A stretch of DNA of 64,000 nucleotides from Paecilomyces variotii. Lineage: Eukaryota. Numbering within the stretch: position 1 is the stretch's first letter; every line of letters begins with the position of its first letter. Below the pieces are notes generated by a model, which worked only from the letters and a program-made list of their open reading frames with translations, was not told the origin of the DNA and made no database searches. The stretch lies in the NCBI GenBank assembly GCA_004022145.1, contig RCNU01000004.1. One strand, written 5' to 3'. The position numbers and the translations under genes are program-made. Below are positions 1 to 64,000 of the stretch, one piece after another.

Positions 1-963
1 AGTAACGCTCTTCATATCCGTAGACACATTAGCATCCGACCCGACGTCTGTTCCCCCTTCAGTAGGTGTGCTCTCCTCCCACAGCACTCCATTCTCAATA
101 GCCATCGCCTTGGAGACCTCCGCGTCAGAGACATCTTCTTCTCCCTTCTCATACATCAGTCGAACGCGGCGCGATAACAAGTCCTCGTCTGCGGAGATTG
201 CCCGTGACGCGCTACTTGTTGGCCGCAACCGGAGCGAGTGAGAAGATCTCATGCGCCTAGTGTCTGTCCTGTTGTCTGTCTTGTCTGTCCTGCGCACGTT
301 GACTGCCGAGTCGCTCAGACCTGAGGACGTCATTGGTTTATTCTCTGAGGATGTTGAAGGTTTCTCCTCTCGATTGTCGTTGCTGACGTTGCTGACAATG
401 CTGCCACGCTTTGAAAACTCCAGACCTGGTACTGAAAGGTCTTCGAAGGAGCCGGTTGGGATACTCAGCGTTATTCCACGAAATGGTGCTTCAACTGGAG
501 GCGTAGGCGGTGGAGCCGTTTTCGCATCTGAATCAGTAGACGACTTTCTGCCCCTCAGACCAGCCCACCTCCGCTCTGACCAGTGCGAGCTGGGACGGCC
601 GCTTTGTTCATCCACGACAATACTGGGAACACTCCTGGGCGATTTGAGGCTCTGCGCAGACTGACTATCCGCCGTTCGAATAGGCCTCAGTTCCTTCAAC
701 GCATACATGGTCGCAATGCCAGAATCCTGCCTCTCAGCATGATCCGATTCGCACGCGGGTCTCACAGAACGGCCGTCTGACGATGGTGTACTGGTGCACG
801 ATAGTTTTCGGTCGGGAGGTTGGTCGACCGGCGTAGGGGACGAAACGGACTTGATCTGGACAGGTGCCTTCGCTGCGACAGTGTCATCGAACGCGATGGC
901 GCGCACGCTCGAGTCAACGGGCCGCATGGCGGAAGCTGACGAGTCTGGTCTCTGATCGACCAT
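1..963 (-). CDS. N-terminal part of a large protein, probably a TBC-domain (Rab-GAP) protein; runs off the window start
   Basis: Manual translation from ATG at 963 gives an open frame to base 1 (MVDQRPDSSASAMRPV...RAISADEDLLSRRVRLMYEKGEEDVSDAEV...). It is absent from the ORF track because there is no stop in the window. The SADEDLLSRRVRLMYEKG block resembles, from recall, the region preceding the TBC domain in Aspergillus proteins; the domain itself is not visible. Confidence 0.6.
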   Translation of the reverse strand, partial: MVDQRPDSSASAMRPVDSSVRAIAFDDTVAAKAPVQIKSVSSPTPVDQPPDRKLSCTSTPSSDGRSVRPACESDHAERQDSGIATMYALKELRPIRTADSQSAQSLKSPRSVPSIVVDEQSGRPSSHWSERRWAGLRGRKSSTDSDAKTAPPPTPPVEAPFRGITLSIPTGSFEDLSVPGLEFSKRGSIVSNVSNDNREEKPSTSSENKPMTSSGLSDSAVNVRRTDKTDNRTDTRRMRSSHSLRLRPTSSASRAISADEDLLSRRVRLMYEKGEEDVSDAEVSKAMAIENGVLWEESTPTEGGTDVGSDANVSTDMKSVT

Positions 964-2196
964 TATTCTGGCATGGCTTGCGACTCCAAACGGTTCTGTC
1001 AACCTTTACTTCGGTCGGGGACCGTCCCGTAATAAGGCACGAAGTCAATTCACCCTTGAGCCAGGGGAATGAGGGGATAGATCTAAGTTCGCCAGGGATC
1101 AAGAACCTGATAGGGTCGCGTGCTTGACAGTTAGTTATGCAGCGAAACCAGCACGGAATGGTCGCCGACGGAATCAAAGCCCGGCACGAGCTAGGTCGAT
1201 AGCTCTGTGGACGCGAAATCCCAGAGTCAAAGAATGCCGGGATTGGAACTGTCTCATTCCAGAGAATTGCGACTGGGAAGATGGAGCAAGTGAGATCTGG
1301 ACTATCTACTGCTGGAGGGACGGCATTGATCAGCGTCGGGGAAGTGGATGTCTCAAGTGGGCTCTTGAAAGGGGGTCGCAACTTGCTTGATTGTGTCCCA
1401 CAGAGTTGGTAGAAGCCAGAAACAGCCAACCGAAATAATGATCCGAGCGGTGTTCAGTTGGTTTGGACGCACTGACGGGCGGCCATGGGTCTGTGGTGGT
1501 TGAGAGGATAATAGTACCAATGGCGATCAGATTCTTTTATTCGAGCTGTCTTTTTTTTTTTCTTTTCTTTTCGTCTTCCCGTCCTTGTCGTCGTCGCAGA
1601 AAACGTCCAAACGGCGTCCTTGCGTACGCTCAGTCACGGCAGCTAAATCCACTTGGAGGCGACTAAATCTTTAGGCCAATGGACCTATCTTGCTTCTTTA
1701 AAGCTTCAATTCCTGGTGGGGCAGCTCCTTGGGTCAGATCTCATTCTCCAGCAATACAGGGTCAGACTCAGACCCCTTGGGAGTCCCTGGGGAGCTAACT
1801 ATCTCAATGGTGCTTCCACGTCTGCGGAACCAACTGCGATCGCGCGTGGCAAAGGCGATGAGAGATCAAATATAGCCGAATCCAAAGCTTAAGTCGGTTT
1901 ATGAAGCAGCCTGTCCCACCAAGACTAAGGGAAGCTATCTACATCAGAGATGCAAGGAGCAGCCTGCTGGTTCGACCACAGCCAGTTCACTATGTAACCA
2001 AAAAAAAAGGACGAGAAACACTCCAACGCCACGGCCGTTCGCCAGCAGGCCAAATGCAAAGGGACCAGCTAACATGCAAACGCAGCGACGCCAACAGGGA
2101 TATCAGAAAGATAAAATAAAAAAAAAAGGAATCAAAAGGGACCAGCGTGTCTGGTGTCGTGTTTTTGAACGTCCAAGCGCCGCCAGTCGTATCTCA

Positions 2197-3607
2197 TCAC
2201 GCAACGGCTGCCATGTTGGCACCGGAGCCAGCTGGACCCGCGGGCCGTCCAGGTGCCACGGGTTCTTTGGGTAAGAGCTCGATCTGTCTCACCAGGAAAC
2301 TTTTCTCGTCCGTGAACTGGTCATCGTCGGTTCGGTCTTCCAGGAATTTGGGAAGAAACTTGAGCAATCGATCGCGGTTGTTGATCAGGATCCGCTGCAC
2401 CGCCACAGATTTATTTGGATTCGCAACAAAGACCTGGCCACATTCTTCGGTTAACCCTCGCTTTTCGTGATGGTCATGATCCCCCGGGCCGCGTATGGAG
2501 TCAAAACACACCTTGAACACGTGGAATCCCTCATACTGCACCATCTTGCGGTCATCCTTCAATAACTTCATGCACAGTTTGAGATGCTCTCCGCTGTCAA
2601 CATAGGCCGTCATGACGTTATAGTTCGCACGGTCGAGAAGGATCTCTCCGAGCAGCTTGATGCTCTGTCGCTTTGTAACGTAGGAGTCTGACTGAACAAG
2701 GATGCTGTTGTATCTCGAAAAGAACAAATCAAAATTCGTAGCTAGATAGCCGGACACAAGGGTCTTGTGACGAGTGAGAATCTCCTGTGATAGGTTCATT
2801 AGCTCACCGCGCTTACGGATACCTGTCCTTTTGAAGCCTACCCTGAAGGTCGTGAACGCATCCGCGCTCACTTCGAAGCTCCCTTGATCTATCCATCCAA
2901 AGAACTTCCAGAATACGCCCTCGCCTGATTGAACAATACCGGCTTGTAGGTCGCTCAAACGGATAGCGGGTTCCCCTTCAGCAGACTGGTCGTAAAGGAT
3001 GATGGCCGCGATAACATCGAATTTTAGGGCTTCTCTCAGGATCGTCCCACAGGGCATTGCGCTCTGGCTGTACTCGTAGCCCCGACATAATTCAACAATG
3101 ACCTCGGGTCTATTATGGACAATGTACGATATCACTGGCGGGTCTCCATTGGTAGATTGCGGATGTTTGAATCGAAGGATATGTGAGAATATTGTCTGTG
3201 TATCCTTTCTCGACTCGAAAGGTAATAGTCGTATACTCCGAGCCAGTTCATATAGCAAATCTTCTTGGATAACGGCCTGCACTAGTGCTTGTACCTGCTC
3301 TGGGGACGTATCGACCTCTTCGGGCACGTCAGCGAACTAGGCCTTCCAACTATATCTTCATAAGAGCGAGTAAAACCGACCTTGTGTTCCCTGGACCATT
3401 AGTTTCACCTGGGACAGCTGCTTCGCGAGGTCTTCCTCAACCTGGGTCATGTCTCCATCAGCAGGGACGAGCCAACGTCTGTCATCGAGCTGCTCGACCA
3501 ACCTTAGCGATTCCAGGAGTCTCCTCGATCCTTGCCAGGAGATCCTTGACTGTCCTGGCAACATCAGATGGTTGCCGTGTTCGACCACGGTTGAAGAAGA
3601 ACGCCAT
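2197..3607 (-). CDS. hymA: Mo25/Hym1 family conidiophore development protein HymA (4 introns)
   Basis: Spliced translation MAFFFNRGRTRQPSD...VEEDLAKQLSQVKLMVQGTQE...LPFESRKDTQTIFS...SYVTKRQSIKLLGEILLDRANYNVMT...QYEGFHVFKVFVANPNKS contains classic Mo25 motifs; GT-AG introns restore the frame. Confidence 0.95.
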
Positions 3608-4052
3608 TGTCGCGGGGAATGATTGTGGACGGACAACAACGGGGCTCGAAGGCGTCAGCGCATGTGAGATTGTGGAAAAGCAAAGAACGGATGGGCGGAG
3701 TAGGAACCCCAAGTGTCGACTCGCCTCTACTGACGATGAGAAAAGGGAGCAATTGAGTTGTGACCGGCAGAGTTGAGATCCAGCTGGAAAAGCATGTCTG
3801 GAACGGGAAGTCCAGCAACACGGCGGAGGCGGTGACGGCGCGGCGGGGTTCCCGCACAGTCTGGGCCAGTCGTGGCGCCGATAAACAAAATGCTATCGAG
3901 CGGGGCAACCAAGCAATAATCTGTGAGGGACCGAGATTTTTTCTCTCTTCATTTTTATCTATCTACATTTCGCGGTGCCGTTCACAACGATCTGATCGCA
4001 CTGGCAGTCATCTTTTTGTTTTGTTGTGATTCACGAGAAGTGAGACCTGACA

Positions 4053-5967
<1,915 letters not shown>

Positions 5968-6166
5968 GGATCTACAAAAGTACATCTTCTTTTTGCGGTA
6001 TCAATGTACAAATGGGATATGTAGTCTGGATCATAATTCTCGACGGGATGTCACACAAAAAGGAGACAACGGCATTGGGTATCATTTCCATGGATCAGTG
6101 AACTATCTAGAAGCAAAAAGGTGTGTTCCGGTAGGAATAGAATCTCTCTGAACTGTTCGATAGAAG

Positions 6167-7320
6167 CTAGGACTTAAGTGGTTCTCTGGCATCTCTTCTG
6201 TCTCTCAAAGTGTCTCTGTGCCGATCTATGGAGTGTTCACGGTCGCGGGCATGGCTTCGAGACTTATGTTCATCGCGATGACTTCGGGAGCGCGAATGTC
6301 TCGATTTCCGTTCAGGTGATCTCTCATGGCGGTGATGATGCCGATGGCGATTATGATGACGGTGTGAATGTGTCCTTCTGTGCTTCTGGTCTCTCTCTCC
6401 GTCCAAGGTTGCATCTAGGCTGAACCCGTCTAGACTGTCAACGGATCTAGACCGAGACCTAGGTCTCCTTCTCCTTTCCCTTTTCTCTTCTTCTCTCTTT
6501 AGTAACTCCAGCTCGCGGATCCTCTCCTCTTGCCATTTCTTTCTTTCACGCTCCACCTCCTTCAATTGACGAACACCCTTCTTCATCGCAGCCAATGGAT
6601 CGTTTGCGTCCACACGAGCCTTCTCTCGCTCTCTCCTCCTAGGATCTTCGTTGCCCCAGACGTCCTTATCAGGCATGCTATCCGGTGCTACAGCCTCCTT
6701 CCATGACGACGAGTACCACGGATTCCGGCCCACAGACTCCTTGAACCCAGCTGCGTTGGAGAACCGCATCGTATACTGGTCTTCGAACTCGCGCTTCTTT
6801 TTTGAAGCTTCCGCTTCGGCCTCCGCATTCTTCTCTGCAGGCTTCTTCCCCGTTGCCTTCTCCGGAAAGAGATTGATATGACCAGCGTTATCGACTAGTG
6901 GAGCGTCACCGGAGGAGAATCCCAACAGCTCCTCCCGCTTCGCAAGGGCCAAGGCCGCATCCTCTTTAGCGTATCTGATATCGCGATCTGTGTCGTTCTC
7001 TCCAGCTATACGTCTCCTCTTTCTGTATCTGTTGGCTTCGTCGCCCTGTCTTCTATCGCGCTTATCTGCGGCAGGTTCAGATGGCGGGGGAGGCGGGGTT
7101 GACGGTCGCTCGCCACGAAGGATCTGGATGCGCCGCTCAGCATCTATCTCCTGCATCCGCCGCTCTTCCTCCTCCTCCTGTGCCTTGGCTTGCGCTTCAT
7201 CCCGTCGCACTCGGGCTATGTTCTCTGCGTTGTAGACGTTCCATGATTTCTTTCCGAGGAGATGCCTGAAGCTGTCAGCATAGCTTGCGAAGAGTCCGGG
7301 ATAGAAGCTTACAGAGGCAT
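6167..7320 (-). CDS. Cir_N (CBF1-interacting corepressor N-terminal domain) protein, LENG1-like, with an R/S/H-rich tail
   Basis: An 8-nt first exon ATGCCTCT (7320-7313) and a 47-nt GT-AG intron give MPLHLLGKKSWNVYNAENIARVRRDEAQA, the Cir_N signature; basic RS/His-rich C-terminus. Confidence 0.85.
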
Positions 7321-7888
7321 CTGGAAAAAAAACAAAGTAGATATGCAAAAGTGGCGAGTATTAGAGAGCCGTAACCAATAGGTCTACACACACAGACTGG
7401 ATGAAACGCAAAGTAGCACTGTGAGAGCATCAAGACAGATATCTGATCAACGTGCTCCGTCGAGGAAGCTAAGCTCCGCGGTGGAGAGGTTCGGCGGCGA
7501 ACGACCCCCGCGAATCGGCGTGGCTGAAACCGGAGCTGCGGTAGTTAAAGTCGACGCTGCGACTCCATCGAGTTTCATTCTGACCACCTCTTGCTTCTTA
7601 CTTCATACACGTTCCTTCACTCTTCTCCCGCCTGTTACAAAGCTGGAGGGCTCCATACCTTTTCGTCTGAATCAGCAGGATTGCTGATTTCCTTGATCGC
7701 AACGGAATTTGGCTGCCTGGACGGCTAGCCATACTGTTGAGCTTACCTAGGTCGATTCTCCATCCGCCTCCGCATTTCACGTTTCGGCTTGGACGGCAAC
7801 ACGATAGATATTTGGGAATAGACAGGAATCCTTTCTGCGTCTTTTCTCACTCCGCAGACAAATACACATCCCGATACCTCAGGCGACA

Positions 7889-10498
7889 ATGTTTAACCGC
7901 AACAACTTTCCATTCGGTGGCCGGCCAGACGCCGGTCGCGCTCCCCCGCAGAACCCTTACGGACAGGCGCCTGGGGACGCACGATATGAACCGGTTCCGA
8001 GAGGGTATGGAGCTTCGCCTCGTCCAAATGGTTATGATACAGTGATGACTGACGTTCACGGTGATTCAAGAGGATATGGGGCTCCGCAACCTCCCGCAGC
8101 AAGACAGCTGCCAGCGCGCCCACCTGTTGGCAGGCCACAGAGCGGCGCAGTTTGGACGCTGCGGCCAGCTAAGAGCCCGGATAATACATATACCTTTGGG
8201 AACTTGTAAGTTTTCCTTGTCGAAGATCATCTGGAGAAGACCGCAGCTGATAGTGGTATAGAGTGGCCGTTTCCGCACAGGAGTTTCCTCCCTCCCGAGA
8301 TGGTAGTGACCTTTTGCTGCTCGTCAACGACCTCTACGTCTTTTCTGCGCGCCCGCTCGATGGGTTTCCGCCTGGACAGATTAGTATGTCCGATCCACAG
8401 CGCACATGGGCTGGGGTCGCTTTCACGGACACCGTCAAGGTGCAGTTGTACGACCCTTTCAGCCAAGGCGGGCAGGCCTACCTTGGCTCGACCGATATTG
8501 AAGTTGGGTTCGCTGGAAAGAAGAGAGTCGAGACTCCATACGACCAGGATGAGTTGGCAAGCGTTGTGATCAAGGTATGTCTCCGTTAGATCTTACCGTC
8601 AAAGGGCGCGCTACTGACTGTTGTAGAACTTTGAAAACCAAATATTCGCTCCCGGCCAGAAGATCCTGATGGATCACAAGAGCATACCTCTTATACTGAC
8701 CGTGAAGACGGTCCAGCTGATGGATTTGACAGCTGAAAAGCCCGGTACTTCGAATGCCGCCGTGACCACTGAACCTACAGCACGGGGAATCCTTACACGC
8801 CATACTCTAATTAATTTCTTCAAGGATGCTAGGACTGGTATAAACTTGAAAGCTTCCAACCGGAGACCGGCAGCGAACTCCATCATTCAGCCGGACTTCA
8901 AGTTTGAGGATATGGGTATTGGTGGTCTGGATTCCGAATTCAGTACCATCTTCCGTCGTGCATTTGCCTCTCGTATCTTCCCCCCGGGCCTAATCGAAAA
9001 ACTGGGCATTCAGCATGTCAAGGGTATCCTGCTATACGGGCCTCCCGGAACTGGTAAAACATTGATTGCTCGTCAAATCGGAAAGATGTTGAACGCTCGG
9101 GAACCTAAGGTGATCAACGGTCCTGAAGTGCTCAACAAGTATGTCGGTCAGTCGGAGGAGAACATCAGAAAGCTCTTCGCAGATGCAGAAAAAGAATACA
9201 AGGAGAAAGGCGATGAGAGTGGATTGCACATCATCATCTTTGATGAACTTGATGCTGTCTGCAAGCAGCGAGGCAGCGGAGCAGGCGGTGGTACGGGAGT
9301 TGGTGACAGCGTGGTGAACCAGCTGCTTTCCAAGCTCGATGGTGTCGATCAGCTCAACAACATTCTTCTTATTGGTATGACCAACAGGATGGATATGATT
9401 GATGATGCTCTGCTGCGTCCTGGCCGTCTCGAAGTACACATGGAGATCTCCCTTCCAGATGAGAAGGGTCGAGTCCAGATCTTGAAGATTCACACTCAGA
9501 GGATGAGAACTAACAATGTGATGGACTCGGATGTCGATCTCGAGGAGTTGGCACATCTGACGAAGAACTTCTCTGGTGCTGAAATTGGTGGTCTTGTGAA
9601 GTCTGCGTCTTCGTTCGCTTTCAGCAGACATGTTAAGGTCGGTACGATGGCTGGTATCAGCGACGACATCGTCAATATGAAGGTGAATCGAGCCGATTTC
9701 CTCCATGCTCTTGACGAAGTCAAGCCAGCATTCGGTGTCTCCGAGGAGGAGCTTGCGACGTGCATCCAGTATGGCATTATTCATTTCTCGCCAACCATCA
9801 ATGAGATCCTGAAGGAAGGACAACTGTTCGTGAAGCAAGTGAGCCAGGCCAAGTCCACCCCTCTGTTCTCTGTGTTATTGCACGGCCCTCCGGCCAGTGG
9901 AAAGACAGCACTGGCGGCGAAGATTGCTCTGGACTCTGGCTTTCCTTTCATCAAGCTCATCAGTCCCGAGGACATGGTCGGCTTTAGTGAAGGTGCCAAG
10001 GTTCAGCATATCAGTAAGGTGTTCAATGACGCCTACAAGAGTCCTACTAGTGTCGTCGTCGTGGACAACATTGAGAGGATTATTGATTGGGTTCCCATTG
10101 GCCCTCGCTTCAGCAATACGGTCTTGCAAACAGTCATGGTATTCTTGAGGAAGCAGCCTGCCAAGGGACGTCGCCTCTTGATCCTAGCCACCACTACAGA
10201 ACGTGCGGTACTGAAGCAGCTTGACCTTTACAATTCGTTCAACTCTGATATTATGGTCCCCACCGTCAACACCCCCGACGAGCTGAAATATGTCCTCGAA
10301 CAGTCTGGATCTTTCAACCCTCAGGAAGTGCAACAATCCATCGAAGGGATCGCTGGCATTTCCGAAGAGACTAGGATCGGAGTCGGTGTCAAGCGGGTAC
10401 TGCTCGGTATCGAGACGGCCAAGCAGGATCCAGACAAGGTGGGACGTTTTACTCGCGTTATCACCCGGGCTATTGATGAGGAGAATATGTTTCAATAA
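7889..10498 (+). CDS. sec18: Vesicle-fusing AAA ATPase Sec18/NSF (2 introns)
   Basis: MGIGGLDSEFSTIFRRAFASR, Walker A GPPGTGKT, Walker B IIFDELDA, second AAA module GPPASGKT, DWVPIGPRFSN; N-domain split by two short introns. Confidence 0.97.
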
Positions 10499-10912
10499 AT
10501 GTATATACGTGTGACAGTGTTCTGTGGCTATGATGCATGATATATCAGTGTGATATAGTTTCTAATATCTTTCCCTCCCATCTTTTGGAGTAACAGGGGA
10601 GGAGAAGCCAGGTTGTTAAGATACGCCTTTAATGTATGCAGTGTGATCTGTGAGTTAGATAGATATTTTACTTATCAGCACGTGACTTTTACCGATAAGA
10701 ATTACAGATTATTAGTCTGTATTGTTCATCCAAATTAAAGTAGAGAAACACACTAGGGGGTTTTCTTATTAGACAACGTCCCTATAGACATAACCATCAC
10801 ACATTTAAACATCTAGCTTACGGTTCTGTTCATTATTATTTATCTCTGTTTATGCTGCCTCCTTTTAGGTATACAATTACATATCCACGCTCTACGCACA
10901 AACTTAGACATC

Positions 10913-11849
10913 ATGGATGACAATCCGGATGATTCTATTGTCGCCGCGGCAATGGGCTTCTCTTCATTTGGAACAAAACCGCAGAAGAATAACACGTCTG
11001 AGTTAGGGACATATAAGGGTATGACCAGTTTTCCGTCTTCTGAAACCAAAACAACTGCACCTCTCACACAGCATCTCCAGATACCAAGAAACGCACAATC
11101 GAAGACATGTCTCCTGCATCTCATTCTACTATTACTGGTGGTGTTGCTGAAGGTCCGTTTGATCATATTTACTTCTTCCTTGAGCCTGTTTTCGATATCG
11201 GCACTGGTGCCAGTCCTGATGTCTATTATCTCTCTTTCTCCCCTGCCCTGCTTGCCCTCCATAGACGCATCTTGACTACCTGGGGGAACCCTACGATGTC
11301 TCCTCGTGCTCGTCGATACTCAGACAGCTCCTATTTCCCTATTCTACGGGTTAATGAGGACTGCGATACCATGGCCGAGATACTCGAGGGAAACCATCTG
11401 ACCATGCCTGAAGAGCTCGACATCTCTGACATGAAAAAAGAACCCCAACCCAACGAGGAAACACCCATAGGCACTCAGAGCCACAGCGAAGTCACTCCCG
11501 ATAAGCATACTGGAAAGAAAGCCAAGAAAACCAAGAGATCCAAGTTCGAGGGCGAGGCTGGTATTGAAGGGCCCTCTGCTGACGGTTAGACTTCCAACTC
11601 AGCCATCACACTTCCGTCTTAGCTACATTGACTGAGTCGCTAAAATCCTGCTCTCTCATCCATATAGGCAACTACAACGACAACGAGAAGGGAAACTTCT
11701 ATGAAACTCCCAGCGGAACCGTCCTCTCTCCGGGGGAACTTCGTCGTCTGGCCGCTGGCGTGAAGAATGAGAATGGAGACACCGTTTTCTTCCGACCCAG
11801 CTTCATTGAAGACCCTTGGGCTGGCCTCAAGCCTGTTAGGATACAGTAG
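10913..11849 (+). CDS. Conserved hypothetical protein (~266 aa) with an N-terminal MGFSSFG motif and a C-terminal MPLKIP/TTDN1-like motif
   Basis: Exons 10913-11018, 11072-11584 and 11668-11849 join in frame through GT-AG introns; begins MDDNPDDSIVAAAMGFSSFGTK and ends VFFRPSFIEDPWAGLKPVRIQ. Confidence 0.7.
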
Positions 11850-12409
11850 GCGGGGGAAAAGTGAGTCTCTACCATAATCCTCATCTCACGCGTTGAGGAC
11901 ATGACGCGTTACAGAACATACAGGAGCACTTGCTACTTGGTACATTCGATTAACGTTACTGACGAATCCTGCGTTTATAGATACGCCTCTGGTTTGATGA
12001 CACTTTGGGGATCTCGTTCCTTTCTACGCTGTATTGTTATTTGGTTTTGTTTTACTTAATTTTTCCTTTTTTTTTTTTTCTCTTATCTTTGGGTCTTTGG
12101 GCCTTACAAGACCCATGATACTCGCTTGTCCTGTATTTTAGATCGGTGCCTAGTGCACCTTGGGCCTCTCTCGCCCAGTATGCATCGCTCTGGGGAATGA
12201 ATTTGTCTACAGCTTGTATCATCAATGTGAGCTAATAATCCGGATTCGCAAGATCAATCAAGTTGGCAGCGTTTCAGAACGATATATGAAGAAAGGCGAT
12301 AATGTAATATCGGCTATGCCTGTAAAATTCTAACGATGCTATACATAGTTAACAAGCCCAGAACAGACCCCAACTCCCATGCCCAATATGAACCGTATAA
12401 GAAGAAGAA

Positions 12410-13633
12410 TCATGCAAACCAACCATCCGTGCTAGGGTGACAATTAGTACACCCGAAAATGATGGGGATATCATCATAAACCCAAATACGCTCTATATCA
12501 TGTGGTACAGCACGCCTTGTGGTCAATTCGTGCTTCGCAACGTCAAACCAAGTATCTCTTATAGGTTGATGTTCACTCCCATTCAATGCACCCTTAAAGA
12601 CCAGAGAACTCCTTTCATCCCGCGCGTTCTTCATCAAGTCATTTTCGAAATTCTGCATGAAATATTTCCGTTGTGCTCGTTGGCTTCCCCCGTCGCCGAT
12701 CTCTGCTGAAAGATACTCCAAGATCCGTACGAATGGCGAGAATGTCAGCAAGGAACCAATCCAGCTGTCGTCGGATGTGCCTTGCTCTTCGGGAGGCACG
12801 GTGTTCCGCAAGATTGAAACCAAGAGCTGCATGCAATGATGGGTTGATATAAGTGTAGGTGTGTCTGTGAAAGGCGGCGATTGTAATATCTTGAACTGCA
12901 GTTCTCGGTACATAGTCTTCCGTACATCAGGTGGTATGGGAACCGGTAGTCGTCCTGCTTCGAATTCTTGCAGGAGGATATTCTTGTGTTCTTGTCGAGA
13001 ACGGGCGTATGTTTCTAGGAAATAAAGTACACAATACCTGCAGCCGTTGAATTCGCGCATTAGCCTGGTTCCCTGACAGTCTCAACCTGGGGTAGTTAGG
13101 TAGCCTTACATGAGTGGGGTAAGGTTAAACCACAAGCTTGCGACACCTCGCTTGGAAAACTCCTGGCGCTCGCTCTTCAATGGAAATCTGAGCTTGACGA
13201 ACGCTGGCTCACGATGCAGGAACCCGTTCATCACAAGATTCGCAATATACCAGCACAGCCTTGAGCACCATTTCTGCCGCCGGCGCAGACTATGCAAGTA
13301 TCTGAAAGTATAAAGATGGCCGCCTTTCGCACTCTTCGCCGGCGGGAAGAGGTCAGACAGCAGCATCACATCATCTTCTGGATTTCGAGTGTAGGTGCGC
13401 TCATTATCGATCGGCGAGGGAAGGGTTCCATGTCTGCGCTGGCGGAGATATTGTCGAGCGATAGAATGCTCATGTGCAGTGAGGACCTCGTAGAAAGCGC
13501 GGCAGACAAGCCTCAGGGGCAACAGGTCTTGAACACTGCATTGGGCGAATATCTTTATCTGGATCTCTACCGGAAGAAGATCCCAAGGCGAAGACGTAGG
13601 GGTGGAATGCACTTTGCTCGCGCTGCAGTTCAT
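12410..13633 (-). CDS. F-box domain protein (1 intron)
   Basis: N-terminal F-box (WDLLPVEIQIKIFAQCSVQDLLPLRLVCRAFY); the intron GTAAGG...CTGCAG joins the two ORF-track pieces in frame (PLM-YCVLYF). Confidence 0.85.
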
Positions 13634-14285
13634 TTGTCAATTAGCACCGGTAGATCAATACACTAACAGCTGAGCTGCTGCTGCGGTACCATAGTAGTTA
13701 ATACATACCTCGCTGGCGCGTTCGGTCTGGGCGACTTGTCGTCCCCTCTCCTGCCTCTGTCGACGGAAAAGCGGAATTTCTTGACCTGGCTCTGGAGAAC
13801 GGATATCATCGCGGACCGGCCAACTGCATGGGGAGGCCAGCTCCAGCATCAAGTCCAGCATTTAAGAACGGAGAAAGCGCCGCGGTTTTGACTTCTGGCC
13901 ACACGCAGCGCCAAGTGGGATAAGCAAGTGACTAAGCCCGCCGGCGATCATCGGTTTGGGGATTGTCTCATATCACAGCCACGCACCGGCATATCGTAGA
14001 GGATTCTGAAGTAGCAGCTCTTCCAGCCCGTTCTCAGGCATCGGCAATCTTTCTGGTCGACATCTCGCACGTTCGCCTGCATATGCGGCAGACTTGAACT
14101 GTGTAGTGCTGTCGGGCTTCGACGAGTATCCGCCCTGGCTTTCTGTCGATACCGCGGGTTCACCTGCGACTCCTGGAACAGTTTCTGGACAAGCGAGGCC
14201 GAATCATTCACGCATGGATATGCAAATGAAGAAAGGCGAAATGTGGTCGCACTGTCCCTTGTACATACGAACTGTGTTAAGGGTG

Positions 14286-14309
14286 GAGTCGAGTCGAGTC
14301 GAGTCGAGT
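14286..14309. repeat. (GAGTC)~5 pentanucleotide microsatellite
   Basis: gagtcgagtcgagtcgagtcgagt read directly. Confidence 0.85.
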
Positions 14310-15316
14310 GTATCTTCCGTGACCCGCTGCCGCCACGACGACGCAGAAAAGGACCCTGAGGCCAATGTAGCGAGTTCAATTCCGCGAATTGGATACTATG
14401 AGGATGTTATGAAGAACCGGCTGATTCCATATGTCTCTGTCTTGCATGACAAATCATCACGCTCAGAGGATAATAATAGGGCTGCGATCAACTCTTCAAA
14501 ACTCATACCAAGAGATAGCCGTGCTTCTGTCCCGGCACCTGGGAGACTTACAGTGTAAGTACAAATGGAAGCCTTTGTATATTGACAAGTGTGTTGGCTT
14601 CTTCCTTGCGATTATATATAGCAGTCGCTTATACCAGCAGTAATCTATGGACTAGCGTAAGCCACGAGGTACGTGAAAGGGTCCTATTTATACTTGTTAC
14701 CCATGCTTACTCTAGATAGTAGCTCAAAGATGTACTGGAGGAGACACTCCATGCTTCTTCCGAATCTGAAAATGAAGAACCCGCGCTGTCCGATCAGGCA
14801 CATGGTCCTGAAACTTGACGAATTGTTACTCAAATATCCTGCATTGGAAATACAATGAATCATCACCAATTATATTCGTGATAAGAAAATGGCCAGGTTC
14901 TCGAATGGTTTTCGGGTTTGTTGACTCCTCCCGCTTCGTAATCACAATAAACCCCGTATATATACATATAGGAATATCACACCTTGGCAGCACACGTCAG
15001 TTATTTACTGCCTCTCAGCGTTTCATAACATCTCAGCCGACCTCGTGTTTGACCCAAGTGCACCGGACATGTGCCATCTCTGGGGTAGAACAGCTTCCAA
15101 ATCGGGAGGACCGAACTGTATGCTTGATCACCGTATATTTGCTGAAAAGAGCACTCGAAGCAATCGAGGTGGGATATTATTTATCACTGAAATTTGCCAT
15201 CATTACCTCTCCTGGGCTTTTTTATCTTCAGCAGGGAACCGCCTTGAATTCAGTTGTTTGCTGCATGTGACAGATGCGTCAACTATATAGATCTGTCTTC
15301 GAGATCTACTGCGACG

Positions 15317-15982
15317 TTACGCATTTGACACCGTTTTCGACGGAACACCTCCCCTCCTCCCCAGAAAAACGAATAACTTCCCCATCTCTGGCCTTTCTTC
15401 TCTCCCAATAGCCTGCACGCCAAGCGTATCTCCATAGAATCTTTCATTCTTGCCTTCTTCTGCCACCAGCATCACTCTCCTCATATACGGCATATTGCTC
15501 CCGGATAGAGTCTCTGCAATGCAGTCGATGAGCCAGGAACCCAGTCCGCAGGACTGATACGCAGGTAGGATATAGACGTCCGCCAAATAGGCAAACGTGA
15601 TGGTATCGGTGATGAGACGAGCAAACCCCACTTGTTCAACGGATTCGGTATCTATAGATAGATTTTCGCCGCTTAGCTGGGAATTATTCCGACTTGCATC
15701 ACTCTCTTCGATGTCGACTTTATGTTCGTTATCTCGCAGGCGCGAGGGACGTTTGTAAACTCCAAAGCAGAGTGACCCCGCTAAGATCTGTTTCAGGACT
15801 TCTTCGGGGAAGGGTTTCGCCCAGTAGAGAAACTCCATGGAGAAGGCATCATTAATTGCCTTTGCTGATAGGAATTTTGGATCTGTTGAGATGAAGAAGT
15901 CATTGTCATTCACCTCTTGAGAGTTTGTCTCATGTTTTCTTCTCCATGTGCGGGGCGGGACGAGGGAAGAAGGTGGGAGCAT
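15317..15982 (-). CDS. GNAT family N-acetyltransferase (intronless)
   Basis: FISTDP...QVGFARLITDTITFAYLADVYILPAYQSCGLGSWL, including the acetyl-CoA binding Q/RxxGxG motif. Confidence 0.88.
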   Translation of the reverse strand: MLPPSSLVPPRTWRRKHETNSQEVNDNDFFISTDPKFLSAKAINDAFSMEFLYWAKPFPEEVLKQILAGSLCFGVYKRPSRLRDNEHKVDIEESDASRNNSQLSGENLSIDTESVEQVGFARLITDTITFAYLADVYILPAYQSCGLGSWLIDCIAETLSGSNMPYMRRVMLVAEEGKNERFYGDTLGVQAIGREERPEMGKLFVFLGRRGGVPSKTVSNA

Positions 15983-16347
15983 CGTTCTCGGTTATAATGG
16001 CTGCAAAATGTCTGCTCGCGACGGACGGTTTCTGAAATAGGTTTATTTGCAGTATATGAGTTGAATGTAAGGTTGGTTTGTATTGTTGAGTCTCATAGCA
16101 CTGCGCGGGCGGGGCTATAAAAGGTTACTGGAGGTGCCAGCTCAGCGTGCGCTACTATTCGATTATTCTGTGGAACATGGGCAAGATGTCCCACGATGCT
16201 CAAGGCTGGTATTATTTGCAGTTTACAGAAAGGAGCATTCTTGTGTTCATTACGCATTAAGTGGTATTGATACTGACTGACATGCAGACTTAAGAACCGA
16301 CAGGACAACCCGGATATAGACATAATAACAGCCTCAAAAGAGGCTTT

Positions 16348-17334
16348 TCAATTTCCGCCTTGCTTCGTAAGGACTCCAGTTGGTGCCAGATCAAGCTCCA
16401 CAGGACCGAAATACTCTTTGAAGGCATCCGATAGTGTCTCTTCAGTCAAGTGCATATGCTCGCCCGGAAGAGTCTTGAACTCCAGCTTCCCCTCCTCGTC
16501 CAACACCTTCAATCCTAGCCAATCTTCTTTATACAACTCTCTTTCCTTCAATGGTGTGACCTCCCCAGAAGTCATGTTGACTTCGGCGAACCAGGCGCTC
16601 TCCTTCGGAACAGCAGTCTGATCGTTCTCGAACATGAACATTGCAAACCGATTCAGCGACATCAGATTCTTCTTGTAGGTCACGTTCTTCAGGGCACGCT
16701 CGTTGTTCACGTCTGCCAGAAAGTTGCTATGCTCTAGGTACAAATCCAGCTCCGCTGGGTCACGGAAGTATTGTGCAGGCACCAGGCGCGACTGAACGAA
16801 ATCTGTCCACGTTCCGGACCGCAACAGAGCCTCCGCACCGCGGCAAACCCAATCGCCAGCACTGGCGCATGATTGGAACTTCGAGATGCCGTTGTGCTGG
16901 CTCCCAAAGGTGACAAGGTTGCGGACCGGCGGGAAGTTACAACGTTCGACGTAGGCGCGCAGGAACTGTCCACCTTGGGAGAATCCCATGGCGTTGATAG
17001 CGGGTGCAGTGCTCAAGATCGGCTCTGATGCCAACTGCGCGCAGACATCCTCTACCTGCTCAGTGAGGTTGCCAAAGAAGGTTGCCTGGCGGTCCGCGGA
17101 AGCAGAGTCCGCCAACTTGATGATATGCACGTAGGTCCCCGGGTTAACCTCTTCAGCCAGGGCAGCGACCTCGCGAAGCCCTTCGCGAGCATAGTCATCA
17201 CCTAGGCCGTGCCATATCACCAACGGGAGAGGCGTAAGCTCCTTCTCTGCGGGACGAAAAGACACAGACGTCGGAAGTGCGGCGGAGATGGCGGATAGCA
17301 CAAGCGACCCGACCGTGAAAGGTAAGACAAGCAT
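16348..17334 (-). CDS. ppt1: Palmitoyl-protein thioesterase 1 (secreted/vacuolar)
   Basis: Signal peptide; PLVIWHGLGD, nucleophile motif GFSQGGQFLRAY, VPAQYFRDP, FLADVNNE, VPKESAWF, GEHM. Confidence 0.92.
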   Translation of the reverse strand: MLVLPFTVGSLVLSAISAALPTSVSFRPAEKELTPLPLVIWHGLGDDYAREGLREVAALAEEVNPGTYVHIIKLADSASADRQATFFGNLTEQVEDVCAQLASEPILSTAPAINAMGFSQGGQFLRAYVERCNFPPVRNLVTFGSQHNGISKFQSCASAGDWVCRGAEALLRSGTWTDFVQSRLVPAQYFRDPAELDLYLEHSNFLADVNNERALKNVTYKKNLMSLNRFAMFMFENDQTAVPKESAWFAEVNMTSGEVTPLKERELYKEDWLGLKVLDEEGKLEFKTLPGEHMHLTEETLSDAFKEYFGPVELDLAPTGVLTKQGGN

Positions 17335-17984
17335 CGTTCCTCAGTATCTCCCAAATAATAGTTAGTCCCTATTTATCGTCAGCTCCTTTTGATATTTGAT
17401 AAAGCAGCAGCTGGGACTGCTCGGAGACGTGGGCTTGTTGATGGAGCAGACGGATGCAGGTTGGGGATGTGATCGCCGTTCTTGGCATCGGCAGTTCAGA
17501 TCCACATCGGATCGACATCCGTCATGGGAAACATGACGCTCTTTGATGAAGAACATTGATAATTGATAGCCAAGATCCCCTCCCTCCTCGCTTCATTGCT
17601 CCGGTATGATAACCTGACGGGCAGTGTTACTCCCTATCGCAACTTCCCCTCTGACTTTGGCTTTGCGGGCAAGGGAGTCTATCTCGGATATGCCGGGGTA
17701 TGTACAAGAGCGATATTAGCTGCCAACTGCGGAGCAGCGGTATCACGATAGTTCGATGCAGACAACCCCTGCTCGTCTTATGTAGATAGCCACGGCCGCG
17801 AGCTTTCTATGAGCTCAAGTACATTCAGGATCCGCGCTGTCTGTCGATTCTGACGCGATTACTTGATTATTGACCAATGCTTTCAGATGACGCGTCAGTT
17901 AGACTCTCTGCTAACTGTCGTGCCGCTCGTCTTCAGCTACCCAAGAGTTTGGGCTTCTACTGATCCGAAAGCTGCTCAACAAAG

Positions 17985-20412
17985 ATGCAAAACCGATCAG
18001 GTTCGAGTACAGCTTTAGACGTTGGAAACAAAGAGCGTCATTCGTCGCCATGGGCACGATTCAAGAGTCATTTTCGAATGAGGCCACCCGACGATGATGA
18101 GCCACAGTACGACGCAGATGTCAAAACGCTTCATCATAGATCTGGCTGACAGCCTTCAGGGACTGGTGGATTGCATCAACGGCAATCCCTCTTGTAGCTG
18201 CAGCTGCTGGGCCTCTAGCCAACGTTATGTCTATCAATGCGCTGGTGAACCCGCTACGAAATCACATATTACCAAACGCCAGCGGCCCGGACGATCCGTT
18301 AGAGCAAGTAGGCATTCACGATCCGCACTGGTGAGTTTCCATTCATGTCGGAGAATAATTTTGAATATATAAGGTTAAATCTCGCACAGGTGCATTGCAC
18401 TCAATGCCACTTCGTTGGCCTGTGGAGCCGCTGGCAACATATTTCTCTTGTTTACATTCACTCGAACTGTCCGATACATAGTGGGCGTGCCTCTTTCGAT
18501 CATTTTATGGCTCGTAGCAACAGGACTAGTGAGTTGCAAGCTCTCTATAATCATTTCACCATGACTGTTCTGACAGTCACCCTCAAAGCTGGTCGGAATC
18601 ACCGCTGCAGTTGACCTATACATACCTCCCATTCCACCACATCAAATCTACTCCCAGGGTTACTGGAGTGCTGTGATCGCAGCAATACTCTACTTCATTC
18701 TATGTCTTATCTTGATGATTAACATGCTGGGGTACTTCCTTGGCCATTACCCGCAGCGCTTTGCATTGACAGATGAACAACGAACCTTGATCCTGCAGAC
18801 TATGGCATTTTTGATTTGGTTGCTTATTGGTGCCGCTGTATTCCAGAGGGTAATGGGCATATCTTTTGCAAATGCTTTGTATTTTTCGGATGTCACGGTT
18901 CTCACGTTAGGCTTTGGTGATATAATCCCACCGAATGTTGTGAGCAGAGGTCTAATATTCCCCTATGCCGTGTTAGGAATAATCATCCTGGGTCTAGTGG
19001 TGGGAAGTATACGTGAATTTGCGGGGGAAATGAGTTACAATAATGTGGTGAAAGCTCATTTGCAACGACGGCGGGAAGCAGCTGTCGCGCGATCCGTGAC
19101 AATCGAACGGGGAGACAGTGACGGAGATGTCGAGGACGGAGTTCCTCGGTCAGCCATATCGCGCAGGGAGAGCATCAGATCTGGCCGCGCGAAATCAGGC
19201 AGGAGCTACAGGAAGAGGCTCAAGAGGAAACCTATACGCAGCGCTATCAGTGCCCTCGGCCGTGCTGCGGTAAACCGTCCGAAAGTACTTATCATGAGGG
19301 AAGAGAAAGACCGGTTTGATGCAATGCGTGCCATCCAATCCGAGACCATACGATTCCACCGCTGGTTCACTCTGTCTATGAGTATACTCGCCTTCGCAAT
19401 TGTCTGGACCGGCGGAGCAGCCGTATTCTGGGCTCTGGAATCACTCGACTATTTCAGTGCGCTATACTTCGGATTCTGTTCTCTCCTGACTATCGGTTAT
19501 GGAGACATCACGCCGAAATCCAACCCCGGAAGACCCTTTTTTATCGTGTGGTCCTTGATCGCCGTTCCAACCATGACAATTCTCATCTCAGAAATGAGTG
19601 ACACTATAGTTGCCGGTTTCAAACAAGCAACCAATGATTTCGGAGAATGGACAATCCTACCACAGGTAGACAGATACAGAAAATTCTTCGGTAAATTCCC
19701 CGGTCTCCGAAAGATCCTGCGCAGCAGTGAAGAGAAAAGACGTGTATCGCGCGGATTCCAGGTTGGTCTCGACGTCGAGCTTGACTCGGACGGCAACCCC
19801 GTCGCGGACCGTCCAACACCCACGATCGAAGAGCTGGCTCGATCTCCAGGGAATTCTAATCGAGCACTTGCGCGAGACCTCGCCTTCGCTATCCGTAGGG
19901 TTGCCGACGATTTCGGCTCCGGAGGAACAAAGCAGTACAGCTACGAAGAATGGGTTGAGTTTACGCGACTCATCCGCTTTACGGAAATTGTTCCTCCCGG
20001 AGTGGAGGGCCTTGAGAAGAATGAATACCTCTACGGCATCGTGGACTGGGATTGGATTGGAGAGACCAGCCCGATGTTGGCGGAACAGACAGAACCGGAG
20101 TGGGTTCTCGACCGGCTCTGCGAGAGCCTGATACGCTATCTAGATATGGATAATACAGCAGAAGAAGAAGAGAAAGAAGAAGCACCAGTGTTGAAGAAAG
20201 AGAGAGATCTTGGCTCCCAAGACGGTTCAGACCAGGATCGGCACGCCGACGAGCCCCAGCCATGGTCGGATTCCACCGCTCGTGGACCTGGAAACGACGG
20301 CTTCTCACATCCTCCTGTTGGTAGGGACTGGACTTCGAGTGGCCAGTCTGGACGAGGGCGCTCTGGTGATGGTGGAAGAACGTCTTCTGAAAACCGAAGG
20401 GATAGCGCATGA
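17985..20412 (+). CDS. TOK1-like two-pore outward-rectifying potassium channel (3 introns near the 5' end)
   Basis: Two pore loops, TLGFGD and TIGYGD; upstream exons splice to DDDEPQ-DWWIASTAIPLVAAAAGPLANVMSI, typical of fungal TOK channels; start ATG 17985 is inferred. Confidence 0.88.
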
Positions 20413-20617
20413 AATAGTTTATCTGTTTCTTGCTGTATATTACCAATGACCATCAATCACTATCAGTGACTGCTCAGCATGTCCTGGAACTGGTCTTCGT
20501 TGTATATATGTATATACATATTAGTCTTCGTTAACGATTAAATTAAGTTACATATACCAGATTCCAAGTATATAAGGAAATGCAACGGCCCCCCCCCCCC
20601 CTACAAAACGGGCACAA

Positions 20618-22713
20618 TTAGCGTCGAAACGGTTTCTTGAAGACAGGCACTTTCTCGACATTTTCGGCATGTATATTCTCGAATCTAGCAGAGCTATCAT
20701 CCTGGCACTGGGGTTCCTGCTGCGAAGCGGACAAAAGTCCAGGCGAAAATGGACTCCATCTCGGTACGGACGATGTATTTGGTTGAGTTTGCAGCACGGA
20801 TAATCGATCTGTAGAACACGATCGTGCATTAATCCCGCTGCTATGAAGGAGGAACTGGGGAGATGCGGTTTTCTCATTCCTTATATGGGTCACTGGAGAT
20901 CCTGCATTTGTATCTGTATTTGTATCTGCGAAGATGTACGACGGTAGGCCTTCACCGGACGAAGATTGGTCCCATTGTTTGTTCCCTGATATTGTGGCAT
21001 TGTCTATAAGGGAATGCGGTGTCGCTTCTCGCTGATGGTGGTTGTTTTCAGATGAGAATCTGTTGTTAATCCAAGTATCTTTATGCGGATCTGTCGGTCT
21101 GTGTTTGCGAAGAAATGTATTTGGCAGCGGGATAGCCATGGGGCTTGTAGCGAGTTCTCTATGGCTGTGGTTTCTTAGCTCGTTCGATCTGTAATCGTAG
21201 AGATTCTGGCGAATGTTTTGATCCGATGGTGGAAACCGACCATACAGGTCGCTGGAGGATACTACTGCTGGGCGCGTGCGGTTTTCTTCGATTTGGTCAT
21301 CTTGGGGAGACTGTCCAAAGAACTTCACTGGAGAGTGAGAATGGTCTGCCGATTCCGGTGAAACCCGTCCTGTCCCCAGTGGTCTGAAGATTTTGTGCTT
21401 TACTGCAGGAAGTCTACCGGACTGCTGATTGCTGGAAAAGGACAGTCGATCCGTCACTGACAGCCTTGTCTGCCTGTCATCTGAGATCTGACTGGGGAGA
21501 AATGGAGAGAACAGGTTGCTTCTGTCCCTGGAGATGCTACTTTGTCTGTCATCATTCCGCAGAAGCGATGAGATGTTCAATCTCCCTTCTCTTTCTGCAA
21601 GAACTTGGTCATCGATGGTGAATCGATTACAGACTGGACGGCCAGTCGCCCGTGACACGCAGGGAGAGTTTTGTGTCGAAGCAGTATCCGCCGGCTCAGA
21701 AGCGACGGAGGAATAGCCATCACTTTCATAGCCATTCTCACTCACGAGCTTCCTTGAAGAAGTATACTTTGAATAAATATCGTCTGATATAGAGTGCCGC
21801 TGATGGTTTTGAGCAGAGCTTGGCGTATACTTGGTCCCATCCATCTCATGGTCAGCGCTACCAAGAAGCAGTGAAGATTGGTCTGCGGCACGATATTGCT
21901 GGGTTCGCCTCCTTGATCTTTCTCTGGCCTTCACTATACTCGAAGGAATATGCCTTTCTTCTCTGTCCAAGAGCATAGATTCTGAGGACTGCTGGCTATG
22001 CTGTAATTTTGCCGCCGTTGACAAGGGAGCCGTATCTGGCCGGTAATCCCTGATCGTTATATTTATATCTCTAGGGGTGCCAGTCTTATTCCCTTCGTGG
22101 TCAAGTTTCCTCCGTTTTCTGGTATAGAACTCTGGCGATATGACTCTTTGGGCTGGGGCTTTCTGACGCTTGCGATCATCATCTGTTATCTTCCTTCTCC
22201 TGCCCACCTTCTCTCTTTCTTCAGCAGAGACGTAGGACATTTTTAGCGGACGAGTGACTGAGACTGTAACCCAGTCATTCTTTTGCAGCAACTTTTGCTT
22301 GAGAATATCCAATCGAGAAGAGCTGGCGGGGTGCTCTGTCGTGATCTTGTCAAGGTAAGCCATGAATAAGACGTCTGATAATTAAACCATCCACTTACGT
22401 TTCCATCTGTGCCCTTCCGCGTCTGTGAGTCTCCCGAGCGACCAGGTTCTTCTGAAGAATTGGCTCGACGTTGGGATATATATCTGCTGTCAGACTCCCT
22501 GGAGCATGGCACGTGAGAATGCTCCTGGTCTCCTTTCCCAGTCGCTGGAAGCTGGTTCCAGGCAGGCAGTGAACTGAACGGGGTATTATCCTGTTGATGA
22601 GATTCCTTCTGGACTTTTAATCTGGCTTTCGCAAAGTGCTGCTTTTGTCTTCTGGAGCGTGATCCAGGTTTATTGTGCGAGTGCCGTTGAAGTCGGCCAC
22701 CAGTCCAATTCAT
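20618..22713 (-). CDS. Largely disordered ~680-aa protein with a HEIP1/REDIC1(C12orf40)-like N-terminal motif (intron 22346-22398)
   Basis: Exon 1 begins MNWTGGRLQRHSHNKPGSRSRRQKQHFAKARLK; the intron GTAAGT...ACAAG joins in frame to the 581-aa ORF (KQKLLQKNDWV...). The gene is well supported; the family assignment rests on motif recall. Confidence 0.7.
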
Positions 22714-23609
22714 CGGAGGAGAGTGGTTTAGTCTGTCAGTCGAGCAACGGTTTATTGACAGATAGAGATGGAAAGATCAGTATAACAAGAGGTCGGGTAA
22801 AGAAGGATAAATTTCAACGTGTGGTTACTGTTCCTGATAGAACGAACGCCATGTGACGCGGAGATAAGTCAGGGGATCTTCTCCGGAGAACATGATGCTA
22901 GCCCTACGAGTACCGCTGATTCTTTTCTGTGTGCCAGCTTCTCATTTTTACAGATCATGACTCTCGTGAAGGCGCAGAATATAAATTTCTTCAAGTAGCT
23001 TTGACAGGGATATCACTACCAAATATCCCCGGTCGTTCTTATTCGAGGCGGAAAGGAATAGTTATATATATGGGGCCGGACAGCAGACATCACCAAGCTT
23101 AGTAAGCCTAGCTAGATGCACATGAATCCACAAGCTTACCACGGCATTGAAATGTTGAAGCTTTTCCAGACCCAATTTCTTCACTGTCGCCATCTACCTA
23201 CTCGTACTGTAACTATATCGATTCCATTCCATGGAGCTAACTTAGCTTCTGTGGTCGGGTCTCGGACATAGGTACTGCCGCTTCCGAGGTTAAAGCACAC
23301 AAAATTTCGCCCTCAGAACTTTTCCTACTCTATCGGTCGCACAAAAAGATGGGCAATGATTCCATTGAATTGTGTCGCCACAATATTTTACCTCTCAGCA
23401 CTTGGCAGTGACGATGATGATATGTGTACAATTGACATGATGAGGATGATCAGTTAATACTATTTCTGTCATGACGATCATGACGATGATGATGATGATG
23501 CTAGAGATATTGGATGGCAGCCAGTGCCCAACTGTCCTGTAGGTGAGTTGATTGCTAATTTCCGCCGATTACTTTGCCTTCCACTTGCAGAAGAACAAGT
23601 CTTCTCTCA

Positions 23610-23698
23610 ATGATGATCACCATATTCATAAGCATAGTTCACCTGAGGTCTTCGGATCGCTGAACGACAAACATATACCATCTTTCGCTCCTATCTGA
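23610..23698 (+). ncRNA. snR60: Box C/D snoRNA, snR60/U80 (SNORD80) homolog guiding two LSU rRNA 2'-O-methylations
   Basis: Box C ATGATGA 23610-16, D' CTGA 23643-46, UUCG hairpin GGTC-TTCG-GATC, box D CTGA 23695-98. The D' guide GCATAGTTCAC is complementary to conserved LSU GUGAACUAUGC (+5 rule gives the yeast Am817 equivalent). The D guide TCTTTCGCTCCTAT pairs with AUAGGGGCGAAAGA with one G.U (Gm908 equivalent). This is the snR60 target pair; rRNA sequences are from recall. Confidence 0.88.
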
Positions 23699-26108
23699 AA
23701 ACACCTGTTCCCTTTGCCTGGCAGCCTTTGTTTCTTTTAGCGCGACGTGACGCTGACCACCTGTAGATCCTAGTCTCGATAGTGTCCTTTCCCAGCAGTC
23801 TGCTTCATCTAGCGGCTCTGCGAGGTGCGCAGTGCCGAGTTGGGGACGGCGACTGCATTGCTGCCCGACAGTCCCATGACTTGTCCATCCTGTCCCCTTC
23901 GCGGTCTGAAGGCCCGAAATCAGTCGTAGCCGCCGTCGTTCGCTTATGTTCGACTTGAATAGATAAATCAATTCATCTTCCCGCGCAGTCCCCCTTTTTC
24001 TTTTTGCTCTCATCCCATCTGCCTGTGTCCTCACTCACTCTCTCTTTTGGTCGGAAATTACCGCCCAAGGCTGACGGTTTTCCGTAGAGGGTCCGAGTGG
24101 GACGAGCCAATACCCATATTATTATTCTCGTAACCCGTGTCTCATGCTCTCCCCCCTCCTTCTTTGCCGGTAGGATTGCAATTGCTCTGCAGCAGACACA
24201 CCCGGCAAGTCCATGTATGGTTGGCTCGTATGACTGCCGGAGGGTGTGACTCTGGGCCAGTTGTACAGGCGCAGGACCGCCTCGTAGCACTGTTTTGTGG
24301 CAGGAGAAGGCCTGTGGTCCAATCGTCCGGGCAGAGCGAGGGCGATGATGTACTGACTGGATGCACGAGAGACGCCCGGCCTTGATTTGCAGGGATTTGT
24401 GTGATTTCGCGCTCACCGCTGGCCAGAGGCTGACATCAGGCTGCATACAAATGCCACGTCAAGCCGCGGGCGATTGGCAGACAAGGCGTGATTTCTGCAG
24501 CGGAATCACACCCTGCGCAAGTCCGGTTCACGCCCGGCTCGCACCGTCTCCCGAGGCCCCACGCGGTGATTGCCCGCACCGTAACAGAAGGCCCGCTGCC
24601 CATGCTGGTTAAAGACCCGGCGTCTCCCCCTTTTGCTGCATCCCCCATTCTGCTTCCTCTTTTTCTCATCTCAGACTCTGAATCAGAAACACCACTACTG
24701 ACTATACTACTGCTTCCATCCCATACTTTGAAGAAAAATTCACTCTGAGCTTACCCTCACAACACAAATTCTCCTGCTTCTGCATTAAGGTCTTGTTGTG
24801 CATGCTTCCAGATCTACTACTCCTCACTACTCAACAACAAACCCACCTGCAACCCGTGGATCTGCTACCACCTCCCTGGCTCCACAAAGATCCCATTGGA
24901 ATCCAATCCATTTCCGTTTCCTGGACAGGCCCTGCTTTTGCTGTTCTTTTGAAGGACCCATTCTGAGTTGCCCTTTGAAGGGCTGCATCATTGCTCTCCA
25001 GGCTTAGTTCTGATCAAGTGACAGATAACAACAGGTAGTCCCCTCACATTTTTCTTTGCGTTCTTCCCCTTGCTTTTGTTGCTTTTTGGACCGGGACCTG
25101 TTTCCGTAACCATGTAACCTGGATCATGTGCAAACCGCACAGGAACCTCGGATGATACACTCTCTGGACCTGTTCTCGACTCGTCGCCAGTGCTGCTGGC
25201 ACGGTCATACATGATGATGATGATGAAACCCCAAGGGACTTCTGGACTCCATGACAGCCGTCAGGAGAATATGGATACTCGAGTGCATAATGCTGCAAAC
25301 TCGAAGCTCACTGTTGACACCGTGTGGAACCTTGCCAATGGAATACTCACTCCAAGCCTGGAGTCGGGATCTGGATTTGACTTTTGACTTTTGTATGGAC
25401 CACGAGGACGAACCCAAGGCCCTTAACTCACGTGGACTTCTTTTTTTCTATCTGGACCGGATGACCCTTCCTGTGCTTAAACAACAACAATGGACCAATG
25501 GACCCAATCTTCGGATTACCTGGACTTGCTATTGATTTCGTGTGATGACCTTTGTTTGCTACATTTTTGAACCCCCATGGACTCGGGATCGACTCGTAGC
25601 GATGTTCATTAGGACTGGAACCAGCCTTTTTATGATGACCAGCTATCTTACACTGGACCTCCAAAGCCGCTAGTGATGCGGACAGTTATTTATGACAGCC
25701 TCTACTGGACCAAAGGATTTCTGACACGTTGCTGACAAGTCGCAATGGCTGCATGGCAAAGCTTGCGACGTTGACGAGGCCTTGAGAGGAGTAAAACTAC
25801 GGATCGCCCCGGTGATAGGACATACTGCACTACACCCAACAAAGGACCCCAACTCCATTGGAAGCTATATCTAGGACCCTACAGGAAACTTTGCCACTTG
25901 GCCACCTTGGATGATCATGCATGATGACAATAAACTGGTTGGTAAATGAACTACCGTAAACATGACTTGAGATATAAAACTGACCCGGGGCACAGGACGC
26001 CACGATACTTGGACTCTCTCGGGACTTACTTTTCTTTTACATGCCTTGCACAGCTTCGGGTAACTGACTTGTCTCGTTTTATGTAGTGATTATTTCTGTC
26101 AATTTGGC

Positions 26109-28007
26109 ATGTCATCCACAGGACTCAAGGCCACAATGTCTCCCAGGATCAAGACAGACCCCAACAGGATGATCTCTCAATCTCTTCAAGCACTTCCCCA
26201 GGGTTCCCGACCCATGCATTCCATGCACGGACTGCCGAGCTTGACATCTACAGCCTCCCAGGATGATGATCTTTCAAGCCAGGATAGGTTTTCCTTGTCT
26301 TCACACATGCAGAGCAACCAGACATCCCATGGAATGGAAGGATGGGCTATGACCTCTTCGGGCTCCATTGATTCCACTGATATGACACCAAGCGAGCCTG
26401 AATCCCCGGAAGTCCAGATGTTGTCTTTTTCCTTGTCACAGCAGTTGATGCCTAGCAGCCACGGCGACTCTGCCAACAGTGGTTCCATGTATTCTTCACT
26501 GTCTGATTTCCAGGCTGTCCAGGATGTGACCGACAACGACATGGATTTCACCCAAGCACAGGATTTTCACCAGTTTTCTTCCATGGTGGACTTTTCCTAT
26601 GACCATGACACGTGCACCTCGAGCGGGACTCAGGGATGCACACCAGACGATGCTGCGTCGGTGGGACATGGCTCCCAGAATGATGACACCCAAATGATGG
26701 CTGCCAGCGATGCTTGGAGTTCTTTGGCCATGGAAACTGGAAGCTTTCATGGATCAACCCTGGACCACCTCTCGTCTCATATCTTCCACCCCGTTCCCGT
26801 CTCTCCCCCTTTGACCGAAGCAAGCAATGATATGTCTGTCACGTCGTCTTGTTCCAATTCTGGTTATTCCTTCCATACCCATGAGGATGCGTTCTTTGGA
26901 GACCTTGCGCCCACCACCATTGGGGGTCAGACGATCAACTTGGGCGATCCGCTCTTCCCTTTGACACCACCATTGAGTGAACAGGATCCCAACAGGTTAG
27001 GCTATATAATCCCCTCTTTTGCGGCAGACGGAGTATTGACAGAATATTCGCAGGACAATTAGACCTTCCAAACAGGCGCAGAGGCCACTACTCTCAGCGG
27101 CTACATCCCGCAACCAGAGGAAATCGGACCCTGAGTTTTATTCTTCCTTGTCTGTTAGAGAGCCTCTTCGCCAGCGGTCCAAGGACGGTTCCGAGATCAG
27201 AGCTCCCCGGGATCATCCATACTATTCTCTGCCAACCCAGGCCGATGGAAAGTACTACTGCCCTTTTGCCACTGGAGACAAGCCTTGTAATCACCCTCCT
27301 ACTACTCAGAAATGCGCTTACCAGTAAATAACCCCTTTCCCTTATGACTTCTCATTCTCGGACGCTGACCAAGTCGCAGTAAATATCTGGACTCTCACTT
27401 GAAGCCATACCGTTGCAAGGTTCCTGCCTGCATGGATGCCCAGTTGCAGTTTTCTTCCAATGCGTGTCTTTTCCGTCACGAGAGAGAAGCCCATGGATTG
27501 CACGGCCACGGAGACAACCCCCATTTGTGCCTGTTTGAAGGATGTGACCGATCTGTCCCTGGATACGGCTTCCCCCGCCGTTGGAATCTCTTTGACCACA
27601 TGAAGAGGGTCCACGATTACACTTCATCCGAGCGCCCCAGCTCTCCAGAGACCGCCCCTGGTGTCCTCAATGCGAAGAAGAAGGATACTGTGCGCAAGAG
27701 GAAGGTCACGGGGCCAACTGCAGCCCAGACAATGAAGCGTACCCGCTCTACTCACTCCCAGGCGAACCCCTTGAAGGCTGCCCATGCTACTGCCCACCTC
27801 GGACAGCGGCTGCAGAATGCGGAGAGGAACTACTATAACTGCCGCTCTCGCTTGCTCGAGGAGATTAGTAACATCACCCCTCAGGATCCAGCCATACACG
27901 AAAAGGTCAATGCCAGCCTCCAGGAACTGATCACCTTGGGTCTGAACTACCGTCACATTGAGGCTAGCCAAGCTGCGACCCAGATGAATGGAAGCGCCTC
28001 AACTTGA
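26109..28007 (+). CDS. nsdC: C2H2 zinc-finger transcription factor, NsdC/Cos1-like (~594 aa, 2 coding introns plus an upstream intron ending at 26086)
   Basis: Ser-rich N-terminus; fingers YYCPFATGDKPCNHPPTTQKCAYHKYLDSH, CKVPAC...FSSNACLFRHEREAH and CLFEGC...GFPRRWNLFDHMKRVH; branch site CTGAC and TAG acceptor just upstream of the ATG. The symbol is from recall. Confidence 0.65.
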
Positions 28008-29119
28008 GGACGTTCAGGATGAGGTTCTTGACACTCGAAGACCTCTTTGGATTTTAACCTCGCCCCCAATTGGGAGATTGACCCACCAGATGTTCCAAGC
28101 TCACGATGCCCAGACATGAGCAGAACAGGTGCGCATGCTGAGCCAGTCCTGGAACACGCTCATGATATGACGCTTGCCTACTCTCGGACCATGACTCTGC
28201 CCAGAAGAGCGGTTCTCGAGATAGGCAACACGACATGACAGCTGTTAGTAGGCAGCTTCTCTATACTGTCTGTGAACTTAGAAACCCAGCTCGAGACTGA
28301 CTGCAGTTGAGGAAGGCGCGGGATTTGCTGCACTGGGAATGTTTATATTTTTCCCACAGCAACGAGGATCAGATGACCTGGGGGTACTGTCTTCTTGCTG
28401 GTAGAGAAGACAGCTGCTGCTTTCAGGGAAAAAAAAAAGAAAGAAAAGTGGATATCGAGGGTAGAAGCCTAGACAGGCTTCACACAACGGGGATAGAAGA
28501 AGAGAAAAAAACAGGCGGAAATTTGTGCAAGCCGACCCTCCAAAGGGCGACTAGATCTTTTAGCAGGCGTTCACAGTTGGTTTTAGTGGATTTGTACTTG
28601 GTGAATTTTGCTGATTTTGTCGTTCTACTGTTTCTTATCTTACGCATTTCGTTCAAGGTTCAGTTTATTGGATTACAGGCGATATCTTAGATTACAATGG
28701 TTCGGTACCGATGTGTATAAGGCTGGTCCTCCAGGGAAGGGGGGAAAAGGGCAAAAAAGCTCCGCAAAGTGAGCGTCTCGGATTAAAGAGGGTTTATGCG
28801 CTCGGGCGGTATTCTTTTCATAAAAAGGATTAGTTATATATGGTTTCAAGGTGTTCAAATTGATACTGTTACATTCATCTCTATATATTCTCGCAAATAT
28901 CTCGTGAACACTTAATTGGTGAGCATGTAGCACTCTTGGTTATAAGATAAAGCGAGGGATAGTTAGTAATGCTTTTAACTAACTGGTAGTCAAATGGAGT
29001 ACGTTATACTTTTTATCTCATGTCGCGTCGTATCACGTCAAGAAAGCCTCACTTCAAACTTGCAGATTGGCCAGCGCCCAGTCGGGGGTCATCTTATGGC
29101 ATAATATGCCGAATATTGC

Positions 29120-30633
29120 TTATGCATTGTCGCCGGAAAACTCTGCATTCAAGAATCTGACAAACGCATCAGGCACTTGATCCATGGTCAAACCGCCACC
29201 GCCTGCCCCGTGGCTCTGCCCGATATACGCCCGATTCAAACCGATCCACTGCCTTCGCAGGCGCTGCAAGCGCGGTAAAGCCAGAATCCCACCCGCACCC
29301 GCCAACTCGTCCGTCGTACCACCGGTAGCGACATGAGCCGGGATGAAGACCGGGAACGAAGCCTCCGGGACAGGGATCGTGATACCGCGACCGTCAGCGC
29401 TCTGAGCGACGGCGGCTTCAGCCGAGGGGGTAGAGAGGGTGAATGTCCGGATGGCATTTATGATGGCTGAGATGCGTTTCTCCAGGGAGTAGAGAGCGGT
29501 AGGGTCGGTTGCGGCCGGTAGGACCGTTGCTTGATGGGGCTTGACTTTGGGTCTGGGGAGACCGTTGCGACTTACCCCTGCGGTAGTCGCTTTTGTGACC
29601 ACGCTAGGGGCATACGAGCGATTATTACTTGACGATGAAGCGGACGCAGAAAGCGCATCCGCGAGAGATGTCGCTTGAGGTGTCGTGTCTGGTTGGGCGA
29701 TCGTAGTGCCTGTGAGAGCGGTCCAGATGTCGTGGACCGGAGGCTCTTTATCGCTCCACGGCACCGTGAAGAGAGGCTTGTCCCATCGGCTGTATGTCGA
29801 GGGCTCCTCGTACCGGAATATCAGGTTATCAAGGAGTTCTGGCGGGTATGGTTCTTCGGTATCTGGTTCTGCCTGGGCTGTGATTCTGTCCGGGGTGTGA
29901 TTTGAGGTCTCGTTCTGGAACCCTTCGTGAGTTTCTGGCGTCTCCTGCGCTTGTCCGTTCCCTTGCTGTTGTTCGCGTTTGCGAAGACGAGCTTGATTGT
30001 TCGCGATACATTGGGCAGCGGGCGTACCCACATGGACCTGTAATGCTCATGAGATGGTTCTATGTTAGCAAAAAAGAAAGCTCTTTTGTTTCTCATCGAG
30101 AATCAATCTCATGTGAACCGTGTCTTCTTCCCTTCCAACGAGGACGGCAACTCGAAAAAAAGAGTAACAACATACCACGCAAGAAGTCGTACTCAAAGCC
30201 TTCGCCTCACACCACAACTGATATCTCCAACCCTTAATATAATTCATCCCATCCACTATAACAATACTATCACGACCCAACGCACGTTTCGTCTTCGCAT
30301 ACACGACTGCACGTGCCTCCTTCTCCGAGCGCGCATTATCGTACACGGTCCGTGGATGCGCTTCATCATGCGACGTCACGACATGGATCTTATAGCGTGG
30401 TTTCGTCTTCGTCGAATCATCTGAACCATCCTCGCTGATCGAGGCGAGGTATTCTTCCTGTATCGCTTCAAGTGATGCGGAAAGTTGTCGGGCACGGTAT
30501 GAGAGGCCGGAGCAAGGGTAGCCGGTTAGGATTATTAGCTGTAGTTTCAAGGAAAGAAAAAATAAGTTTGTTAGCTATAAATCATGGATTGTTGGTGGGG
30601 AAGGGGAATGAATAGAGCCCATCTTACTGGCAT
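29120..30633 (-). CDS. kti12: Elongator-associated protein Kti12 (6-nt first exon, 2 introns)
   Basis: ATGCCA plus an intron gives MPLIILTGYPCSG (P-loop); IVDGMNYIKGWRYQLWCEAKA; LIFRYEEPSTYSRWDKPLF. Confidence 0.93.
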
Positions 30634-31175
30634 GATGAAAGTTTTTTGTGTTGGTTGAGCTTTCACTCGTTTCTTTACTCTTTTTGCTTTTCCCCCTCTC
30701 GTATTATTCGCATCTTGGAAATTTTGAGGAAATCGCGGGGTTTCGGCGGGCACATGTGACTCGGGAAGGCTTTCGGCATGCCGAGCGGTGAATCGGGACC
30801 CCGCATGGAGGAGCATCCGAGGGAGTTCTACGACCTGTCAATGGGCTTTGAGTGGTTGGATCGGGAATTGCACCTTTTAAGAGGGAATTATGATATATGA
30901 GCCTTTTTATACACTGCCTTGGGAATTACATTGGGTATACTTGAAAGTTAACTTCTCACTACAACTTGGTAAAACTAGACAACAGAATCCTGGCCCACAG
31001 ATTATTCCATGAAGCAAGGAAGACTCCAAGCCGGTGTTATATATATTTTGCGTCTCTTGCGGATGCTTCTATATAATGAAAGGTCTATTGTGAATGTCAT
31101 GAGTCTGTGTCGTGAACGTAACTTTTCAGCATTGCATCATGCATGAATGCCCTAAACGCCTCTCTTAAATGACTT

Positions 31176-32120
31176 TTATAGTTGGTCTTCGGCCCATCTG
31201 ATTTCATATCCGAAAACAGTCCGTCTCAGCTTCTCATCCTGTGACATTGTTAGCATGCAATTGATATTCCTCTCTGCACGACTTGGCAAACATACACCTG
31301 GGTCATTCTCAAACAAGACTTTGTCCATCAATTTCTCAAATATCTTTGTGACCGTAAAGCCGTTCTCCTCTGCCAGCGGGAAGAATTTCTCCGTCTTTGG
31401 AAGCAGCCATGGCTGATAAGGCGTGAAGATCACCAGTGCCACCGCCTCTTTCGTCTTCTTCAGCGTCTGCTGCATGGTCTTGACGAGATTGGGATGCTCC
31501 CGATGGCTGTACACCACATCCGCCATGATGAGCACATCGAAGGCCTTCGAACCCTCTGGCAGGTATGAAAGCAGTTCATCAACAGGGTTGCCCCATTTGT
31601 ATCCGGTGACGTGCAGGGAGGATTGGCTTGGTATGAGCGACGCGGAGGACGAAGCATTCTGGCGCATGTTATCGACGAGGTCTGGGTCCGGATAGTCCGT
31701 CATGACTACAGTGCGCGCGCCTTTGATGGCGCAGACGATACTGGGTACACCTGCAGCGGCTCCGATCTCCAGCACATCCTTGCCCTCGATCAGTTCGTTG
31801 GCTCTCTCTTCTAGATAGTCTGCGCTGGTCCGGCCCGCGTTCCATAGCAGATCCCCCTCCAAGGCTGTCAGTTCGAAAATCACATAACAATAGACAATTG
31901 CTACTACAGGGAGTGCGAGGAAACAGTCAAAAGGTCATTCGATTCGTACGTATAATGGATGGCTGCCGACCAGGCGCACACGCACGGTCTGGCCGGAGAG
32001 CATTTTGTGCTCAGCATAAGTGGGCTCCTTCTCGGGCGGGTAGAAGCCCTCTGGGACGTCGAAGAGGCCGCCAGCATCGAGGCCATCCTGGAGTGCATCG
32101 TCCTCCCTGTCTGAGGCCAT
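31176..32120 (-). CDS. efm7: Protein N-terminal/lysine methyltransferase Efm7/Nnt1 (2 introns)
   Basis: RLVGSHPLY-GDLLWNAG, VLEIGAAAGVPS, VVMTDYPD, LIMADVVYSH, FENDPG-DEKLRRTVFGY. Confidence 0.9.
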
Positions 32121-32984
32121 GGCGACTGTCGAGGAAGCTGCGACAAGCAAAAAGCGCGACAAGATAATAATATAATATAATTAATTATGGCCCGAAAAGG
32201 AAATCGAATTCTCCCGCGGGGCAGGCCGCAAGGAGACTAGCGCAGGTGTCAAAGGAGAAACTCGGGATGACGATCTGCACGTGATGCCGCTGACCGAGGC
32301 TTCCCCGACCACCGCGCATACCGTACTGTTACCGATCTTACGCCTGTTATCCGCAGCAATCCCCGTGGGGGCCGAGCCGAGATACAGACAGAATACACAG
32401 CCGGGTATTTGTCGGCGGTTCGCTGTTCCCTTCGTCCCGTGCTCCATCATGTCTCTTGCTCTTCTTCTCCACCTTTTTCCTCCAGATTTCCCCAGCGCAG
32501 TTCTGTCTTTTCTTGAAGCAGTCCAGTCCTGTCTGAATTGAATCCTCGGGACGAGGATTCTTGTTCCTTTTCGTCGTTCTTCAGCATCCGGTCGACTGTG
32601 CAAAGGCTCCCTTATCCCGGCATATTTACGTCCTGGACGTCATTCCGCCTTGACATCGGAAACCCCCCACGCCTATCATCTCCTACTGTCCTCTCTCTCC
32701 TGATCTCGGTCATCTATCTCCCCACAGTGGCCATCGTCCATCTGCTTTCAGTATCTTCCTGTTTCCCGAGCCGCATCGGAACTCGTCACCACTGTCCAGC
32801 CCTCAGCGAACGATACTTCGCTTCATAGATTATTCTCACAGCCAGGATAGGTCTCTGGCCCTTGCGGCTCTCCAGGTTCCGCAAGGTCGTCTTACCCCCA
32901 CAAGGCTGGTCAATCTTGCGTGACCTTGCAGAAGCCGGCCTATATTTATTTAGTCTACCGTCCGGACATCCACGCCTACACTTC

Positions 32985-33434
32985 ATGGACCGCAACTTGA
33001 GAACTCCTTACAATCTCCGTTCCTCTAATCATCCTGCTGCCCACACTGCCGCCGCCATGGCCTCGTTCGTTCCGTCTACCTCCACCAGCAGTGATCGTCT
33101 TACTGCTGCAACTTCGGCCTCCGTGATGTCACAGCCCTTCTCCAGTATGAGTGCTCGTAAACAATCAACGACGGTACCCTCGCCGTCAGGCAACGAGACA
33201 TCGATCTTTTGGGGCCAGTCACAGTCGCAGACAACGAATTCGCAGACTCTTCATGGCATGCAGCCTTCTGCCAGCCAGCATCATGCCCCCAGCTCAGTGC
33301 CAGCTCAGCCCTCTGAGCGCGCAGGTGCTGCTGCCACCGCACCGTTCCTGAGAGATTTTACTCTTGTTGCAGAAGCTGCAAAGCGGGCTCAGATGGCTGT
33401 GGTCATGCGCGACCTAGAAGGCATTTCTTTATAA
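32985..33434 (+). CDS. Small Ser/Gln-rich conserved fungal hypothetical protein (~149 aa)
   Basis: ATG at 32985; low-complexity body ending in the helical motif APFLRDFTLVAEAAKRAQMAVVMRDLEGISL, which I recall as conserved in Pezizomycotina hypothetical proteins. Confidence 0.7.
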   Translation: MDRNLRTPYNLRSSNHPAAHTAAAMASFVPSTSTSSDRLTAATSASVMSQPFSSMSARKQSTTVPSPSGNETSIFWGQSQSQTTNSQTLHGMQPSASQHHAPSSVPAQPSERAGAAATAPFLRDFTLVAEAAKRAQMAVVMRDLEGISL

Positions 33435-34662
33435 TGGAGCGGACCTCGTGTGGAATTTTCTTTCTTTCCTGGCGTTTTGGGGCTTACACGGCGTGATCAG
33501 CTTTCGACACCACTCACGCGAAGACATGACGATGACGGATCCTGCAGTATATTGCTGTAGAGGATTTCCTTACGATTAATTCGGGCTATTATCCTTTCGG
33601 CAGTCTCTTGTCTCTGACATAGACAATTCCTTTTTAACTCATAAAAAAGGTGGCATGCGTGTTGATGCGGCGTCGTCCGTTGACTTCGGGCTTCGGTTGT
33701 CCTTCCTTGTCTCTGGCCTATCGACGGACTTTTTTTCATTTTTGTTTCCTTGCGATGCCTCTCAACTCTGTCATATATTGATACCTTTTTTTTCTTGTAC
33801 CATTTCCGTTTGGAAATATCCCCTGTTCTTGAGACATCGCCTATTATCTCTCTTTCTATGCACGCCTTACTCAGAACATCGAAGTTCAGCCATGTGAGCT
33901 ACTGGTAGATGGGATCAATTTGCTCTACAGATGATAGTGGCAGCCTGGAAGAGTGTCGTGCTTAATGCAAAAGCTTCATGCGAGAGACGTTCCAAGATAG
34001 AAGGTCATTGTGTTTCTACCCGGAAACAACGCAATTGGCCAAGATAATTACAAATCCTGATCCATCTAACCTTAAACAGGTTCTACGACAACAGTCGATC
34101 CATCCAGCACATTCCATATTATTACTTCACCAAAACATGTAAACATGTAAACAGGTCGACAGGTCCAGGCAAGAAAAAGCACATTACGTAATGCCTACAC
34201 TTCTGAACCCTTTATCTTGAGCCAATTCCCGAGGTTATTCTTCATGAGCGGATGAGAGATTACCAGTATGGAGGTCAATTAAACTCTATCTACCCAGAAA
34301 AAATAAATAAGGTTACGCCCGCTCTAACTAGAAGACGGCATTGATCGTCGTTTAAAATCCCCCCTGACGTCAAATCGGGAGATATCACGTATTCATTATG
34401 GAAGAAGAGAAAGAGGAGCAGAGAAGTACGGTCAAAAGTAATTTGACATTCCCTTGGGCAAATATGGTGATGGGAGTCTGTTATTCAATGTTTTTTTCTC
34501 CGTCTGCGATGTTCTTTTTCTTTCTTTCTTTCTTTCTTCCCGGAGGAATGCGGGATTCTCTAATGGACTGTACATTGAGCATCACATGTGTTAAGCATCG
34601 GGAGGCGAATCCGCTCATCTTTTTCTTAAATAGCTTTTTTCCAATAGTCTAGACTAGGAAGG

Positions 34663-34780
34663 CCAGACCAGACCAGACCAAACCAAACAGAAACCATGTG
34701 AAGAGGGTGCACCATATTATGGTATATTAACTATCGTCCCTGCTGGTGATATCAATGTACTATACTATACTATACTATAC
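34663..34780. repeat. Short tandem repeats (CCAGA/CCAAA)n at 34663-34688 and (TATAC)4+ at 34758-34780
   Basis: Read directly in AT-rich intergenic DNA. Confidence 0.75.
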
Positions 34781-35453
34781 ATAGGTATATCCATATGAAA
34801 GAGATAAAATATAGAAAACCAAACTTATCCGAAAACGTCAAAAAACAAAATATATACTTCTCATTAAATTAAATCCGGAAAAGGAAAAGAATTGACCGAA
34901 AATTGCCAATCCGGGTCTTCCCGAGAATTGGTATTTGCTGTCGAATGAATGTACAGGTAGGGGCACGATAGATAGATAAGCAAGTTGACGGGGGAAAAAA
35001 AAATCGAATGATGAAATAGGAAAGCTTGATTGATAGTCCCCGGTGGAGATTATACTAGACTAATGGCGAAATTGAAAATGTCCATCTTAGTTGGTTATGT
35101 AGGTAGGTAGGTGGGTGGGTATGTAGGTGTATTTCTTGTTTCGCTGGCTTTGGGGTCTTCTTTTTTGCTTTTTTCTCGGCGTGCTCGACGAGGATATGTC
35201 ATGCGAGGAGGAAGATGGAGATCAGGATCTCGAAGTGAATGGACGAGATTGCGTAGGACTGTCAGCATCCAGAGATCGGCGCTGAAGGAGAGTGCGTCCA
35301 TCGAGGATTGATTTTGTCATGGTCACCTTTTTCGAAGATCGGGAATAATTTAACTATTGGTAGGCGTCTGAGACATTGGTGGTAGTGCGTCTATAATCCG
35401 GAAGTTATCATGGCCGGACGCATTGACACTCACAGGTAGGTAGGTATATCTAT

Positions 35454-36020
35454 CTAGTCGAAAAAATCATCGTGGTCGGAGAGAGATGTCTCGTCGGAAT
35501 TACACGACTCTGCAGAATAGAAAGGAGATGATAGCAGAGATTGCGATTGCGATTGCACGTCATCACTACATGCTTCCATCACCATCACCATCTCCTCCTG
35601 CTGTTTCTGTCGCTGTCGCTGCTGCTCCCTAATCCACTTCCGAGTCCGATTGACTTTCCAATCCGACACATCTCTATACCTACCCATGAGTAAAGAGTGA
35701 CCTGTAGCGAAACACCAATCGGGACAATAGGATGTCGTGCGGAATGGATGTTTTCGTTGATGTTGTTGTTTAATGAGTCTCGTGACCGGCTTGAAGTAAT
35801 CTTGTGGAGTGAGGGATGGGTATTCGAAGGGATTCAGTATCGGACGGTATTTGCTTTTGGCGAGTGGTTTAGTCAAGATTGTGATTGGTCTGTCTTTGAC
35901 GGATGGCGTTTGTGGTTTCGAAACTCTTGGGTAGGGTGAGTTGTAGGTCGGAAAGGAGAAGTATAATTGGGATCTCAGGTGAGTGATTGCTATATAGAGT
36001 AAGTTTCGGGGAGCAGTCAT
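35454..36020 (-). CDS. Hypothetical protein (188 aa)
   Basis: Single ATG-started ORF with Gln- and Ser-rich stretches and an acidic tail; no recognised domain. Confidence 0.45.
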   Translation of the reverse strand: MTAPRNLLYIAITHLRSQLYFSFPTYNSPYPRVSKPQTPSVKDRPITILTKPLAKSKYRPILNPFEYPSLTPQDYFKPVTRLIKQQHQRKHPFRTTSYCPDWCFATGHSLLMGRYRDVSDWKVNRTRKWIREQQRQRQKQQEEMVMVMEACSDDVQSQSQSLLSSPFYSAESCNSDETSLSDHDDFFD

Positions 36021-36694
36021 AGTTAATGATTATTATCAAGGAGAGGGATAGGAATTGCCCATGCGGGAAATAGAATTGGAGTATATAGTTGTGTGTTGTG
36101 GGTGAGGTTCAATAGATTTCTTCGAATCTGGAGTTATTATATGCGAATCGAATCCTCTTGTAAGTACTTCCAGTCACAAAGACATTCTTTCTTTGGAGTC
36201 CGGGGTCTATCGGTAATCGACGGAGCTTTCCTGCGATAAATTTGAGCGACTTTCCGGGGAGCTGAAGACGGGTCTTTGTAATCTCAATAAAGTCAGAAAG
36301 AGAAAGTAGTCTTTCATTATCAATTAAAATAGGCTATGGATATAACCCATATAACCAAGAAATATGTACAATGCGGTGATCAAAGAGCGCAAAAAGAGTC
36401 AAAAAAAAGAAAAACATGTGACAACTCTGCTCGGTCGCTATTTCATTGTTGATTCAGTAAAGGAATGCCGTAGAAGAGAGAAACAGAATTAGGCAGGATG
36501 ATCCAGCACCTACCGACAAAACGCTGTAAAATCAAGCCAAAAGATGCGAATAATGCGAACGCTTGGAAACCGTAAAAGGAGCGGAATATGTCTTCGAGCT
36601 TAGGTGTATGACCACGGGACCTGAGTTTGTCGAGGCTGTCGTTACTCTGTTCCACTTTGCATGGATCGTTTCATTATAAGACATGTCTTCAGTC

Positions 36695-36719
36695 AGATGA
36701 GATGAGATGAGATGAGATG
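36695..36719. repeat. (AGATG)5 microsatellite
   Basis: agatg repeated five times, read directly. Confidence 0.85.
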
Positions 36720-36950
36720 TTCCGTCCACCACTCTCTTTGCCTTTTCTCTTTTCTTGTGTTTTCTTGATTAATCCTAGTTTCTTTCTCCTCCGCCCTCGA
36801 GACTTCCCGGTATGCGAAATCAATGTACACAAAACGCTATGCAATGCGAACCGCCTTTTTGGTGAGATATGAAATGAATGTGTGGGTATCAAGAATTAAT
36901 GATAGTTCTTTTTTAAGATTTTTCCGGGCACTCCGCCCAAGTTGGGATGC

Positions 36951-37538
36951 TCAGATTCTTCCAGCCAACTCAGGGTCTGTTGCGGTCCTCTTCTTGAACG
37001 ATAGCCAACGTCTCTTGTCGGGCCGGGAAGATGAAGTAGAAGAGCGAAAGGAGGATAGTCTGCTCTGTATCCTTCTCAGAGAAGGGGGACCGGATTCCTG
37101 AGAACCATGGGAAGAAGAGAGCATATCGAAAGAGAGCACAGATGGCCGTCTAGCCAGGGATCTCGAAGGAGGTGACGGTTCGGTAGGAGTCGCTTGGAGC
37201 TCGATCACTGATGCAGCTTTCTTGACTGGGGACCCGGGGATTCGCGGCAATGGTAGTTTCTCCTGACTTCCCTCCTCAAATGCGTACATTGAAAGCCTGC
37301 TAAAGAGTTTCGGTGGTTTTTGGTCGATAATCGACGGCGGCCGCTGCTTGAGGCCATAGACCTTCAAGGGAGTCGAGTCAGGAATGTCTGCATTCAGCGG
37401 AGTGGAGTAGTAGCGGCTTGGAGAGGGACATTTTTGACTATTCGAGCTGGTGTCGCTGGCAGGGGGTTGCGGCAGAGGCGCATCTTCGTAGACCTCGATG
37501 TATATATGGTTGTCCGAGACCGAATGGGAAAGCATCAT
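36951..37538 (-). CDS. Ser/Pro-rich hypothetical protein (~195 aa)
   Basis: ATG at 37538 (MMLSHSVSDNHIYIEVYEDAP...); composition typical of disordered fungal proteins; no domain recognised. Confidence 0.55.
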   Translation of the reverse strand: MMLSHSVSDNHIYIEVYEDAPLPQPPASDTSSNSQKCPSPSRYYSTPLNADIPDSTPLKVYGLKQRPPSIIDQKPPKLFSRLSMYAFEEGSQEKLPLPRIPGSPVKKAASVIELQATPTEPSPPSRSLARRPSVLSFDMLSSSHGSQESGPPSLRRIQSRLSSFRSSTSSSRPDKRRWLSFKKRTATDPELAGRI

Positions 37539-39251
37539 GGGTGTATCCTTGTCAGATAACAACAATCGACCAGATAGGCAGATAAATAAATGAATAGATA
37601 GATCGATAGAACGAGCGACAGAAAGAGATAAGGATCAAAATTTAGGAGAAAGACCAAGCGCGCTGTGATGTCAACGGGGTCGACTATGGCATAAGATTGG
37701 GATCGACAGCGCTGAAAACTAAGGGGTTCAAAGCTTCGACAAGAGCTAAGGCTTTAATATGACCGACTCTCAATGCCGCGCATATTTTTTTTATGATGTT
37801 CAGAATGCTGGCAAGAGCACGACAGATTTTGGCTCTGTTGACGACCTACTAAACGAACCGTTCCCCCAAAGTCGGATATCGGGAACGAGTAGGGCTTCTT
37901 CGGATGACGCGGCTGTCAAGGGCGACCGCTGAGATTTCGAGAACGCACGAACTGCTCCGCTCAAGCCTCATAGTGTTCCACCGTTGAGACTTCACTAAGC
38001 TTCTTAGCTGCGCTCTGTTTCAGGCCCGAGCTCGGTTCAGTCGGAGTTTTCTGCGTGGTTTTGTTGTGGCCGTCGTCCACACAAACCAGAGGCGGCTATT
38101 CTTGGTATACCATATTACTCTGCCATACATCTCTCCGCGTCAGCGCTGATGAACGAGGCGCAGTGCATTCGTCTGTTGTCTTCTTCCTGTCTCTCTCTCT
38201 CGCGGATGGTTGTCTCTGGAAAAGAGATGTCCAAACTCCAGACAGTTTAGAAGTACCGATCAGATTTGGTTCCTAGATCAGAAATAGTATGGGGCTCCCG
38301 GCAGTCAATAGGTGCTGATCTTTTCGCCACGAGGATCGTTCCGCTGCCCTCCGCGAATAGTATCTTCAATCCCCTGCTTGGCAATTGACAGGAACAACAT
38401 CCTAAGCTGTCCGGGGAATAATTTGTACGGAGTCAATGATGATCCTCCCTGTAGAAGATACGGAATAAATGTTATCCCCATCCAAGAGTCTGGAGAAGTG
38501 CGAGACCTGTCAACATTGCAACAATTTTCTGTTAGCGTCGGCCCTTTGGAAGACCGCCGAAAGAGACATACCATAACTCGAGATCAGAACACCCCACATT
38601 ATTGTCTCTCACCGAGTCACCGCATGCTAGGGTCCAGTCAGAATTATTCCATCTACGAATAATGTGTTTTAATCGAGCCACGGCTTCAAGTACTCTACCA
38701 TACCATAGATGGTCGAACTTTGCCACCTCCTGCAGACGGAACATCCTGGCCCTGCAGAAACCCTATAGGCAAGGTTCCGAAGGATCCGCTATCTGATCGC
38801 GGCGGACTAAACTGGACCGTTAGTCCATATCAAAACTCATAGCAATAATGCAGAAGGTCTCACAGTGCATAACAATAATCATAGAGTTTATAAACACCGC
38901 ACTCGCAATGCTTCCCAAATAAAGATCGGGCAAGCCTGTCGAGAGCAAGTATGACAACTGCGTCTGCAGTGATAATGAGGTTAGTCAAGGGCCAAAACAA
39001 AATGCATTGTACAACTGGCACGTCACAGAAACATCTAACAATAAAGTAACAGTAAATTCCAAGTTCAAAAATAGCGTTCGATCCTATCTATCAACTTATA
39101 TCACACATAATGTATGAACACGGACCTGACAACAGGGGGTATCGTTTTCAATATAGGAAAGTTCCTGGCAATGCCACGGGCGCCTAAAAAGTACAGTACA
39201 AACCGTAAGTCATGACGCATTCAGTGCCGCATTGGGAGTCGTATATTCATA

Positions 39252-40964
39252 TCACATGACGAAAAGTAGATTCACATCTGCCATGCCACATGTTAGCCAT
39301 CAAGTCAACAGCAACTCGTCTTTCGAAGTACGGAGATATGAATACCTAAGGGATGGCTGCAGCTCAACTGCGGTTTTTGGGTATATCTACCATGGAGCTC
39401 TCCTCTTAGGCTATTCAATAGCTGCAGGTAGCTCTGCTGTGGGTACTTTTTCAAGGCATTGATAAACGCCCAGGTCAATGCGCCTCTAGCTTCTCCAGCT
39501 TGGAAGGTATCGGCCCTATCAAAAGCGTCGTCAGACAGAGTTTCCGAATAGCTTAAGCTTGGGTGACCCACGATGTCTGCGTGTCCTTGGAACCAGAGAA
39601 CATAACCACATCCGCAGGAGAGGTCTTGGTTATCATGCACCGCTCGCGGGCAGAGGTCCCAATCGCAGCTTTCTTGAAAAATCCAATGGCAGTCGTTGCC
39701 ATGCCTCCGATATCACCCTTCTCGTACGAAGCTAGGGCGGAGATCAGGTCTTGGGCTGCCTCCTTGGCCAGATTTGGTTCTTTCAACACACCCTTTGGCA
39801 GAGTCAGTACGCGGCAGAGGGAAAAAGTGATTGGCTAGGAGAGAATCGAACCTGTGTCGAATAAATGAAAGGAAGGTCCAATGCCGTTCCGGAATGGCAC
39901 GCATCAAACAGAGCTGTAAGTCGAACACCCGGCAGTAGAGGGCGGACCCTTCCTCGATGGTCAGCGGCCACAACTCCAAACACCGATCACTTCATCTTAC
40001 ATGATATCGTGCATGTCATCATCAACAATGTGGCCCGCAACGCGGAAATCCACAGGATATATGACATCATCAAAACCTATCTTCGTCAACATCGATTCTG
40101 CGATATACCCAGTTGAACTCCCAGGGCTTACCGTCGTCCTCATCTCCGTCGAGATCTGGTGTGCGTCCACCGTGGCCTGTTGCGTATTAGCAAGCCGTCG
40201 TTTCCCACCTCAGTGTGTGCATCTCCATACCCGAGAAATGAAAGAAGAGCGAGTCATGGGGCTTCGCGTTTTGGACCAACCATCGCATTGCCCTCAGGAT
40301 ATTAGCCTTTGTGGGCTGGCTCATGGGATTCCTCTGATCATCGGTCAAGATGACCATGTCTTCTCTTCGATAACCGTGGACGTTGTGTAGGAAGATAGAC
40401 ATCTGCGTGACATCGTTGATGCACCCTCTCAGTTGGTTTGGCTGGCCCAGATAATTGATCCCAATCAAGAGCGCCTTCCGGCGACCGGTGCAGTTCGAAT
40501 ACTGAAACTTGTAGCTGGAGGGAGCGCCATGGCCAAAGCTCTGGCCGCCCTCCGGGGGCCGTACCGGACGAGGAGGAAGATCTGGCGGGGTGTCTATTCG
40601 GATTTTCTTAGTCATGAAGTCGATGGATCTTAATGTCTGTATATTCTTTCTTCTTACTGATGTAAAGCCCGCCTGCACTGTGCCCCTTGGATGGGCGTCG
40701 ACGGCGGCGGTGATGAGACTCCGCGGGCCGCTGATAAGGTTGTGGTTGTGGGTGTTGATATTGATAACTGCCGAGGGGAGTAATCACCGGCTCAGTTGGC
40801 CTTCGTCTCTCATACCTGGAGTCCCGCTGTTAAAAACCACCAGGAACAATGACATTCGAGGTGTGTCTAGCTTACGAGTAGGGCTGCTGCGCGGGAATCC
40901 ATTGTTGCTGTGGAGGACAGCTGGCCCAGCCAGTTGGAGGTGGTGCGCGCGGGGGAAGGTACAT
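39252..40964 (-). CDS. Type I metacaspase (multi-intron)
   Basis: Pro/Gln-rich prodomain from ATG 40964; [25 protein letters not shown], catalytic HFSGHG and [34 protein letters not shown] followed by a stop. Confidence 0.93.
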
Positions 40965-41212
40965 AGAACGGGCGTGGAGAGGAGAATTGGCACGTTCGGA
41001 TGGCTGATGGGGAGGGGCAGTTGTAAAGGGGTGAGTTCTGTGGGATGTACAGTTTCTGCAACGCGATTGTCGTGAGAGAAGCCGCTGTCAGTAGTGTGGC
41101 ATTTTCATTGTGACAGCGGATGGCGTTCTTCTTGATTATTATATGTGCCGATAGTGTACACCAAACTACACCAAACTGCACCAGCGGCAGAAACAACCAG
41201 TAGAGACTCCAA

Positions 41213-41240
41213 AATCTCCAGAATCTCCAGAATCTCCAGA
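41213..41240. repeat. (AATCTCCAG)3 tandem repeat upstream of the metacaspase
   Basis: Read directly; an ACACCAAACT duplication lies just before it, at about 41158-41177. Confidence 0.75.
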
Positions 41241-42295
41241 ATCGAGAGCGACCGTTCACCGCCAGCCCCGGCGTGATGGTCCAACCGGACGCCCGGGGCT
41301 GGCTGAAACGTCGAGAAAACTGGCGGACGCGAACATCGCTAGCGACAGCGGTTTGATGATGATCAGTCACGTTGGCGGGGCTGAGAGAGATGTTTCGCTT
41401 CTTTTCCTCTCTCGCTCACGGCGATGCCGAACTGTTAGACGCATGGTCTTTGGTACTTTTGCTGGCCAAAAGCGACAGTTCGATGGCTCATATCTACATC
41501 CAATGGACTATCTATCTACCTTTATGCTTCTCGAACAGCTGTCCACCGCGGGAATACCATCATTATTTGTGTCTCCTCGGCACACACAGAATGAGACTCA
41601 ATGAGTACTCGGGATAGCTTCAACGCTAGAAGAGCTTAGCCACAAGCTAGTCTCCGCGACCTTCTCTGCCCTATCGGCCCCAAACATTTAGCAAGTCTTG
41701 AACCGGTTTAGGCGCTCCGCTCTCTTTCGTCATCCAAGAGTTGACAACTAAGCGATGCGAAGGAGACAAGAAAGTTGAGATGAGATGGCGTCTTTTTTGG
41801 CCTCGATACTGATATGCCATTGGCCCTGTCATCGCTCAGCCCTGTGTCCTTGTGCCACGCCGTTTTGGCATTCGATAACTCGGGATCGGTGACTGTCGAC
41901 GATATAACCGCGTCGTTACCTCAGGTGTCCGGATCAATAGGCAAATTGGAGCCCATAAATAGTCTATCTAGAGTCCTAGACTCTAGAGGACTCCAGAAGC
42001 TTTCCCCACAGCGCTATTTCTTAAAAGATACCGGGATGATCGTGCGACTCCAAGTCTGGACCTGCTTGAGGACCGTGCAATGATAATCAGAGAACTGACG
42101 ATTTCTTTGTTTAGACAAGCCTTCCCAGGAGCGACTTCCGCTTCCAGTGTACTATTTTGTTAATTAGTGGCTACGGAGAAGTCGGATCCATTGATCTTCC
42201 TACCCGCGCGGGCAGACCCAAGAAGTCCCTAGAACAACCGTCCTCAGGATCACTCTACATGAGCTGCGCATCACAGGAACAGAAACGAGATTCCC

Positions 42296-43774
42296 ATGGA
42301 AGGACGAAATGGGGGTACAGATCCTGAAACGGCGGTACCCTCGGAATCGAGCGCAGAGCTCCTAACAGAGACACCGCTGTCCTGTCTTTCAACTGTTGAC
42401 CAGCGACCGAACTCTGAGATCGATGATGAGGCAAAGCCTTCGCCACTTACGCCCAGTATCGAGGCACAGAAGTCGTCAGGATATCTGCTCGACCACAAAG
42501 CCATTTTCACAAGAACAAAGCGTGGCAGCTACGGCTTGTCTCCGACCCATCAGCGCAAACTGCGTAACAATCTTCTGCTAGGAGTTGGGTTCCTCGAGCT
42601 TGGCAACTGCGGAGACTTCGCCGCAAACGTGTGGAATACTACCCCAGTACCACATTTCGCAACCGCTTTGATGGCGATAGGCGGAACAGTCGCTCTGTTT
42701 ACGAGCATATTTGCTTTCAGAGACCTGGGACGGAGCTGGATGAATATCCGCTTCCTGCGAGAGGAAAGAGAATTCCTACGATCACGGAAACAGACGACCA
42801 TTCAACAAGACGAGGAGAAACTGGAAATGCTCACCCAGGAAGACTTGGATAGCTGGCTGTCCATTGATTTCAGAGAGCTGGGTAGTGAATTCGTTGATCG
42901 ATTCATGATGGATCTTCTCCTGGGAACCTCCGCAGTCATCGTTGCTGTTGGTACTTTCCTAGCCATTGGCGGCACCAACAAATCCGTATACCACGCCAGT
43001 AATTTATTGTCAGGCTATATCGGAAATGCACCAGGCGTAGTGTTTGGCCTTCTCAATGCTACGTGGACCGGTTACCTGTGCGCCCGCCTCCACCGGCATG
43101 CTAAGGCAGTAACGAGGGAGGCCCTACCAGCTACCGTGAAGCTTCGGATGACCGACCGTTTCCACATGATGCAACGGCACCATGCACTCAGTGGCATATC
43201 CTCCCTCGTCGGTGGCGCCGCTGGTATGGTGACTGCCACTATGTGGTGGGGATATGTGGTTTTGATCCCTTGTATAGTATCCCAGATATTGTGCAATTAT
43301 ATCTGGAGAAAGACCATCGGGTATGACCGGTTCATCGTCCAAACCTCGCACGGAATAGAGGACACCCCGGTCCTCAAGAAGCTGGAAGACATCGTTGCCA
43401 TCAACCAACTTCTCTTGAAAGACCCTAATCAAGCGATCCCTGGACTCATATTAAACCCGGAGTCGATGGACTCGTTCTTGCAGTTTATCTTCGACCATGA
43501 CCTTTTTGACGACTTCTGCCTTTATCTCCTCAAACACGCTGACTGGAGAGCTCTTTTCTATCCGGAATCACAACCAGAAGCTGAATTTTCGATTTCACCG
43601 CGCGAATTGTTAGATGCGGACGAGCGGGCACTGTCTAGGACGATGGAACTTGCAAAGAGGTTCATCATCCAAGAGAGCCCGTTGCACTTCGAATATATGG
43701 AAAGGTTTCTTTTGGAGATGGCGGGATGCTACGTATACTCCCGTCACTATTCGGGAGGGAGAACCGCGCACTGA
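42296..43774 (+). CDS. Conserved fungal integral membrane protein of unknown function (492 aa, intronless)
   Basis: Long ORF with about 6 hydrophobic segments and motifs GFLELGNCGDFAANVWN, ASNLLSGYIGN and TATMWWGYVVLIPC. Confidence 0.8.
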   Translation: MEGRNGGTDPETAVPSESSAELLTETPLSCLSTVDQRPNSEIDDEAKPSPLTPSIEAQKSSGYLLDHKAIFTRTKRGSYGLSPTHQRKLRNNLLLGVGFLELGNCGDFAANVWNTTPVPHFATALMAIGGTVALFTSIFAFRDLGRSWMNIRFLREEREFLRSRKQTTIQQDEEKLEMLTQEDLDSWLSIDFRELGSEFVDRFMMDLLLGTSAVIVAVGTFLAIGGTNKSVYHASNLLSGYIGNAPGVVFGLLNATWTGYLCARLHRHAKAVTREALPATVKLRMTDRFHMMQRHHALSGISSLVGGAAGMVTATMWWGYVVLIPCIVSQILCNYIWRKTIGYDRFIVQTSHGIEDTPVLKKLEDIVAINQLLLKDPNQAIPGLILNPESMDSFLQFIFDHDLFDDFCLYLLKHADWRALFYPESQPEAEFSISPRELLDADERALSRTMELAKRFIIQESPLHFEYMERFLLEMAGCYVYSRHYSGGRTAH

Positions 43775-44548
43775 GAAAGTGAGCGCAGCCCTGGAGGCAG
43801 ATCGAGAAATATAGACTGGGCAGGGTCCCTTATTGTATGTAATTATATAATGACTAGACCTAGACACTGTTTCTGGTAAATGATGTGGTGGCGGTTGTCC
43901 TGTACGATTGACAATGACTAGAATGCCAATGTAAGAGTTAAGTGTTCTATTTTCAAGATACTCTCCACGTATGGAATTCGATATTAAACCGGATAGCTCC
44001 ACTCATTCCGTCTATCTACCGTACTATGTATTCTATATCTCGGGACGAGCATAATGCCAAGAAAGATAGATGGTTCCTGATAAGAAGATGGAGGCTGCGT
44101 GATTATGAGTCACCTGACTACATATGTGTAAATATGGTATTCAGGGCACACCGCATATTGTGAGTGGAAATAGAACATATTATTATCATCTTCTGAATCC
44201 TGATGAAGCTCAAACAACTCCATTATTATTATTGTTGACGGAATGGATTGGGATCCGCTGAATCGGCGGTGACCGATATGGCAGGCGGTGAAGGTGGGGT
44301 CTATGGACTAAGCCCAAAAGGACACTGAAGGCGGGCAATAAGGTGCATCACGTGGCGGCACTCAGCGTGACCCAAACTGTGGACCACAAGCAAGCGGAGA
44401 GACACAGCAACTTTCCCATGTCCATCCCCGCCATCGAGTGTTGCTGCCACTAAGTGTCCTCGTGGCATTGTCTGTGAGCTGACAGCCTCAGTGATTTACA
44501 CTGAAATCCCAGCCCAGAGCTAAGCTGTGGCGTTGGACCTGGCCTGCA

Positions 44549-44586
44549 GTGTGTGTGTGCATGTGTGTGTGTGTTTGTGTGTATGT
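44549..44586. repeat. Imperfect (TG)n microsatellite
   Basis: gtgtgtgtgtgcatgtgtgtgtgtgtttgtgtgtatgt read directly. Confidence 0.85.
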
Positions 44587-44898
44587 GGATACCTCTACAA
44601 TACCAGATGTACTTCCCGTACTGACAGAGCATCGATTTCGGATGCTAACCAAAGAGACAACTCAGAGTTCTGTCGCATGCCTCTCATCTGAGATCTCTGA
44701 ATCTATCCATCCTGCGCAGTGTAGTGTATAGCATACCAAAGCCATCAATATTCGAGAGTCAGATCCCGTCGATCGGAACATCTATCCCGACCTTCCCACG
44801 GAGCGGTTAACAGATCTCCGCCCCTTTTAGCACCACTCCACAGAAATCTTCGGACTGGTCCCTAATACACACGGTGCTGCTCCCTTGACCGCACCGCC

Positions 44899-46798
44899 AT
44901 GCCGTGCTTCAAGGGCCTTGCGGTCAGCATACACACTCCTGAGGGGCCCCTCCCCGAACACTCGGTTCAGCGCCAGTCGCGGGCGTCGCGGATAGCCTGT
45001 TACATCCCAGTCCCTCCCCCTAAGATCTCCGATGCAGGGAAAGCCGAGCAATCGACTTTTGCCATCTCGATCACGCTCCTGAACCCTGGTCAGAACGTGC
45101 CCTATTCCACCCCGAAACCCACGCCGGACAACCCGTCACCGAAGCCCAAGGTAGTGGGTGGACTTCCTGGACAGACGGCTGAGCGGGGGAAGTATGGCCC
45201 GATCATAGGCCCCTATCAACCATTGACCAATTCTCCGAACGAAACCGTGGCCGCTTACATATATTTCGACGGACGTCAGAAGGAGGAAGTGGCGACATTA
45301 CTGAGAAGGGGAGAGGAGACCTGGGTCAACTCGAGATGGGTCAGTGTACCAGAGTCGGAGGGTGGTGGTCTAGCTGAGCGCGAGTTTTTATTCCGTGAAG
45401 TCGGTCTCGAGCGATGGCTCAACGGACTTGATCTCGAAGGCAAGGATGCTGCCGCCAAGATTGAGCGAAGGAGACAGAAGATAGAGAGACATCGGCAAAA
45501 GAAAAAGGCCGAGAGCGACGCAGAGGGGAACGGTGAGATGGAAATGGATGGGAAATCTACCGCTGACGGAAAAGGCGTCATGCGATACGGCAACAACGAT
45601 AAATCACCGCTAGAGGGTCTCTCTGACGATGATATGTCGTCGCTATCTGGTTCTGATGACGATCCAATTCCGGAAACGACTGGTCAAATCAAGGTCGCGC
45701 TCTTTCGAGTACTAGCATCTGGGGAAATCAAGAGGGGAGAATACTCTCCGCAATTCGATGCTCACGACGACGACGATGATTCTCAAGGTGGACAAGGGGG
45801 AGGAGCAGATGCGGATATCGACCATACCACCAGTTTCGCCAAGCCCAAAACGCTCGACCCCAAGACCATCAGTACCCAGACAGTCACTGGAATTGATCCG
45901 ACAGACAAGCCATATGCTATATTTACGTTTATGTATCGAGGAGAACGTGAGTGTATTATGATTTGGTTCGAAGATCCGCGCTAATGAGCTCATTAGGCCA
46001 ACTGCAGAAGATGGGCATCCTCAAAGATCCAAAGTCGCAAGACACTCCTGGTTCCACGAAGAGGCGATCGTTACAGCCAGACTTTTCCAATCTTGGCCCA
46101 CTAAAGCCCGGTGGCACAGTCGGCTTCCTGAACTTCAGAGACAAAGATGCCAACAAAGGGAAGCGAAAGTCAAAGAAGTCCAGCGCAAGCGACATGGATA
46201 GTGATGACGACGACGATGATGATTTAATAATCCACAAGGCTGAGGATGAGGAAGCGAAAGATGCGGATGTGGAGCTTACTGCTGAGGAGCTCAGGCGCCA
46301 GGGAGAGCTTGCGGAGGGTGTGCGGAAGATCAAGGTGAGAAGATGAGCTTTCCACTTTACAGGGCCATGAAGACTGATGAAATCGAATAGCTCAAACGCC
46401 AACACTCGTCGGAAGCTGTTGGTGGAGAGGGTGATGCCACAAATTCCAATACACCCGCTGCCGGTTCCACGCCACCGGTATCGACGACCCCTCCAAACGC
46501 TTCTGGCATCCCATCTGGGCTTGCGGAAACGAAAAAGTCAGCAGTTGATTCCCTGGATAGTGCCTTTGTCGGGAGCCCCTTGAAGAAGCAGAGAGCGAGC
46601 GTATCCGGAGCGGACGAGGACGGATTACTGAAGCGCATGGGTTCCGGGCTTACCAGCAACATCGGTGAGGTCCTGGGATCATCAAAGGTTTCTGATGGTG
46701 GAGCAAATCCCAGTGCAACCAGTGCATTTGGTGGTAGCCTGGGACAACCCCAACCCACTCAGCAACCGAAACAGGAGGAAGACGAGGAAGAATTGTGA
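44899..46798 (+). CDS. Conserved fungal hypothetical protein (2 introns), acidic with a probable nuclear localisation signal
   Basis: MPCFKGLAVSIHT...AYIYFDGRQKEEVATLLRRGEETWVNSRW...PYAIFTFMYRGE; introns at about 45947-45997 and 46335-46390 keep the frame to TGA 46798. Confidence 0.85.
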
Positions 46799-47940
46799 TT
46801 CTTGGACGCGTCCAATCTCTCCTTTTTCTGGTCCAATTGGTTGGCACTAGACGACTGCTTTGCTTTTTTTATATCCTTTTATCCGTCCGTCGGGTTTGGA
46901 GCAGTCTTATTTTTCAGGCCCCAGTGCTTGCTTTAAGACAAGGGAACCCCAGCCTTGTTCTTTTTTTTATTCCTTTTTTTGACTCGATCTCCTAGCGAGC
47001 GAATATGTCTAGGCTCCTATATTTTTTTGCTTCTACGCTATATTCTCTAGATACATACCTGTTAGCTCTGCGCAGTGAGCAAACGAACAAAAAAGACTTG
47101 GATGATTTCTACATTGGGCGTCGCGTGTTCCCTTTCGCGCCTTTTTTTATTTTGGCCCTACTTACGGAGACCTAATAACTATACCTAGGTAGCGTCCCTC
47201 GTGGCTACTAATGCAAATTACCCCGCGTGTTCGCGCTTAGGTACTTATGTCCTTTCTAGACTGTCCTATAATCAAGTATGGTCAACCAAGACTTGCAGCA
47301 GGAGCACGTGCCATACGTGCCCTATCTGCTGCGGAAGCAAGACAGGAATAAAACATAAGATTACTTTATTATCTTGATGGCATCGCCTTAGCTAATTCAT
47401 ATATATATACACATTACAAAAAGACCACCGAAGAGGTATACCTACGGCTGAGAGACTACGCAAGCAAGATTTTGACTCGAGATTTTTGCCAAAGCTGAGG
47501 TAGTAGAACATATATAGATATATATATATCAGTCCCGAAAAATGATAGCTATCGAACAAGAAAAGAAAAAAGCCAAACATCCATGAACGCAAGCCGTAAC
47601 CTTCGTAGAGTTCCCTCTCGGTTTATTAGAGACCGATTGCAACCACACAACACAACAATTATGAGGTAGACTGACTCCCTGTCCCCCCTACCCTGCTTTT
47701 TCCTCATGTAATACCATACTCGAGGAACTGACAGGAAGAGTTGTCGTGTTTCCCATAACATCATATAGCAGAGCTCTGATTATAGAATTCATAACATAGA
47801 CGCCGGTACAGAAGCCAGGCTGCCTCGGTATCCTTTCATAATGTAATATATGCAGAACCACAATTAATCAATTACCTTTGCGCTCAGGAAAAAAAATCTC
47901 AAGGTTGATAAGCTCAAGGCGCTATTTTTTTTTTTTTTTT

Positions 47941-50299
47941 TCATTCCTTCACGTGAGCGGAAACAACGCTGTGCTTGCGCAATTCCTGGTTCGTCTCGTC
48001 GGTAGCGACGTGATCAAACTTGTAGAGAGGCTCGAGATGCACGTTCCGGCGGAAAATGTAGCGGTTAATCCACCACGGGAGGACCTCGAAGACCTGGTAG
48101 TGGATGTGCTTTTTGGTGGGAACAGCAAAGATGTAATCGAGTTCTTCTAGAGTACGCTGCTTGGTTTCTGGGACGAATAGATAGATCATAACTAGAGCAA
48201 CCACGTTGAGGCCGCTGGGAATGAAGGTCAGTATGTTAAGGATAGATAAATAAATGAAATAAGGAATTGTGAGTGTGAACTTACGCATAGAAACAGAAAG
48301 CGCCAGTTGGAGTCATGACAGCAAGCATTCGTGGGAAAGTGATCGAAAGCACAGCAGCCCAACCGAGACAGGTAGCCACAGCCCAGGACATGCCAACCTC
48401 TGAAAATAAGGTAATTAATATTAGCTAAATGAAAACGAGAGTCCTCGAGGTGGAGCAGAACTTACCACGATGGGACAATGGGAATACTTCTGCAGAGTAA
48501 GTGAACGGAACAGGTCCTTCACCGGGTGAGTAGAAAGCTGCGAAGAGGAAGACGAAGAGGGCAATGACACCCAAGTGAGCCTTCGAATCTGATGGGATGT
48601 AGAAGCTGAATGCGGCAGCAAGAAGCGTCCATGCCATCTGTGGGAAGGTGAAAAGCAGCAGCGATCGTCGGCCATAGGTATCGATGGTCCACACAGCGGG
48701 GAAAGCGAACAGGAAGTTCACCAGACCAAAGCCCCAAGAGGCAAGCAGCGCACCGGTAGTAGTAGCACCAGCTTGCTGGAAGACGGTTGAGGAGTAAAAT
48801 GCCACAATGTTGATACCGCACATCTGCTGCGCAATCATGACAGTAAACGAGGCCAGAGTTGCACGTCGAACACGAGGAATCGTAAACAGCTCCACGAAAC
48901 GAGTAAGGTAGTTGCTATGCCCTGAAATCTCCTGCTCCACTTTGATCTGAGCGTGGATGTAGTACAGATCACGGGCAGCCTGGAGCTCAGTGTTTCGTAG
49001 ACGACAGAGTGACTTATATGCCTTGGCCATCATACCCTTCTTAATGTACCAACGCGGAGATTCCGGACAGAAGTAAATACCAAATAGAAGGGGAAGCGCA
49101 GGAATGAAGGCAGAGCCCAGTTGAAGACGCCATGAAATAGCACCAGTATCCTTGACAGCAAGGTTGGCACAGAAACCAAGGAAAATACCGAACGCGGTCC
49201 ACCTGCAGGAGTAGGTTAGTAACAGTGAAATGCATGTACAAACTGAGAAAGAATAAAAAAATGAATAAGGGTCTCTTACAGCTGCCAGCTCATAACTAAT
49301 CCACCACGAATGGCGGCAGGTGTGTTTTCTGCACAGAAAATGGGGATGGTCGAAGCCTTCATACCCATACCTAGACCGAGCAGCAGTCGGGTCACAAACA
49401 ACTGAGGCCATGTCTGGGTGAAGGCGGATCCAATAGGAGAGATGACGCAGAAAATAGCAGATCCGAAGATGCAACCACGACGGCCGAACCAGTTGTTTAG
49501 TGGATCGGATAGCCAGCAACCCAAGAGAGCCGTTGAGATATAGGGAGCACTATGAAGAGAGTTAGTCTCTGGGCGCAAGGACTCAATGTATTAGCACTGA
49601 CGCATTTACAACACCGACAATCCACTGATTACGCTCCGCATTGGGGCCGTGGCTATCAGGGATCCCGAAAGCATCTGGGAACGAAAGATTGGCACCGTTT
49701 GATCCAGTTTGGTCCCATCCCCTGGGCAATGTTAAGTATGCGATTAGATTAATATTGCAGGTTTCTCATCACTTACTGCACAGCAGCACCAATGGAACAG
49801 AGAATAATAGTAAAGTATAGCGCTTTAGGCTGTCTCCACTTATGGAGGACCTCATCACGGATGGCAGTGGTCTCAGTCTCAGTCAGTCCCTCCACTGATT
49901 CGAAAGCAGCCGGGTCTCTGGCGACGAGAGCACCCTTCTGCAGGAGTGGTCTGATGTGATCTAGTTGGTACTCGGTGGCGAACTCATCAACATCCTTGAG
50001 GACCTGTTTCTTCGAGAGATCTGCCAAAGGGTTCTTGATTCTAGAGGAGGATTAGTGAACTTTTCATAGTATACCATAGCAAATGAACTTACTTCGCTGA
50101 AACATTCTTGTTCAGGTTGATCTTCTCGAGATGAGCAAGTTCCACGTCATGATCAGAGCTCTCGCTGTGGGATGTTAGCCTGTCATTGGATATCAATTGG
50201 AAATAATTGCTCTTGGACTGACCTATCGAGACCCTTTGACGAAGGAAATACGCCGTTGTCAACCTGAGTGACTTCGTCCTTCTCCACGATTTCCGCCAT
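47941..50299 (-). CDS. MFS sugar porter (polyol/myo-inositol transporter-like, multi-intron)
   Basis: LHKWRQP...[82 protein letters not shown]. Confidence 0.93.
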
Positions 50300-52625
50300 A
50301 ATGGAAAGAGACCTAAAGAGGCCCTGTAAGGCTGAAAGAAAAGCAACACAAAACAACACCGCGCAAGTTCACACTGACAATTTGCGGCGCGGGGACAAGG
50401 TAGTAAAGGTGATATAAGAGGATATTAGAAAATTTTCAGGTTGGTAGTTGTGCGGATCAACCTATATATGTTTACAAAGACCTAACGGCCATCCATTCTG
50501 AAATTATGTACCCGCACAACCCGGACCTCCACACGCCATGCTCCATGTCAGACATCTCCTCATTGAGACCATTTGCCCCTCCCACAGACGGGTCCAGAGA
50601 ATAAGCTGGATGCTCTGCGAGCGGAAAATGGCTGCAAAGCCGGCATTCCTTGCAGGCTTGAACCGGCTTTGAAGACATCTCGGGCATAGCTCTGGGCCGG
50701 ACCGGTGGCGAACTGTTGCCCATGGGGAAAACAAGCGTGACCTGGAGAAGTCGGGGAGAACTAGACCAACCGGTCAATTGATGCCCATCGTTTCAAGCCG
50801 CTCCCGGTTCAACAAGAACCATGGCCATGTGTTGTCGCTTTGGCGGGTCTCAGTGTATCCGAGGATGCCACTGGACAGTGAGAGTAGATACGATTTGCTT
50901 GGCCGTAGATGGTCAAACCTTGTCAGAAAGCGGCTTGTTGAAGCGTCAGAGCTGGGGAAGCGGCGTTTAGCAGATATATGAACTGCCCAAAAGCGTAGAT
51001 GTTGATTCGCCATCGGCGTAGCTTTCCCTTGGATCAGTGTCCCTTAGTGACAGGTCCCTGTCGGGATAGAAGTTGGAACCTAGTGAGGAATACTCTAGAG
51101 ACAGCTAAGGCTGTTGCGTCCAAAATCCCCAAAGCATAAAGGTCTTCGGAGTTCCTGGCTAAGCCACGAGGCCGTAATAGAGTAGAATCTTGTGTTCCCG
51201 ATCCGGTACAGTAACGGGCTATTTTGCTTTGAGACTTGCCCGTCACATTCCTCGGACACACAGTATTAGCCAACTCCGAGTGATCGATCTTGCATGAAAG
51301 ATACAGAACTCCGCCATCTAGCCAATCCTCGGAGTCACTAACTGGAATAATATAGACGAAATAGCGCTTTTCCGGGCAAGGGGTCAATGCGCCACGCTGC
51401 TGTCGGCTGGCAAAGCTTCATATTTTGCACGGCGGAGGAACAAGCCTAAGCGCCAAGTTTTGCGCGGTGGCCAATCATATGGTATATTAAGACAGAAGGG
51501 GAAAGTTCTATCGCGAGCAGTCCATGGTATCTGGCATTGACCATCCAGACGGGGTCCCAACAGGCTTATTTTGCCCTCTCTTCGCGCTTGGACGTTTCAT
51601 GGCTTCTCAGGACTAGTCCGGATATTGTTTAGTGTATCACCACTTTCCTGGCAAAATAATTAAGTTGAGCGGTCTTCTCAAGCCTCAATCGACTGTCGTA
51701 TCGACACGCGATGGCGGTCTCAGGAGATTTCCTCCTCGTGGCTTTATAGGGCGCCCGAATCGGCTTCTTCGCAGGGAGGGCAGCAAGATCCGTGAGCCGG
51801 TTGGTTCTCTCTTGAACTCGGGCCCGTGAGCACATCCGTATGCGGTCGGTATACTGGAAACTCCGACGTAAGATGGCAGGTAAGATCGGATAGTTACGTA
51901 GAATCATTATTATCGAACCCAGTGGAAATCCGGGGATTTTCGCTTGGACAAAGTTGATCTCTCTTTTCTCCATAACTCCGCTTTTCGGGTCACAACTCTT
52001 CGCGCGGGGATGTGGAGAAATAAAGGTCAACAACAAGTGGAATGGTTGTGGAGGCCAGACCGATTCTGCGAGAAGCTTTTTCACCGGCCGGGCCTCATTC
52101 GGTCCCTCTTCGGCCGTGTTCTTCGTTCTAGTAAACGAAGTAACGTGCTAGCCGAGACGGACACGATATTGTAATTATTATCGCAGGCCCAGACACACTC
52201 CGCCTATACTTAGCCTGAGAGGGCACATCGCGACGGAGAAGTAGAACCAGACGCCGTGCTTTCTGGACATCACGAGTCCCCATCTTTGTCATGCGCTTGG
52301 TTAGCACACGTTGCGTCATGTTTCGAGATTATGTGAAAGCCCCGAACAGTAAGTAGCATTAGTGGGTTCAAGAGAATTATGAACAAGAACACGAGAGTAC
52401 GTGTAAAGCAATAATAATAATGAAATGCATATCCAAAACCTGCGGAGTTTGTGACATCACTCCGATCTCCGATATGGATTGGTTTGTCAGCAATGCCATA
52501 ACCACAGGAAGAATCCCAAATGATACTTACTACTTATGGCTGGGAAAACACATACACAATTGTCCCTCCCTTTTCTTCTTGCCAAGGTGTTAGTTAGTCT
52601 AAGTTAACATCAGATCTCCTTGGCC

Positions 52626-53613
52626 ATGGCTTCCCGTACCATCTTCCTAGGTCCCACAAGAGCACTATCCCGACTCGGACAACTCTCCTCAACTCTCGGC
52701 GCGACTGCAAGCCCAAGGGCGCCGTTATCGACCGTGTCGTCCAATATTACCCTGTACAGCTGGCCTACGCCTAATGGGATCAAAGCCTCGATCACTCTGG
52801 AGGAGTTAGGTCTTCCGTATAAGCTGGTGCCTATCGACATCGGGACTAATGTTCAGAAAGAAGAGTATATTATCCTATCTCTATAGCTGGACCAGTATTG
52901 GATGTATTATTGCAAGATAAACTAACATATCATTAATTAGTTGGTTCCTGAAAATCAACCCCAATGGACGTATCCCAGCGATAAAGGATGGCGAGCAACG
53001 CGTCTTCGAGAGCGGAGCCATCATGCTGTACCTTGTCGACAAGTATGACAAGGAGAAGAAAATCAGCTATGCCCCCGGCACGCCTGAGTACGTCGAAATG
53101 CTGAGCTGGCTCATGTTCCAGATGGGAGGCGTGGGTCCAATGCAAGGTACAGTAATAATTAATACATGACAGCGGATCTTGCTTGTTTTACTTTTCAATT
53201 CTCGAATTCATTTCACTAACATCACTCAAATCAAAATAGGTCAAGCAAACCACTTCCGCGTCTTTGCCGGAGTCCGCTCCGACTACGGTATCAAGCGCTA
53301 CACAGAAGAGACCAAGCGTCTCTACTCCGTCTTGGAGGCCCGTCTGAAGGAAAGCCCTTATCTCGCCGGATCCAAGTACACGATCGCAGACATCGCCAAC
53401 TACTCCTGGGTGCACAGTGGGCCCACAATCCTTGAATTTGACCTGTCTGAGTGGCCAGCTCTCAAGAAGTGGAAAGAAGAGATCGACCAACGCGACGCTG
53501 TCAAGAAGGGCGCCGACGTACCGAAACGCGAAGGTCCCCCAGGGCAATTCGAGCAGTTTCTGAAGGATGCTCGGGCGAAGATCGATTCGATGCAAAATAC
53601 AGATAAGCACTAG
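52626..53613 (+). CDS. Glutathione S-transferase, Ure2/YfcG-like class, with an N-terminal presequence-like extension (2 introns)
   Basis: [63 protein letters not shown]. Confidence 0.92.
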
Positions 53614-54481
53614 AGCTTTCCACCGGTCCTGAGCTACTCAATGTGCATGTACAATATGTGATATTAGTATAATATACTTTGAATAGGTAATTCACTCCTA
53701 AATGAGCTTACAACCCAACCCGACGTTGATTGATTGATGCACATCATCTAGATTTGGATACGATAATAGAATTATCTACACTACTACGTCAGCCAAGTCT
53801 TACTCTGCAATCCATCGAGCTCCCAAATAGATTTAGCGTTCCCCCGGATTTCTAGAGTATACCCCGGATCCACGAACCGAGAGTTGAGCTGACATCACAG
53901 CACCCTATATCCAAATCCGGAAAGGAATGAAAACCCACGATCAAAGTCACCTGTCGGGAATCAAGGAAGATTGCATTGCATTGCATTGCAACAAAGAAGC
54001 TTAAATCTGAGTGTTGGATCTGATACCGACTCACATTCTTCCGCATGCGGAAAGTTGGGCAAAACACCCGGATAGCGCAGATCCGGTAAGACATCCGGAT
54101 CGACTGGGAAGCCCAGATTATCTGGACCACTTGGGATATATTACATATGGTTCGATAATGCACTCCGGATTCTACACGTGGTTGTCAAACCTGTCAGCTG
54201 ATCCATAGTGGCATTGTCGCTTCTGGAATATGACAGCACCGGTTCCATGGGAATGGTGTAGATTGCAAATTTAAGCGAAGCGTCCATCCTGTTCTTGGAT
54301 ATACATGGTCGTCTAATTTTGCCTGTTCCGTACCGTGCCAGTATATCCGATATCGAATTAACGTATGAGTGCTAACAAATGTACATTCTATGTCCATAAA
54401 ACCCGTAGCCGTCACGATTACCAGAATCTCAGGAAACTATGCTCTATCAGTGAAGATGCCAGTTGACACCACTGGGGCCGT

Positions 54482-57224
54482 TCAAATCTCCGCAAGTCTA
54501 TACCTTCTCCATGCTTCGAACCCTACCTTCTCGTACCAGTCCTTCATGCTTACCCAGTCTACAAAGACTCCTTCCACGCCCCTGTCTTTCATGTTGAGAA
54601 TAGCGTGGCAAAGCATTGCAAGCCCTACTCCGGCTTTGCGATGTTCTGTGTCTACTCCAACGCATCCGATCAAGCCTGTGTTGGGGCCGCAAAGCGGCGG
54701 AAGTGCCCAATCCTGCTGAAGAAGAGGGCATGATGGACCAAGCATTAGGGTCCAGCCTACTTGGTTGCCCTCGGGGTCAAAAGCTACCATGACACTGGAT
54801 GGATGATCCACTGGATTAAGTGTCACGTATGCCTCGACCCATCCCTATATTTACCCGTACACATTAATATTTAACTGTTTAGAGTGGTGTCTCTGGGGTC
54901 GGATACTCACCGCGTAATAACCGAAGTTCTTTCTCTGACCCGCAATGCATGCATCATATTGTTCGGGTTGCAAAGGACCGAAAGTGTAGCCTCCTTGTCT
55001 TGCCCGCTCGACATACTTGGAAGGAGGTTGGTAGTTCCTTATGTCCTGGTACAGATCCTTGTGTGTCTCATCCAAGGGCGTCACTCGGAACCCACGGTGA
55101 ATGAAAAACTCCGGTATTCTTGATGGTAGATCCGTGGGGATTCCTGGCCAGAAACGAGGAAAGACGCTTGATAGTGCAATGTTCGATAGTCCAAAGGTAT
55201 TCCTGAAGTATGCACGTGTGTCCGCCAATAATGCGGTTCCAATGCCCTGCCCTTGTCTCGAAGGGTCCACCACCAAAGCAGCTATTTGACCTGTTATCTT
55301 GCCTTGCTTCGTCGCGGTATATGCCACACACACTCCCACAATATCAGAACCAATGCGGGCAACGAAATGGTGTCCGTTTGAGCGAACCAACAGTCTCTGG
55401 AGACTAGCTAGCGTAAGCGGATACGTAGGTAAGGCCGCGTTCCAGATTTTCGCTACTTGTTCGAGATCATCCGGTGCATGAAAGGGAAAGACTGGTACCG
55501 CTGGCTGTAAGGCTTTCCGTCCAATTGGTAAATGGCCCTTTCCAGGGATAGAGCCGAAAATTACATCTGCAGCTGCAACAAATGCTTCTGGAGTGGGCTC
55601 ATAGGTCGCGATATATGTTTCGACCGACTCCACATCCTCCAGGAAATCATAAGGGTTGCACGTTGCGACAACGATCAAGTTGTTCTTTCTTTTTGCTAGC
55701 TCTAGACCCAGTGTTCTTTGATATAGCGCCTCGAGAGCGTTGCGGCTTGCAAATATCACGGCATCTGCCTTATCGATTTTCATCCATTCATCAGCGGATA
55801 GCCCAGTGCCGTTGTAAAGAATGTCGACAGTTGTATTGTTGTGGATACGTAGGAACTCGATGAATCCTGAAGGTATATATGGACTCCTTGTTGGTGCTTC
55901 TCCGCTGTGAACAGCTCCTCCGGTAGGAGTCGATTCGCCAGGGGTGAGCAGAATCACGTTGCCGAATTTGGATAAAGGTAGAAGACCCTTTTTATCGCGG
56001 ATAACTGTGGTTGAATGGGAATATATCTCCTTGGAGAGAGCAGCATTGCTTTCATTGAGGCCCGCCAGTTGTTCGTGTCCTTTCCGACCCAGTGCTGTCT
56101 CCCAGTTCAGGAATCGCTTCTTGAGTTGAGTAACCCGACCAAATGCCTCCTCCAGGCGTTCATGAGGTATTTCGCCGGTGCGAATAGCGTCACAAACCGT
56201 TACTATAGACGCAACCTGCATGCTGTACTTATGACAGACCATTATGCTATCACTGCCTGCTTTCAGAGCAAGAACAGAACCCCTTTCTGTCCCGTATGTG
56301 GTTCGAATCCCGTCCATCTCCAAACAATCGGTCACCACCATTCCTTGATACTTCATATCTTCACGGAGGATGTTCATAGCTTCCACAGATAAAGTTGCAG
56401 GCATGTCATTAGCTCCGACCTGAGGCAAGGCAATGTGTGCTGTCATTACTGCTTCAATTCCTTCTGCCACGGCCCGACGAAACGGCACAAGCTCACACCG
56501 TTCTAAGTCACCTCTGCTTTTCTCTATAACCGGGAGGCCAAAGTGAGAGTCGACGGCGGTATCACCGTGACCAGGGAAATGCTTCACGGTCGGTACTACA
56601 TTCGATTCCCGTAGTCCCTTTGCCATGGCGCTTGCAAACCTGCCGACAAATTCGGGGTCATCGCCAAAACTGCGCACTCCAATAACAGGGTTTCGAGGTT
56701 CCGAATTGATATCACAGACGGGGGCATAGTTCATATTTATCCCGAAAAACTCCAGAGTTCTTCCCGTAGCCTTGCCCACTTCATATGCAAAATCCGTCGA
56801 GTCAGTGGCCCCCAGAGCCATAGAACCCGGTAATTGGGAGACTACCGGAGGCGAGATTCTAGTGACAAGACCGTTTTCCTGGTCAATCCCGATGAACAAG
56901 GGGTATTCATGCCCCGCGTCCTTGGCTTCTTGCTGAAGAGCCAGCGTCAAAGACTTGAGATCGCGTCAGTCGGTACAGCATCATCAATGGAAGCACAAAA
57001 TTCCTTCATACCTGTAATTGCGCTGCATCAACTATGTTGCGCTTGAACAAGATGACTGCACCGACACCATACTCGCGGATCAAGGTTTTGATTATCGGGC
57101 CCGCCGTTGTTCCATGAAAGCCAACAACGAACAGCTGGAACCGCGTATCAGTCAAGCATACTAGAGGCCATATTCAACCGGGACCTATATCTCTTACCTG
57201 GCCGACCTTTTTACGCGAATCCAT
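54482..57224 (-). CDS. GH3 beta-N-acetylglucosaminidase domain fused to C-terminal GNAT domains (Ngs1/Nag3 type; 3 introns)
   Basis: MDSRKKVGQLFVVGF, IGIDQENG, KHFPGHGDTAVDSH, VTDCLEM; two GNAT motifs (VVDPSRQGQGIGT and GVDTEHRKAGVGL...VFVDWV). Confidence 0.9.
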
Positions 57225-58052
57225 GGTGGTGGACAATCTTGGCCAATTTCCACCGCCGTGGTTGTTGTTTCTCTTCGATGTCGAGACCGTAGACCGGTCG
57301 TACCCCGCGCGCCAATGTGATACTAATGAAGACGCCCGCGATCGGGAACAACGAATGGATTCAGATGATCCCCCCAGAAGTCCCAGTGCGGAGGTGGCGT
57401 CGTCACTTTCCAGACTTTGTCAAGTAATTGGTTTTTATGTCTGAGTGGGAGGAAGTTTGGATAACCCGGCCGGGATATGTTTATCGTCCATCAGTCGTCT
57501 AAGATCGGAGTGTCACTTCCTCGCACGATGCTACCTTTGGTTGTAACTTCCTGGTCTGATTATACTACTTCCTGCCAGTGCTTTTCAGGTTCAGCAATGA
57601 TAGTGATAAAAGAGAGCTAGCTGACATGCCCCTTATCTTTGGCAGTGGCGCCCTCAAGCTCTCTTCGAGAGGTCTTTCGTCGGGCTGGCAACCATACTTA
57701 GTACTGGTATGTATTGTGCTTCTTTGACAACACTGCCTGTTAACTCTTCAAGGAGTAACTTTAAACAGAGCACCTCGCTTAAGTATCGAACTCTTATCGC
57801 ATCCTTTATCCAGAAGCACGAGACTCGATAACTCATGTTGTTGGTCTCTTTGTACTGGCCATCCTAGCACCTGTGATGCATGAACCTGCATCTGATCAAG
57901 CCGGCCGTTAGTCTTCAGTTAATCTAGACTTCTCCCCGCAGGAGATAAGGTCTCGCTGCAGAATATCCGGTGCGACCTACATAAGCACTATCTGGTCCTG
58001 CGGAAGCACCAGTTTCATCGTTAGGCTTTCTTTTGAAAGAGCTCATAGCAGC

Positions 58053-60204
58053 ATGTCCGGAATGCATCGCCCTCGTGTCCATGACGAATCTAAAGACGAC
58101 TCAAAGCCTCCAGATGGCATCCAAGAGACAGTAGCACGACCGACCGACCCAAATCGTCCCTATTCGAAACAAAACCGAATCCGGCAGAACATAGAAGAAT
58201 ATGAACAGCTCTTCGGCGTTGAAGAGGAGGCATATAGCCAACCAACTACAACGAAAAAAGAGCTGTGGTCTTATTATCTGTACTATAATGGTCAGCGCTA
58301 CACTCGACACTGAGTATGAGGACAGCCATTGTTTACATTTCTCCAGGCGATAACGGTGTGGGTCCGGGATCCTACACTCAAGCTCTGTATGTTCCAATTA
58401 TCAAAGTTGTATGGGCGGGCACCTGGCTAATCTTTTCCAAGGTTTCAATGGGCACTGAACGGAGCCGGATTCCAGCCTGGGACCAATCCACCTAAACCTT
58501 GCACGAGTTCTTCTCCGTGCGTCGTTCCGTGGGCCGGTAGCACGCGGTCAACTGCTTCTGTTGTCTTAATAGCAAATGGCCTGTGTTTCACATTCATGAC
58601 TGTGATGTTCGTATGGTTGGGAAGTGCGGCAGACTACGGATCATTTGGTCGCTGGCTACTGCTGGCTCTAACAGTCGTCTGTTGGGCCCTGCAGTACGGT
58701 ATGATGGCGATAAGGCATCCGAGTCAGTGGCCAGCAGCCATGGGTATGTATATCGTTGCGTATGTCGCTTACGGAGCCACCTTGGTTTTCTATGCGGCTG
58801 TATTTCCAAGGCTTGCTCGTTATATACCTCACGTACGTAAGGCTCGCGAGGAAGATCTCAAGGATGGCAAAATAAGCCAGCAGGAGTATGATGCTATCGA
58901 GTCTTTGGAGAGAAATCACATCAGGCAGGTCTCCACACCCAATTCGATTGATCATATGCTTATAACAGTGACAATAGTAATGTTTCAACCGCACACAGTA
59001 ACATCGGCTACTTGCTGACGCTCGTCATCAATTTGAGCGTCCTTTTGCCACTACAGAACAACACATATTCAAATAACTTGGCCCTTTGCCTTACGAATTC
59101 TTGTCGGTATTCGCACATACAGGAGATGTGATATACGCTGACTGTTGTTCTAGACTGGATTGTCCTTGGGATATGGTGGTTTATTTTCCAGCAGAAACGA
59201 GCTGGTCCCAAGATACCGAAGGGCTCTAACTATGCTACCATCGGCTTCAAGCAAGTGTGGCTAGCATTGCGTGAGACTCGGTCCCTACCGCAGACCTTTC
59301 TCTATCTGGTTGCTTTCTTCCTACTTGCCGATGGACTGAATACAACAGGTATGTGCGTACTATGTATGCATATGGAGACTCAAGTTATACTGACGTCCGG
59401 CAGGGTCGCTCGTCACGTATGTCCAGAATTGCGGTTAGGTACATGTATTAAGGCTGACTTCTTTATTCTAGTATAATTCAAAATGGGATCGTCGAATTCA
59501 GCTTCCTACAAATCACGTATCTAGGAATCGCACAGGCTTGCTGCTCTATAGCATCGACTTTCGGCTTCTGGTACATTCAGAAATATTTCAAATTACGAAC
59601 GAAGCCCATGTTCTTGGTTACAAACTTCTTCAGCGTATTCATCCCATTCTGGGGCATGCTAGGACTCTGGACGAAGAAGATCGGATATCATAATAAGGTT
59701 CGTTTCATACAACGGGATGATTGGCATTTACTCATGTCTCCTAGTGGGAGTTTTATTTCTACAACATCATCTTTGGCCTATTTCAGGCGCCTTATTATGC
59801 GGTAAGGGACAGTGATCGACTCCTTAAGTAGTGGAGAATACTAATGATGCTTGCAGTACTCACAAACTATGATAAGTGAACTAATGCCTCGCGGCTACGA
59901 TAATATGTTTTTTGCTCTCTTCGGTATCACCAATCGTGCGGTAAGGATTATCCCCGTTGTGCGAGTATGTGAGACATCTAGCTGATAAAGGATGTTATGA
60001 CAGTCCTCAATAATCGGTCCGAATGTGGTGCAGGCAATCATAAATGACACTGAAAATAACTGGATGGGTTTCCCATTCCTATTTGCTATCTGTGCTGCGG
60101 CTATGGTCGGCATCATTTTCGTGGATATAGAGAAGGGTCGTGAGGATGCGAGAAAGTTCGCAGAGAAGCGAAAGATCAGTCGTGTTGCGGCAGAAAGTGG
60201 CTGA
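58053..60204 (+). CDS. Atg22-like vacuolar efflux MFS transporter (9 introns)
   Basis: TTKKELWSYYLYYNGDNGVGP, GSAADYG, YAAVFPRLA, FLLADGLNTTG, ELMPRGYDNMFFALFGITNRASSIIGPNVVQAI; the frame ends at TGA 60202-60204. Confidence 0.88.
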
Positions 60205-60513
60205 AGCAAGGACGACCTAATTGAGAGGTCTGCTGGTGGCGGCTTATCTACTGTTCCAGATGTCGCCCCCGAAGATGGGGCCCGACCTAGGACGGATTAC
60301 ACATGAGATTATAAGTCGGGATTGACGGTCGATTATATATTCATTACCAGAGCAGAATATGATTTTCTACCCTCGTTCGTAAACGGTCTTACGTTAAAAA
60401 AAAACACTGAAGCGATGACTTCTAATCTAAAACAAGTGTATTTTCTAATGAGCATATAGTCCATACGCAATAGACACGAAATAACTATAAAGCCATCCCC
60501 TTACCGACCACAG

Positions 60514-62332
60514 CTACAGCTCAATAGGATACTTCACGCGGACAGTCTCTCCAAACTTATACAGCATGATCAGAAACGGACAGAACCCAACCGTGACGAA
60601 CCCAAGCAACGAGTTGCCCCATCCAAATCCCAGAGTCTTATACATACTCCTCCCCGCGAGAGGGAGGAGAGCGCCTCCAATAGACCTCAATACCGTATTC
60701 GCCGCAAGGGCTGAAGCAGCATATACCGTGAATGCATCGACGAGATATCCCATGACAGGCATGAAGAAGGACATGCTTCCGAATCCGAATAAGGCAGATC
60801 CGATAATAGGGACAATCCAGTGCGTGTGGGCCTGGGCGCTCCATCCGTACCAAAACAGGCCCGCGGCCATGAGTGGTCCTGCTGCAATGAGTAACGGGAG
60901 ACGGTCTTCGGGCTTGAGTTTGCCTTCAGCGGCGCGAGCCTTGATGTATCGATCGCTGGTGAGTGTGAAGGTAATCATGCCAGCTATGTTGCCGACTCCG
61001 AGACCGAGGTACGTCAGGCCGGAGATGCCAGTTGAGAAGCCGTATGTTTCGCTGAATACGAGAGGGAAGGTGGTTAGGAGGAGGTAGAACATGCCGTAGA
61101 CGAAAGCGGAAGATACTGATAGGAGGATGTTGATGGGTGAGAGGAGAGTCATCTTTGTAGGGCGGACGATGGCTCGCGTGAGTACGAGTCGAGGTGATAT
61201 TCCCGTGTCTAGTCTAGAGCGTAGTTGGTAGTTTCCAGTCTGTTTCTGTAGACGCTTTGTCTTGCGCGCGAGGATTGTGACTGCATAGGTTTCGCGCATG
61301 AAGAGGAGTTGTGCTATGATAGTTGCTCCGCTCTGTTGAAGTAGTCAGTGTCAGCGTGGTACTGGAGAGACTGGTGAGTCCACCGGAAGTATTACAAGAA
61401 TGGTAAGCAGCCAAAAGACCCATCTCCAACCTTTGGCTTCTGCCAGGAATCCTCCAGCTACGGGACCGACAGCAGGTCCGCAGATGGGACCTAGCGTGTA
61501 AAATGACAGAGCTCGACCTCGCTGGTGAACGGGGAAGAGGTCCTAAAGGGTCCATAGGTCAGCATTGATGAAAATATCCAGGAAGAAAAAGGCGTATGCA
61601 TACTGCGACTGTGCCTCCTCCAATTGCGAGAGGAGCGCTGCCAACTATACCTGCTAGAAAACGGAAACCGATCATCATATTGAGATCTGTTGACACGGCG
61701 CAGGCCAGAGTGAACACCAGGTACATGGTATTGCACACGAAATATATGATCCACCGGCCGTATACTTCCGACAGAGGAGCTAGCACAAGTGGACCAAAAG
61801 CTAGGCCCAAGACATAGATCGAGACAACAAATGCCGCTAGCATCTGGTTCGAATTGTGAAATTCTTCCATGACTTGAGATACACTCGGCGCAAACATGGA
61901 AGACGCTAGGGGCCTGCCATACTGTAAGCATCGAATATTTAAGTCGTCACAATGGTACGTACGTGAGAAAAGTAATCATGGCCATTACGGCGATATTGGC
62001 CCATTTTTTCTTCTCACTCCAGTTCATAGGATTCTCAGGATCATCGTCACCATCCCACCATACTGTGTTCTCATCTTGTACTTGCTTCGTATGCTCGCTC
62101 ACAGGAGATTCTTTGTGTTTGGGGCTAGCATTTCCAGTTTCGATATCCTTCTCTTCTTCCTCGGCTATGGAAATGTCTGAATATCCTAAGGTCGATCTGC
62201 TCTCTGTTGGCGCATTCTCCAGCACAACATGGTTCGCATTTGGAGTTTCCGCGGTTTCTTCCCTGAGTCTAGGTCAGCACGACATGCGTGAGGGGTGTGT
62301 TGACTCAGAGTATCTACTTACTGAGTGAACAT
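60514..62332 (-). CDS. DHA1-family MFS multidrug transporter (multi-intron)
   Basis: [61 protein letters not shown]; short first exon ATGTTCACTCA at 62332 inferred. Confidence 0.9.
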
Positions 62333-63688
62333 GACCTTTTTCCTTTCAGAGAGACGAAAGGACTGCATATTTGGGATTCCGTGCCTTATCCTATTTCTAT
62401 CTCGGTTCTAAGAGGCCTGCTGTAAAATTGGCTTCAGAAGGCTTCAAGTCGGTGAGGGCTGGCTTAATGTCCAACAGCGCTTTATGGGAAATGGTCGACA
62501 ACAACAAGAGTTTGATAAAACGAGAGGACACCAGTTCAGACCGGAAGGATAACTTGAGAATCTTGAGATTTCTTTGTCGAGCGGGCTACGACCTTTTATC
62601 AAGATCCATGATGGGAAGCCACTGAAGGATAGTGCGGCCGTGTTTAAGAGGCCTCGGGGGAGGAGCCTCACATCGTATGTCCGGACCAACAATCAGTAGA
62701 GTGGGAGTTGTTAATACCCAGGAAAGCCCGAGGTGAGATTCCTTTGTGGCGCATTTTGTGGAAGAAAATAGGGCCCTCGTAGTTCAGAACTCGCGCCGTC
62801 GCGTAATAATCATCCCATAAGATAATCAACAATGCGATTCTCGACGTATCCTTAAGGTTAATTTAAACTGTTCTTGGTCATAAATTGTACAGGGAAACGT
62901 GTTAATAGATGCTTTATGCAGAAAAGCACGCCTTGGACAGACGCTAGAAAATGCACACCGGCCTACAGGAAGCTCTCTCTGCGGACTGATAAGCCAGAGC
63001 GAGGTCAGGATTATGCGGGGATTCAGCCCAAGCCTCAGAATCAGAAACCTGCCTCCTCAAAGAACAAATCAAAAGTGACGCTTGGTCCTTGTTCTCCGGG
63101 AAATCGGCATTTTGGTGGTGTGCTTGAGTGCTTTCTCTCTGGGTGCTCCAAAGAAATGATTTTCAGGTTTATAACGGCATGGCGGTTTTAACCTGGTCAT
63201 TTTTCTTTGATGCGGCTGACTGCTTATGTTATTGAAATATTGCCCTGGTCATCAAATCAAAGAATCAGCACATCATTAGTACTTATGCAAATGGCTATTG
63301 AGGAGATTCGGCCGATGAAGTTGAGTCCGACCCCGCCTCCGCTCCTCGGCTGGGGATTACTTACTTACTTGGCCACAATGCTTAACTTGAAAGCAATAAA
63401 GACAAAGCATCACCACGCCTCAAACCGCTACTAATTCGTGATCAAGAACACAAAGGGAAAAATAGTAGAAAAACTACTACAGATTAGTTTTTTGATAAAT
63501 CATCTCAGAAGAACAGTGTCTTTTTTCAGATGCAACGGATCTTTTCGTTTCCTATACGAGTTTCGCCATTGCAGATATCGCACACAAGCCGCAGCATAAT
63601 CATACAGGCATAGTCTTGGTGGAAACGAAAGCATAGGTCATGCTATCTCCATCATCACCCCAGTGTCAAACGATTCGGATCATCCATT

Positions 63689-63925
63689 TTACCATCCACC
63701 AAAGCCGGCGCTGGCATTGTCACTGCCGTTGCCGCTGCCATTCTCCGTACCGTAGTCACCACCCTCGTTGCCGTTGTCACCCTCATCACCGCCGAGGAAG
63801 ATAGGTCCGATGCCACCATCGGTTTGCTTTCCAGAGTCCTGGCTGGGGCTTCCCGGAGCGACAGGCTTGACTGATCCTGCTCCGTCGGGGAATTCGCGCG
63901 CAGCCATCTGAGAGCCCTCCTTCAT
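63689..63925 (-). CDS. Probable last exon of a gene starting beyond the window end (Gly/Asp/Asn-rich)
   Basis: On the minus strand a GTACGT donor at 64000, a CTAAC branch site and a TAG acceptor at 63926 precede an open low-complexity frame; the phase cannot be confirmed. Confidence 0.5.
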   Translation of the reverse strand: MKEGSQMAAREFPDGAGSVKPVAPGSPSQDSGKQTDGGIGPIFLGGDEGDNGNEGGDYGTENGSGNGSDNASAGFGGW

Positions 63926-64000
63926 CTATAAGACGTTAGCTACTATCCACCGTGGAGGACGATTCAATATCGTAGATATAGGCTCAATCGCTTTACGTAC

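What the first reader, a model, noticed from the sequence alone, without database searches (positions are those of the whole stretch)
10913..11849. Candidate fungal TTDN1/MPLKIP/SICKLE-like adaptor for lariat debranching
Seen: the spliced protein ends in FFRPSFIEDPWAGLKPV (about 11787-11837) and carries AAAMGFSSFG near its N-terminus, with an unrecognised middle region. Recalled knowledge: human MPLKIP/TTDN1 has a C-terminal YFKPSMLEDPWAGLEPV-type motif, shared with plant SICKLE; both proteins bind the debranching enzyme DBR1. MGFxxF motifs occur in spliceosome-associated proteins such as SNRNP27. Inference: this hypothetical gene may be an unrecognised adaptor that tethers Dbr1 to the fungal spliceosome through two short linear motifs.
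Basis: partly seen in the sequence, partly recalled or inferred. Interest (0 to 1): 0.78.

Follow-up and report, generated by a model that had tools for sequence, protein, structure and literature searches.

The report
Fungal two-motif TTDN1/SICKLE-like protein
This mould gene encodes a small, mostly disordered protein whose tail carries the short motif that human TTDN1 and plant SICKLE use to hold the intron-debranching enzyme Dbr1, and whose head carries a motif also found in three human spliceosome proteins, so it is a plausible but untested fungal Dbr1 tether.

Summary
The gene (10913-11849, + strand) is the annotated 263-aa hypothetical protein of Paecilomyces variotii. It carries AAAMGFSSFG at residues 11-20 and FFRPSFIEDPWAGLKPV near the C-terminus. 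RNA contigs confirm the introns.

The tail matches Pfam MPLKIP (E 3e-5, 24.5 bits), which is below the curated cut-off of 28.9. An exhaustive profile search found 263 relatives. Of the 153 sequences examined, 98 carry both motifs in the same order. All named members are Pezizomycotina and are annotated hypothetical.

A profile of that family gave three matches in the Protein Data Bank, all through the head motif and all spliceosomal: ZMAT2 (E 2.5e-5), WDR70 (E 0.003) and SNRNP27 (E 0.18).

New here: an RNA contig removes an in-frame 288-nt segment (11153-11440). This would give a 167-aa isoform without the "unrecognised middle region", which is specific to the Paecilomyces lineage.

The MPLKIP motif in fungal proteins is already noted in InterPro and in a 2023 preprint. 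The two-motif architecture and any fungal function were not found in print. Dbr1 binding is inferred only, because no Dbr1 sequence could be obtained for modelling. The scan had no earlier finding on this.

Verdict: new variant of a known kind, with moderate interest.

The parts
10780..10912 (+). 5' UTR (at least from 10780), holding an out-of-frame upstream ORF of 22 codons that starts at 10852 and overlaps the main ATG
   Evidence: RNA contig record 5 of run X4 starts at 10780. The uORF was found by script.
10913..11018 (+). Exon 1 coding part. It encodes MDDNPDDSIVAAAMGFSSFG..., the N-terminal MGFxxFG motif (10943-10972).
   Evidence: Family profile match to the ZMAT2, WDR70 and SNRNP27 motifs. 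Pfam SNRNP27 is weak, E 0.064.
11019..11080 (+). Intron 1, 62 nt, GTATGA...CAG
   Evidence: Joint 11017>11080 in X4 record 5, GT..AG. Splice sites read. Agrees with the deposited model P0003.
11081..11152 (+). Exon 2a: basic stretch DTKKRT... up to ...GGVAE
11153..11440 (+). In-frame 288-nt segment, alternatively removed (exitron-like), GTCCGT...AAG.
   Evidence: Joint 11149>11438 (cut +3, GT..AG) in X4 record 5. X4 records 6 and 7 lie inside it unspliced. The frame is open and conserved in 5 Paecilomyces sequences. The HIYFF motif is also in P0008 and P0026.
11441..11584 (+). Exon 2b: acidic and basic low-complexity linker (EPQPNEE...KKAKKTKRSKFEGE...SAD)
11585..11667 (+). Intron, 83 nt, GTTAGA...TAG
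   Evidence: Joint 11583>11667 in X4 record 9. Splice sites.
11668..11849 (+). Last coding exon, with the conserved C-terminal module (about residues 211-257) that ends in FFRPSFIEDPWAGLKPV (11787-11837). Stop at 11847-11849.
   Evidence: Pfam MPLKIP E 3.1e-5, HMM positions 23-39 of 64. Family conservation. AlphaFold2 block-mean pLDDT of 72-87 for residues 211-250 with the 98-sequence alignment.
11861..11980 (+). 3' UTR intron, 120 nt, GTGAGT...TAG, starting 11 nt after the stop codon
   Evidence: Joint 11860>11981 in X4 record 9, shorter side 30 letters. Splice sites.

Best explanation
The gene encodes a small, largely disordered nuclear protein of a Pezizomycotina-wide family built from two terminal recognition modules.

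The C-terminal module ends in the MPLKIP core (P-S-F-I-E-D-P-W). This is the motif through which human TTDN1/MPLKIP and Arabidopsis SICKLE bind the lariat-debranching enzyme Dbr1. I infer that it binds the fungal Dbr1 in the same way.

The N-terminal module (D-P-x-I-A-A-A-M-G-F-S-S-F-G, followed in most members by a KKRK-type basic cluster) is a short linear motif. It is shared with the C-terminus of ZMAT2/Snu23, the N-terminus of WDR70 and the conserved domain of SNRNP27K. I infer that it docks the protein on the spliceosome, so that Dbr1 is brought to excised lariats.

In P. variotii an in-frame 288-nt segment can be spliced out. That would give a 167-aa isoform matching the usual size of the family, alongside a 263-aa isoform with a lineage-specific 96-aa insert.

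Shown: the gene, its splicing, both motifs, and their joint conservation. Inferred: both binding partners and the tethering function.
For: - Gene and splicing.
- Pfam MPLKIP on the tail: E 3.1e-5 for exon 3 and E 1.6e-4 for the whole protein. It matches 89 of the 98 two-motif relatives at E<=0.01.
- The exhaustive profile search found 263 proteins at E<=0.001. Of the 153 sequences examined (the 150 listed plus P0003-P0005), 98 have [ML]GF..F upstream of [ED]D(D)PW, and 10 more have the N motif with a variant C motif. The two-motif proteins are 111-329 aa, median 177.
- Positions not used to select those 98 are also conserved: A11 in 87, G20 in 95, L228 in 89, G234 in 97, G240 in 98, D241 in 90, F245 in 92, P247 in 92, S248 in 89, all of 98.
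- The profile of the 98 gave three PDB matches at E<=10, all spliceosomal and all through the N motif: ZMAT2 E 2.5e-5, WDR70 E 0.0032, SNRNP27 E 0.18.
- Literature: the TTDN1 C-terminal conserved region is necessary and sufficient for DBR1 binding, and E146/D147 are important (Townley preprint, section 7 read). Changing the SICKLE core S-M-A-E-D-P-W to alanines abolished DBR1 interaction in yeast two-hybrid, diminished co-immunoprecipitation, and abolished in vivo function (preprint passages). TTDN1 binds Dbr1 with Kd about 3 nM and raises catalytic efficiency 19-fold (JBC 2023, sections 8-9).
- AlphaFold2 with the family alignment gives confident structure only for the C-terminal module (block means 72-87 for residues 211-250). 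It also gives a short N-terminal helix at residues 7-13 (block means 69-72). This fits a disordered adaptor.
- Filamentous-fungal Dbr1 is long: FgDbr1 is 544 aa (passages).
Against: - This protein, and 37 of the 40 two-motif relatives scored individually, fall below Pfam's gathering score of 28.9 bits. Only 3 reach it.
- Only about 17 of the 64 HMM positions align.
- The Met mutated in patients (M144 in TTDN1) is Phe here.
- The window's own N-terminal exon gives no PDB match at E<=10. Its Pfam SNRNP27 match is E 0.064, which is not significant. The spliceosomal link therefore rests on the family profile.
- What the MGF motif binds in ZMAT2, WDR70 or SNRNP27K was not found in the papers I read.
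- The Aspergillus and Penicilliopsis relatives keep the C module but lack the MGF motif, so the N motif is not obligatory.
- Townley et al. state that TTDN1 conservation is restricted to metazoans.
- TTDN1 did not stimulate Entamoeba Dbr1.
- No binding, genetic or localisation data exist for any fungal member in what I searched.
Confidence: 0.55

Rival explanations
1. It is a Dbr1 cofactor but not a spliceosome tether. The C module binds Dbr1 and stabilises it, activates it or helps import it into the nucleus. The N-terminal motif with its basic cluster serves nuclear import or some other partner.
For: - TTDN1 alone raises Dbr1 catalytic efficiency in vitro without any spliceosome.
- A 2025 review (passages) reports that SICKLE promotes nuclear accumulation of DBR1.
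- Most family members have a KKRK-type cluster right after the N motif.
- Aspergillaceae relatives lack the MGF motif yet keep the C module.
Against: The three PDB matches of the family profile all come through the N motif and are all spliceosome components. That is hard to explain for a plain import signal.
Confidence: 0.25
2. The resemblance to MPLKIP is a short convergent or repurposed motif. The fungal family binds a partner other than Dbr1 and has an unrelated function.
For: - The match covers only about 17 residues and is below Pfam's curated cut-off for this protein and most relatives.
- The fungal module has its own conserved upstream part (L-x-x-L-R-x-G-V-R-N-E-x-G-D-x-V-Y-F) that does not align to the Pfam model.
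- No structure of any MPLKIP-motif complex was found by sequence in the PDB copy.
Against: - E-values down to 3.4e-10 for family members.
- The residues shown to matter in human and plant proteins (S, E, D, P, W) are the most conserved ones in the fungal family. D, P and W were part of my selection pattern; S (89 of 98) and E (95 of 98) were not fixed by it.
- The motif already binds Dbr1 in two kingdoms.
Confidence: 0.17
3. It is not a real protein-coding gene: a chance ORF or mis-joined exons.
For: The protein is annotated only as hypothetical. AlphaFold2 confidence is low over most of its length.
Against: Spliced RNA contigs with canonical GT..AG joints, hundreds of relatives with the same architecture, and an exact match to deposited proteins.
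Confidence: 0.01

Closest known systems
Human TTDN1 / MPLKIP (Pfam PF15502; trichothiodystrophy non-photosensitive 1)
   Same: A small, mostly disordered protein with the conserved ...P-S-x-x-E-D-P-W... motif close to the C-terminus. The Glu-Asp pair important for DBR1 binding is kept. Both have a modular layout of partner-binding N-part plus Dbr1-binding C-part.
   Different: - The human N-terminal disordered region binds the intron-binding complex/AQR (abstract; review passage). The fungal protein instead has an MGFxxFG motif.
- Met and Leu of the core are Phe and Ile.
- The fungal module has a family-specific 25-residue upstream extension.
- The score is below Pfam's cut-off.
- The function is untested.
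Arabidopsis SICKLE (SIC)
   Same: It shares only the MPLKIP core with an otherwise unrelated sequence. That core mediates DBR1 binding and is needed in vivo.
   Different: SICKLE is a 35-kDa proline-rich protein. It has no MGF motif, as far as the texts I read say.
MGFxxFG-type motif of ZMAT2/Snu23 (C-terminus), WDR70 (N-terminus) and SNRNP27K (start of the Pfam SNRNP27 domain)
   Same: The acidic/hydrophobic lead-in plus M-G-F-[ST]-x-F-[GD] aligns to the family's N motif. All three are human spliceosome components seen in cryo-EM entries.
   Different: These are otherwise unrelated proteins (zinc finger, WD40, RS-rich). The fungal protein lacks the rest of the SNRNP27 domain. What the motif contacts was not established here.
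Drn1 / CWF19L1 (Dbr1-binding cofactor in yeast and human)
   Same: A non-catalytic Dbr1 partner that promotes lariat turnover.
   Different: It is a folded protein that the papers read describe as homologous to Dbr1 but non-catalytic, not a motif-based adaptor. I saw no sequence relationship.

Membership tests
MPLKIP / TTDN1 / SICKLE motif family (Pfam PF15502, InterPro IPR028265) | Match to the PF15502 model at Pfam's gathering score (28.9 bits) | tested here: inconclusive
   Exon 3 scores 24.5 bits (E 3.1e-5) and the whole protein 22.2 bits (E 1.6e-4), which is significant but below the cut-off. Relatives P0009 (40.4), P0038 (30.2) and P0064 (28.9) reach it, 3 of 40 scored. They are linked to this protein by the profile search at E 1.7e-16 to 5.5e-8.
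MPLKIP / TTDN1 / SICKLE motif family (Pfam PF15502, InterPro IPR028265) | Core S-M-[L/A]-E-D-P-W, as given in the SICKLE preprint | tested here: met
   The sequence here is S-F-I-E-D-P-W: 5 of 7 identical, with hydrophobic replacements at the other two. In the 98-sequence family, S is in 89, F in 98, E in 95, and D, P and W in 98 each. D, P and W were fixed by my selection pattern.
MPLKIP / TTDN1 / SICKLE motif family (Pfam PF15502, InterPro IPR028265) | Acidic pair equivalent to TTDN1 E146/D147, which is needed for DBR1 binding | tested here: met
   E251 and D252 of P0003. The requirement is taken from the Townley preprint, section 7.
MPLKIP / TTDN1 / SICKLE motif family (Pfam PF15502, InterPro IPR028265) | Direct binding to the cognate Dbr1 | not testable with these tools
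   No whole genome is held for the window, and no tool route gave a fungal Dbr1 sequence.
MPLKIP / TTDN1 / SICKLE motif family (Pfam PF15502, InterPro IPR028265) | Loss of the protein causes lariat accumulation | not testable with these tools
   This needs a deletion mutant and lariat sequencing.
SNRNP27 (Pfam PF08648) | Full C-terminal SNRNP27 domain (56 positions, including the loop with Met141) at the gathering score of 23.1 bits | tested here: not met
   Exon 1 scores 13.8 bits (E 0.064) over profile positions 3-22 only. The best score among the 50 proteins scored individually (42 of them two-motif) is 21.6 bits. The protein shares a motif with SNRNP27 but is not a member of that family.

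The most novel reading that the evidence does not exclude
Pezizomycotina couple lariat debranching to the spliceosome with a minimal two-motif tether. An MGFxxFG docking motif, reused by ZMAT2/Snu23, WDR70 and SNRNP27K at different stages, would occupy one common spliceosomal pocket. The MPLKIP module would carry Dbr1. This would also define MGFxxFG as a general, so far undescribed spliceosome-docking motif. It would further show that the N-terminal 'address' of MPLKIP proteins is swapped between lineages: AQR-binding region in animals, Pro-rich in plants, MGF in most Pezizomycotina, EEW motifs in Aspergillaceae. In P. variotii an exitron would toggle a 96-aa HIYFF-containing insert between the two motifs.
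Probability: 0.3. Interest if true: 0.72.

Novelty: new variant of a known kind. Interest (0 to 1): 0.55.

Why it matters
TTDN1 and SICKLE were only recently shown to be Dbr1 partners. One of the founding papers states that TTDN1 is restricted to metazoans. A fungal family with the same Dbr1-binding core would make the mechanism testable in genetically easy filamentous fungi, where Dbr1 loss has strong phenotypes (Fusarium).

The fungal family has a different, spliceosome-type N-terminal motif. It would therefore show how the same Dbr1 handle is re-addressed in evolution. The recurrence of that motif in three human spliceosomal proteins also points to an undescribed docking site.

Most members score below Pfam's cut-off and are annotated as hypothetical, so the family is largely invisible to routine annotation.

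Tried and rejected
- Word-index search with the C-terminal 59 aa returned only the three Paecilomyces proteins, so it was too insensitive. The exhaustive search was needed.
- The own-genome search for Dbr1 failed because no genome is held. Modelling the complex with Dbr1 was therefore not possible, and complex prediction was not used.
- AlphaFold2 with the four Paecilomyces sequences gave mean pLDDT 33 and nothing interpretable.
- A fold search of the better model against 48,161 PDB representatives gave no match at Z>=2. This is uninformative for a mostly disordered model.
- Single-sequence PDB searches: the N exon gave nothing, and the C exon gave only chance-level hits at E about 1-2.
- The ESM Atlas gave only unnamed Ascomycota clusters scoring below 0.9, one of them with MPLKIP on 14% of members. 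This is a weak lead only.
- RNA runs X2, X3 and X5 gave unspliced contigs, one of 26,248 nt, from a diverged strain. They say nothing about splicing.
- Contig depths were not used to rank the two isoforms.
- Literature searches for a described motif shared by ZMAT2, WDR70 and SNRNP27 found nothing relevant. The eLife 2023 and Nature 2024 passages place SNRNP27K near the U6 ACAGA box and the tip of the PRP8 endonuclease domain, but do not say what the MGF segment contacts.
- Neighbouring genes give no functional clue.
- The minus-strand ORF 10843-11319 has no Pfam match.
- Earlier findings of this scan hold nothing on this gene or family.

Full report
**What is there**

The window comes from Paecilomyces variotii. 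The middle exon is 100% identical to P0003, a 263-aa 'hypothetical protein DTO280E4_3902'. The sequence has an ATG at 10913 and a TAG at 11847-11849. Joining 10913-11018, 11081-11584 and 11668-11849 translates exactly to P0003. AAAMGFSSFG is residues 11-20.

**RNA evidence**

Eighteen of the 24 listed public runs hold the stretch or part of it. I laid four metatranscriptome runs on it.

- Three of them (X2, X3, X5) gave only unspliced contigs of a diverged strain, one 26,248 nt long. These look like DNA and say nothing about splicing.
- In X4, contig record 5 has no mismatch over its first 308 letters. It joins 10780-11017 to 11080-11149 (intron 1, 62 nt, GT..AG) and then 11149 to 11438. That second joint removes 288 nt with GT..AG ends (GTCCGT...AAG). 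Its shorter side is 30 letters with one mismatch, and the same change is seen in the other X4 contigs at that position.
- Record 9 joins 11583 to 11667 (83-nt intron) and 11860 to 11981. The latter is a 120-nt GTGAGT..AG intron in the 3' UTR.
- Records 6 and 7 lie inside the 288-nt segment unspliced. The two constitutive introns have no cover in X4 and are bridged by contigs.

So exon 1 is joined to exon 2, and exon 2 to exon 3, on separate contigs. The 288-nt removal rests on one contig in one run.

The removal is in frame. It deletes residues G60-K155 (GPFDHIYFF...DISDMKK) and leaves an open 167-aa form. The segment is nonetheless coding. It is open and conserved in five Paecilomyces sequences of 56-91% identity. 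Its HIYFF motif recurs, twice each, in P0008 and in P0026 of Arachnomyces. I therefore read it as an alternatively spliced exonic segment ("exitron"), not a missed intron. Contig depths cannot rank the two forms.

**The C-terminal motif**

Pfam MPLKIP (PF15502) matches exon 3 at E 3.1e-5 and 24.5 bits, residues 40-56 against profile positions 23-39 of 64. It matches the whole protein at E 1.6e-4 and 22.2 bits. Both scores are under the curated cut-off of 28.9.

The literature supports this motif as a Dbr1 handle:
- The TTDN1 C-terminal conserved region is necessary and sufficient for DBR1 binding, with E146/D147 important and M144V having a modest effect (Townley preprint, section 7 read).
- Replacing S-M-A-E-D-P-W of SICKLE with alanines abolishes the DBR1 interaction in yeast two-hybrid, diminishes co-immunoprecipitation, and abolishes function in vivo (preprint passages).
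- TTDN1 binds Dbr1 with Kd about 3 nM and raises catalytic efficiency 19-fold, but does not stimulate Entamoeba Dbr1 (JBC 2023, sections 8-9).

Here the core reads S-F-I-E-D-P-W, with the acidic pair kept.

**The family**

A profile of four Paecilomyces proteins was searched without a word index against 1.84 billion representatives. It found 263 proteins at E<=0.001, and the best 150 were listed.

I examined 153 sequences (those 150 plus P0003-P0005) by pattern:
- 98 have [ML]GF..F upstream of [ED]D(D)PW.
- 10 have the N motif with a variant C motif.
- 33 have the C motif only.
- 12 match neither pattern. Most of these show variants such as PSFVTDPW.

The two-motif proteins are 111-329 aa, median 177, which is the size of the short isoform.

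Named members are Paracoccidioides, Polytolypa, Emmonsiellopsis, Arachnomyces, Phaeomoniella, many Dothideomycetes, lichen-forming Lecanoromycetes, and some Leotiomycetes and Sordariomycetes. All are annotated hypothetical or uncharacterised.

The family consensus is D-P-x-I-A-A-A-M-G-F-S-S-F-G-x-Q-x-x-K-K-R-K-F ... G-A-N-x-x-x-L-G-x-R ... L-x-A-L-R-x-G-V-R-N-E-x-G-D-x-V-Y-F-L-P-S-F-x-E-D-P-W-x-x-L. Positions that my selection pattern did not fix are also strongly conserved.

Pfam MPLKIP matches 89 of the 98 at E<=0.01, best 3.4e-10. However, only 3 of the 40 scored individually reach the gathering score. That explains why the family is mostly unannotated.

The Aspergillus and Penicilliopsis relatives keep the C module, with the same ...GLKPV... 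ending as Paecilomyces. In place of the MGF motif they have EYSxLEEW and SSSLFEEW motifs.

**The N-terminal motif**

The profile of the 98 gave exactly three PDB matches at E<=10, all through the N motif and all spliceosomal:
- the ZMAT2 C-terminus (E 2.5e-5)
- the WDR70 N-terminus (E 0.0032)
- SNRNP27 (E 0.18)

Pfam SNRNP27 matches 16 of the 98 at E<=0.01 but never reaches its cut-off. The window's own N exon alone gives no PDB match.

The papers I read place SNRNP27K at the U4 quasi-pseudoknot, the tip of the PRP8 endonuclease domain and near the U6 ACAGA box (passages). They do not say what the MGF segment touches. I found no paper describing a motif shared by these three proteins.

**Structure**

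With four sequences AlphaFold2 gives mean pLDDT 33. With the 98-sequence alignment the mean is 59. Only the C-terminal module is confident, with block means of 72-87 for residues 211-250, two short strand pairs and a helix at 225-232. There is also a short N-terminal helix at residues 7-13, with block means of 69-72. No fold match was found. This picture fits a disordered adaptor with two terminal recognition elements.

**Interpretation**

Membership in the MPLKIP-motif family is well supported at family level. Dbr1 binding is a reasonable inference from two kingdoms. Spliceosome docking through the N motif is a lead. None of the three is demonstrated for a fungus.

I could not model the Dbr1 complex. 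No genome is held for the window, and no tool gave a fungal Dbr1 sequence.

**Novelty**

[quoted passage not shown] The Townley preprint says that TTDN1 conservation is restricted to metazoans.

My searches found no study of a fungal member. The 2025 DBR1 review (passages) and the Fusarium Dbr1 paper (passages) name none either.

I did not find the following in print:
- the two-motif architecture
- the link to ZMAT2 and WDR70
- the lineage swap in Aspergillaceae
- the alternatively spliced insert

Noticed in passing
window 10852-10920: An upstream ORF of 22 codons (MLPPFRYT...), out of frame, lies within the transcribed 5' leader and overlaps the main ATG at 10913.
   Followed up: partly
window 11861-11980: A canonical 120-nt intron (GTGAGT...TAG) lies in the 3' UTR, starting 11 nt after the stop codon. 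It was seen as a joint in one RNA contig of run X4.
   Followed up: partly
window 11153-11440 versus 11454-11565: The diverged strain in runs X2 and X3 differs from the window at only 1 listed position inside the 288-nt alternatively spliced segment, but at 12 positions in the roughly 110 nt of linker just downstream. The insert is under tighter constraint than the linker. The same strain has a 13-nt deletion at 11879, inside the 3' UTR intron.
   Followed up: no
proteins P0028, P0080, P0099, P0107, P0113, P0145, P0151 (Aspergillus and Penicilliopsis for those looked up; P0151 was not looked up): The Aspergillaceae-type relatives keep the C-terminal MPLKIP module. They end ...DPWKG.KPV..C..RYW and carry EYSxLEEWAPQTL and SSSLFEEWKSQA motifs instead of the MGF motif. 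This suggests a swapped N-terminal partner.
   Followed up: partly
proteins P0008 and P0009: Two relatives carry the C-terminal motif twice. P0008 shows two FFKPSFIEDPW copies, and P0009 has two Pfam MPLKIP stretches.
   Followed up: no
window 4560-17340: Neighbouring genes by Pfam:
- arginine methyltransferase (4560-5964, +)
- Cir_N-domain protein (6170-7360, -), the same N-terminal domain as the CBF1-interacting co-repressor CIR
- NSF/Sec18-like double AAA ATPase (8627-10498, +)
- F-box protein (13109-13636, -)
- GNAT acetyltransferase (15320-15991, -)
- palmitoyl-protein thioesterase (16351-17340, -)
None is linked to the finding.
   Followed up: partly

Follow-up and report, generated by a model that had tools for sequence, protein, structure and literature searches.

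A sense-strand array of WGGAY words in the leader intron of a vidA-orthologue gene of Paecilomyces variotii, a possible RNA-level binding platform

The vidA-orthologue gene and its leader intron

The window analysed here is a stretch of 64,000 nucleotides from Paecilomyces variotii (assembly GCA_004022145.1, contig RCNU01000004.1). The coding sequence of a C2H2 factor lies on its + strand at 26109-28007 and is interrupted by two introns, at 26996-27053 and 27324-27379 (joints 26992->27051 (+3) and 27323->27380). The predicted protein matches a Paecilomyces variotii protein with 100% identity over 212 aa, and the relatives in its 90% cluster include A. nidulans AN2498 / AFUA_3G14090. AN2498 is VidA, a C2H2 factor that has been described as repressed by the velvet proteins VosA/VelB, whereas NsdC is AN4263 / Afu7g03910. 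By its cluster relatives, the gene is orthologous to A. nidulans VidA (AN2498). We therefore rejected an NsdC orthologue as a candidate, and the label NsdC-like, which the gene carried in the initial annotation, has to be withdrawn. The 3’ UTR follows on the + strand at 28008-28697, with a poly(A) loose end behind 28697 in RNA study X11.

Leader exon 1 of the transcript spans 24510-25034 (+ strand). Its 5’ end is approximate: the RNA contig X7 record 20 begins at 24510 and other RNA contigs extend upstream to 24252. The exon has only 2 ATG in 525 nt, and it includes the conserved blocks CCGTGGATCT, CCCTGGCT and TCCTGGACAGG (alignment A2). It is followed by a 5’ leader intron of 1052 nt with GT..AG ends (25035-26086, + strand), which is removed in one RNA contig and retained in others. 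Removal is seen in an X7 joint, 25032->26085 (cut +2, GT..AG), in which 25034 is joined to 26087; this is a single contig, with a shorter side of 28 letters. Retention is seen in X3 record 15, which runs unbroken from 25445 to 26992 and is RNA, since the next intron has been spliced out of it, and X7 record 20 reads across the 5’ splice site of the leader intron. The GT..AG joints place transcription on the + strand; the RNA evidence as such consists of assembled contigs, which carry no strand, abundance or developmental stage. The acceptor that the initial annotation had predicted together with a branch site (26064-26086) is thus a real one, joined in RNA, and the region that it had proposed to check for transcription is transcribed. 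X11 leaves 25588-25935 uncovered, with no bridging contig, and gives no evidence either way, while a 10.6-kb contig of X2 runs through introns and spacers without distinction and may derive from DNA. The depth of the leader varies between contigs, and contig depth cannot rank the parts of the gene.

Both ends of the leader intron are conserved. The 5’ splice site, GTAGTCCC (25035-25042, + strand), holds the sole GTCC of the region, and CAG/GTAGTyCCC is invariant in the window and in the orthologous loci L001, L002, L009 and L010. At the other end, a branch-site-like GTAACTGACTT and the acceptor TAG used in the X7 joint lie at 26060-26086 (+ strand), and the pattern rACTrACT...yAG/TG is conserved in five loci. 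The length of the intron is 959-1133 nt in five loci, with 21-33 ATG inside it against 0-4 in exon 1. In L001, which is from another species, the leader intron has been kept and both introns of the coding sequence are missing. A leader intron of about 1 kb is roughly ten times the usual length of a fungal intron. It also contains a block, TGCwTAATGyTGCAmACT (25284-25304, + strand), with near-invariant columns in alignment A2, which is matched by pattern in the window, L001, L002 (= L004, L005), L009 and L010. We rejected a reading of this block as a hairpin with one compensatory change, made by eye: RNAalifold gives just 3 pairs, which are invariant and without covariation, and the arm on the 5’ side is unaligned. 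In an Rfam search of 24000-26400, the sole match up to E 5 was a chance-level bacterial sRNA (14.2 bits against a gathering threshold of 44).

The word array and its conservation

By exact count, positions 24920-26030 of the + strand hold 25 copies of GGAC (24923 to 26022) and one GTCC (at 25038), precisely the figures that the initial annotation had estimated by eye. It had put the chance expectation at roughly 4-5, and the rest of the window gives 4.46 per 1201 nt (Poisson P 1.6e-11). The + strand of the whole window holds 259 GGAC and 235 GTCC, and the two-strand total of 494 is at the level of the shuffle expectation (490.7 +/- 18.7), which means that the excess in 24920-26030 is local. 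Longer words are enriched as well, TGGAC (14 against 1.35 expected), GGACC (12 against 1.11) and TGGACC (8 against 0.36), the reverse complement being found 0 times in each case. When all 256 four-letter words were scanned on both strands, in every 1100-nt window at 50-nt steps, to allow for the look-elsewhere effect, the GGAC cluster (24 in the best window, P 8.4e-11) took rank 2, with only a T-run at 46851 above it; it is the top word cluster of the window outside low-complexity sequence.

The copies are dispersed rather than tandem, as had been noted, and their flanks differ: the preceding base is T (14 copies), A (7), G (3) or C (1), and the base 3’ of GGAC is C (12), T (8), A (3) or G (2). 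Two copies (24923, 24954) fall in exon 1 and the other 23 inside the leader intron, in keeping with the original placement of the array in the leader or intron. The array as a whole (24923-26025, + strand) has the consensus C-W-GGAC-Y and forms part of a wider WGGAY array at 24857-26014. In the 1200 nt before the start codon, WGGAY occurs 26 times in sense and 0 times in antisense (5.5 expected, P 2.6e-10), and GGAT 11 times in sense and 0 in antisense. The leader intron by itself has 23 GGAC and 1 GTCC, 24 WGGAY with 0 antisense, 34 GGAY with 1 antisense, and 33 ATG. WGGAY is therefore a fuller description of the array than GGAC. For word enrichment we used an order-1 model, since the sub-words are themselves enriched and a maximum-order Markov test is uninformative. 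None of the 24 substitutions and indels among the strain variants listed inside the intron, a further 42 + 12 rows lying outside that list, destroys a GGAC core; with about 2 expected to do so by chance, this carries no weight. In the 3’ UTR of P. variotii WGGAY is sparse (6 sense and 1 antisense, 3.2 expected).

For comparison we used 23 non-redundant orthologous loci, picked by hand; they include close kin (L024 with L026, and seven P0118-like loci with alignable 3’ UTRs), so that the counts overstate the number of independent events. Their leaders contain 212 GGAC against 79 GTCC, and the sense bias, which the initial annotation had proposed to look for in orthologues, is present in 22 of the 23. 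Control regions give 75 GGAC against 80 GTCC upstream and 49 against 40 in a further control. Sense WGGAY outnumbers antisense in 23/23 leaders and 21/22 3’ UTRs, and every one of the 8 clade groups shows this. In the relatives a second sense-only array lies within +1..+500 of the 3’ UTR (WGGAY 168 against 27), and an independent look at these 3’ UTRs gave GGAT, TGGA and AGGA as the top words, with TGGAT at 61 against 6. The array is common to Eurotiales-like and Onygenales-like loci and to loci for which the closest named proteins come from lichen-forming fungi and one Dothideomycete. Most GGAC copies are not kept in position; their density, by contrast, has been maintained across 8 clade groups and two distinct regions. 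The leaders are rich in T and C, so that base composition predicts more GTCC than GGAC (118 against 76 under a mononucleotide model), the opposite of what is observed. In a scan of 277.7 kb, both strands included, WGGAY windows were ranked by skew. Of the top 30, 24 were classified to the sense strand of the vidA-orthologue gene (13 in the leader, 7 in the 3’ UTR, 4 in the coding sequence); of the other six, three lie, by our reading, at the match of the gene in loci in which no ATG was mapped, and three elsewhere. The WGGAY skew is thus specific to this gene within the 277.7 kb. An excess of GTCC upstream of the leader is inconsistent across the relatives, and an enrichment of TGAC is local (3.5x here, 1.12x in the leaders of relatives). 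In L002 a minus-strand GGAC cluster (11401-12400) lies inside the coding sequence of a methyltransferase-like gene.

Structure prediction gives the sites of the array an unpaired fraction of 0.41, which makes them more open than most words of equal composition (0.03-0.35, with GACG at 0.47 as the exception), and the complement RTCC occurs once on the same strand, where about 10 would be expected. With 5 nt and 4 variants the word is a short one, and there is little information in its flanks; in this locus and its close relatives C makes up 36-60% of bases at -2 to -4, and there is no enrichment of C at +6. We rejected the Vts1/Smaug element (CNGG opening a loop of 4-7 nt, with a stem of 4 bp or more), as such hairpins are not enriched: the search found 3, compared with 1.42 +/- 1.12 in 200 shuffles, and 0 of them at GGAC copies.

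Alternative explanations of the array

The initial annotation interpreted the array as an m6A platform, in which the GGAC adenosines would be methylated and a YTH-type reader would control splicing, stability or translation. The region just 3’ of the stop codon is a typical location of m6A, and the second array of the relatives lies directly past the stop codon. GGACH, the strongest form of DRACH, fits 23 of the 25 copies; m6A-seq in Cryphonectria, a member of the Pezizomycotina, is reported to give DRACH/RRACH peaks that depend in part on MTA1 (PMC11361730), and YTH proteins are reported as present in Pezizomycotina (PMC10826363). However, the conserved word includes GGAU, which is outside DRACH, and we rejected DRACH as the conserved word on the finding that in the relatives the enrichment of GGAT is about equal to that of GGAC in leaders (176/93 against 159/70 in 19 distant leaders) and exceeds it in 3’ UTRs (138/38 against 84/27). 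The other DRAC cores are flat in the relatives’ leaders, with ratios of 0.92 for AGAC, 1.03 for GAAC, 0.75 for AAAC, 1.12 for TGAC and 0.60 for TAAC against 2.79 for GGAC, and AGAC occurs 0 times in the P. variotii leader, where 3.9 are expected. Pezizomycotina are moreover reported to be without IME4/METTL3, KAR4 and WTAP and to keep only the METTL4-like MTA1 (PMC10826363), which leaves the m6A/Ime4 reading poorly supported and weakens the link to Ime4/METTL3 that had been drawn. The strand-specific, transcribed and orthologue-conserved array still fits the multivalent RNA-level platform first proposed, but it fits the m6A form of that platform poorly, and we consider this form quite unlikely. 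The strand bias that fits an RNA-level reading also bears on the idea of a DNA-level element, in which the words would bind a transcription factor (VidA, velvet proteins or another) and so form an enhancer or silencer inside the intron. Sites that are asymmetric and G-rich are bound by C2H2 factors, VosA/VelB have been described as repressors of vidA, and two conserved CCNTGG boxes in exon 1 match the published VelB element CCXTGG. These two separate boxes are the only fit: most GGAC copies match neither CCXTGG nor CCXXGG, on which ground we rejected the array as a set of velvet (VosA/VelB) response elements. Sites in double-stranded DNA work either way round, whereas the bias here is near-total (26:0 in P. 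variotii, 168:27 in the 3’ UTRs of relatives), and the enrichment of WGGAY is limited to the transcribed unit, at both of its ends. A DNA-level role therefore seems unlikely to us.

Two further explanations take the words as signals for the polymerase or as no signal at all. In attenuation of the Nrd1-Nab3 type, UGGA/GUAG and CUUG words would stop the polymerase in the leader and yield a short non-coding RNA. UGGA is a reported, weak target of Nrd1 (Kd about 94 uM; PMC10317158, PMC4081072), TGGA and GTAG are over-represented in the 23 leaders, and CTTGC occurs there 58 times against 7. As a weak hint, contigs of three studies (X3 record 14, X11 record 3, X7 record 20) end at 25474-25528 without a listed loose end, but at the place of these ends, about 25.5 kb, there are also strain variants (25451 and 25465), and such variants can interrupt an assembly. 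The word extends to the C or T that follows GGA, and the same array occurs in 3’ UTRs, neither of which fits attenuation in the leader, and the fission yeast homologue of Nrd1 is reported to have no role in NNS-type termination (PMC4949328); we regard this explanation as clearly improbable. The array may, on the other hand, have no function and result from base composition, from mutation linked to transcription, or from the repeated counting of a few conserved blocks. The leaders do have general strand skews (TTTT 272 against AAAA 51, CCC 400 against GGG 117), and some GGAC copies are inside conserved blocks such as TCCTGGACAGG and CGGACCTGTACC. Yet a purine-rich word is here enriched on a pyrimidine-rich strand, where composition predicts the reverse bias. 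Most copies are unconserved in position while their density is maintained across the clade groups and at both ends of the transcript, and the skew is restricted, over the 277.7 kb, to this one gene. A neutral origin is in our view very unlikely.

A possible RNA-binding platform and its relation to known systems

In the reading that we consider the best, and to which we give about an even chance, the WGGAY array is a multivalent, RNA-level protein-binding platform tied to the processing of the conserved leader intron with its many upstream ATGs. The conserved RNA word would then be WGGAY (UGGAC, UGGAU, AGGAC, AGGAU), of which the GGAC copies are a local variant biased towards C, and it would be scattered in sense orientation across the untranslated regions of the vidA-orthologue transcript; in P. 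variotii it would fill the leader intron of about 1 kb, and in relatives the leader plus some 500 nt at the start of the 3’ UTR. A putative sequence-specific, single-strand RNA-binding protein may land on this platform and decide the fate of the intron. If the intron is removed, the short leader, nearly without upstream ATGs, would be translatable. If it is kept, 33 upstream ATGs precede the start codon, from which we infer a low yield of VidA-type protein. In this way the output of a regulator of development would be set after transcription, by how far the platform is occupied, and the copies in the 3’ UTR may give the same putative factor a hold on the mature mRNA. By analogy, the most concrete candidate for the binder is, at a guess, an SR-type protein with a GGA-reading pseudo-RRM. 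The pseudo-RRM of SRSF1 is reported to read GGA and to bind UGGAU-containing RNAs at about 55 nM, with AGGAC cited as a SELEX consensus (PMC7813835). The yeast SR-like protein Npl3, which also has a pseudo-RRM, is reported to read GNGG and not GGA, and the link between SR proteins and GGA is therefore not a general one.

It is also possible, if rather doubtful, that we are dealing with a deeply conserved and so far undescribed switch of the Pezizomycotina. By analogy with Mmi1 and the DSR, a dedicated RNA-binding protein would read clouds of WGGAY at both ends of the vidA mRNA and hold the regulator unspliced, untranslatable or short-lived until a developmental cue. If so, the array would be the first cis-element of a wider regulon. 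VidA-type factors are described as balancing asexual and sexual development and spore maturation in Aspergillus, and their control has so far been described only as transcriptional, via velvet proteins. A conserved, partly retained leader intron filled with upstream ATGs, together with a shared word array, points to a layer of control at the RNA level. Two labels are corrected at the same time: the gene is a vidA orthologue and not an nsdC one, and the motif is unlikely to be a cluster of m6A sites. No such array was described in the literature searched, which did not extend to the original vidA (J. Microbiol. 2019) and nsdC papers, and the accessible text of a study of Histoplasma leaders (PMC4503680) gives no matching motif.

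Several known systems share parts of this picture. Among them are SRSF1 sites, which resemble the array in their GGA core, in UGGAU/AGGAC ligands, in a C-rich upstream flank and in lying in an alternatively processed intron, and for which more GGA copies are reported to give higher affinity (PMC7813835). They differ in that SRSF1 is a human protein with a preference for cytosine at +6 that is not seen here, and in that arrays in 3’ UTRs are no classical SR feature. In the m6A DRACH clusters described as read by YTH/IGF2BP proteins (UGGAC consensus), a GGAC core, often UGGAC, likewise occurs in UTRs; unlike in such clusters, GGAU is equally kept here and other DRAC cores are not, and a METTL3-type writer is reported to be lacking in Pezizomycotina. 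The bacterial RNAs CsrB/RsmZ carry many GGA motifs in hairpin loops and bind many copies of CsrA. They are alike as GGA-studded RNAs, on which many copies of one protein are bound there, and they are unlike in being bacterial and in presenting the motif in hairpin loops, whereas the words here are predicted to be open and linear; there is no homology. The Aspergillus developmental genes brlA and stuA have long leaders that contain introns, and translation is gated there by upstream ATGs. Alternative transcripts are reported for both (PMC3596290), so that they share with the present gene the class of developmental transcription factor, the long leader, the leader intron, the alternative transcripts and the upstream ATGs; a repeated sense-strand word array was not found described for them in the literature searched. 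In the DSR of fission yeast, many copies of U(U/C)AAAC on the sense strand of transcripts of meiotic regulators are read by Mmi1. Mmi1 is mentioned in PMC10826363. An Mmi1-type DSR in the strict sense was rejected here, as the enriched words are WGGAY rather than U(U/C)AAAC, with AAAC at 0.75x in the relatives’ leaders, and a link to the exosome and transcript removal is known for the DSR alone. What the two have in common is the many short sense-strand words, carried by the introns and UTRs of the transcript of a regulator of development, and in the DSR it is such a platform that decides between processing and discard.

GGAC cluster and leader intron

On the + strand between 24920 and 26030 an exact count gives 25 GGAC and one GTCC, the numbers that the initial annotation had reached by eye, and its chance level of four to five copies agrees with the 4.46 per 1201 nt expected from the rest of the window (Poisson P 1.6e-11 for the cluster). 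There is no window-wide excess: the + strand as a whole has 259 GGAC and 235 GTCC, and the two-strand total of 494 compares with 490.7 +/- 18.7 in shuffles. In a scan of all 256 four-letter words, on both strands and in every 1100-nt segment, the GGAC cluster ranks second, the sole stronger cluster being a T-run at 46851 (about 46851-47950, TTTT 44 in 1100 nt vs 6.7 expected). TGGAC (14 vs 1.35 expected), GGACC (12 vs 1.11) and TGGACC (8 vs 0.36) are also enriched, and the reverse complement of each is absent. The copies are dispersed, as first described, and share only the context C-W-GGAC-Y. The second-best minus-strand GGAC cluster (23751-24350, 10 in 600 nt) lies just upstream of the leader, is oriented away from it and is covered by an RNA contig (run X7, record 19, 23772-24270); the related locus L033 has a similar upstream minus-strand cluster, the pattern being inconsistent over the relatives.

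Both splice forms of the leader are based on RNA contigs of four runs, mapped on 23500-28700, and the array region is present in these contigs. The leader of this C2H2-factor transcript includes exon 1 (about 24510 to 25034) and an intron on the + strand (25035-26086, 1052 nt, GT..AG), with the coding sequence starting at 26109. The intron is derived from a joint in an X7 contig that matches the window at 100% identity (25032->26085, cut two places on), so that a single contig, with a shorter side of 28 letters, supports the spliced form; it uses the acceptor predicted at 26064-26086, which is thus real. In the retained form, X3 record 15 covers 25445-26992 without a break and is spliced across the 58-nt coding intron that follows, which marks it as RNA rather than DNA. 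X7 record 20 (24510-25528) also runs across the 5' splice site of the leader intron. The L001 sequence, from a second species, is colinear with its own protein, has neither coding intron and contains the whole leader intron. It is therefore either a cDNA in which the leader intron was kept or from a species whose gene no longer has the two coding introns. At 23701, about 800 nt before the leader begins, poly(A) loose ends in X3 and X11 show where an upstream + strand transcript ends.

The array had been assigned to the leader or an intron, and within the leader 23 of its 25 GGAC copies are in the intron and two in exon 1; the control of splicing proposed along with this location may be one role. 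The region's sole GTCC falls within GTAGTCCC, the 5' splice site. Exon 1 has two ATG in 525 nt and the intron 33, vs about 19 expected. A run of (ATG)5 at 25211-25225 varies by one unit between strains. Over the whole intron the sense strand also has an excess of TGATGA (7 vs 0.67), GATGA (10 vs 2.0) and TGAC (16 vs 4.9); relatives do not show the TGAC excess.

Leaders of related loci

One scan of metagenome contigs gave 80 related loci, with start codons placed by tblastn; both start and stop codons of distant loci are tblastn estimates. From these, 23 loci with upstream sequence were chosen by hand after removal of obvious duplicates. Loci dropped as duplicates or near-duplicates were L004 and L005 (identical to L002), L029, L032 and L040 (close to L027), L042-L050 and L052 (close to L041), L016 and L046 (close to L014), L034, L053 and L023. 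Scant or missing upstream sequence, or an N-terminus that could not be placed, excluded L003, L006-L008, L011, L012, L017, L019, L021, L025, L028, L030, L036-L039, L054, L057-L060, L062 and L064-L079. Within the set, L024 and L026 are close, as are seven loci resembling protein P0118.

The same bias precedes the orthologues. The 1200 nt preceding the ATG contain 212 GGAC vs 79 GTCC in the 23 loci, with the same direction in 22 of them; because the leaders are T/C-rich, composition predicts the opposite (76 vs 118). The next 1200 nt upstream have 75 vs 80, the 1200 nt beyond those 49 vs 40, the coding sequences 231 vs 133 and the downstream flanks 62 vs 45. Five Eurotiales-like loci keep the splice signals (CAG|GTAGTyCCC; rACTrACT..yAG|TG), an intron of 959-1133 nt with 9-23 GGAC vs 1-4 GTCC, and the ATG load (21-33 in the intron, 0-4 in exon 1). 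A block of about 20 nt, TGCwTAATGyTGCAmACT, is near-invariant amid this fast-changing intron (window 25284-25304; L001 ~616, L002 ~5232, L009 ~5014, L010 ~5271). The arms beside it appear complementary by eye, with one C-G to U-A change in L009 and L010, and RNAalifold support for them is limited to three invariant pairs.

Under an order-1 Markov model the most over-represented words in the 23 leaders are TGGA, AGGA, GGAT, GGAC and CTGG, and CTGGA occurs 130 times vs 37 expected. GGAC stands out among NNAC words as the one clear enrichment, at 2.79x in relatives and 6.8x in the window leader; AGAC, GAAC, AAAC and TAAC show no enrichment, AGAC having 0 copies vs 3.9 expected in the window leader. 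There, GGAT is found 11 times in sense and never in antisense, and WGGAY 26 vs 0 (5.5 expected, P 2.6e-10). WGGAY counts are 71 vs 16 in the leaders of four close relatives, 261 vs 95 in those of 19 distant relatives and 145 vs 138 in upstream controls. We therefore take the conserved word to be WGGAY, with the C form preferred in P. variotii.

Gene identity, 3' UTR and specificity

Over 212 residues the downstream ORFs show 100% identity to a P. variotii protein whose N-terminal part differs from the window translation at a few residues, for which reason the window is probably from another strain. A. nidulans AN2498 (A. fumigatus orthologue AFUA_3G14090) belongs to the same 90% cluster as a close Aspergillus relative. 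AN2498 is VidA, described as a C2H2 factor that VosA/VelB represses and that is required for the balance of asexual and sexual development (PMC9776899, PMC10253035). NsdC is AN4263/Afu7g03910 (PMC8545099), and the NsdC-like label given initially is therefore wrong, that identity being ruled out by the AN2498 cluster membership. The public P. variotii model, P0001, opens with about 30 residues (MHDDNKLDATILG...) taken from the leader intron via predicted splices (window 25918-26123). RNA contigs and the N-termini of orthologues give this extension no support, and the start codon at 26109 fits better.

A profile around the gene has a second sense-only peak just past the stop codon. In the relatives, positions +1 to +500 of the 3' UTR contain WGGAY 168 times vs 27 in antisense, with a maximum at +100 to +300. 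An independent word search of these 3' UTRs again ranks GGAT, TGGA and AGGA first (TGGAT 61 vs 6; AGGAC 31 vs 3). Sense exceeds antisense in 23/23 leaders, 21/22 3' UTRs and 8/8 clade groups. In the window's own 3' UTR (28008-28697, + strand, with its poly(A) end seen in X11) the enrichment is no more than mild (6 vs 1, 3.2 expected). Five loci (L022, L033, L035, L055 and L056) have alignable blocks within ~400 nt past the stop codon (ATGAAGC..GTAGACTC..AAGGTTTGT..CTCATTGCAA), enclosing a dense CCGGA-WGGAT-type run with up to nine WGGAY in ~125 nt.

The bias is no general property of neighbouring genes. In 277.7 kb from 21 non-redundant loci, scanned on both strands, 8 of the 11 most GGAC-skewed 1-kb segments are the leader of the VidA-orthologue gene. 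Of the 30 segments of 500 nt with the strongest WGGAY skew, 24 were assigned to its sense strand (13 leader, 7 3' UTR, 4 CDS); three more, at loci lacking a mapped ATG, were judged to lie at the gene's match, and three are elsewhere. A minus-strand GGAC cluster in L002 (11401-12400, 16 vs 2) falls within a methyltransferase-like coding sequence, whose gene the window has as well (31176-31934), and probably has a coding cause.

Possible readings of the array

The array is strand-biased, stays within the transcribed unit, occurs at both untranslated ends and lacks the complementary word on its own strand. These four features point to RNA rather than DNA, and to this extent the RNA-level signal proposed initially stands. 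Its m6A component, with GGAC as a consensus core linked to Ime4, is weakened: GGAU copies are conserved alongside GGAC, other DRAC cores are not enriched, and IME4, KAR4 and WTAP are reported absent from Pezizomycotina (PMC10826363), although DRACH peaks are reported in Cryphonectria (PMC11361730). Transcription-factor sites in DNA would not be strand-bound, and the velvet elements described in the literature, CCXTGG and CCXXGG (PMC7885118), match only two separate exon 1 boxes, CCGTGG at 24854-24859 and CCCTGG at 24874-24879, kept in 5/5 Eurotiales-like loci. Since vidA is described as velvet-repressed, the fit of these CCNTGG boxes to the VelB response element CCXTGG is noteworthy. An Nrd1/Nab3-like attenuator in the leader has some support, in that UGGA is reported as a weak Nrd1 ligand (PMC10317158, PMC4081072), CTTG-type words are present and contigs from three studies stop near 25.5 kb, but it leaves both the Y position of WGGAY and the 3' UTR array unexplained.

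The sites of the array have a predicted unpaired value of 0.41, vs 0.03-0.35 for most words of the same composition (GACG, at 0.47, is the exception). Smaug/Vts1-type hairpins are not enriched in the array region, and no Rfam family matches it. With strand-specific sites that are predicted to be open, the array is best read as a multivalent platform on which a single-strand RNA-binding protein would dock. Occupancy of the array might set the share of translatable mRNA, a role suggested by its position in an intron that is conserved, rich in ATG and found in both spliced-out and retained form. The pseudo-RRM of SRSF1 is reported to read GGA, to bind UGGAU RNAs at ~55 nM and to have an AGGAC SELEX consensus (PMC7813835); by analogy, an SR-like protein would be a concrete candidate binder.
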